DNA from: Aulosira sp. ZfuVER01 | Lineage (GTDB): Bacteria > Cyanobacteriota > Cyanobacteriia > Cyanobacteriales > Nostocaceae | Direction: 5' to 3' | Assembly (NCBI GenBank): GCA_034530615.2 | Contig: JAVRCV020000014.1 | Coordinates: 1-13,071, forward strand | DNA: 13,071 nt | Shown: piece after piece, positions 1 to 13,071 of the stretch | Layout of the letters: each line of letters opens with the position of its first letter | Position numbering within the stretch: position 1 is the first letter of the stretch | Position numbers and translations under genes: made by a program | The notes under the pieces: generated by a model | Database searches by the model: none | The model's input: the letters and a program-made list of their open reading frames with translations, nothing else | Told to the model about the DNA's origin: nothing

Positions 1-94
1 TCAACTCAGCAGTCTGCCTGGGGAATTTGGACAACTGGTCAACTTGCAAACCCTCGACCTCAGGAGTAATCAACTCAGCAGTCTGCCTGGGGAA
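1..94 (+). repeat. LRR-coding direct repeat (69-nt period)
   Basis: tcaactcagcagtctgcctggggaa occurs identically at 1-25 and 70-94. Confidence 0.9.
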
Positions 95-2791
95 ATCAGG
101 AAATTAGCAAATCTGACAGAGCTAGATCTTCGGAGAAATCCACTGCCCATTCCACCTGAGATTTTAGGGAGCAAGAATTTATCAAGAGATCCAGGTGATG
201 TCAATGAAATTCTCGATTTCTATTTTCGAGTACAAGATCCCAAAGAAACTGAACCCCTCTACGAAGCTAAATTTTTAATTGTTGGCGAAGGGGGAGCAGG
301 TAAAACTTCTTTAGCTAATAAAATTCAAAATGAAAGTTACGAACTTCAGCCGGATGAAAAATCAACGGAAGGCATTGAGGTGATTCGCTGGCACTTCACC
401 CAAGCAAATGGCAAAGATTTTCGCGTTAACATCTGGGACTTTGGCGGTCAAGAAATTTACCACCAAACCCATCAGTTTTTCCTCACTGAACGTTCTCTTT
501 ATGCCTTAGTCGCTGATACTCGCAAAGAAAACACAGATTTTTACTGGTGGTTGAAGGTCGTTGAACTCTTAAGTGACAATAGTCCAGTTCTGATTATTAA
601 AAACGAAAAACAAGGCCGTCAATGCGAAGTTAATTATCACCAATTGCGGGGTGAATTCACCAATTTAAAAGAAGCCTTACCAACCAACCTAGCTACTAAT
701 CGTGGTTTACCAGAAATTAAACAAGCGATTCAAGACTACATCAGCAGACTTCCCCACGTTGGTACACTTTTACCAAAACTCTGGGTAAGAGTCCGTTCTG
801 CTTTAGAAAACTATTCCCGCAACTACATTAACTTTTACGAATACGAAAACCTTTGCCGAGTTAATAATTTAACTGACCGTCAAGATATGCTGCGGCTGAG
901 TCGCTATCTGCACGACCTCGGCGTTTGTCTACATTTTCAAGATGATTCTACACTGAAACACTATGTCATCCTCAAACCAGAATGGGGAACTACTGCTGTC
1001 TACAAAGTGTTAGACAATAAAAACGTCAAGGAAAATTTAGGCTGTTTTACCAAGGATAATCTTAAAGATATTTGGAAAAATTGCGAATATGCTGATATGC
1101 GAGATGAACTGCTGCAACTGATGATGCGGTTTAAACTTTGCTACCCAATTCCTAATAGTCCTGGTAACTATATTGCACCGCAACTACTCGATATTGAGCA
1201 ACCTGCCTATAACTGGGACGAAACTAATAACCTAATTTTACGCTACGAATACATGTTCATGCCCAAGGGTATTATCACTCGCTTCATTGTAGAAACACAC
1301 CCTTGGATTGAACAACAAAAACTCGTTTGGCGAAGCGGTGTTGTTCTCGACAAAGACCAAACTCGTGTGGAAGTTATTGAAAATTATAATCTTAAAGAAA
1401 TTAAAATCCGTGTAGAAGGAAACCGCAAGAAAGAATTGCTAGCAGTCGTCACTCACGAACTAGATAAAATCCATAAATCTTTTGAGCGATTGCAGTATGA
1501 CACTCTTGTTCCTTGCAACTGCAAAGAATGTGAAGGAAGCCGAGAACCTTATTCCTACGAATTAGATAAATTATATAAGCGTTTAAAAGCTGGTCGGTAT
1601 CAGATTGAGTGTGAGAACAGCTATCAAATGGTAGATGTTCGCAGGTTAATTGATGATGTTAATCTACAATCCCAATTTGAACCACTACAACAAGAATTGT
1701 CTCAAGCCAGAGATAAATCATTAAAAAAACAACCGATGATAAATTACCATGATTTCCAAATATTAGTAACAGCAGACCGCAAAATTCGCGCTTCCTCAGA
1801 ACAAGGCGATGAATGGGGCGAATTGCGCTTAGAAATGAACAGAATTAAGCTGTCATTAAAACTAATTGATTCTCGCCAAACAGATACCGATTTGCTAAAA
1901 GCCCTAGGTGGCGAACTCTACCAAGCGCTTTTCCCTATAGATATTCGCGGTCAATTACGGGCTACAATTGCAGGCGCACAAGCGAATGATTACGAGGTAC
2001 GCTTGCGCCTAGTATTTGATTCCCCCGAACTAGCCGCCCTACCTTGGGAATTTCTCTATGATGAGGCTACTAAAACTTTCCTTGCAAACAACACTCAAAC
2101 CGTACTCTCGCGTTATGTTGACGTTCCCCTCCAAAAGCGCGACCTGAAAGCCGCAAGCCTACCGCTGAAAGTTTTGCTAGTCATCTCCAGCCCAACTAAC
2201 TTACCTCAATTAGATGTTGCTGAGGAAGAACGCCTCATCCGTGACGCACTGAAAAAACACATAGATGCAGGCCAAATAGAGTTAGATGTGCTACCAGAAG
2301 CCACCATTCGCAACATTAACCAAAAGCTACGCGAAAAGCCATACAATGTTTTCCACTTCATCGGTCACGGTAAATTTGATAACAACAAAGGCTGTATTGC
2401 CCTAGTAGATACCGATGGCAAATACAAACTCTTGGATGATGAGGGTTTTGCCAATTTCTTTTTAGGCAACCGCAGCTTAGGGTTAGCTGTGCTAAATTCC
2501 TGTCAAGGTGCGACGGTATCATCTAACCAAGTATTTGCAGGTATAGCACCTAACCTAGTGCGCCGAGGAATTCCCGCTGTAGTCGCCATGCAATATGAAA
2601 TCCTCGACACCACCGCCAAGCTGTTTGCTGATGAATTTTACCGCACTCTCGCCCTAGGCTGGCCTGTAGATGCAGCTATGCAAACTACCCGCAACGCCAT
2701 TTCGATGGAAGTGGGCTTAGATAAACCTGACTTTGCGACACCAGTGCTGTATATGCGCGCTAAGGATGGAATAATTTTGAGTGGGTTGTGA
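2..2791 (+). CDS. Roco-family protein: LRR - Roc GTPase - COR - CHAT (caspase-like) protease; 5' end lies outside the window
   Basis: Frame is open from base 2 (QLSSLPGEFGQLVNLQTLDLRSNQLSSLPGEI..., 23-aa LRRs). P-loop GEGGAGKTS, switch I STEGI, G3 WDFGGQE, COR motifs (YLHDLGVCLHF, LKPEW), CxCxxC cluster, C-terminal CHAT dyad motifs FHFIGHG and LNSCQG. Confidence 0.93.
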   Translation, partial: QLSSLPGEFGQLVNLQTLDLRSNQLSSLPGEIRKLANLTELDLRRNPLPIPPEILGSKNLSRDPGDVNEILDFYFRVQDPKETEPLYEAKFLIVGEGGAGKTSLANKIQNESYELQPDEKSTEGIEVIRWHFTQANGKDFRVNIWDFGGQEIYHQTHQFFLTERSLYALVADTRKENTDFYWWLKVVELLSDNSPVLIIKNEKQGRQCEVNYHQLRGEFTNLKEALPTNLATNRGLPEIKQAIQDYISRLPHVGTLLPKLWVRVRSALENYSRNYINFYEYENLCRVNNLTDRQDMLRLSRYLHDLGVCLHFQDDSTLKHYVILKPEWGTTAVYKVLDNKNVKENLGCFTKDNLKDIWKNCEYADMRDELLQLMMRFKLCYPIPNSPGNYIAPQLLDIEQPAYNWDETNNLILRYEYMFMPKGIITRFIVETHPWIEQQKLVWRSGVVLDKDQTRVEVIENYNLKEIKIRVEGNRKKELLAVVTHELDKIHKSFERLQYDTLVPCNCKECEGSREPYSYELDKLYKRLKAGRYQIECENSYQMVDVRRLIDDVNLQSQFEPLQQELSQARDKSLKKQPMINYHDFQILVTADRKIRASSEQGDEWGELRLEMNRIKLSLKLIDSRQTDTDLLKALGGELYQALFPIDIRGQLRATIAGAQANDYEVRLRLVFDSPELAALPWEFLYDEATKTFLANNTQTVLSRYVDVPLQKRDLKAASLPLKVLLVISSPTNLPQLDVAEEERLIRDALKKHIDAGQIELDVLPEATIRNINQKLREKPYNVFHFIGHGKFDNNKGCIALVDTDGKYKLLDDEGFANFFLGNRSLGLAVLNSCQGATVSSNQVFAGIAPNLVRRGIPAVVAMQYEILDTTAKLFADEFYRTLALGWPVDAAMQTTRNAISMEVGLDKPDFATPVLYMRAKDGIILSGL

Positions 2792-2809
2792 AGGTAGAAG
2801 GGAAAAGGA

Positions 2810-2897
2810 GGACAAGGGGGACAAGGGGGACAAGATAGAAATAACAAATAACTATTGCCCAATGCCCAATGCCCAATGCCCAATGCCCAATGCCAAA
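2810..2897. repeat. Cyanobacterial short tandem repeats (STRR-type) between convergent genes
   Basis: ggacaaggg x~3 (2810-2834), aaataac x2, tgcccaa x5 plus tgccaaa (2856-2897). Confidence 0.9.
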
Positions 2898-2907
2898 TAT
2901 CCTGTAT

Positions 2908-3393
2908 TCACCACAATTTAATTAGTTGCTTGCCTTCTAAAAATAAATCAAATCTGTGCATATCTTTCTCCGATTCAAAAGCTGCTACTGGTAAGTAGTG
3001 AAATTGAGCTTTTGTCATATATAAAAAGTAATATTCACCCTTTTTGACAGCTTTAGTAAAATGCTCATACCTAAGCTTAGTGATACTCCCATCTTCAAAA
3101 AATATCGCAAAGAAGTCTTCATCCATTTCGCAATATCTACTTTGAAAGTTTAACTCAGAAGTTCTCCCTTGCAGACGCAACCAAAGCGGTACAGAGAGAA
3201 TATAAGCAATAAAACCCAAGCAATACAGCAACCACCAACTAAATTCCTTCTGGATTATAGAAAGGATAATATTTACCACTGCCAAAACTGAAAAGATAAT
3301 TAAGGTTAATTTCATGCGCTTGTAATAATCAACCGCAATAATTGCTCTTAATTCTTTGGGAGATACTTGAAATTGCTTAGTTCTAATGAGCAT
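2908..3393 (-). CDS. YcxB-like membrane protein
   Basis: 161 aa. Two N-terminal hydrophobic helices, then a beta-rich C-terminal domain ending in ...YYFLYMTKAQFHYLPVAAFESEKD, typical of YcxB-family proteins. Confidence 0.75.
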   Translation of the reverse strand: MLIRTKQFQVSPKELRAIIAVDYYKRMKLTLIIFSVLAVVNIILSIIQKEFSWWLLYCLGFIAYILSVPLWLRLQGRTSELNFQSRYCEMDEDFFAIFFEDGSITKLRYEHFTKAVKKGEYYFLYMTKAQFHYLPVAAFESEKDMHRFDLFLEGKQLIKLW

Positions 3394-3431
3394 AATAATT
3401 TATAAGTTGTTATTGAAAGTGTCTAGCCTAT

Positions 3432-3469
3432 AGGAAATGATATCTAGATTTTTCTAGATATCATTTCCT
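3432..3469. terminator. Perfect 17-bp inverted repeat downstream of miaB (terminator or mRNA-stabilising hairpin)
   Basis: aggaaatgatatctaga-tttt-tctagatatcatttcct; no clear U-tract on either strand. Confidence 0.55.
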
Positions 3470-3509
3470 GTCAGAACTCTTGCTAAAACACAATCATCTA
3501 GTCCAAGCA

Positions 3510-4874
3510 TTAAACAGGCATTGCTTGACGCACTTCGATTGGTTCGCCAGTCAAGCTAAAAGCGCGAACTTCGGTGATTTTGACTTTCACCAATTGCCCT
3601 TTAAGTTCTTTAATATCACCAGTAAAGAAAGTCAGACGATTACCCCCTGTGCGTCCCATTACCTGAGTTGGATCTTTGGGGTTTTGGTCTTCTACTAATA
3701 CTTCCTCAATGCGTCCAAAATAACGTTGCGATCGCTCGGCGGCTTTAATACCTACTAAATGATTTAATCTTTGTAGGCGATCGCTTTTTACTTCTTCACT
3801 CAATTGATTTTCCCACAAAGCAGCGGGTGTTCCCGGACGTGGAGAATAAGCGGCGGTATTCAACAGATCAAAGCCAATATCTTCTACTAATTTCAAGGTG
3901 TTTTCAAACTGTGCTTCCGTTTCTCCAGGAAAACCGACAATCGCATCTCCACTAATCGATGCATCTGGCATATAACGGCGGATTGTATCAATTATCCGAC
4001 GGTATTTTTCATGTGTATAACCCCGTGACATTGCCTTCAACAATTCGTTATCCCCAGATTGGAAAGGGATGTGGAAGTGTTCGCAAACCTTGGGTAATTC
4101 TGCACAAGCTTTAATTAAACGCTCAGTAAAATAACGGGGATGACTAGTAGCAAAACGTAGTCTTTCAATACCTGGCACATCATGCACGTAATACAGCAAA
4201 TCTGTGAATGTATGCAGATGGCGCCCTTCGGCTGTTACTCCTGGTAAGTCACGCCCATAAGCGTCAATATTTTGACCGAGTAGGGTAATTTCTTTGTAAC
4301 CTTGCCTGCCTAATTCTTCCATTTCAGCACGAATCGCTTCTGGCGTGCGGGATTGTTCCACACCACGCACATTCGGAACTACGCAATAAGTGCAGCGTTC
4401 GTTGCAGCCATAAATCACATTCACCCAAGCTGTAACTTTGCTATCCCGCCGGGGTTGAGTGATATCTTCCATAATGTGAACTGGCTCGGTAGCCACAACT
4501 TGATTACCTTCAAATACCGACTCCAGCAAATCTTTGAGACGGTTGGCGTGTTGCGGCCCCATCACCAAATCTAATTCGGGGACGCGGCGCAAAAGGCTCT
4601 CACCTTCTTGTTGGGCAACGCATCCAGCAACAATTAATGTTAAATCGGGCTGCTCGTGTTTGCGCTTCGCCTGTCTACCCAGGTAAGAATATACTTTTTG
4701 CTCGGCATTATCCCGAATCGTGCAGGTATTGTAGAGAATTACATCTGCATGATTGGCATCTTCCGAAAATTCAAAGCCCATGTCTTCTAAAATGCCAGCC
4801 ATGCGCTCTGAGTCGGCTTTATTCATTTGGCAACCAAAAGTAGTGATGTGATAGCGGCGTTTAGAAGTGGTCAT
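3510..4874 (-). CDS. miaB: tRNA-2-methylthio-N6-dimethylallyladenosine synthase MiaB
   Basis: N-terminal TFGCQMN...NTC...GCVAQ (UPF0004 cysteines), radical-[39 protein letters not shown]-terminal TRAM domain. Confidence 0.98.
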
Positions 4875-4913
4875 GGGAAATTATGCTTAATCAGCGTAAG
4901 TTATAAGCTTTAT

Positions 4914-4925
4914 ATCTATTCACTC
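4914..4925 (-). other. Putative element end / recombination junction (left-donor GAGT - core GAAT - right-target AGAT)
   Basis: Minus strand reads GAGT-GAAT-AGAT. GAGUGAAU is in the 5' arm of the second RNA loop (6481..6474). AUCUAUUC, its complement on the right side, is in the 3' arm of the first loop (6532..6525). The site is ~85 bp after the recombinase stop. Confidence 0.75.
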
Positions 4926-4946
4926 TAATAAGTGTAGCGAGATTTT

Positions 4947-4980
4947 AAAAGCCCCCCAACCTGTAAAAATTATTGGGGGG
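4947..4980 (-). terminator. Intrinsic terminator after the IS110 recombinase
   Basis: ccccccaa (4952-4959) / ttgggggg (4973-4980) stem followed by CUUUU on the minus strand. Confidence 0.6.
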
Positions 4981-5006
4981 AAATTTTAATAGTTAATGGT
5001 CATTGG

Positions 5007-6374
5007 TCATTTGGCGATCGCGTTCACCAGGTGACTAAACAGCAGGTTAGCAACTTTAGCCATTAATTTACCCTGCAAGTGTTTACCGTTAAGTAATTGT
5101 CTGCCAGATTCATCAGTAAAGTCTTTTAACTTGCTACGGTACTCAAGCATCGTAGCGGCGGTGTCATTATCAGGCAATCTTTCGGTTTCTACTTGGCACA
5201 GAACGTACTGCCAAAACGACATCCTGCACAACGCCGAACCGCTTTTTACTTCAATTAACTCATCACCGGACTGCTCAAGTACTGTACCCATACCTAACCG
5301 CATTTTGAAAGTATCGCGTGAGCGATTGCGTTTAACTCGCTTTACATCCCCAGGCGAACGCTTAACCACAGTTTGACCATCCTGCCGATGCTTCTCTACC
5401 CGTTTAACTTCCCTGACTTCATATTCAATTAGTGGTCTTCCATTACTCAAGAATGCTTCAAACGGGTAAATTCGAGTTAGCAGCCGGGCACGTACACGCA
5501 AGCCAAAACCAAATTTGTCAAAAATCTGGTTGTATTGCTTGAAGCACTCATCATCAAGTAGAGTTTTAATCTCAGCTTCAATCCGCTGCTCGCACAATTC
5601 AATGTCACACAACCAATCACCGTGTAGCCTCAAAATAGGGTCAATGGTAATACCGTAATGGTTAGCAGCTGACGATTCATATTTTGCTGTTAGTGCTTTC
5701 CACGCTTGAGACGATACCTCAAACTGCCTTTCGGCTAACCAACCCCATAATGGAGGTACATTTCCCAATTTGGTGCTTTTAGATTTCACATGGGCAACTT
5801 CTGGAAACTGCCAAGCTAAAACTTGTCTAGCATAGTTAACTATTGGGCTTTGTACCCGGTTCAAATGTTCAAGCTGCTGGCACAGTTCCCTTAGCCGATC
5901 GATTGGTTCGCTTCGGTGCATCAGGAAATATCTAGTGTTTAATTCACCATCTTCGGTGTGGTGTTCTACATCAAGCGGGTAAGCGGCCATAGCCAAAGCA
6001 TCAGCAGCATCAGATTTATTTGGCAGATTTTTACCGCCACGATAGCGGCGTAACTCTATATGCCCAACCCACAAAATCTTAATACCTAAACTGTCAATTA
6101 TTTTTGCCCACAGGCGGGAATAATGATTCCCTGTAGGCTCCATAATTGCAACATTAGCCTGACTTTCCTGAATAAATTTAGCAAAATCAAAAGCTGATTT
6201 CTGCTTCTTTTTAACATCAGGATTGCTATAGAAAACCGGATAATGACTTGATGCTTTATTCCTCGTTTTTTCCCAGTAGGATTTTAACCCACCCTTGGGA
6301 TAAGATGAGAGAACATGAACTGTGACTGATGCTTTAGAAACATCAATACCCAAAGTTTTTAATTCAATTGTCAT
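5007..6374 (-). CDS. IS110-family DEDD recombinase/transposase (bridge recombinase), ~455 aa
   Basis: RuvC-like DEDD motifs LGIDVSK, MEPTG, KSDAADA; coiled-coil middle region; C-terminal LGMGTVLEQSG (catalytic Ser motif) followed by GSALCR. ATG at 6374 is preferred over TTG at 6392. Confidence 0.9.
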   Translation of the reverse strand: MTIELKTLGIDVSKASVTVHVLSSYPKGGLKSYWEKTRNKASSHYPVFYSNPDVKKKQKSAFDFAKFIQESQANVAIMEPTGNHYSRLWAKIIDSLGIKILWVGHIELRRYRGGKNLPNKSDAADALAMAAYPLDVEHHTEDGELNTRYFLMHRSEPIDRLRELCQQLEHLNRVQSPIVNYARQVLAWQFPEVAHVKSKSTKLGNVPPLWGWLAERQFEVSSQAWKALTAKYESSAANHYGITIDPILRLHGDWLCDIELCEQRIEAEIKTLLDDECFKQYNQIFDKFGFGLRVRARLLTRIYPFEAFLSNGRPLIEYEVREVKRVEKHRQDGQTVVKRSPGDVKRVKRNRSRDTFKMRLGMGTVLEQSGDELIEVKSGSALCRMSFWQYVLCQVETERLPDNDTAATMLEYRSKLKDFTDESGRQLLNGKHLQGKLMAKVANLLFSHLVNAIAK

Positions 6375-6412
6375 GGTTCTGTTAGTAAACAAAGGTACAT
6401 TTAGTTGTAGTT

Positions 6413-6618
6413 AAAAACCCAGTTTCAAAGCGCACGAATCACCCTAACGCCCCACATCCTAAGCAGGGGCGCGATTCACTCCTAAACGAACTGGGAAGCC
6501 ATACAACTCCGGGAAGCTGCGCTTGAATAGATGAACGCCTCACGCTAGAGAGCGCAATTCTATTACAACGCCGCATTCCCGATGTGTGATGGTGCGAACT
6601 GCTTTGGACACAATCCGC
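6413..6618 (-). ncRNA. Putative bridge RNA (target-binding stem-loop 6592..6499; donor-binding stem-loop 6495..6418)
   Basis: Directly upstream of the IS110 gene. Two long stem-loops with internal loops; G-U pairs favour the minus strand. Four CGUU-preceded segments end in GAAU or AUUC, and two of them match the element junction. Ends in GGG-UUUUU. Confidence 0.8.
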
Positions 6619-6679
6619 GACTCTGGCATCTGCCAGAGTTTCGGCTACTGTGTCAGGTAGCCTCATCAGGCGGTTATTG
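6607..6679 (-). ncRNA. Type I hammerhead ribozyme; predicted cleavage between 6619 and 6618 (GUC|)
   Basis: CCGC-CUGAUGA-GGCUAC[CUGACACA]GUAGCC-GAAA-CUCUGGC[AGAU]GCCAGAG-UC|GCGG. All core nucleotides are present and stems I/II/III pair perfectly. Loop II GACACA can pair with downstream UGUGUC (6612..6607). Confidence 0.95.
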
Positions 6680-6871
6680 TTTACTTAATTTCCTAACTTG
6701 TTGAAGTAACTCGATATTTTTTTCAATTCCAAATCTGACCGGAGACAACTCACCATCAGGTAGTCTGTCTATTAACTCTTGTAAGTTTAGACAGGTTGAT
6801 GTTAGGTGATAAGTCAAAATATCAACTGTCCTTTCTAGTGCTTGAATTCTTTGTGCTACGTCTGAATCCAT
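6674..6871 (-). CDS. Small hypothetical coiled-coil protein (65 aa)
   Basis: ATG preceded by AAGGA, amphipathic helical sequence; the UAA stop abuts hammerhead stem I. Confidence 0.7.
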   Translation of the reverse strand: MDSDVAQRIQALERTVDILTYHLTSTCLNLQELIDRLPDGELSPVRFGIEKNIELLQQVRKLSKQ

Positions 6872-6973
6872 TATTTATCCTTATAAACTGAACTTGGTAA
6901 TTGAATCATTCCCGAACCTATCCCACTAATACCAAAAATGTGATAATCTGCTTTTCAAATCACAAAGGGTGTA

Positions 6974-7258
6974 TCACAGTATGGCTGGGCGGTTTGAAGG
7001 ATTAACAGACTTAAAATGGAGGCTGTTTGAAGATATATTTCCAGAAGATTTATTTTTGAGGTAATCTTTGATAGTTTGCTCGATTTGTTCAGGACTTAAT
7101 TTATCGCACTGGGCATTGGCTTCTTTACTGATTCTGGAAACCCAGTAATTCAGTGGTTGACCTGTTAACTCACACAGATATCTAACTGCAATGCCTAGTG
7201 AAAGACTATTGGTTATGTAGTCTTCTTTGCCCATCAAGAATTTGGATTTGTTTGTCAT
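6974..7258 (-). CDS. Hypothetical protein (94 aa), paralogous to the C-terminal half of 7255..7740
   Basis: ATGA overlap with the upstream gene; clear similarity to that gene's C-terminus. Confidence 0.8.
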   Translation of the reverse strand: MTNKSKFLMGKEDYITNSLSLGIAVRYLCELTGQPLNYWVSRISKEANAQCDKLSPEQIEQTIKDYLKNKSSGNISSNSLHFKSVNPSNRPAIL

Positions 7259-7740
7259 AACTTCTCTTTATGCCTCTCAACAACCATGAACGATGCATCG
7301 GATTCTTTGGCTTTGTTTGCAAAATAAGCACTGATTTGCTGTTCAATTTCTTCATTAGTTAAAGTTTCAAACTGTGCAGTCCCCTGTTTCCAAATTTGTT
7401 GTATCCAGAAATCAGGAGATTGACCTGTTAAGCTGGCAAGAAATTTAACTGCCAGTCCGCTAACCATGCTGTTAAGCACAAAGTCTCCCTTGTCCATCAA
7501 AAATTTAGATTTATCTGTGGACTCTTCGGGGATGGAAGGTGATGGTGCTTCTTCTAGGGCGGCGATAATGGCTGAGGCGTTTTCACCATAAAAAACTTGG
7601 GTGTCGCCATCACACCAGGTAACAATGATAATTCCTTCATTTTTGTCATCAATGACTTGCCGGATTTGAGCCAGATTTACCCAACCGGCGCTGGGGGTTT
7701 TGCAAGTAAACACGCTTTTGACTGATATTATGGTGTGCAT
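7255..7740 (-). CDS. Hypothetical two-domain protein (161 aa)
   Basis: ATG start, Pro/Ser/Glu linker (EEAPSPSIPEES), C-terminal domain duplicated in the next gene. Confidence 0.8.
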   Translation of the reverse strand: MHTIISVKSVFTCKTPSAGWVNLAQIRQVIDDKNEGIIIVTWCDGDTQVFYGENASAIIAALEEAPSPSIPEESTDKSKFLMDKGDFVLNSMVSGLAVKFLASLTGQSPDFWIQQIWKQGTAQFETLTNEEIEQQISAYFANKAKESDASFMVVERHKEKL

Positions 7741-7826
7741 GGTTCAGGCTTATCCAATGGCTAAGTTGGGTTGAGCTTTTGCGATCGCGTCCAATCTCCC
7801 AAAAAGCGCGATCGCAAAAAAATTGA

Positions 7827-8216
7827 CTAAAACCCGTCAGGGATACCGCTATCTGTGGCAGTATCCCCAGCTTCAAAAGGGATATCGTCTATGCTGGGTT
7901 CCTGCCCGGTTGAGTTATCTTGTGATGGTTGGAGTTTTTCTAGTTCAGCCTTGGTTTGTTCGAGTTTTGAAATCTCTCGCTTGAGGTTGTACACCTGGTC
8001 GTCTAGTTGGTTTCTTTTGGCTTCCAAGTCCAAAATCTCTTTTTGAAACTGCTTACCAATCTGGGAACGGATGTTACGCTCAACCAATTCCATTAGATGC
8101 AAAATTGCCTCATCCTCATCATCTCCTTGGGCAACTTCACCAAACAACTCTAGGTGCTTATTTTCGTAGTTCCCCAGGTTTAAAACCCGTTTGTAACTGA
8201 TGCTTTTAAGTTGCAT
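7827..8216 (-). CDS. Hypothetical coiled-coil protein with acidic DDIPF-containing tail (129 aa)
   Basis: N-terminal alpha/beta segment (LNLGNYE), heptad-rich middle, acidic tail. Confidence 0.8.
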   Translation of the reverse strand: MQLKSISYKRVLNLGNYENKHLELFGEVAQGDDEDEAILHLMELVERNIRSQIGKQFQKEILDLEAKRNQLDDQVYNLKREISKLEQTKAELEKLQPSQDNSTGQEPSIDDIPFEAGDTATDSGIPDGF

Positions 8217-8292
8217 AATTTACCCTGTACACGTTTCAAGTCTTTGAATCAAACGCGATCGCATTTTTGAAGTGCGATCGCAAAAAATTGAG

Positions 8293-8481
8293 TTATCCTT
8301 GAACCTCAACCGGTTGCTTGTCGAAAGCTACACAAAACAAGACACCAGGATTTAGCCTGCGTAAAATGCTCATATAAGATTCAGCGTCAGTTCGAGTGCG
8401 AAAACGATTAACGCAGACATTCTTAACTGTTGTTTCACAGCGAAAAACAGCCCACGGTTTAAGGTCAGCGCGATAAGTCAT
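8293..8481 (-). CDS. Small hypothetical protein (62 aa)
   Basis: MTY...PW...RFR.R.DA......LRRL.P...F...FD pattern, which I recall from small Nostocales hypothetical proteins; first clear gene of the leftward operon. Confidence 0.75.
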   Translation of the reverse strand: MTYRADLKPWAVFRCETTVKNVCVNRFRTRTDAESYMSILRRLNPGVLFCVAFDKQPVEVQG

Positions 8482-8615
8482 AATTTAATTTCCAATTTTT
8501 CAAAAAAGGCCAGCGTCAAGCTACACCAAGCTGACGCTGGTGTTCCATACGTTTGACTGACAGAAGAATGACTCCAGGTTGGAGGAAAGCGCCAGCTGTA
8601 ACACTGGCGAATCAT
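8478..8615 (-). CDS. Possible 45-aa leader ORF (MIRQCYSWRFPP...FFEKLEIKL), not in the ORF track
   Basis: Open frame whose TGA overlaps the ATG of 8293..8481 (ATGA); it spans a terminator-like hairpin. Confidence 0.3.
   Translation of the reverse strand: MIRQCYSWRFPPTWSHSSVSQTYGTPASAWCSLTLAFFEKLEIKL
8502..8540 (-). terminator. Terminator/attenuator in the leader of the leftward operon
   Basis: CCAGCGUCA-(13 nt)-UGACGCUGG-CC-UUUUUU on the minus strand, ~20 nt before the 62-aa gene. Confidence 0.6.
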
Positions 8616-8731
8616 GGTTTAATTTTGAATTCACAACTGAGTAGAGATTAGCGTCTAAATTTATACCTCCATAGAGACAGCATGACTGTGCAGCGCCGGG
8701 TGAAGGGAAAGCGCTATGTGATTGTTATGTG

Positions 8732-8800
8732 ACTGCGAACATTACATAGTTAACTGCGAACATTGCACAGTTAACTCCGATGATTACGCAGTTAACTCCG
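8732..8800. repeat. 21-bp tandem repeat (3 units plus a partial)
   Basis: actgcgaacattacatagtta / actgcgaacattgcacagtta / actccgatgattacgcagtta / actccg. Confidence 0.85.
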
Positions 8801-8938
8801 CGCCAATGACCAATAACTATTGACCATTGACTCTGGACTTTTGACTTAGGGTGTTTCCGCGCCGGGCACTTTGGCAAGTGGTGCGGGTGCTTGCTCCAGA
8901 ACAACACGCAAGGTTTAGGCGTGGGGGAGCTTGTTGTT

Positions 8939-9021
8939 TTGTTCTACCAAACAAGTTAATATTATATTGTTCTACGAAACCAGTCAACATTTCGTAGAAC
9001 AATATATTTTTTTTGTTCTAC
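8939..9021. promoter_or_regulatory. Operator array in the divergent promoter region (TTGTTCTAC x4, including a 15-bp perfect inverted repeat)
   Basis: TTGTTCTAC at 8939, 8967 and 9013, inverted at 8994-9002. tattgttctacgaaa (8965-8979) / tttcgtagaacaata (8990-9004). Immediately upstream of the RHH gene. Confidence 0.7.
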
Positions 9022-9035
9022 AATTGGAAAAAGTA

Positions 9036-9446
9036 ATGATAAAAGAGAATGCCGAGACCCAAGATATTAGCGGAAGATGCGATAAACGCATCAATCAGGA
9101 TCAGCCGAGCGGATTGGGAGAAGTTAGAGACGATAGCTCAATCAATAGGCTTAAAGAGCAAAGCGGATCTGCTGCGAGCGATTGCACAGGGGGAGATACG
9201 TATCGGGCAAATGTCGAATACGGAGACAGCCCTGCTGGGAAACTCCTAAGTCGTCTAGAGTTGTTGGAGAAAGCTTTTTATGGTTACGTGCATGGTCATC
9301 AAGAGCGACTCAAGACACGCTACAAAGAGAGTACAGAACTAGAATCTGCTTTCACAGAAGAATTACAAGTGATTAAGCAAGGGCTTCGTGATTTAGCGCA
9401 ACAAGTCGAAGACGACTCAGAATTAAACAACAATGAAAAACCATAA
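9036..9446 (+). CDS. Overlapping frame with C-terminal coiled-coil; expressed from ATG 9036 or by -1 frameshift from the RHH gene
   Basis: The part after 9240 (KLLSRLELLEKAFYGYV...LRDLAQQVE) looks like a real helical protein, while the part overlapping the RHH gene does not. G_GGA_AAC heptamer at 9237-9243. Confidence 0.6.
   Translation: MIKENAETQDISGRCDKRINQDQPSGLGEVRDDSSINRLKEQSGSAASDCTGGDTYRANVEYGDSPAGKLLSRLELLEKAFYGYVHGHQERLKTRYKESTELESAFTEELQVIKQGLRDLAQQVEDDSELNNNEKP
9049..9249 (+). CDS. Ribbon-helix-helix (CopG/Arc-like) DNA-binding protein
   Basis: MPRPK... then beta-strand ASIRIS, helix RADWEKLETIAQSIG, turn, helix SKADLLRAIAQG. Confidence 0.8.
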   Translation: MPRPKILAEDAINASIRISRADWEKLETIAQSIGLKSKADLLRAIAQGEIRIGQMSNTETALLGNS

Positions 9447-9479
9447 GCCGTCCTGCCTGCATGGGTGAGGGCGGTTTTT
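9447..9479 (+). terminator. Intrinsic terminator
   Basis: gccgtcct...agggcggt stem followed by a T-run, directly after the 9446 stop. Confidence 0.6.
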
Positions 9480-9537
9480 AATGGGCATCGCTCCTCACCT
9501 CAAAGTGCGATCGCCAATGACCAATGACAAATGACAA

Positions 9538-9804
9538 ATGACTAACCAAACCCAAGCCCAAATCGAAGCAGCCATTGAAACACTCAAGGATGCTAAAAAC
9601 GCCGCCATCACATCGCTATACGAATTTGTGGATTTTGTACGCACCATTGATTCTGAATTAACTCCCAGTGAAGCATTGATCATCACTGGATACGTATTGC
9701 ATGAATTACCAGAATTGTTTAAGAAAAATCCCGGTCTGGTAAATCAAATCCAAGAGATAGCAACAAAATTAAAACTCGAACGCTCAGATATTAGCAACAG
9801 CTAA
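9538..9804 (+). CDS. Hypothetical helical protein (88 aa)
   Basis: Co-oriented in the rightward cluster, protein-like composition; the start is embedded in atgacaa heptamer repeats. Confidence 0.75.
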   Translation: MTNQTQAQIEAAIETLKDAKNAAITSLYEFVDFVRTIDSELTPSEALIITGYVLHELPELFKKNPGLVNQIQEIATKLKLERSDISNS

Positions 9805-9893
9805 CAACCTGATTTTTAATACCTAAAAAATTGAAATGCCTCCTAGAGTTAGCAGCTACTAAGAGGCGATTGGATAAAATCTCTACTCTCATT

Positions 9894-10793
9894 ATGACAT
9901 TAAAAGCATCACAAACTCTGTCACTAAGGACAGAAAAAGAACTGGCATTTTTCCTAGAACAGAACACAATTCCATTGACTCAAGCACTATGGGAATGGAT
10001 AGCATTACAAGGAAAAATCGGTACACAAATAGAAATTGACCTCACGGACTTTGAGCAATTTGTCACTAAACACCGAGGTACAAAATTTGCTCGGTGGTGG
10101 TTGTTAAAACGCTTCAAATGGCTTATCCAACATAGAGTAATCCAAGTAATCAAAGAATTCAGTAGTACAGCTTACAGAATACTTTTAAGACCCTTTGATT
10201 GGTTAAAACCACGTAAAAAAAATTCGCAAAATCACTTGCAAAATCTCAACTCGACTTGCGATTTAACCACCTCAAACGAGCAATCAGCAAGGGACGGGGA
10301 GAACAACAACAACACTTATATTCCTAAGATATCGACTAGCGAACGCCAAGAGTTAAACAAGATACTCGAAATCATCAAGCTTTGCGAACAATATGGTTAT
10401 CAACCATCTGCACCAATTTTTGATTTTTCTATTGACGAACTCAAAGCAAGTTTAGAGCAATGGTCAAGTCAACAGTATGAGGAATTAGAAAGACGCTATG
10501 ACATCCTCAAACTGTGTGCTGAATATGAGATTTACTACCATCCCAACAAAGCAGGCACTCAAGAACTGTTTAATTACCCCATTGAAGAAATCGAATTAGC
10601 TCTAAAACACTTCATCAAAAGCGGTGGATTTGAAAAACGTGCCAACGGTAAACCAATTATTTCTAATCCCCAAGGTTGGTTAATTCGTTGCTTACAGCAA
10701 TCTTGGTGGGAACAAGTGACATTTGGCATTGAGCAATTTCTCAATGTCATGAATGCCTTTTTACCTAAGAACATCCCTAGGGATTATTCCTAA
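9894..10793 (+). CDS. Putative replication-initiator/replisome-organiser-like protein (~299 aa)
   Basis: N-terminal winged-helix-like region, low-complexity linker, internal ~45-aa duplication, C-terminal ISNPQGWLIRCL motif. ATG 9894 is preferred over TTG 9831. The function is inference. Confidence 0.6.
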   Translation: MTLKASQTLSLRTEKELAFFLEQNTIPLTQALWEWIALQGKIGTQIEIDLTDFEQFVTKHRGTKFARWWLLKRFKWLIQHRVIQVIKEFSSTAYRILLRPFDWLKPRKKNSQNHLQNLNSTCDLTTSNEQSARDGENNNNTYIPKISTSERQELNKILEIIKLCEQYGYQPSAPIFDFSIDELKASLEQWSSQQYEELERRYDILKLCAEYEIYYHPNKAGTQELFNYPIEEIELALKHFIKSGGFEKRANGKPIISNPQGWLIRCLQQSWWEQVTFGIEQFLNVMNAFLPKNIPRDYS

Positions 10794-10853
10794 AAGTTAG
10801 TTGAAAAAAATAAGCCGCAAAGCGCGGCTCCATCTACCTATCAAAGGAAAATT

Positions 10854-11054
10854 ATGCCAGATTCATCTTTACTATTCGACCGTCAGCAAATCGAGATTTT
10901 CAAAAACTGGATACGCCGCCGCTTCATAGCAGAAGCCGATTTTCAACAGATGCCAGTAGAATTTGCCCTGGCGTGGTCAGCTGCTCTCAAAGAATTGTCC
11001 CAAACGGTTGCTCATGAGATAGTTCCGTTTCACCGCCGCGGGGGTGAGTCATGA
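10854..11054 (+). CDS. Hypothetical protein (66 aa)
   Basis: AAGGA SD before the ATG; ATGA overlap with the next gene. Confidence 0.7.
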   Translation: MPDSSLLFDRQQIEIFKNWIRRRFIAEADFQQMPVEFALAWSAALKELSQTVAHEIVPFHRRGGES

Positions 11055-11710
11055 GTAAACAGCTAACTTTATTCGACTTGAGTGCGATTACTCCGCCAAC
11101 TACCCAGGTATATGACCCCGCTTGGGATGATGATACAGTTGATTCTCAAATTGCCAGTCAGGGAATTGATAATTCCTCCTCTACTCCTGAGTCACAGTCA
11201 CCACTTGCCCAGGAGTCTTTTTCTCATAACCGTTGGAATCCTGCTGATTTCGGGGAAGTGCCACACAAGGCAGACGGCGATCATCTGACAATTTTCTACG
11301 ATGACACCAACGAACCACCAGATCCAGATGATTATCAAAATCTCACCGATTATGAGCAAGCCTGGCGCGAGTGGCGATTACGTGTTGGGGCGCAAGTAGA
11401 GAGTGATACCCAACTAGACACCGTAGAATTGCTTGTTGGGGCGCAAGTAAATCGTGATACTAAAAAAGTTGCGCCCCAACACGATAAGCAAACTCATTGG
11501 GTAGAAAAGTACTGGGTGCAGCGGGAAGGAAACAAGTACTGGTACTATCGCTACTGCTGGATGACCGGGCGCAAAAAACACCGCCGCTACATTGGCTCAG
11601 TTGAAAGTGCGATCGCAAAAAATCGGAAATTGGAAGTTGAGAGTGCGATCGCGGATGGAGAATCCCCGGCTGAGATTGAAAATCTAATTCGCTCCTGGCG
11701 CAAGTCCTAA
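11051..11710 (+). CDS. Hypothetical mobile-element protein with acidic N-terminus and a basic/aromatic C-terminal beta domain (likely nucleic-acid binding)
   Basis: QLTLFD, EPPDPDDY...YEQAWREW and YWYYRYCW...KKHRRYIG motifs; translationally coupled to the previous gene. Confidence 0.8.
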   Translation: MSKQLTLFDLSAITPPTTQVYDPAWDDDTVDSQIASQGIDNSSSTPESQSPLAQESFSHNRWNPADFGEVPHKADGDHLTIFYDDTNEPPDPDDYQNLTDYEQAWREWRLRVGAQVESDTQLDTVELLVGAQVNRDTKKVAPQHDKQTHWVEKYWVQREGNKYWYYRYCWMTGRKKHRRYIGSVESAIAKNRKLEVESAIADGESPAEIENLIRSWRKS

Positions 11711-12016
11711 AGCCTGTGGATTCTCCTGTAACAACTTCTGCAACTTTCGCAACTCATCCCAGGTGCGAGAGTTAATATCAGGCTCCTTTGACTGTGGAGT
11801 TGCCCGATAATTTTCCTTTCGCCAGGTGATGTATCGGTCGATGGCATCTAATACTATCGCTGCATTGTCTGTTACAAGGCAATTACCCGCATCTAATTGC
11901 CGGGCATATTCTGTAATTGGAAGTTCCAAAACTTCTGGAACGCGAATAACGGTTGTTTTCCCATGCTTCCAACTGTTACCCCAAGTCGTGGTTCTGCGTC
12001 CGCCTTTACTACTCAT
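11684..12016 (-). CDS. Small putative DNA-binding protein (RHH-like; ~110 aa)
   Basis: MSSKGGRRTTTWGNSWKHGKTTVIRVPEVLELPITEYARQLD shows a strand-helix pattern. ATG 12016 is preferred over the ORF-track start. Confidence 0.65.
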   Translation of the reverse strand: MSSKGGRRTTTWGNSWKHGKTTVIRVPEVLELPITEYARQLDAGNCLVTDNAAIVLDAIDRYITWRKENYRATPQSKEPDINSRTWDELRKLQKLLQENPQALGLAPGAN

Positions 12017-12028
12017 GATTGCATCTCT

Positions 12029-12049
12029 ATTGCCTGTTACAAGGCAATT
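12029..12049. promoter_or_regulatory. Palindromic operator-like site, second copy at 11864-11884
   Basis: attgcct-gttaca-aggcaat-t; 20/21 identical to attgtctgttacaaggcaatt at 11864. Confidence 0.55.
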
Positions 12050-12123
12050 TATCATGAAAAATGCGATCGCACTTCTTGGGAATTGGGATGCTTCCAAAGT
12101 GCGATCGCGTAGCAAAAAGCAAA

Positions 12124-12297
12124 TTATGGGTCAATCCTAAGCGATGGCGGGAGTAAATCAGCCTCATATTCATCCCAAGCTTTGTCAGCGATACCTTCTA
12201 GAGATTTGGCTAGCACCCGGGGGTCGTCCATATCCCCATTCAGGATTTGTCCAATTAAATAACCAAGGGACAGTACCAAGTCAGTTTTGTTGATCAT
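12124..12297 (-). CDS. Small acidic hypothetical protein (57 aa; MINKTDLVLSLGYLIGQILNGD...LPPSLRIDP), not in the ORF track
   Basis: Its ATG overlaps the recombinase TGA (ATGA) and it fills the gap to the next gene. Confidence 0.7.
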   Translation of the reverse strand: MINKTDLVLSLGYLIGQILNGDMDDPRVLAKSLEGIADKAWDEYEADLLPPSLRIDP

Positions 12298-12875
12298 AAA
12301 GTGGCGATCGCCCCCTTAATCGCGTCTGGGTCAATGTCGATGTAACGCTCAAGTGCCTTAAAATCCCGATGCCCGGTGATTTTCTTAATTTTGTAGGGGT
12401 CAATGCCGTTGCGGTGCAGTTTTGTTATAAAACTCCGGCGGGTAGTGTGAGTGCTAATTCCCTTACTCGCAAAACTAGCTTTTTCACAAGCTCGTTTGAG
12501 AATGTCATAAGCATTGCGCCAAGTCATCGGCTTAGTTCCATCCCGTCCGGGAAACAGCCAAATGTTATCAGTCTCAGGTTTGTAAGATGCCAACGATTCA
12601 GCCAAAACTTGATGTACAGGCACTTGCCGCGTTTCACGACTGCCATCAGGCCGCTTTTTGCGAGTTGCAGCTCGAAAAGTAATGTATTCCCGTGGCTTGC
12701 CATCATCATCATAAACATCAGCAACTTTTAGCTGAATCAATGCCCCCCACCTTTCCCCCGTGTACCAGCCTAAATCCAAAAGTAATTTGTATTTTTGGGT
12801 TTGAATTTGACGACGTAATTTAGAATATTCCGTGTCAGTGATACAGGCGGCCTGTCCGTGACCGTCAACCTTCAT
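12294..12875 (-). CDS. Small tyrosine recombinase (catalytic domain only; resolvase-like)
   Basis: Catalytic residues TGERWG (R), RKK (K), HTTRR (HxxR), GHRD (H), ERYID (Y). 193 aa, no N-terminal core-binding domain. Confidence 0.93.
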   Translation of the reverse strand: MKVDGHGQAACITDTEYSKLRRQIQTQKYKLLLDLGWYTGERWGALIQLKVADVYDDDGKPREYITFRAATRKKRPDGSRETRQVPVHQVLAESLASYKPETDNIWLFPGRDGTKPMTWRNAYDILKRACEKASFASKGISTHTTRRSFITKLHRNGIDPYKIKKITGHRDFKALERYIDIDPDAIKGAIATL

Positions 12876-12895
12876 TCATTGACCATCCTTTTTCA

Positions 12896-12936
12896 ATGTT
12901 CCGCTTTTACCTCTGTTACAGGTAAAAGTGGAATAT
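12896..12936. promoter_or_regulatory. Inverted repeat with 7-bp spacer upstream of the tyrosine recombinase (candidate res/core site or operator)
   Basis: atgttccgcttttacct-ctgttac-aggtaaaagtggaatat, arms 15/17 complementary; related arms recur at 13009-13035. Confidence 0.6.
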
Positions 12937-13071
12937 CCAAGCTTTCAGCTATTACTAAAAGTAAGCACTATCCTAGTGCTGGCAAGCCTTTCACGTAATC
13001 AGTGAATCTTCTGCTTTTACATAAAACTGGAATATTTACTTTATTTTTGAAGCCGCATAAAACGGATTTAT

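What the first reader, a model, noticed from the sequence alone, without database searches (positions are those of the whole stretch)
4914..4925. Element boundary is spelled out by two guides of the upstream ncRNA
Seen: the minus strand here reads ...ttaGAGT-GAAT-AGATata. The second RNA loop has UUUAGGAGU-GAAU on its 5' arm (same sense as GAGTGAAT). The first loop has CAUCU-AUUC on its 3' arm (complement of GAATAGAT). Known: in IS621-type bridge recombination the downstream junction of an inserted element is left-donor/core/right-target; left guides are same-sense, right guides antisense, and the target loop is 5' of the donor loop. The geometry here matches that. Inference: empty site = (G)TAATA-GAAT-AGAT, circle junction = GAGT-GAAT-CACC, far junction = TAATA-GAAT-CACC (plus strand GGTGATTCTATTA). 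Matching fades beyond 4 nt on each side of the core.
Basis: partly seen in the sequence, partly recalled or inferred. Interest (0 to 1): 0.85.

Follow-up and report, generated by a model that had tools for sequence, protein, structure and literature searches.

The report
RNA-guided episome end beside miaB
The flagged 12 bases are the real right-hand junction of a large mobile DNA element that a guide RNA and its recombinase inserted just upstream of the miaB gene, and that guide RNA appears to be cut out of a longer transcript by a built-in hammerhead ribozyme.

Summary
Observation confirmed, interpretation supported with corrections. GAGTGAATAGAT (4914-4925, minus strand) occurs once in the window. 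Homology to element-free relatives starts at window 4921. Their empty site reads TAATA-GAA-TAGAT(G), as the target loop predicts.

The far junction is not in this contig, which ends at 13071. It lies at the start of contig C6 and reads TAATA-GAAT-CCCCAC. The fixed core is GAA, with 5-nt guides on each side.

The element is not a 1.5-kb IS. It is at least 8.2 kb here and 11-17 kb in relatives, with a shared gene backbone. In 26 of 34 related elements the flank after the right end matches that element's own right target guide. In 12 of 14 the left flank matches the left target guide. One relative is a 16.3-kb contig with a 141-nt terminal overlap that carries the joined right-left ends.

The recombinase is a divergent IS110 type: NCBIfam NF051857, and a fold like IS621 and ISCro4. 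The 5' part of the ncRNA has a complete hammerhead core with covarying stems. It lies next to this recombinase in 50 of 53 hits. Large cargo-bearing IS110 loci are described in a 2026 preprint; three searches found no paper reporting a natural hammerhead on a bridge RNA.

The parts
4914..4925 (-). The flagged junction: last 4 nt of the element's right end (GAGT, 4925-4922), core GAA plus T (4921-4918), and the first 4 nt of the right target flank (AGAT, 4917-4914).
   Evidence: Homology to relatives begins at 4921.
4919..4921 (-). Core trinucleotide GAA, shared by target and donor and present at both junctions.
   Evidence: GAA (or UUC) is invariant in all four guide arms of 36 ncRNAs. Both junctions carry it in own genome and relatives.
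4922..5006 (-). Non-coding right end (RE). It contains a terminator-like hairpin, CCCCCCAA...TTGGGGGG (4980-4952), followed by CUUUU, and ends in TTAGAGT.
   Evidence: The RE terminal motif TAGA[GC]TGAA or TTACCCTGAA is found in 34 of 36 related loci.
5007..6374 (-). IS110-type DEDD/Ser recombinase, 455 aa from the ATG at 6374. Conserved residues are D11, E79, D122, D125 and S369.
   Evidence: NCBIfam NF051857 459.5 bits, cutoff 180. Pfam PF01548 25.1 bits, below the cutoff of 29. Residues invariant in 25 sequences. AF2 pLDDT 81.8. Foldseek top hits ISCro4 9t56 and IS621 8wt9/8wt6, E 1e-7, TM 0.62-0.65 on the target.
6413..6618 (-). Predicted mature bridge RNA, about 205 nt: 5' hairpin, target-binding loop on a long stem, donor-binding loop, then a U-run.
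   Evidence: Alignment of 36 homologs. Pair counts: 88.7% of cells paired and 25 pairs with compensatory change; 0 of 500 shuffles reach this. MFE -84.8 kcal/mol, z -4.2. The 5' end is inferred from the hammerhead cleavage site; the 3' end is approximate.
6557..6566 (-). Left target guide GUAAUAGAAU. The effective part is UAAUA+GAA, same sense as the left target.
   Evidence: The left flank on C6 reads TAATA-GAA.
6525..6533 (-). Right target guide CAUCUAUUC, antisense of GAA-TAGATG.
   Evidence: The right flank is GAA-TAGATA in the window and GAA-TAGATG in L003.
6474..6483 (-). Left donor guide AGGAGUGAAU, same sense as the right-end terminus TAGAGT-GAA; one position is a G.T wobble.
6436..6445 (-). 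Right donor guide AGGGUGAUUC, antisense of GAA-TC(A)CCC. The real left end is GAA-TCCCCA, giving 7 of 9 pairs with one internal mismatch.
   Evidence: The left end begins TCCCCA in own genome and in 13 other elements. Durrant et al. describe discontiguous pairing of this guide in IS621.
6607..6673 (-). Hammerhead-type ribozyme motif (open stem I). Stem I is CCGC 6673-6670 with GCGG 6618-6615. Core CUGAUGA is at 6669-6663. Stem II is 6662-6657 with 6648-6643. GAA is at 6642-6640. Stem III is 6639-6632 with 6627-6620. C17 is at 6619. A pseudoknot joins GACAC 6654-6650 to GUGUC 6611-6607. Predicted cleavage lies between 6619 and 6618.
   Evidence: Rfam RF03152, 27 bits, E 0.017, full-length match but below the gathering score of 56.3. 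Stems and pseudoknot are 95-97% paired with compensatory changes. The model built here gives 53 hits in 30 of 101 family genomes, and 50 of 53 lie just upstream of this recombinase type. Cleavage itself was not tested.
6674..8481 (-). Upstream same-strand ORFs: 8293-8481, 7827-8216, 7255-7740, 6974-7258 and 6674-6871. The last one's stop codon abuts hammerhead stem I. They are probably co-transcribed with the ncRNA and the recombinase.
   Evidence: No sigma-70-like site on the minus strand between 6700 and 7400. Homologous ORFs lie in the same order in five relatives. Co-transcription is inferred.
8931..13071 (.). Conserved backbone or cargo of the element, cut by the contig end. It includes plus-strand ORFs, among them a 320-aa possible replication-initiator-like protein (9831-10793), a 219-aa protein (11051-11710), and a 193-aa tyrosine recombinase with the catalytic domain only (12294-12875, minus strand).
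   Evidence: Pfam PF00589 62.4 bits. PHROG integrase families. The Atlas gives only a weak lead to Rep/winged-HTH families. Synteny with elements in five other genomes runs up to window 13071.
3510..4874 (-). Host gene miaB. Its start codon lies 44 nt downstream of the insertion point, outside the element.
   Evidence: Pfam UPF0004, Radical_SAM and TRAM. Conserved in all 40 relatives searched.

Best explanation
The 12 bases are the right junction (left donor - core - right target) of a large mobile element. A bridge RNA and an IS110-type DEDD/Ser recombinase integrated it 44 nt upstream of miaB.

The element runs from window 4922 up to and past the contig end at 13071. Its left end lies on contig C6, positions 1-51, beside the other half of the split site. 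The bridge RNA (about 6618-6413, minus strand) reads a 13-nt site, NNNNN-GAA-NNNNN. Here the target loop spells TAATA-GAA-TAGAT. [quoted passage not shown]

Recombination between a circular form of the element and the chromosomal site would give exactly the two hybrid junctions seen.

The recombinase-RNA module sits at the 3' end of an operon, at the far right of an 11-17 kb episome-like element. That element also carries a small tyrosine recombinase, regulators and, in relatives, lectin, coiled-coil and collagen-like proteins. A hammerhead ribozyme immediately 5' of the bridge RNA most likely cuts the guide out of the operon transcript, between 6619 and 6618.

Shown: both junctions, the empty site, agreement between guides and flanks across many elements, the fold and conserved residues of the recombinase, a circular or tandem contig with joined ends in a relative, the hammerhead core and its covariation.

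Inferred: activity of this copy, co-transcription, self-cleavage, and the episome's mode of replication.
For: - Boundary: relatives' homology starts at window 4921 (11 of 14 same-genus genomes, the other 3 at 4928; alignment).
- Empty site: TTTAATAGAATAGATG in L003, and TAATAGAATAGA in 6 of 19 loci.
- Far junction: the upstream flank of L003 maps to G000:C6:51-1585. C6 reads ...CTTTAATAGAAT|CCCCACAAGAG..., then the contig ends after 50 nt of element.
- Relatives with both ends found and agreeing with their own guides: G014, G006, G003 and G013. In G005 only the right end was found, and it matches.
- Right flank against right target guide: at least 5 of 6 in 26 of 34 elements, and 5 of 5 in 25 of 34. 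Non-cognate pairs reach at least 5 of 6 in 16 of 1122.
- Left ends: in 9 of 11 upstream stretches one GAATCCCCA lies 9.7-15.4 kb upstream of the ncRNA. In 7 of those 9 the 5 nt before GAA equal the left target guide.
- Joined ends: L102 is a 16,334-bp contig with an exact 141-nt terminal overlap. It holds RE-GAA-TCCCCA. L046/L103 shows the same junction.
- Recombinase.
- RNA structure.
- Hammerhead.
- Guide rules: PMC11208160, passages read.
- The element is single copy in its own genome.
Against: - The left and right parts lie on different contigs. The gap between window 13071 and C6:1 could not be closed, so continuity in this genome is inferred from relatives.
- 8 of 34 right flanks do not match their guide. 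Two of those have the left end there instead, and L063, L039, L066 and L042 are unexplained. 2 of 9 left flanks do not match.
- The donor guides do not pair perfectly with the ends: one mismatch or bulge in the right donor guide, and one wobble plus mismatches in the left donor guide.
- The hammerhead scores below every Rfam gathering score. It was not reported in a 61-kb scan of 10 loci at E up to 1. The single-sequence MFE fold gives stem III but not stems I and II.
- Pfam does not detect the Transposase_20 domain, and DEDD_Tnp_IS110 scores below its cutoff.
- No circle or empty-site form of this copy was seen, but only assembled contigs of three possibly source runs could be laid.
Confidence: 0.85

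Rival explanations
1. The large element is not a co-evolved episome. It is an 'expanded IS110 locus': a compact IS that gained cargo stepwise through half-site recombination, as proposed in the 2026 preprint. On this view whole-unit mobility is incidental.
For: The preprint 10.64898/2026.08.14.744561 (abstract, section 5 and passages read) reports a size continuum up to about 100 kb, mostly plasmid-derived cargo, and half-matches at boundaries. Here the left-end-proximal halves differ between elements and have no homolog in the own genome. L095 has a duplicated left end, and L063 and L039 share about 200 nt inserted between the right end and the expected flank.
Against: Window 7545-13071 is syntenic with elements at five other chromosomal sites. 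Both ends, TCCCCA and the right-end motif, are conserved, and both flanks match the element's own guides in 12 of 14 cases. This points to whole-unit moves. A 16.3-kb circular or tandem contig carries the complete unit. The preprint reports that complete donor pairs are essentially absent at expanded loci; here they are the rule.
Confidence: 0.2
2. Only a compact IS of about 1.8 kb (hammerhead, ncRNA, recombinase, right end; 4922-6690) is the mobile unit. It happens to sit at the edge of an unrelated island that arrived by other means, for example through the tyrosine recombinase at 12294-12875.
For: Canonical IS110 elements are 1.0-1.6 kb with the RNA in the left end (PMC11208160). A phage-integrase-family gene lies in the island. 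Among distant relatives, DNA similarity between genomes starts right at the hammerhead.
Against: No left end (GAA-TC[AC]CC) lies next to the ncRNA in any of the loci examined. The only left junction that matches the left target guide lies 9.7-15.4 kb upstream. The host site is split exactly between C6 and window 4921 with nothing else missing. The tyrosine recombinase has the catalytic domain only (193 aa), and there are no direct repeats of att type beyond GAA(T).
Confidence: 0.04
3. The hammerhead-like region is a structural 5' domain of the bridge RNA, comparable to the 5' stem-loop of the IS621 RNA. On this view it does not self-cleave.
For: It scores below the Rfam gathering scores. The MFE fold prefers an alternative hairpin that uses the pseudoknot strands. 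Nine relatives carry a 30-40 nt insertion between A9 and stem II, and two distant copies have lost the pseudoknot loop.
Against: Every core nucleotide (CUGANGA, GAA, the A15.1-U16.1 pair, GUC) is conserved across recombinases down to 36% identity, and only N7 varies. Stems II and III and the pseudoknot covary. A change at G87 is compensated in stem II, not in the alternative hairpin.
Confidence: 0.2

Closest known systems
IS621 / IS110-group bridge recombination (Durrant et al. 2024, PMC11208160; structures 8WT6 and 8WT9) and ISCro4 (9T56)
   Same: A DEDD RuvC-like domain plus a Ser domain in the recombinase, with the same overall fold. The ncRNA lies upstream of the gene and has a target loop followed by a donor loop. 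The 5' arms are same-sense and the 3' arms antisense. The core is included in all four guides, and the right donor guide pairs discontiguously. The ends join into a donor junction.
   Different: Only 13-15% sequence identity, and no hit in a sequence search of the PDB. The protein is 455 aa, against 326. The core is the trinucleotide GAA instead of CT. The guides are 5+5 nt. The RNA lies 10-15 kb from the left end, so a promoter formed at the RE-LE junction cannot sit next to it. A hammerhead precedes the RNA. The element is 11-17 kb with a conserved backbone.
Expanded, cargo-bearing IS110 loci (Hu, Xie, Yang and Rubin, bioRxiv 10.64898/2026.08.14.744561)
   Same: IS110 recombinase and bridge RNA bounding many kilobases of cargo. 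Plasmid-like content. The suggestion that some circles may replicate.
   Different: That work reports mostly one-sided half-matches and no whole-unit mobility above about 20 kb. The words cyanobacteri*, Nostoc and tyrosine do not occur in its main text. Here both ends are canonical, the backbone is conserved, and each lineage carries guides for a different site. I could not see its supplements, which may list such elements.
Hammerhead ribozymes with stem-I/loop-II tertiary contacts or a pseudoknot; Rfam RAGATH-1-hammerhead RF03152
   Same: The CUGANGA...GAA...GUC core, three stems, and a Watson-Crick contact between loop II and sequence 3' of stem I.
   Different: It falls below every Rfam threshold. 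It is fused to the 5' end of a guide RNA and is specific to one recombinase clade (50 of 53 hits). Typing it as type I, and the comparison with pseudoknotted hammerheads, rest on my recall.
Temperate phage and integrative-plasmid integration modules (tyrosine or serine integrase with attP/attB)
   Same: A circular episome with a single joint site that lies between convergent operons, and integration at one specific chromosomal site, often next to a conserved gene.
   Different: Site choice is written in 10 nt of RNA rather than in protein-DNA contacts. The overlap region is 3 nt. The tyrosine recombinase on board is not the enzyme whose specificity matches the junctions.

Membership tests
IS110-family bridge-RNA recombination system | Recombinase with an N-terminal RuvC-like DEDD domain | tested here: met
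   D11, E79, D122 and D125 are invariant in 25 sequences. NF051857 scores 459.5 bits against a cutoff of 180. Fold match to IS621 and ISCro4. Pfam PF01548 reaches only 25.1 bits, below its cutoff of 29.
IS110-family bridge-RNA recombination system | C-terminal Tnp domain with a conserved catalytic serine | tested here: inconclusive
   S369, in an SGD motif, is invariant, and Foldseek aligns the full length to IS621 chains. Pfam Transposase_20 is not detected. I did not check residue-level equivalence to IS621 S241.
IS110-family bridge-RNA recombination system | A structured ncRNA next to the gene with two internal loops | tested here: met
   36-sequence alignment. The base and top stems of both loops are 97-99% paired with compensatory changes.
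IS110-family bridge-RNA recombination system | Loop arms complementary to target flanks and donor ends, co-varying across elements | tested here: met
   Right flank 26 of 34. Left flank 12 of 14. The donor arms match the conserved ends.
IS110-family bridge-RNA recombination system | A short core shared by donor and target and present at both junctions; no inverted repeats | tested here: met
   GAA at both junctions. It is a trinucleotide, not the CT dinucleotide of IS621.
IS110-family bridge-RNA recombination system | A circular form with joined RE-LE | tested here: inconclusive
   Seen for relatives (L102, a contig with a terminal overlap, and L046). A tandem array would assemble the same way. 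Not seen for this copy.
IS110-family bridge-RNA recombination system | A compact element of about 1-1.6 kb with the RNA in the left end (classical definition) | tested here: not met
   The element is at least 8.2 kb here and 11.4-17 kb in relatives.
Hammerhead ribozyme | Conserved catalytic core (C3-A9, G12-A14, a cleavage triplet NUH) | tested here: met
   CUGAUGA, GAA and GUC are present and conserved; only N7 varies.
Hammerhead ribozyme | Three helices around the core, supported by covariation | tested here: met
   Stem III has up to 15 compensatory sequences per pair and stem II has 9. The distant group changes stem II completely. Stem I is nearly invariant, so it is uninformative.
Hammerhead ribozyme | A score above the curated Rfam threshold | tested here: not met
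   Best hit RF03152 at 27 bits against 56.3; RF00008 at 14.6 against 48.5.
Hammerhead ribozyme | Self-cleavage | not testable with these tools
   No raw RNA reads were available; only assembled contigs could be laid.

The most novel reading that the evidence does not exclude
Nostocaceae harbour a family of 11-17 kb circular episomes, virus-like or plasmid-like. Their integrase is an RNA-guided bridge recombinase. Each lineage picks its chromosomal attachment site through ten reprogrammable RNA bases around a GAA core. The guide RNA is released from the end of a polycistronic operon transcript by a dedicated hammerhead ribozyme. This would be a natural ribozyme-processed bridge RNA, and an RNA-programmed counterpart of phage attP/attB integration.
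Probability: 0.5. Interest if true: 0.85.

Novelty: new variant of a known kind. Interest (0 to 1): 0.72.

Why it matters
It shows that a bridge RNA can be read straight off raw sequence to predict an empty site and both junctions, and that the prediction holds.

It extends bridge recombination from minimal insertion sequences to a conserved episome family of 11-17 kb. Both ends of these elements are canonical and their guides are visibly reprogrammed from site to site. This is a natural precedent for moving large cargo with a 13-nt address.

The hammerhead fused to the guide suggests how such an RNA can be made from inside an operon, far from the element's end. If it is active, it is a ready-made natural design for expressing precisely trimmed bridge RNAs.

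The clade has a 455-aa enzyme, a GAA core and 5+5 guides, and is far from IS621 in sequence. It may therefore widen the toolbox and the known rules.

Tried and rejected
- Rfam at gathering thresholds on the whole window gave no hit.
- A sequence search of the PDB with the recombinase gave only chance-level Cas1 hits and no IS621.
- Closing the gap between window 13071 and C6:1 failed:
  - There is no k-mer overlap between contig ends.
  - The left-end-proximal DNA of four relatives has no DNA or protein homolog elsewhere in the own genome, apart from the two ends.
- Sequencing runs: only assembled contigs of three runs that may be the source of the window, plus one relative, could be laid. One contig spans 2869-13047, and the last 54-58 nt of the window overlap a much deeper contig. 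No listed joint or loose end lies at 4921, and 206 loose ends were not shown. This says nothing about excision.
- IMG/VR viral contigs hold no relative of the recombinase.
- PLSDB plasmids hold only two weak hits, at 33% identity.
- The fold of the 320-aa backbone protein came out at pLDDT 52 and is unusable, so no fold search was run. The Atlas gave only weak leads to Rep/winged-HTH families.
- Pfam and PHROGs on backbone and cargo proteins mostly found nothing. The tail-fibre hits rest largely on collagen repeats and lectin domains. I therefore do not call the element a prophage.
- An Rfam E-value scan of 10 related loci reported no hammerhead at E up to 1.
- The MFE fold of the hammerhead region does not reproduce stems I and II.
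- The sigma-70 scan found no promoter-like site upstream of the ncRNA.
- Literature searches for hammerhead with IS110, with bridge RNA, and with transposase plus cyanobacteria found no report of the fusion. A 'divergent hammerhead' cluster in preprint 10.64898/2026.10.21.760802 is described without genomic context. I cannot tell whether it is the same RNA.

Full report
**What is at the coordinates.**

On the minus strand the window reads ncRNA (about 6690-6413), a 455-aa ORF (6374-5007), 85 nt of non-coding DNA ending ...CTTATTAGAGT, then GAAT-AGATATAAAG, and 44 nt further the start of miaB (4874-3510). The 12-mer GAGTGAATAGAT occurs once in the window; 0.07 occurrences are expected at up to 1 mismatch.

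**The boundary test.**

I searched 40 relatives with window 3500-9500. All have miaB. In 11 of the 14 same-genus genomes the match begins at window 4921, the G of GAAT. In the other three it begins 7 nt earlier, because their site resembles the element's end by chance. The aligned upstream regions show the uninterrupted site. L003 reads ...CTATACTTTAATAGAATAGATGTAAAGC. TAATAGAATAGA is present in 6 of the 19 loci printed, and the rest carry variants. This is the site that the first RNA loop spells: 5' arm GUAAUAGAAU, and the 3' arm the antisense of GAAUAGAUG.

The 1.5 kb upstream of the site in L003 maps to another contig of the same genome, G000:C6:51-1585. Read on the element's strand, C6 gives ...GGACTTTTCTATACTTTAATAGAAT|CCCCACAAGAGTTAATCTG..., and the contig ends after 50 nt of foreign DNA. 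The chromosomal site is therefore split cleanly between C6 and window 4921, with GAA(T) on both sides.

The window is the whole of contig C14.

- The left end starts TCCCCA, not TCACC. The right donor guide, AGGGUGAUUC, pairs with GAATCCCCA in 7 of 9 positions with one internal C.U mismatch, or with a bulged U. One relative (G006) lacks that U and pairs contiguously. Durrant et al. describe discontiguous pairing for this same guide in IS621 (PMC11208160, passages).
- The invariant core is GAA. GAA or UUC is invariant in all four arms of 36 RNAs. The base after it varies, and it does not track the flank.
- The guides read 5 nt on each side. The sixth position usually mismatches: 17 of 34 right flanks score exactly 5 of 6.

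**The rule holds across the family.**

Five relatives carry homologous modules at other chromosomal places. Their RNAs align with conserved stems and variable loop arms.

- In G014, G006, G003 and G013 both junctions were found. Both agree with that element's own guides: 5 of 5 next to the core on the left, and 5-6 of 6 on the right.
- In G005 the right junction agrees. The left end was not in the 19.9 kb fetched.

A scan of one genome per species returned 61 loci, all cyanobacterial and mostly Nostoc and kin. 35 of them hold a full ncRNA. With the window that makes 36.

- 34 of the 36 have the right-end motif TTACCCTGAA or TAGA[GC]TGAA.
- In 26 of those 34 the next 6 nt match the cognate right target guide in at least 5 positions. 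Non-cognate pairings do so in 16 of 1122.
- Of the 8 that do not match, two (L041, L046) have the left end TCCCCA there instead. Four (L063, L039, L066, L042) are unexplained, and two score 4 of 6.

I fetched up to 20 kb upstream for 11 further copies.

- 9 contain one GAATCCCCA, 9.7-15.4 kb upstream of the RNA. L095 has a second copy 54 nt away.
- In 7 of those 9 the five bases before GAA equal the left target guide.
- The 2 that do not match are the same elements whose right flank also disagrees.
- One stretch had no candidate. One was only 4.5 kb long.

Two of the G-handle elements share guides with two named loci and may be the same elements; I count them once. Counted that way, 12 of 14 elements with a located left end obey the rule.

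**The element is large and has a backbone.**

Window 7545-13071 is syntenic with the elements in all five relatives, up to the last base of the window. Element lengths are 11.4 to 16.1 kb in the four with both ends, and about 11.5-17 kb.

Pfam, PHROGs and NCBIfam recognise little in the backbone:

- a 193-aa tyrosine recombinase with the catalytic domain only (12294-12875);
- a weak Arm-DNA-binding match;
- in relatives, an HTH_3 CI-like regulator, a P-loop ATPase, F5/8-C and ConA-like lectin domains, and 750-850-aa coiled-coil or collagen-repeat proteins.

The 320-aa protein at 9831-10793 has only weak language-model leads to replication initiators, and its fold prediction failed. I call the element episome-like and leave virus versus plasmid open. 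IMG/VR holds no relative of the recombinase.

**A joined form exists in nature.**

L041 lies on a 16,334-bp contig whose first and last 141 nt are identical. That is the signature of a circle, or of a tandem array, in a k=141 assembly. The contig contains ...TTACCCTGAA|TCCCCAGTAAG..., the right end joined to the left end through GAA. The joint lies in the 35 nt between two convergent operons. L046 shows the same joint, on a contig whose title gives about 2.5 times the coverage of two other element-bearing contigs of that assembly.

For the window's own copy I could lay only assembled contigs of possibly source runs. They show the integrated form as one contig, 2869-13047.

**The enzyme.**

- Pfam sees only a sub-threshold DEDD_Tnp_IS110 match.
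- NCBIfam's second IS110 model, NF051857, scores 459.5 bits. The model named 'RNA-guided transposase', NF033542, scores 45.8 against a cutoff of 140.
- D11, E79, D122, D125 and S369 are invariant across 25 sequences down to 39% identity.
- An AlphaFold model (pLDDT 81.8) finds the bridge recombinases ISCro4 and IS621 as the ten best PDB chains, at E 1e-7 and 13-15% identity.

It works like IS621 and belongs to the IS110 family in the wide sense, in a distant clade.

**The RNA and its hammerhead.**

The 36-sequence alignment supports two loop modules, each with a base stem and a top stem. The 5' 75 nt read CCGC-CUGAUGA-[GGCUAC...GUAGCC]-GAA-[ACUCUGGC AGAU GCCAGAGU]-C|GCGG. That is a full hammerhead core with a GUC cleavage triplet.

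- Rfam's RAGATH-1-hammerhead model aligns end to end, but at 27 bits, below its threshold of 56.3.
- Stem III has up to 15 compensatory sequences per pair.
- The sixth pair of stem II switches C-G to G-C in 9 sequences.
- Loop II (GACAC) pairs with GUGUC just 3' of stem I, with 8 compensatory cases.
- No shuffle of 500 reaches the observed values.
- A group of 392-aa recombinases at 36-41% identity keeps the same core with different stems.

A covariance model of the hammerhead alone finds 53 hits in 30 of 101 sampled genomes of the family. 50 of the 53 have a hit of this recombinase within 900 nt downstream on the same strand.

Against this reading: the single-sequence MFE fold gives stem III but an alternative to stems I and II, nine relatives carry an insertion next to stem II, and cleavage is untested.

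I propose that the ribozyme frees the guide from the transcript of the upstream same-strand ORFs. In the window the last ORF's stop codon touches stem I. No promoter-like site lies in between. The usual IS110 solution, a promoter formed at the RE-LE joint next to the RNA, is not available 10-15 kb from the left end. After cleavage, the 5' GCGGAUUGU can refold with GCAGUUCGC into a terminal hairpin. These steps are inferred.

**What is known.**

The guide geometry is that of Durrant et al. 2024. Large cargo-bearing IS110 loci, including plasmid-like ones, are the subject of a 2026 preprint. I read its abstract, section 5 and passages; its supplements were not available. It stresses half-matches and declining whole-unit mobility with size, and does not mention cyanobacteria.

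Three full-text searches found no report of a natural hammerhead on a bridge RNA. One preprint's 'divergent hammerhead' cluster lacks context, so I cannot compare it. It agrees in kind, and I did not test it.

**Verdict.**

The thing itself is a new variant of a known kind: a distant IS110-type bridge system that serves as the integration module of a conserved 11-17 kb episome family, with a GAA core, 5+5 guides and a hammerhead-headed guide RNA.

Noticed in passing
window 6607-6673 (minus strand): A complete hammerhead core with covarying stems and a loop-II pseudoknot lies directly 5' of the bridge RNA. It is found next to this recombinase type in 50 of 53 hits across 30 of 101 family genomes.
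   Followed up: yes
L030:1-3204 against window 6675-3505: Another Nostoc assembly carries a homologous element at the same site upstream of miaB. Its right target guide spells TAGAAA, matching its own flank TAGAAA; the window's guide spells TAGATG for a flank TAGATA. This could be an old shared insertion or independent hits on allelic sites.
   Followed up: partly
L026, L098 and L099 left junctions: About ten of 36 RNAs have a left target guide ending AGAGU. Where seen, the left flank is ...TAGAGT-GAA, which looks like the right-end terminus of the other subfamily. In G003 about 20 nt of flank resemble the window's own right end, and no recombinase lies upstream. These elements may home to right-end remnants of their cousins.
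   Followed up: partly
L063:3939-4150 and L039:3951-4160: Two elements share the same sequence directly after the right end (flank CTGTAA, which does not match either guide). In L063 the sequence expected from the guide appears 211 nt further on (5 of 6). This may be an extension on the right-end side.
   Followed up: no
L095:4331-4400: The left-end terminus GAATCCCCAAAGAGTTGGA occurs twice, 54 nt apart.
   Followed up: no
G000:C3, minus strand, near 65614: The own genome holds one other exact copy of the 13-nt target TAATAGAATAGAT, and it is unoccupied. 12 sites lie within one mismatch while keeping GAA.
   Followed up: no
window 8803-8846: A repeat of about 44 nt, in the divergent intergenic region of the element, matches dozens of places in many related genomes at 84-100% identity (query 655-698). 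It is a short dispersed repeat.
   Followed up: no
window 2800-2900, 9514-9550 and 13014-13071: Short stretches with many times the depth of their surroundings, and many false 'joints' between them, in assembled contigs of the runs laid. These are dispersed repeats. The last one explains why the contig ends at 13071.
   Followed up: no
L080:4698-4879: Three CRISPR repeats (RF01318, at the gathering score) begin about 230 nt after the right end of a distant family member, whose flank matches its guide 6 of 6.
   Followed up: no
G068:C299:1137-1391 and L081:1142-1540: Two hammerhead or ncRNA 5' parts lie in tandem upstream of one recombinase gene.
   Followed up: no

Follow-up and report, generated by a model that had tools for sequence, protein, structure and literature searches.

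A probable IS110 bridge-recombinase integrase of an 11-16 kb virus- or plasmid-like element in cyanobacteria, with a hammerhead ribozyme motif preceding its guide RNA

IS110 elements are typically about 1.3-1.5 kb long and express their bridge RNA from a promoter that is formed on circularisation; the core of IS621 is a CT dinucleotide. Both cargo-bearing IS110 elements and the use of IS110 transposases by phages of Neisseria and Thermus are already in print. The main text of one preprint describes large cargo-bearing IS110 loci that are mostly plasmid-derived, are enriched for resistance genes and lose mobility as whole units as they grow (Hu, Xie, Yang & Rubin, bioRxiv 10.64898/2026.08.14.744561), and that main text makes no mention of cyanobacteri*, Nostoc, prophage, inovir* or filamentous. 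In the filamentous phages Nf1-4/MDA of Neisseria and Zuza8, Zuza27 and phiOH16 of Thermus, an IS110-family transposase is regarded as the integrase, responsible for both integration and excision of the prophages (PMC11437467, PMC7058167). The passages of these two papers cited here describe neither a guide RNA nor a ribozyme for them.

The window analysed here is the entire contig C14, 13,071 bp. We consider it very probable that its IS110 bridge recombinase serves as the integrase of an 11-16 kb virus- or plasmid-like element with episome-like cargo; an operon-coupled ribozyme motif would free the guide RNA. The original prediction, according to which an RNA-guided IS110 integrase moves a large (>8-kb) element, is largely supported by guides, boundaries and synteny. 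Its term "domesticated" was misapplied: what the enzyme serves is another mobile element rather than the host. The features at the host-proximal end are as follows.

3510-4874, minus strand: miaB (tRNA methylthiotransferase), a host gene (NCBIfam TIGR01574, 458 bits)
4919-4921, minus strand: core trinucleotide GAA (recombinase strand) at the near junction, common to target and donor, from empty sites in relatives and the genome's own contig C6 from base 55
4922-5006, minus strand: right end (RE), which starts at the stop codon of the recombinase, includes a G6/C6 hairpin and closes with a terminal motif mirrored by the left donor guide (sequence reading)
5007-6374, minus strand: IS110-family bridge recombinase, 455 aa from a conserved ATG (NCBIfam NF051857, 459 bits)

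Comparison with 12 same-genus genomes that have an empty site places the near host/element junction at 4921|4922. Identity to these genomes is 87-94% over the miaB gene, a host-side marker of this junction, and over the stretch upstream of it; similarity ends at position 4921 (at 4928 in 3 of the 12). As predicted, the recombinase is thus the terminal gene beside host DNA, and no left end lies inside the window. The left end was located instead on contig C6 of the same genome (bases 1-54), where bases 1-43 resemble the last far-module ORF of G003 (93%) and the sequence from base 55 onwards corresponds to that past the empty site (86% over 1.4 kb). Since the far end is on another contig, the window carries just ~8.15 kb of the element. 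Judged from the sequence, the locus is an 11-16 kb mobile element in integrated form that would run from window position 4922 past 13071, through an unassembled piece, to C6 bases 1-54, with about two thirds of it within the window. It belongs to a conserved element family whose hosts are Nostoc, Calothrix, Tolypothrix and cyanobacteria related to them. No att direct repeats were found at the two ends, and the two junctions have just ATTC (3-4 nt) in common; the fourth base, 4918, is likewise repeated in the window copy.

The AF2 model of the recombinase (pLDDT 86) found IS621 and ISCro4 chains as its ten best Foldseek matches (E 1e-8 to 1e-7), and RuvC chains were also among the fold matches. 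The structural alignment to IS621/ISCro4 is full-length (454-465 columns, E 1e-8) with an identity of only 14-16%. Unlike these enzymes, the recombinase is ~130 aa longer and fails the Pfam thresholds: DEDD_Tnp_IS110 scores 25.1 bits, under its cut-off of 29, and the Transposase_20 domain was not detected. Sequence and profile searches with the recombinase found no IS110 entry in the PDB. Residues D11, E79, D122 and D125 are invariant in 30 recombinase sequences, which, with the NF051857 match and the RuvC chains, supports an N-terminal RuvC-like DEDD domain. The full-length structural alignment and S369-G370-D371, invariant in the same number of sequences, argue for a C-terminal Tnp domain, within which we infer the catalytic serine. 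An in-frame TTG at 6392 would make the protein 461 aa long.

Upstream of the recombinase gene lies a bridge RNA of ~250 nt, which is present upstream of 43 recombinase loci. Its two internal loops are listed below.

6418-6495, minus strand: donor-binding loop with left donor guide 6474-6486, right donor guide 6436-6446 and inner hairpin 6447-6472 (alignment, pair counts)
6511-6580, minus strand: target-binding loop with left target guide 6557-6566 and right target guide 6525-6533 (alignment, pair counts)

In the structural alignment of this RNA, 93.2% of cells pair, versus 32-48% with the partners slid, and 22 pairs are changed on both sides; the observed values were attained in 0 of 500 shuffles. 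A bridge RNA with target- and donor-binding loops thus adjoins the recombinase gene. As in IS621 and ISCro4, the RNA lies 5' of that gene and has two internal loops; in each loop the 5' guide is sense and the 3' guide antisense, and both share the core with target and donor. In 38 of 41 loci the right-end motif is followed by GAA, the shared core here, whereas the core of IS621 is CT.

The guides are complementary to the target flanks and the element ends around this core. The left target guide has the same sense as the far flank and the right target guide is antisense to the miaB-side flank; in the window copy, the match comprises 5 nt and GAA at the left and GAA and 5 nt at the right. When seven elements are aligned, the RNA shows two variable blocks, whose sequences are those of the flanks. 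The right target guide is perfect over the 5 nt following GAA in 26 of 36 dereplicated loci, a value attained by none of 10,000 shuffled pairings (mean 0.75, maximum 6). It is imperfect in the other 10, two of which are RE|LE junctions, and the remaining ones may be decayed or rearranged. In 7 of 7 elements the left target guide fits the far-end flank at a distance of 6-14 kb, with 36 of 42 positions matching (0 of 1854 derangements attain that). The far junction was thus located, and this guide specifies it. For L025, L026 and L027, the left flanks were predicted from the guide before being located, and were found beside a conserved left-end 9-mer 11-14 kb upstream. Copies in the same genome carry different guides, each fitting its own flank (L049 and L080, both 9/9). 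On the donor side, the left donor guide fits the end of RE and the right donor guide the start of LE, each with one bulged base, which distinguishes them from the donor guides of IS621/ISCro4. The left donor guide also covaries with the three types of right-end motif.

We propose that the bridge RNA, encoded just upstream of the recombinase gene, guides the recombinase at the right end of the element. Of the host site, the target-binding loop would read ~5 nt, GAA and 5 nt, and the donor-binding loop would read the joined right and left ends of the element. Whole-unit insertion or excision would follow from recombination at GAA. With 6-14 kb between the left end and the RNA gene, a circle-junction promoter cannot drive the RNA, unlike in small IS110 elements such as IS621 and ISCro4. 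The RNA is apparently transcribed along with the genes upstream of it.

6607-6673, minus strand: type-I hammerhead ribozyme motif (Rfam RAGATH-1-hammerhead, RF03152, 27 bits, E 0.02, full model length)
6674-8481, minus strand: five-gene operon encoding small proteins of no known function (65, 94, 161, 129 and 62 aa; ORFs 6674-6871, 6974-7258, 7255-7740, 7827-8216 and 8293-8481, co-oriented and preceding the ncRNA)

The conserved RNA begins at 6673, immediately past the stop codon at 6674-6676, which agrees with the original prediction of an ncRNA starting at the stop codon of a five-gene co-oriented operon. At this point, where the operon ends, we found a hammerhead motif, which does not precede the RNA of IS621 or ISCro4. 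Stem I is formed by 6670-6673 and 6615-6618, stem II by 6643-6662 and stem III by 6620-6639; the CUGAUGA box lies at 6663-6669, GAAA at 6639-6642 and C17 at 6619, and loop II (6649-6654) pairs with 6607-6612 in a pseudoknot. The catalytic core (CUGANGA, GAAA and cleavage triplet) is thus complete, and the cut is predicted between 6619 and 6618. The motif shares with type I/RAGATH-1 hammerheads the CUGAUGA box, the GAAA stretch, a GUC cleavage triplet, a predicted set of three stems and a contact between loop II and sequence past stem I. It differs from them in being fused to a bridge RNA and in lying under every Rfam hammerhead threshold: its score of 27 does not attain the curated gathering score of 56.3, and neither the window nor the loci of eight relatives gave a match to any hammerhead family at its gathering score.

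The full motif occurs in 39 of 41 loci, in 37 of them with a canonical box, and CGAAAC and GUCGCGG are invariant in 37/37 aligned RNAs. It is also found in a distant clade, where the sequence of stem II differs. Double changes affect 6 of 8 pairs in stem III, 1 of 6 in stem II and 2 of 6 in the pseudoknot; stem I has no compensatory change. The new feature of this locus is a hammerhead motif directly past the stop codon of the upstream operon, which would cut the bridge RNA out of a longer transcript and free its 5' end. Among the papers that our literature search returned, none evidently linked a hammerhead with IS110 or a bridge RNA.

Beyond the operon, the window contains the following cargo.

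8482-9048, no strand: divergent intergenic region between minus- and plus-strand modules (ORF layout)
9049-11710, plus strand: module of 66-, 88-, 320-, 66- and 219-aa ORFs, conserved across elements
9049-9249, plus strand: possible ribbon-helix-helix protein, 66 aa (NikA-like, E 0.059)
9831-10793, plus strand: winged-helix Rep-like protein, 320 aa (Atlas look-alikes, PDB fold matches)
11051-11710, plus strand: 219-aa protein with a weak arm-DNA-binding-like C-terminus
11684-12875, minus strand: ORFs of 143 and 57 aa, followed by the tyrosine recombinase of 193 aa
12294-12875, minus strand: tyrosine recombinase, 193 aa, catalytic domain only (Pfam Phage_integrase 62 bits, phrog_216 117 bits)
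12876-13071, plus strand: start of the far module, with the contig breaking inside a hairpin (relatives continue with 6-11 plus-strand ORFs)

With a regulator, a Rep-like protein, a tyrosine recombinase and a far module, this cargo would suit a small temperate episome or virus-like element. None of the five operon proteins matched a Pfam or PHROG family, and homologues of the 161-, 129- and 62-aa proteins adjoin the recombinases of relatives. The divergent region contains promoter-like sites at 9030-9001 and 8987-8959 (minus strand), although its total count of such sites is not above chance. Of the genes named in the original prediction, the repressor is weak in the window (the NikA-like match) and clear in a relative (HTH_3, E 1e-12). 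The Rep-like gene gained support from Atlas look-alikes of the 320-aa protein, which are winged-helix replication initiators (0.93-0.94), yet the best PDB matches of its model, winged-helix proteins as well, all have E > 0.08, so that the Rep assignment is a weak lead. This was the sole element protein searched against plasmid and phage collections, where it had no match. The resolvase-like tyrosine recombinase proved to be a catalytic domain only, as listed above; homologues 51-67% identical occur in most elements, and it most likely acts as a multimer resolvase. The far module includes lectin-type and long coiled-coil proteins, and no P-loop was found in six far-module proteins of L028. As originally noted, no capsid or conjugation genes could be recognised: Pfam and PHROG searches of the window, L028, L029 and L112 detected no capsid, terminase, packaging ATPase, relaxase or conjugation family.

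Together with the mosaic nature of the cargo between elements and the weak Rep lead, the lack of such families would also suit an ordinary IS110 locus that accreted neighbouring DNA as a passenger and is neither replicon nor virus; the preprint's main text describes a size continuum to ~100 kb by progressive additions and tandem duplication (10.64898/2026.08.14.744561). As described there, large IS110 elements resemble ours in having boundaries far past 1.5 kb, target guides with complementarity to the sequences on either side of the entire unit, and tandem or adjacent insertions. They differ in that the cargo here is one conserved gene set, whose 320-aa protein lacks a plasmid-derived match, and that whole units occupy different sites. 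The same cargo genes adjoin the recombinase in 5 of the 8 loci retrieved for recombinases of relatives and in most of a set of 61 loci, including recombinases only 35-41% identical, and the core cargo keeps its order alongside recombinases from 89% down to 35% identical. Homologous recombinases are single or few per genome (one in the window genome by protein and DNA search). Neither this genome nor the relatives' loci showed free copies of 1.7-2 kb whose left end would lie near 6680-6970, and loci with upstream sequence included no cargo-free minimal copy. The locus thus departs from a canonical minimal IS110 element (1.2-1.6 kb, left end near the RNA, multiple near-identical copies), and the coupling of ribozyme and operon speaks for an integrated design. 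We consider accretion unlikely.

Under accretion, circular contigs would be tandem duplications. A contig of a relative (G046:C669, 16,334 bp) has identical 141-bp ends and thus assembles as a 16,193-bp circle carrying joined ends; a tandem array may also give such an assembly. L061 and L065 contain RE|LE junctions. In this genome, the last ~54 nt of C14 are common to much deeper contigs (depth 7207-7320 versus 163, run X1), and the joints and loose ends listed for the contigs of its sequencing runs include none at 4922. The earlier description of the element as "replicative" draws on the circular relative, the depth anomaly and the weak Rep lead; we infer replication with corresponding caution.

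It is less probable still that the element, once inserted by an RNA-guided recombinase, is now an immobile island inherited vertically in this genome. Its closest relative found, L049 (recombinase 88-89% identical), occupies the same miaB site, G003 and G006 share one site, and several copies are broken (L076, L085, L087, L088, G009, G011), so that some elements are fossils. However, the recombinase, RNA, guides and ends of the window copy are intact and its guides fit both flanks. Guide and flank change together between the window and L049 at their common site, insertion sites vary between genomes, and joined RE-LE forms occur in assemblies.

A reading in which the tyrosine recombinase acts as integrase, and the IS110 unit rides along at the edge as a passenger insertion sequence, is very improbable. 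In its favour are the Phage_integrase catalytic domain, conserved in most elements, and the usual position of integrases at the edge. Against it, the tyrosine recombinase lacks an N-terminal DNA-binding domain and becomes internal once the far module is counted, the ends share just 3-4 nt, no IS left end lies close to the RNA, and the bridge RNA guides spell the varying sites at both ends.

An integrase role of the IS110-family recombinase has a parallel in the filamentous phages, in which the gene is likewise terminal in a prophage of ~8 kb or larger (PMC11437467, PMC7058167). An inovirus-type prophage was rejected, as no Zot/pI morphogenesis ATPase or rolling-circle Rep matched Pfam or PHROG families in the window, L028, L029 or L112. 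The elements here are also larger than those phages. As those papers describe it, a single repeat family (dRS3) is the target of the Neisseria phage, whereas the elements here occupy varied sites, each fitting its own guide.

The window holds the following features:

1-4921, host DNA encoding an LRR-Roc-COR-CHAT protein, a YcxB-like protein and miaB (3510-4874)
5007-6374, minus strand, IS110-family recombinase of 455 aa, counted from the conserved ATG
6673-6607, minus strand, type-I hammerhead layout, the first 67 nt of the conserved RNA
6674-8481, minus strand, operon encoding five small proteins of unassigned function
in the window, a possible ribbon-helix-helix protein (E 0.059)
in the window, a 320-aa protein with an N-terminal domain that, when modelled, resembles winged-helix proteins, and with replication initiators as its Atlas look-alikes
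11051-11710, 219-aa protein with a weak arm-DNA-binding-like C-terminus
12294-12875, tyrosine recombinase of 193 aa, consisting of the catalytic domain without an N-terminal domain

In 12 same-genus genomes, the miaB upstream region is kept up to window position 4921 (4928 in three), with other sequence beyond. Within the searched genome (8.03 Mb in 83 contigs, of which C14, 13,071 bp, is the window in full), contig C6 from base 55 on continues the closest empty sites past the junction (86% over 1.4 kb), and this match places the far end of the insertion at C6:1-54. The first 43 bases of C6 resemble, at 93%, the end of the last gene in the far module (the plus-strand part that starts at window 12876 and continues in relatives) of the element in genome G003. 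C14 itself terminates within a hairpin that, in relatives, stands ahead of 6-11 more plus-strand genes. Searches with proteins of G003, G013, and G046 did not find these genes in this assembly and returned only a short remnant-like match on contig C23, which indicates that the piece between C14 and C6 is missing from the assembly.

Three public sequencing runs (X1-X3), which may be the source of the assembly, help to explain the contig end. The last ~54 nt of the window (13014-13071) are common to run contigs of 684 and 1255 nt with far greater depth (7207-7320 vs 163 in X1, 5088 vs 840-913 in X2, and 357 vs 188 in X3), and C14 breaks at its 3' end for this reason. The depth of the 684- and 1255-nt contigs relative to the chromosome was 45x, 6x, and 1.9x in the three runs, which hints that a variable high-copy molecule carries the start of the far module. 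At the near junction, neither a joint nor a loose end was present among those listed for the public-run contigs, a source in which rare excised forms are invisible. A short repeat at 9514-9546 is common to many other run contigs and breaks the contig in X2; the loose ends show tandem 7-nt units. At the opposite end, window 1-94 falls within LRR repeats of the Roc-COR-CHAT gene and overlaps, at 95-100%, the terminal stretch of contig C79 (C79:162768-162935); judging from this overlap, C79 probably precedes C14.

All elements keep ~300 nt upstream of the recombinase start codon, and the consensus fold of this RNA has two internal loops, each made up of a 5' block, a hairpin, and a 3' block. Read in the recombinase orientation, as were all guide, flank and end sequences, the left target block is a copy of the 5 nt plus GAA preceding the left end of the element, and the right target block is the reverse complement of GAA plus the 5 nt after the right end. 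When the left block was used as a predictor of the flank in three elements whose left ends were then unlocated, 9 of 10 positions were correct in each, and the predicted flanks were found abutting a conserved left-end 9-mer 11-14 kb upstream. The original prediction, which saw no separate IS left end, was right: the left end of the window's copy lies on C6. It had also called for the far junction to be found, and the guides specify this junction: across the 7 loci whose left end is known, the left guide matches at 36 of 42 positions, a value reached by none of 1854 derangements. The left-guide mismatches sit at position -6, where the target has T in 7/7 loci and the guide has T in L029 only. 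Of 36 dereplicated loci in which a right-end motif could be recognised, 26 have a right guide that is perfect over the 5 nt after GAA, compared with a mean of 0.75 and a maximum of 6 for shuffled guide-flank pairings (0/10,000 reach 26). These counts leave out L050 and L072, which occupy the same places as L025 and L029, as well as 2 duplicate pairs of guide and flank and 3 loci lacking the right-end motif. In the donor loop, the left block varies in step with three types of right end and the right block is a mirror of the left-end start; the pairing of each contains one bulged base, as we read the sequences. The far boundary of the whole unit is thus set by this bridge RNA.

The tyrosine recombinase of the cargo offered another explanation of the element ends. 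The att repeats that a tyrosine integrase might have left were not seen, ATTC being the sole sequence common to both junctions, and we rejected this explanation as the far boundary is specified by the guides of the bridge RNA. A search for the left-end 9-mer in five further Nostoc-type genomes (G041-G045) gave 25-45 matches per strand vs 7-14 for the reversed control; these could not be assigned to loci and added no left ends.

The conserved RNA begins with the hammerhead motif, which runs in the order 4-bp stem I, CUGAUGA, stem II hairpin, GAAA, stem III hairpin, GUC, and stem I 3' strand; loop II forms a pseudoknot with a 6-nt stretch downstream of these parts. At the gathering threshold, Rfam detected nothing in the window and only a tRNA in 8 relatives' loci. 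Below that threshold, its top hit is the RAGATH-1 hammerhead, aligned along the whole model with 27 bits vs a gathering score of 56.3 (E 0.02). Of 41 loci, 39 have the complete motif and 37 the canonical box. Eight RNAs that seemingly lacked the box carry it ~30 nt further upstream, before an inserted hairpin, and a distant clade has the motif with different stem II and III sequences. Compensatory changes affect 6/8 pairs of stem III, 2/6 of the pseudoknot, and none of stem I. Here and in relatives, the stop codon of the last operon gene directly precedes the motif; no terminator-like site separates the two, and promoter and terminator scans gave nothing above chance. A ribozyme cut at this motif, which we infer, would yield a bridge RNA with its 5' start at 6618. 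In the literature listings and preprint text covered, we found no paper that connects a hammerhead with IS110 or bridge RNA.

The recombinase matches NCBIfam NF051857 'IS110 family transposase' with 459 bits and Pfam DEDD_Tnp_IS110 with only 25 bits; Pfam Transposase_20 was not detected in it, and PDB sequence and profile searches returned no IS110 entry. From a 30-sequence alignment, AlphaFold gave a model with pLDDT 86, and the ten PDB entries that match it best are chains of the IS621 and ISCro4 bridge recombinases (E 1e-8 to 1e-7). D11, E79, D122, D125, and the S369-G370-D371 motif are invariant among the 30 aligned sequences. This genome has a single copy of the recombinase gene with its surroundings, and 15 of 41 genomes (this one and 40 relatives) have a recombinase match, mostly as one full-length copy each. 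A check for single-copy homologues syntenic with the cargo had been proposed, and 5 of 8 fetched loci (up to 20 kb each) carry the window's cargo genes in the same order beside the recombinase; the other three comprise one with weak matches, one deletion remnant, and one broken copy. Across 61 loci from species-representative genomes, cargo homologues lie beside most recombinases having upstream sequence, and the synteny extends to a clade whose recombinases are only 35-41% identical. The relatives named in this set (Nostoc, Calothrix, and Tolypothrix), together with the gene content, assign the window's genome to the heterocyst-forming cyanobacteria. None of the 8 fetched loci is adjacent to miaB; among the other loci only L049 (Nostoc sp. 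CHAB 5844), the closest relative found, is. L049 occupies the same miaB site as window 4916-4925; the fifth base after GAA differs from the window in the flank and likewise in the right guide, and the L049 guide fits its own flank 9/9. Two copies are decayed: in G011 (L030), the RNA and the first ~30 codons of the recombinase are missing and a motif resembling a left end is found ~3 kb from the right end, and in G009 (L032), TGA stops and an internal deletion interrupt the recombinase.

The elements measure about 11.4 kb (G003), 12.4 kb (G005), 15.3 kb (G014), 15.9 kb (G013, where a DUF2887-DUF4351 gene is split), and 16.1 kb (G006). In two loci, a right end is directly joined to a left end. 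One of them is a 16,334-bp MEGAHIT contig with identical 141-bp ends, giving the whole element as a 16,193-bp circle; it represents an episome or else a tandem array.

The accessible text of one preprint describes IS110 elements of up to ~100 kb with cargo and an enrichment of LTG/RTG complementarity to whole-locus flanks (bioRxiv 10.64898/2026.08.14.744561), and the available parts of two further papers describe Neisseria Nf prophages and Thermus filamentous phages with an IS110-family transposase gene at one end, whose product is considered to be their integrase (PMC11437467, PMC7058167). The concept is no longer new, and the present family is a distinct, well-defined variant of it, set apart by a cargo that is conserved, by a recombinase subfamily and a core of its own, by the internal position of the bridge RNA at a great distance from the left end, and by a putative RNA-releasing ribozyme motif. 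The observation behind the original prediction is real and its interpretation largely correct. We regard it as possible rather than probable that heterocyst-forming cyanobacteria harbour in these elements a new family of unconventional viruses or temperate episomes: they would replicate as circles of 11-16 kb and have RNA-guided lysogeny, their ribozyme-released guide RNA would be a by-product of the operon transcript, thereby tying integration or excision to element gene expression, and the attachment site would be reprogrammed in each copy, in some cases to the right end of a resident element.

The family provides a natural, well-bounded case of a bridge recombinase apparently moving a defined 11-16 kb unit. 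Its dozens of diverged copies, with guides readable against both flanks, offer ready data on how a distant IS110 subfamily chooses its targets, with a GAA core, 5+5 nt, and a bulge in the donor pairing. A ribozyme-guide fusion found in nature would show how guide RNA can be produced from a polycistronic transcript without a junction promoter; genome engineers have built such fusions by hand. For Nostoc and relatives, the elements also point to integrating episomes, or possibly viruses, of a class so far unrecognised, and they suggest possible tools for these hard-to-engineer cyanobacteria.

Regarding the cargo, the winged-helix and replication-initiator likenesses of the 320-aa protein are leads only; PDB sequence and profile searches with its family gave only E > 0.1, and tblastn found no match in plasmids or phages. 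The 219-aa protein has weak integrase arm/N-terminal matches (Pfam Arm-DNA-bind_3, E 4e-4; phrog_1, E 1e-3), and it might form, with the 193-aa tyrosine recombinase, a recombinase system split over two proteins. The element cargo examined contained no capsid, terminase, portal, ATPase, or relaxase families. The far module of relatives encodes lectin-type proteins (Laminin_G_3, F5/8 type C), a coiled-coil protein of 842-854 aa, and small membrane proteins; for one G003 far-module protein, the Atlas look-alikes reached 0.80 at most and were uninformative. In the operon, the 94-aa protein (6974-7258) is paralogous to the C-terminal half of the 161-aa protein (7255-7740), with a similar KSKFLM... 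domain, and only the N-terminal 65 aa of the latter are conserved in most relatives.

At L028:14469-14600 in G003, the left end abuts an ~80-bp remnant of the right end of another element, of the other end type, and the G003 left target guide fits this remnant. Since the left guides of nine elements equal that right-end type (G003 and L061, L084, L055, L070, L083, L068, L071, and L082), the right junction of a resident element seems to serve incoming elements as an insertion site. A resident element of that right-end type is present in G006, at the same thioredoxin site.

Follow-up and report, generated by a model that had tools for sequence, protein, structure and literature searches.

A hammerhead ribozyme motif at the predicted 5' end of a bridge RNA in large cyanobacterial mobile elements

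In a large mobile element of Aulosira sp. ZfuVER01 a conserved type I hammerhead ribozyme motif lies directly upstream of a putative bridge RNA, and we propose that self-cleavage after C6619 makes the 5' end of this RNA. Judged from the sequence data, we put the probability of this reading at roughly 0.7. The ribozyme motif with its conservation, the structure of the bridge RNA, four guide matches, the ends of the element and its empty sites can all be read from the sequences compared. The window is the whole stretch of 13,071 nucleotides that was analysed; the coordinates of its features are collected in Table 1.

Bridge recombinases are under development as programmable genome-rearrangement tools, and to our knowledge the natural making of their guide RNA is known only by the junction-promoter route. 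A conserved ribozyme at the 5' end of the guide would, if true, be a second, promoter-independent route to a bridge RNA. It would also make this one of the few bacterial hammerheads with a specific, testable job, in a ribozyme class whose role has been an open question.

Table 1. Features in the window; guides, hairpins and RNA boundaries are predicted.
Feature	Position	Strand	Details
Mobile element, portion on this contig	4919..13071	minus	runs off contig end; left end at start of contig C6
Element right end	4919..4928	minus	TTAGAGT 4928-4922 and shared core GAA 4921-4919
IS110-type (bridge) recombinase, 455 aa	5007..6374	minus	NCBIfam NF051857, fold match
Bridge RNA, ~206 nt	6413..6618	minus	predicted 5'-OH G6618 to U5 run 6417-6413
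Possible 5' hairpin of bridge RNA	6618-6614 with 6598-6594	minus	
Target-binding stem-loop	6580-6511	minus	
Donor-binding stem-loop	6495-6418	minus	
Left target guide GUAAUA + GAA	6558..6566	minus	5' side of target loop; matches left flank TAATAGAA
Right target guide CAUCUA + UUC	6525..6533	minus	3' side of target loop
Left donor guide UAGGAGU + GAA	6475..6484	minus	same sense as right end TTAGAGT-GAA, one bulged RNA base
Right donor guide AGGGUG + (A)UUC	6436..6445	minus	pairs with left end GAATCCCC
Type I hammerhead ribozyme motif	6615..6673	minus	core match, conservation and covariation
Stem I	CCGC 6673-6670 / GCGG 6618-6615	minus	
Core CUGAUGA	6669-6663	minus	
Stem II	GGCUAC 6662-6657 / GUAGCC 6648-6643	minus	
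Loop II	6656-6649	minus	
GAAA	6642-6639	minus	
Stem III	CUCUGGC 6638-6632 / GCCAGAG 6627-6621	minus	
U16.1	6620	minus	
C17	6619	minus	
Predicted cleavage point	between 6619 and 6618	minus	
Pseudoknot 3' partner UGUGUC	6607..6612	minus	6 bp with loop II GACACA 6654-6649
65-codon ORF, last small gene of upstream operon	6674..6871	minus	UAA 6676-6674 abuts stem I
Upstream small ORFs	8293-8481, 7827-8216, 7255-7740, 6974-7258 (span 6974..8481)	minus	

The hammerhead motif and its conservation in related loci

The original prediction had described a complete hammerhead core on the recombinase strand that begins right after the UAA of the upstream gene, and every part it named is present in its place; as a feature of the sequence the hammerhead is confirmed. 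In minus-strand order the site reads UAA-CCGC-CUGAUGA-GGCUAC-CUGACACA-GUAGCC-GAAA-CUCUGGC-AGAU-GCCAGAG-UC-GCGG-AU-UGUGUC. A structural descriptor that demands the core, A15.1-U16.1, a non-G cleavage base and three stems matches once on the two strands of the window and eight times on those of the 8.03-Mb genome. Stems of 4/6/9 bp occur in the window's site alone, the other seven matches being marginal with stems of 3-6/3-4/4-8 bp, and no second hammerhead was found in the window or the genome.

The proposed Infernal search with Rfam hammerhead models gave a divided answer. The best score came from the RAGATH-1 hammerhead (RF03152), with which the whole core and stems I-III align in E-value mode (27 bits, E = 0.021), but this falls short of the gathering score of 56.3 bits, and the additional 5' hairpin of that model is not convincing in the window. 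RF00008 reached 14.6 bits against a gathering score of 48.5, and no Rfam family attained its gathering score in the window or in 20 related loci. When the genome was searched with RF03152, with 150 of 1,244 candidates scored after the initial filter, the 27-bit site was not among the hits. The minimum-energy nested fold of the window sequence is a competing structure with a longer pseudoknot helix (-35.5 kcal/mol, z = -6.4). Covariation backs stem II and therefore argues for the hammerhead fold rather than this competitor.

To describe conservation we fetched 80 related loci from reference genomes and used a covariance model built on 15 strict matches. On the gene strand the model matches the window and 71 of the 80 loci, with E <= 1e-6 in 70 of them and 8.5e-4 in L076. 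These 71 comprise 69 intact and two truncated copies. Among the loci that retain both the start of the gene and the DNA ahead of it, 69/70 carry the hammerhead upstream of the homologous recombinase, 222-271 nt ahead of the start codon. The nine loci without a match are four at a contig end lacking upstream DNA, four truncated genes, and L069. The last of these, whose recombinase is 55% identical, has an intact gene and a bridge RNA with a long hairpin in place of the hammerhead; the ribozyme is therefore not obligatory for the family.

In the alignment of the 71 copies pairing reaches 97.1% for stems II and III together with the pseudoknot, and 13 of their 20 pairs show changes on both sides (11 of 14 for stems II and III). 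None of 500 shuffles reached any of five measures, a figure that overstates significance because the sequences are related to one another. The 6-bp loop II pseudoknot, which had been put forward as a possibility, is paired in 96.8% of cells and contains two pairs with double changes, one of which occurs as AU in 57 copies, CG in five, UA in four and GC in one. As the pseudoknot is absent from the covariance model, its compensatory changes provide an independent check.

The catalytic positions are similarly well kept. The core reads CUGAUGA in 65/71 copies (64 by script and L074 corrected by eye), CUGACGA in two, CCGAUGA in three and UUGAUGA in one; the CCGAUGA and UUGAUGA variants are expected to weaken catalysis. 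GAAA is retained in all 71 copies, the cleavage dinucleotide U16.1-H17 is UC in 66, UU in four and UA in one, and the A15.1-U16.1 pair is invariant in 69/69 distinct rows. Stem I is CCGC/GCGG in 58/71 copies and once the compensatory ACGC/GCGU. The motif thus carries the core with G12-A13-A14, the A15.1-U16.1 pair, a non-G cleavage base, three covarying helices and an open stem I, and the comparison supports a conserved hammerhead backed by covariation.

The spacing between A9 and stem II varies: 23 copies have no nucleotide there, 18 have a single U, and about 30 of the 71 have 11-43 nt. The long inserts mostly form two hairpins with the cyanobacterial GCGATCGC palindrome. The position at which they enter contacts the catalytic core. 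That the remaining core is kept in insert-bearing copies argues for continued selection.

A search in the reverse direction, in which the covariance model was run over 101 sampled genomes of the same family, matched 30 of them. Of the 30 loci fetched from this search, 28 have a recombinase homologue immediately downstream in the same orientation. In most of the 28 the protein is only 30-42% identical to the recombinase of the window. The ribozyme therefore has an old and specific association with the recombinase. The co-occurrence of hammerheads with homologous IS110 genes, which had been suggested as a check, is thus found in both directions. In the distantly related pair L133/L135 the leader also appears, as judged by eye, to have the two-module layout.

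Bridge RNA, guides and element ends

With the type I orientation only GCGG and the pseudoknot partner stay on the downstream product. The roughly 206 nt past the cleavage site are, on comparative evidence, supported as a bridge RNA. Aligned by MAFFT with no structural fitting, 65 leaders (cleavage site to ATG) resolve into two similar modules, GCGUU-N6-GAAUY-GCGC-hairpin-GCGUU-N6-UUCRN-GCGC. The resulting two-stem-loop structure is 92.5% paired, with both-side changes in 13/31 pairs. Both N6 segments of module 1 are hypervariable, and those of module 2 are fixed within each of three subgroups. At the 5' end GCGGR is able to pair with YCCGC 17 nt downstream (90.5% paired, changes mostly one-sided), which suggests that the freed stem I strand may form a hairpin after cleavage. 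The U5 run follows right after the donor stem-loop. The earlier assignment of this ~205-nt stretch as a bridge RNA stands: two stem-loops with internal loops lie beside the recombinase gene, the target guides match the flanks, and the donor guides match the right and the left end.

The left flank TAATAGAA, matched by the left target guide, is present both at the empty site and at the contig C6 junction. On the other side, the complement of the right target guide, GAATAGATG, matches the right flank GAATAGATA at 4921-4913; the host flank begins at 4918 and continues to miaB. Over the related loci the right target guide matches the right flank exactly over at least 8 nt in 33/61, compared with 10/298 mismatched controls, and with at most two mismatches in 10 in 37/61. 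Among 14 genomes of the same genus without the element, four hold the empty site upstream of miaB, ...TTAATA-GAA-TAGATG/TAGAAA..., and the target predicted from the RNA, GUAAUA-GAA-UAGAUGA, agrees with the empty site of the sister genome at 15/16 bases. The left flank of the empty site lies at the start of contig C6, which is syntenic with the flank in the sister genome (84% identity across 1,542 nt), and it is followed there by GAA-TCCCCACAAGAG.... At the level of base matches, the target upstream of miaB is predictable from the RNA.

The donor guides were compared with the ends of the element. Two subgroups have the right end TAGAGT-GAA, the third has TTACCCT-GAA, and in each subgroup the first segment of module 2 (UAGGAGU or UAAGAGU vs UACUCCU) matches this end with one bulged RNA base. 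The left donor guide hence covaries with the right end over the three subgroups. Two copies within one genome diverge exactly after the equivalent GAA. For the right donor guide (GGG[U]GAUUC) the match to the left end GAATCCCC amounts to 8 bp only, with one bulged U, in three elements; this left end was found on contig C6, in the Nostoc carneum element (L102) and, by pattern, in G001.

The N. carneum element (L007/L102) has TGGAGA-GAA-TCCCCAGAGAG as its left junction and, 15.2 kb away, TTAGAGT-GAA-CATTAAT as its right junction; its RNA guides are AGGAGA-GAA and GAA-CAUUAAA. Contig C52 of the window's genome holds the empty site of the N. carneum element, CTAGAGA-GAA-CATTAAT. In two elements besides that of the window the left flanks match 8/9 guide bases and are followed by TCCCC. 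The pattern of the L066 guide plus TCCCC has three matches in G001 at up to one mismatch, of which one has the correct strand and a distance to the right end of about 15.6 kb (by coordinates, the junction being seen as a pattern only). By our own estimate such a 14-mer with at most one mismatch has about three chance matches per genome, and a chance of about 0.003 of falling within 20 kb on the right strand. Overall, left-flank guide matches cover three elements and empty sites two of those.

Within 2.7 kb upstream of the hammerhead the predicted left-flank word occurs in 1/56 loci, compared with 15/541 controls. The left end is found much further upstream. Several closer positions were considered as left ends and set aside. 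The motif GCGCGGAAACACCCTNA (8858-8841) was dropped because of its conserved left flank and the synteny of the divergent gene on its far side; a break in homology between two copies in G001, about 2.97 kb upstream of the gene, shows no match to the donor guide and was read as a mosaic boundary; and for an element start at the hammerhead (GAAT|AACCGCC) the right donor guide is mismatched and the true left ends were found elsewhere. Near five other loci the left-end consensus pattern gave no correctly placed site, only two degenerate copies, which indicates that left ends differ between subgroups.

The recombinase and its element

The recombinase scores 459.5 bits against NCBIfam NF051857 "IS110 family transposase" (cut-off 180), 45.8 bits against NF033542 (cut-off 140) and 25.1 bits against Pfam PF01548 (cut-off 29), and PF02371 was not detected in the Pfam scan of the protein. 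Its gene is single-copy in the genome and has 329 homologues, mostly in Nostoc. A profile search of PDB sequences barely detected IS621 (E = 0.51), a link so weak that a fold search was needed. With the AF2 model of the recombinase (pLDDT 87.6) the top 10 fold matches are the recombinase-bridge RNA complexes of IS621 and ISCro4, over the full length (E 7e-9 to 7e-8) at 13-16% identity. Residues D11, E79, D122, D125 and S369 are invariant in 16 homologues, and we infer that they are catalytic. Together with the full-length fold match, the invariant residues indicate a RuvC-like DEDD domain and a Tnp domain with a serine. By its modelled fold the gene product is a bridge-type recombinase.

The element extends over more than 8.2 kb in the window and measures about 15 kb in two complete genomes, with about 15.2 kb in L102 and, by coordinates, about 15.6 kb in G001. 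In reverse complement the window and positions 7686-15212 of the ~15.2-kb N. carneum element are collinear. On the left, the first 7.5 kb of that element hold an operon pointing to the left end; next come a gene for a 193-aa tyrosine-recombinase-like protein and a rightward operon in which hammerhead, bridge RNA and recombinase come last. Almost none of its genes belong to a Pfam or PHROG family. Taken together, the comparisons point to a very divergent IS110-type branch with a 3-nt GAA core, 6+3-nt guides, natural cargoes of about 15 kb and a target that would be predictable from the RNA.

Homologues of the four upstream small ORFs were found by tblastn upstream of the hammerhead at 42 (8293-8481), 37 (7827-8216), 36 (7255-7740) and 15 loci (6974-7258), and no Pfam families were detected in the four. 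An ORF of at least 40 codons ends exactly at the hammerhead in 26/61 loci; in 11 more the stop is the UGA inside CUGAUGA, and in three it lies within one base, so that the upstream stop abuts or overlaps the ribozyme in 40/61. When loci are compared as nucleotides, their homology often sets in no more than about 10 nt from the 5' end of the ribozyme. This edge suggests that hammerhead, bridge RNA and recombinase may be swapped as a module among mosaic elements. Among IMG/VR viral contigs no exact match to the conserved hammerhead/leader junction was found.

Proposed route to the bridge RNA and alternative explanations

The known source of an IS110 bridge RNA, as described in the parts of Durrant et al. 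(2024, PMC11208160) used here, is a promoter rebuilt at the circle junction. The present element has no such promoter rebuilt next to the RNA, and it is not a compact 1-2-kb IS made up of a recombinase and non-coding ends only. From the left end to the start of the bridge RNA the distance is about 13.5 kb in L102 and at least 8 kb here; the RNA stands behind the operon, and genes on the opposite strand lie in between. With the RNA 8-13 kb from the left end and the first genes antisense, a circle-junction promoter cannot drive it directly, which agrees with the original view that the ordinary IS110 promoter is not the source. The junction promoter being too distant and antisense, the simplest explanation is that the bridge RNA is part of the operon transcript and is released from it by the hammerhead.

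In the route that we propose the operon transcript would fold the hammerhead during synthesis, with stems I-III and the 6-bp pseudoknot that joins loop II to the 3' tail, and cleavage would occur after C6619. The upstream mRNA would depart with nearly the entire ribozyme and a 2',3'-cyclic phosphate, and the downstream RNA would start with a 5'-OH at GCGG, whose stem I strand may re-pair with the nearby YCCGC to give the 5' hairpin. The U-run past the donor loop may set the 3' end, with read-through yielding the recombinase mRNA. Recombination might, as first proposed, also be tied to induction of the operon. In the freed RNA the variable loop would pair with the target TAATA-GAA-TAGAT upstream of miaB, and the conserved loop with the joined element ends TTAGAGT-GAA-TCCCC.

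An active hammerhead could also have been selected for processing of the operon in general, as has been proposed for gene-flanking hammerheads of prophages. The mRNA of the small genes would then be split off, for example for stability or dosage, and the exact 5' end of the downstream RNA would be incidental or trimmed. The specificity of the association for the bridge RNA leader (69/70 and 28/30 loci), the frequent start of inter-locus homology at the ribozyme and the lack of a second hammerhead in window or genome speak against such a role. It would fit the position of the ribozyme against the upstream stop codon and the fact that L069 does without it, as well as the general finding that bacterial hammerheads often lie between genes near prophage integrases (about 40% of them using a pseudoknot), as given in parts of Perreault et al. 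(2011, PMC3088659). We consider general operon processing rather unlikely as the selected role.

It is unlikelier still that many copies of the hammerhead cleave slowly or not at all, with the leader made from a promoter in the upstream ORF or in the interval between ribozyme and target loop, and the motif kept for some other role at the RNA level, such as a switch with the competing fold. This would accommodate the competing nested fold, which is more stable than any nested hammerhead fold, the large inserts next to A9 in about 30/71 copies and the core variants in four. However, the catalytic nucleotides are kept despite the inserts, with both GAAA and H17 in 71/71, and compensatory changes preserve stems II and III and the pseudoknot. 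A simple promoter scan of the minus strand from 7600 to 6620 gave no sigma-70-like site, which is weak evidence.

That the conserved block works as DNA, for instance as a binding site of the recombinase or a regulator or as a recombination hotspot at the module edge, and only looks like a hammerhead, is very improbable: inter-locus homology does start there and a related motif, GCGCGGAAACACCCTNA, occurs further upstream, but compensatory changes in three helices keep pairing and not sequence, and a complete catalytic core would need to have arisen by chance.

Beyond cleavage at the bridge RNA 5' end, the data allow a broader interpretation, to which we give about even odds. The hammerhead, invariably joined to the bridge RNA at its 5' end, would form a natural ribozyme-guide cassette that cuts the guide from an operon transcript, and the freed stem I strand may refold as a 5' hairpin. 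The cassette would license a deeply divergent bridge recombinase acting as the integrase of ~15-kb elements, possibly virus-like, with genes almost all without known families. As large natural cargo elements that move by bridge recombination these would be a first, and the module would be exchanged as a unit between elements.

Compared with the pseudoknot-stabilised bacterial hammerheads in the parts of PMC3088659 drawn on above, the motif shares the consensus core, three helices, a 6-bp stem I-II pseudoknot and an intergenic setting in a mobile element. It differs from them in scoring below all Rfam hammerhead thresholds, in having one downstream non-coding RNA and one recombinase family as fixed partners and in the 1-43-nt inserts between A9 and stem II in many copies.

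With IS621/IS110, as far as the sections of PMC11208160 and the structures 8WT6/8WT9 and 9T56 allow the comparison, the system has in common the recombinase fold, an RNA with a (here possible) 5' hairpin and two internal-loop stem-loops, left and right target and donor guides around a shared core, and discontiguous donor pairing, which is described for IS621 in Durrant et al. In contrast to those systems, the protein has 455 aa and 13-16% identity to the structures, the core is GAA and not the CT of IS621, the element is about 15 kb long with many genes compared with an IS of 1-2 kb, and the bridge RNA, instead of sitting at a junction promoter, follows an operon and a ribozyme at a distance of 8-13 kb from the left end. 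An HDV ribozyme has been used 3' of a bridge RNA (Durrant et al. 2024, PMC11208160, in part), and passages of a bioRxiv 2026 preprint on non-coding RNA clustering (10.64898/2026.10.21.760802) treat bridge RNAs and divergent hammerheads separately.

Our literature searches for a natural ribozyme-processed bridge RNA found none, consistent with the initial impression that none had been described. In synthetic ribozyme-flanked guide RNAs a hammerhead is set 5' of the guide. The cassette in the window resembles these designs in the position of its type I hammerhead, which would leave just a short stem I strand on the guide; it differs from them in being natural and conserved across a recombinase family.

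Variation at the A9/stem II junction of the hammerhead

The hammerheads of 29 loci carry a 29-43-nt insert of two hairpins, which includes the HIP1 palindrome GCGATCGC, between A9, the last base of the CUGAUGA core, and stem II. One or two different hairpins occupy this position in L007 (the Nostoc carneum element) and L041, and a single additional U is found there in 18 loci. In L069, a more remote homologue at 55% identity, the two-loop leader is present but the hammerhead is absent; the sequence after the upstream ORF instead forms a GC-rich hairpin of 15 bp. This hairpin may represent an alternative route to the 5' end.

Coordinates of features in the window and in related loci
Feature	Location	Strand	Remark
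Two-hairpin insert	L013-L016, L018, L021, L022; e.g. L021 2654-2766		example loci
Leader without hammerhead	L069 2740-3000		
Integrative element, ~15 kb	window 4919-13071; contig C6 1-50; L102 158-15392		carries the recombinase
Motif GCGCGGAAACACCCTAAG	window 8858-8841	-	similar to complement of right donor guide
Tyrosine-recombinase-like gene and nearby ORF	window 12294-12875, 11051-11710; L102 7878-8459	-, + (window)	
Degenerate copy	L080 2699-3735		
Degenerate copy	L051 ~1393		
Empty target site	contig C52, about 50886-50894		
915-aa LRR-Roc-COR-CHAT protein	window 44-2791	+	host DNA beyond miaB

Gene content of the integrative element

Nearly all of the approximately 20 ORFs of the element lack a Pfam or PHROG family, among them one for an 820-aa protein in the N. 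carneum copy (L102). A structural or virus-like character is possible for the leftward operon; the leader sequence has no exact match in IMG/VR. A short tyrosine-recombinase-like gene (193 aa; Pfam PF00589, phrog_216) is conserved within the element, which therefore has a second recombinase aboard, unrelated to the IS110-type enzyme, and an ORF close to this gene gives a weak Arm-DNA-binding match.

The motif GCGCGGAAACACCCTAAG, flanked by the operon on one side and a divergent gene (8931-9446) on the other, recurs in seven loci 1.6-2.6 kb upstream of the hammerhead. It was rejected as an end of the element because its left flank is conserved.

In the adjoining host DNA, the LRR-Roc-COR-CHAT protein has a large signalling or caspase-like architecture that bears no relation to the ribozyme-bridge RNA finding.

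Insertion sites and degenerate copies

In eight loci of one subgroup (L026, L030, L035, L055, L056, L067, L078 and L082) the left target guide reads CAGAGU-GAA, nearly identical to the right-end sequence TAGAGT-GAA of the other subgroups, and these loci may insert beside resident elements. L064 and L065, separated by 15.9 kb in one genome (G001), look like a tandem pair.

Our genome has an empty copy of the site that the N. carneum element targets; the two flanks are 84-86% identical and share a 9-nt overlap. Two loci are degenerate copies: in L080 the left-end-like sequence GAATCCCCAGTGAGT lies 158 nt before the hammerhead and the gene is missing its first ~205 codons, and in L051 a left-end-like site lies 1.6 kb before a gene that has neither leader nor ribozyme.

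Follow-up and report, generated by a model that had tools for sequence, protein, structure and literature searches.

A probable bridge RNA preceded by a predicted hammerhead ribozyme in a divergent cyanobacterial IS110-type recombinase system

The minus strand of the window (the whole 13,071-nt stretch of Aulosira sp. ZfuVER01 DNA analysed here) contains, upstream of the gene for a 455-residue IS110-like recombinase, a structured region of ~200 nt that is very probably a bridge RNA. It has a target-binding loop and a donor-binding loop, and the four guides in these loops match real integration junctions. A predicted hammerhead ribozyme stands at its 5′ end. The complete reading, in which this is the bridge RNA of a divergent cyanobacterial IS110-type recombinase, with its guides assigned and with the hammerhead responsible for its processing, is given a probability of about 0.78. 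Bridge RNAs are a recently discovered route to programming DNA recombination. The positions of all features are collected in Table 1.

Table 1. Features of the recombinase, bridge-RNA and hammerhead region and of the surrounding element, in coordinates of the window
Feature	Position	Strand	Remark
miaB-like gene	3510-4874		beside the insertion site
Right half of target, TAGAT	4914..4918	minus	upstream of miaB-like gene
Element right end	4919..5006	minus	terminator-like hairpin (4980-4952, then CUUUU), TTAGAGT and core GAA (4928-4919)
Element portion within the window, 8.15 kb	4919..13071	minus	from tyrosine-recombinase gene to right end
Bridge recombinase, 455 aa, divergent IS110-like	5007..6374	minus	intact ORF
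Bridge RNA (probable)	6412..6618	minus	order: 5′ hairpin, target-binding loop, donor-binding loop, U-tract
Donor-binding loop, stem-loop (loop 2)	6418..6495	minus	guides match element ends
Right donor guide AGGGUGAUUC	6445-6436	minus	loop 2
Left donor guide UAGGAGUGAA	6484-6475	minus	loop 2
Target-binding loop, stem-loop (loop 1)	6499..6592	minus	outer stem: compensatory changes in 9/13 pairs
Right target guide AUCUA-UUC	6532-6525	minus	loop 1, 3′ side
Left target guide UAAUA-GAA	6565-6558	minus	loop 1, 5′ side
5′ hairpin of bridge RNA (GCGGAUUGU..GCAGUUCGC)	6594..6618	minus	helix 95.9% paired
Type I hammerhead ribozyme (predicted)	6619..6676	minus	predicted cleavage between C6619 and G6618
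Hammerhead core CUGAUGA	6669-6663	minus	
Hammerhead stem I, 5′ strand AA-CCGC	6675-6670	minus	
Last small ORF of upstream operon, 65 aa	6674..6871	minus	TAA at 6676-6674
Upstream operon of small genes	8481-6674	minus	precedes hammerhead
Operator-like region	about 8930-9040		within element
Small tyrosine-recombinase gene, 193 aa	12294-12875		element cargo

The earlier note on this DNA, which was made from its letters alone, had proposed a bridge RNA that carries its four guides in a target and a donor loop, and a sequence check finds every element that it described on the minus strand. Loop 1 contains CGTT-GTAATA-GAAT (6570..6557) and CGTT-CATCT-ATTC (6537..6525), loop 2 contains CGTT-TAGGAGT-GAAT (6488..6474) and CGTT-AGGGTG-ATTC (6449..6436), and the closing helices CGGGAA/UUCCCG, CCAU/AUGG and CCCAGUU/AACUGGG are followed by UUUUU. 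A 236-nt stretch has a minimum free energy of -98.3 kcal/mol (z = -5.0), and an equally good fold is reached in 0 of 200 shuffles. The note had also suggested a comparison of the regions upstream of homologous recombinases, with conserved stems and CGUU motifs and with guides that follow the junctions. For this comparison, 80 loci encoding relatives were retrieved, and in 73 of these the start codon was preceded by 300 nt or more of sequence; these 73 and the window give 74 upstream regions, and the two-loop RNA was aligned in 65 loci. In this alignment the two-loop architecture is found upstream of the homologous genes, with 82.7% of the cells paired when the guides are left unpaired. Both-side changes occur in 23 pairs, and the observed values are reached by none of 500 shuffles. 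In the inner stem of loop 1, G-C is replaced by A-U in 28 sequences. The expected stems are thus kept across the 65 loci and the guides vary with the junctions, but the CGUU motif is absent from distant members. The RNAalifold consensus paired GAAU with AUUC within loop 2; this pairing was taken as an artefact of the self-complementarity of the core, and the pair counts were redone with the guides unpaired. The loop 2 guides were read from the alignment columns. They are constant within lineages, while the loop 1 guides differ between elements.

CGUU had been interpreted as a free leader recognised by each recombinase subunit, an interpretation that the alignment contradicts. The pairs 52-55/102-105 and 68-71/86-89 are present in 60-65 of the 65 sequences. 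Since C, G and U of every CGUU are paired to the GCGC found behind the opposite guide, leaving only the last U unpaired, CGUU is, on this alignment, the end of a GCGU/GCGC helix that borders each side of each loop and is therefore repeated four times. In distant family members, CUU or YUU takes the place of CGUU at the loop-edge helices, and as far as these sequences go the motif is not universal in the family.

The site recognised by the system is, on the sequences compared, N5-GAA-N5. Its conserved core is the 3-nt GAA and not the GAAU suggested before, of which the first three bases stand as the shared core and the fourth is one extra, handshake-like position. GAA is present in the left target guide of 59 of 63 distinct RNAs. 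The base that follows it is U in 49 of the 63, corresponding to the first base (T) of the left end, and in 7 of the 14 exceptions it is the first base of the right flank. This extra position looks handshake-like or extended. The left guides read like the top strand, the right guides are complementary to it, and all four contain the core. The right target guide, on the 3′ side of loop 1, has as its complement GAA and the next five flanking bases. This correspondence can be followed across the family. A recognisable right end is found in 53 of the 65 rows (12 were dropped), and these 53 provide 51 distinct guide/flank pairs. Guide and flank agree at each of positions +1 to +5 in 39-45 of the 51 pairs, and at +6 in 11. 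The total agreement is 220 of 306 positions, compared with 84 +/- 8 for permuted pairs, and 0 of 2000 permutations reach the observed value. In four of the ten poor pairs (L024, L026, L027 and L051), the sequence after the right end is TCCCC, the left end of another copy.

The junctions of the window copy lie on two contigs of the assembly. On the right, the flank reads GAA|TAGAT. On the left, the junction is found in the same genome on the minus strand of another contig (C6:59-46) as TTTAATAGAA|TCCCCACAAG, with GAA|TCCCCAC at the left end; this contig stops 51 nt inside the element. The left flank, TTTAATAGAA|TCCCC, matches the left target guide, and GAA is present at both junctions. A search with the left flank gives matches in 7 of 41 genomes, the window's own among them. 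In five relatives (L096-L100), one GAA alone joins the left flank to the right, so that the empty site, TAATAGAATAGATG, is preserved with TAATA-GAA-TAGATG uninterrupted. The empty site of L096 (..CTTTAATAGAATAGATGTAAAGC..) matches both target guides, position +6 included; in the window copy, the flank base at +6 differs from the right target guide. A sixth relative with a left-flank match has 36-nt partial matches only.

The left end of the element family is identified from complete genomes. One copy in Nostoc linckia NIES-25 has GAATCCCCG after its right end. This sequence, the complement of the 3′ donor guide of that lineage, occurs again 15.9 kb upstream and at one other place in the genome. 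The tandem pair in this genome holds a right end-GAA-left end junction. The true left junctions are tATGATGAA|TCCCC, with the left guide AATGATGAA, and TAGGATGAA|TCCCC, with the left guide AAGGATGAA; both junctions agree with their guides at 8 of 9 positions. In four of four further complete genomes, an exact 13-mer, consisting of five left-guide bases, GAA and TCCCC, is found upstream on the correct strand at a distance of 13.9-15.9 kb, which gives element lengths of about 15.2, 13.9, 14.9 and 15.9 kb. The 13-mer patterns are derived from the guides, and what is informative is their occurrence itself and its place. Two other candidates for the left end were rejected. A left end beside the hammerhead was dropped because the N. 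linckia tandem pair revealed the true one; the left target guide has no match beside the hammerhead, and the upstream sequence there is coding and common to the copies. The sequence GAAACACCCT at 8857..8848 differs at one position from the complementary sequence of the right donor guide, and was rejected because its neighbouring bases differ from the left target guide; the real left end starts with TCCCC.

At the other end, a terminator-like hairpin is followed by a conserved terminus, TTAGAGTGAA in the window copy and ..TTAGAGTGAA or ..TTACCCTGAA across the loci. This layout is found in 53 of the 65 loci examined. Pairing of the donor guides with the right and left ends requires one bulged or mismatched base in each guide. 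After UUC, the right target guide has A in 61 of 63 RNAs, and the core is preceded by T, the last base of the right end, in all 63, which is compatible with a handshake pair, but both positions are invariant. For the donor loop, the position that follows the right donor guide holds the Watson-Crick complement of left target position -1 in 20 of 63 cases (14.6 expected). This count is matched or exceeded in 79 of 5000 permutations, a weak signal among related sequences.

The recombinase is a divergent IS110-like protein. It scores 459.5 bits with NCBIfam NF051857 (transpos_IS110_2, 'IS110 family transposase'; cut-off 180). With the general NCBIfam model 'IS110 family RNA-guided transposase' it scores 45.8 bits, below the cut-off of 140, and with Pfam PF01548 (DEDD_Tnp_IS110) 25.1 bits, below the cut-off of 29; PF02371 (Transposase_20) gives no match. 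A word-based search finds 329 homologues, almost all in Nostocales, and the gene is single-copy in the 8.0-Mb genome. Of 201 genomes sampled from the phylum, 18 have NF051857 genes above the cut-off; of 14 control genomes, none does. Searched by sequence, the solved structures yield only insignificant matches (IS621, E = 0.42). The AlphaFold (AF2) model, which was built from 94 homologues, has a pLDDT of 91.4, and its ten best Foldseek matches are the IS621 and ISCro4 recombinase chains in bridge-RNA synaptic complexes, matched over their full length with E values of 2e-9 to 1e-8, TM scores of 0.61-0.64 (normalised to target length) and identities of 13-16%. Further fold matches, after IS621 and ISCro4, are Nop5, TasR and RuvC. 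In this model, the recombinase is predicted to have a RuvC-like DEDD domain, a coiled coil and a Tnp domain. Residues D11, E79, D122, D125 and S369-G370 are invariant among the 94 homologues. The corresponding residues named in the text of PMC11208158 for IS621 are D11, E60, D102, D105 and S241, with a conserved G242, and judged by motif and position, S369-G370 would be the counterpart of S241-G242.

The bridge-RNA region ends 37 nt upstream of the recombinase ATG, and its position directly before the gene, with a stem and a U-tract preceding the start codon, is what would be expected of a cis-acting 5′ leader that acts on translation or stability of the recombinase mRNA and leaves the choice of target to the protein alone. 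Such a leader, however, would have no reason to carry one loop that varies in step with the flanking DNA and another that matches the ends of the element. The fold of the protein is also that of the RNA-guided recombinases solved with bridge RNAs. The leader explanation is therefore hardly credible.

The RNA and the recombinase form a module at the right end of a conserved element of 14-16 kb, compared with the 1.5-kb insertion sequence of IS621-type systems. The window is the whole of one contig (C14), and the left end of the element is on another (C6). Aligned with two complete elements, the end of the window falls 7.2-7.7 kb short of their left ends, and this assembly must therefore lack about 7 kb of the left arm. 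A search of the window's own genome with an 820-residue protein from the left arm of the N. carneum element gives no match. Among the genes of the upstream operon, those encoding 62, 129, 161 and 94 residues are syntenic in 45, 38, 39 and 14 of the 80 loci, respectively. Searches of Pfam and PHROGs recognise almost no cargo gene apart from the 193-residue tyrosine recombinase, and no relative was found among viral contigs. The bridge RNA stands 13-15 kb from the left end in complete elements, and for the window copy the distance is at least 8.1 kb. The RNA is probably co-transcribed with the upstream operon.

It is unlikely that the window copy is a fixed remnant that has lost its mobility within an otherwise active family. 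The gene, the hammerhead core, all four guides and both ends are intact, and five relatives have empty sites. An orthologous insertion occupies the same site in Nostoc sp. CHAB 5844 (L002), which, together with the single copy in the window's genome and the +6 flank base unlike the guide, would be consistent with a remnant; the right target guide of L002, on the other hand, differs from that of the window and matches its own flank variant, GAATAGAAA.

The 3′ limit of the predicted hammerhead falls exactly at the first base of the bridge RNA. The earlier note, in which neither the ribozyme nor the large size of the element appears, had set its 5′ limit at 6618, exactly the first base after the predicted cleavage site. 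The hammerhead has a canonical type I layout, CCGC-CUGAUGA-stem II (GGCUAC/GUAGCC)-GAAA-stem III-GUC|GCGG. The sole Rfam listing in the window is a sub-threshold RAGATH-1-hammerhead (RF03152) at 6699..6614, with 27 bits against a gathering score of 56.3 and E = 0.55, and no other hammerhead family is listed in the window. The TAA stop codon of the preceding ORF lies inside stem I, and in most loci TAA abuts CCGCC. When isolated, the window hammerhead has another minimum-energy fold, which reflects the complementarity of its pseudoknot.

Hammerheads of this kind are found in 69 of the 74 upstream regions. There are 38 short forms and 31 long forms, the latter with two extra hairpins between A9 and G10.1, one of which contains GCGATCGC. 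In an alignment of 37 short forms, the core positions C3 U4 G5 A6 N7 G8 A9, G12 A13 A14, A15.1-U16.1 and H17 are invariant or at least 90% conserved, and overall pairing is 94.3%. Six of the eight pairs of stem III are compensated, and in 11 sequences one pair of stem II is G-C in place of C-G. With 4-6 bp, stem I is short; its 5′ strand varies, with no both-side change. The loop of stem II, GACACA, is complementary to UGUGUC (within UUGUGUC) just 3′ of stem I. Pairing in the resulting pseudoknot is kept at 95.9%; 6 of the 37 sequences compensate one of its pairs, and compensation is seen in distant loci as well. A covariance model made from the short forms has one hit in the window's own genome, at this place, with 94.6 bits. 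In distant cyanobacterial genomes, seven hammerheads are found in four of five genomes, each 193-240 nt upstream of an NF051857 gene; the sequences of their stems II and III are wholly different and still complementary. Variant forms also occur, with C at position 4 (CCGAUGA) in L007, L025 and L069, and with altered cleavage-site and stem I bases in L049 and L063.

The bases of the bridge RNA 5′ hairpin are also those of the 3′ strand of hammerhead stem I (GCGG) and of the pseudoknot partner UUGUGUC. Since the same bases take part in both structures, a refolding step after the predicted cleavage is suggested. A role of the hammerhead in processing the bridge RNA is likely. The competing explanation would be that the ribozyme does not set the 5′ end of the bridge RNA, which has its own start, and that the hammerhead is either a relic or serves to form or stabilise the 3′ end of the operon mRNA or to uncouple translation. 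The changes in the core or at the cleavage site in the five variant loci, and the large insertions beside A9 in 31 of the 69 copies, could be read in this way. However, in every lineage the conserved 5′ hairpin starts right at the cleavage site, the bridge RNA itself contains the partner of the pseudoknot, and the spacing between hammerhead and gene is kept in distant members. Within the window's genome, moreover, the model finds the ribozyme at one place only, and no promoter-like site is present on the minus strand from 7625 to 6679 (such sites are not enriched overall, with 11 compared with 8.3 +/- 3.1 in shuffles). A hammerhead without a function in forming the 5′ end is thus quite improbable, and release of the bridge RNA by the ribozyme is the preferred reading.

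The sequences show the RNA structure with its covariation, the agreement of guides and junctions, the empty sites and the fold of the protein; transcription of the region, binding of its RNA by the recombinase, recombination, self-cleavage and a circular intermediate are what we infer for this system. The following mechanism is proposed. The element would integrate by recombination of the joined ends of its circle with an N5-GAA-N5 site, leaving one GAA at each junction. In the target loop, the 5′ guide would represent the left flank and the core in the sense orientation, and the 3′ guide would be complementary to the core and the right flank. In the donor loop, the guides would recognise the right end (..TTAGAGT-GAA) and the left end (GAA-TCCCC..), with one bulged base each. 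The operon transcript would include the bridge RNA, and the hammerhead would cut it after C6619, freeing the bridge RNA from the longer transcript. The freed 5′ segment would then pass from hammerhead stem I and the pseudoknot into the 5′ hairpin of the bridge RNA. The supply of bridge RNA would in this way be set by the element's own regulated operon, and not by a promoter rebuilt at the circle junction. A wider proposal, which is possible but somewhat doubtful, is that the bridge recombinase of this clade serves as the regulated integrase/excisionase of a plasmid- or virus-like element of 14-16 kb, with the guide made only when the operon is on, with release by the hammerhead obligatory, and with the refolding of stem I and the pseudoknot acting as a one-way switch. 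If this were true, ribozyme cleavage would time RNA-guided recombination, including excision from the chromosome.

The system would extend the bridge-RNA mechanism to a recombinase clade that is likely to have been missed by domain-based mining. One 2026 survey, according to the available part of its text, chose its loci by a PF01548 + PF02371 architecture, which this recombinase does not have. It also provides a natural case of a putative self-cleaving ribozyme fused to a guide RNA, an arrangement that suggests how an exact 5′ end might be obtained from any transcript. A search of full-text literature found no paper tying a natural hammerhead or other self-cleaving ribozyme to a bridge RNA. 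An unannotated hammerhead cluster is reported in bioRxiv 10.64898/2026.10.21.760802, the accessible text of which gives no context for it, and this cluster may be identical with the family described here. The bridge recombinase appears here as a dedicated integration module of a conserved family of 14-16 kb elements, and not as part of a minimal insertion sequence. For the window copy, the site rule (N5-GAA-N5), the two ends and a genuine empty target are known, so that the system should be directly open to test and reprogramming.

The closest known system is IS621. As described in PMC11208160 (Durrant et al. 2024), its left guides pair with the bottom strand and its right guides with the top strand, the core is contained in all four guides, and donor pairing is discontiguous; so far as that text goes, the guide geometry of the window system is the same, including the discontiguous donor pairing. 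The recombinases have a common overall fold and the DEDD motif, by comparison with the text of PMC11208158 (Hiraizumi et al. 2024), and the invariant Ser-Gly of the window family would, by motif and position, correspond to that of IS621. The differences are equally distinct. The shared core is the 3-nt GAA in the window and CT in IS621, and the window recombinase, with 455 residues, has beta-hairpin insertions and is about 14% identical to its IS621 counterpart. The window RNA is located outside the left end and without a promoter rebuilt at the junction, at least 8 kb away behind an ORF and operon and the hammerhead, and the element has a size of 14-16 kb with a conserved gene set, compared with about 1.3 kb for IS621. 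From the accessible text of PMC13626964, the IS621 bridge RNA is weakly expressed from integrated copies, and this weak expression limits excision.

Large cargo-bearing 'expanded' IS110 elements have been described, in the available text of bioRxiv 10.64898/2026.08.14.744561, as the result of progressive addition of cargo, mostly plasmid-derived DNA, so that element size alone is not a new feature. Those elements and the present family both have a recombinase and guide RNA bounding elements far larger than 1.5 kb, and tandem copies occur in both. In the present family, however, there is a syntenic backbone, the module is fixed at the right end, and the guide is linked to a ribozyme, while no hammerhead is mentioned for theirs in that text. 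The combination of conserved backbone, right-end module and ribozyme-linked guide is what distinguishes the window system from the large IS110 elements reported.

The predicted ribozyme resembles bacterial and phage hammerheads (Rfam RF00163, RF03152 and related families) in its catalytic core, its three helices, its H17 site and a tertiary contact mediated by loops. It differs from them in that it scores below every gathering score, in that the 3′ strand of stem I and the pseudoknot partner are in this family the 5′ hairpin of a guide RNA, and in that 31 of the 69 family copies have two extra hairpins, one with GCGATCGC, after A9. Engineered guides flanked by ribozymes provide a further parallel. 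According to the methods text of PMC11208160, an HDV ribozyme was placed behind engineered bridge RNAs, and there, as would be the case here, a self-cleaving ribozyme gives the guide a defined end whatever the promoter. In contrast to that construct, the predicted hammerhead of the window system is natural, precedes its guide on the 5′ side and is conserved throughout a gene family.

The element in the window and the related element of Nostoc sp. CHAB 5844 (locus L002) occupy an identical site upstream of miaB, and their recombinases are 89% identical. Their right target guides are unlike, with GAATAGATG predicted by one and GAATAGAAA by the other, and each guide agrees with a natural variant of the site that is present in empty relatives. 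On the far side of miaB and a YcxB-like gene, outside the element, the window also encodes a large LRR-Roc-COR-CHAT protein.

Other elements of the family have guides that fit an element of another lineage. In many members of the ‘TTACCCTGAA’ lineage, the left target guide is (C/T/A)AGAGTGAA, which is the sequence of the other lineage’s right end plus the core (loci L043 with L111, and also L025, L026, L042, L053, L059, L064, L066, L075, L077 and L079). At the Aliinostoc locus (L043), a right end of that other type adjoins the left junction. For elements with such guides, the apparent target is the right junction of an element from the other lineage that is already resident, so that tandem arrays build up. 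Tandem copies are also found at N. linckia NIES-25 loci L051 and L052 and at L024, L026 and L027, where the GAA-TCCCC immediately 3′ of the right end is the left end of another copy; the two copies in N. linckia NIES-25 are full elements with a spacing of 15.9 kb. L027 has a further right end about 400 nt past the first; it is this further end that fits the right target guide of the locus, and the arrangement may represent a miniature derivative.

A tyrosine recombinase that consists of the catalytic domain only is kept across elements, even though integration appears to be carried out by the bridge recombinase, and this enzyme may resolve multimers. Between divergent genes lie repeated palindromes (GTAGAACAA..TTGTTCTAC, with more copies of TAGAACAA) that overlap the sole promoter-like hexamers upstream of the operon and resemble an operator region for the element’s switch.

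Coordinates of features in the window and in related loci
Feature	Locus	Position	Strand	Remarks
LRR-Roc-COR-CHAT protein	window	44-2791	+	
75-aa ORF	window	6439-6666	-	
Repeated palindromes	window	8930-9040		
Tyrosine recombinase	window	12294-12875	-	193 aa; Phage_integrase, 62 bits
Counterpart of tyrosine recombinase	L119	7878-8459		
Hammerhead with inserted hairpins	L018	2150-2256		

The 75-aa ORF falls wholly within the hammerhead and bridge-RNA region, and is most likely spurious. The same hammerhead precedes the loop region in the most distant members of the family, L122 (genome G078) and L123 (genome G059), whose loop sequences, such as the CUAG-like repeats in L123, suggest a different core. 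In 31 of 69 hammerheads, an insertion of two additional hairpins separates A9 from G10.1, and the remaining ribozyme is unaltered. One of these hairpins is built on the palindrome GCGATCGC, known as HIP1.
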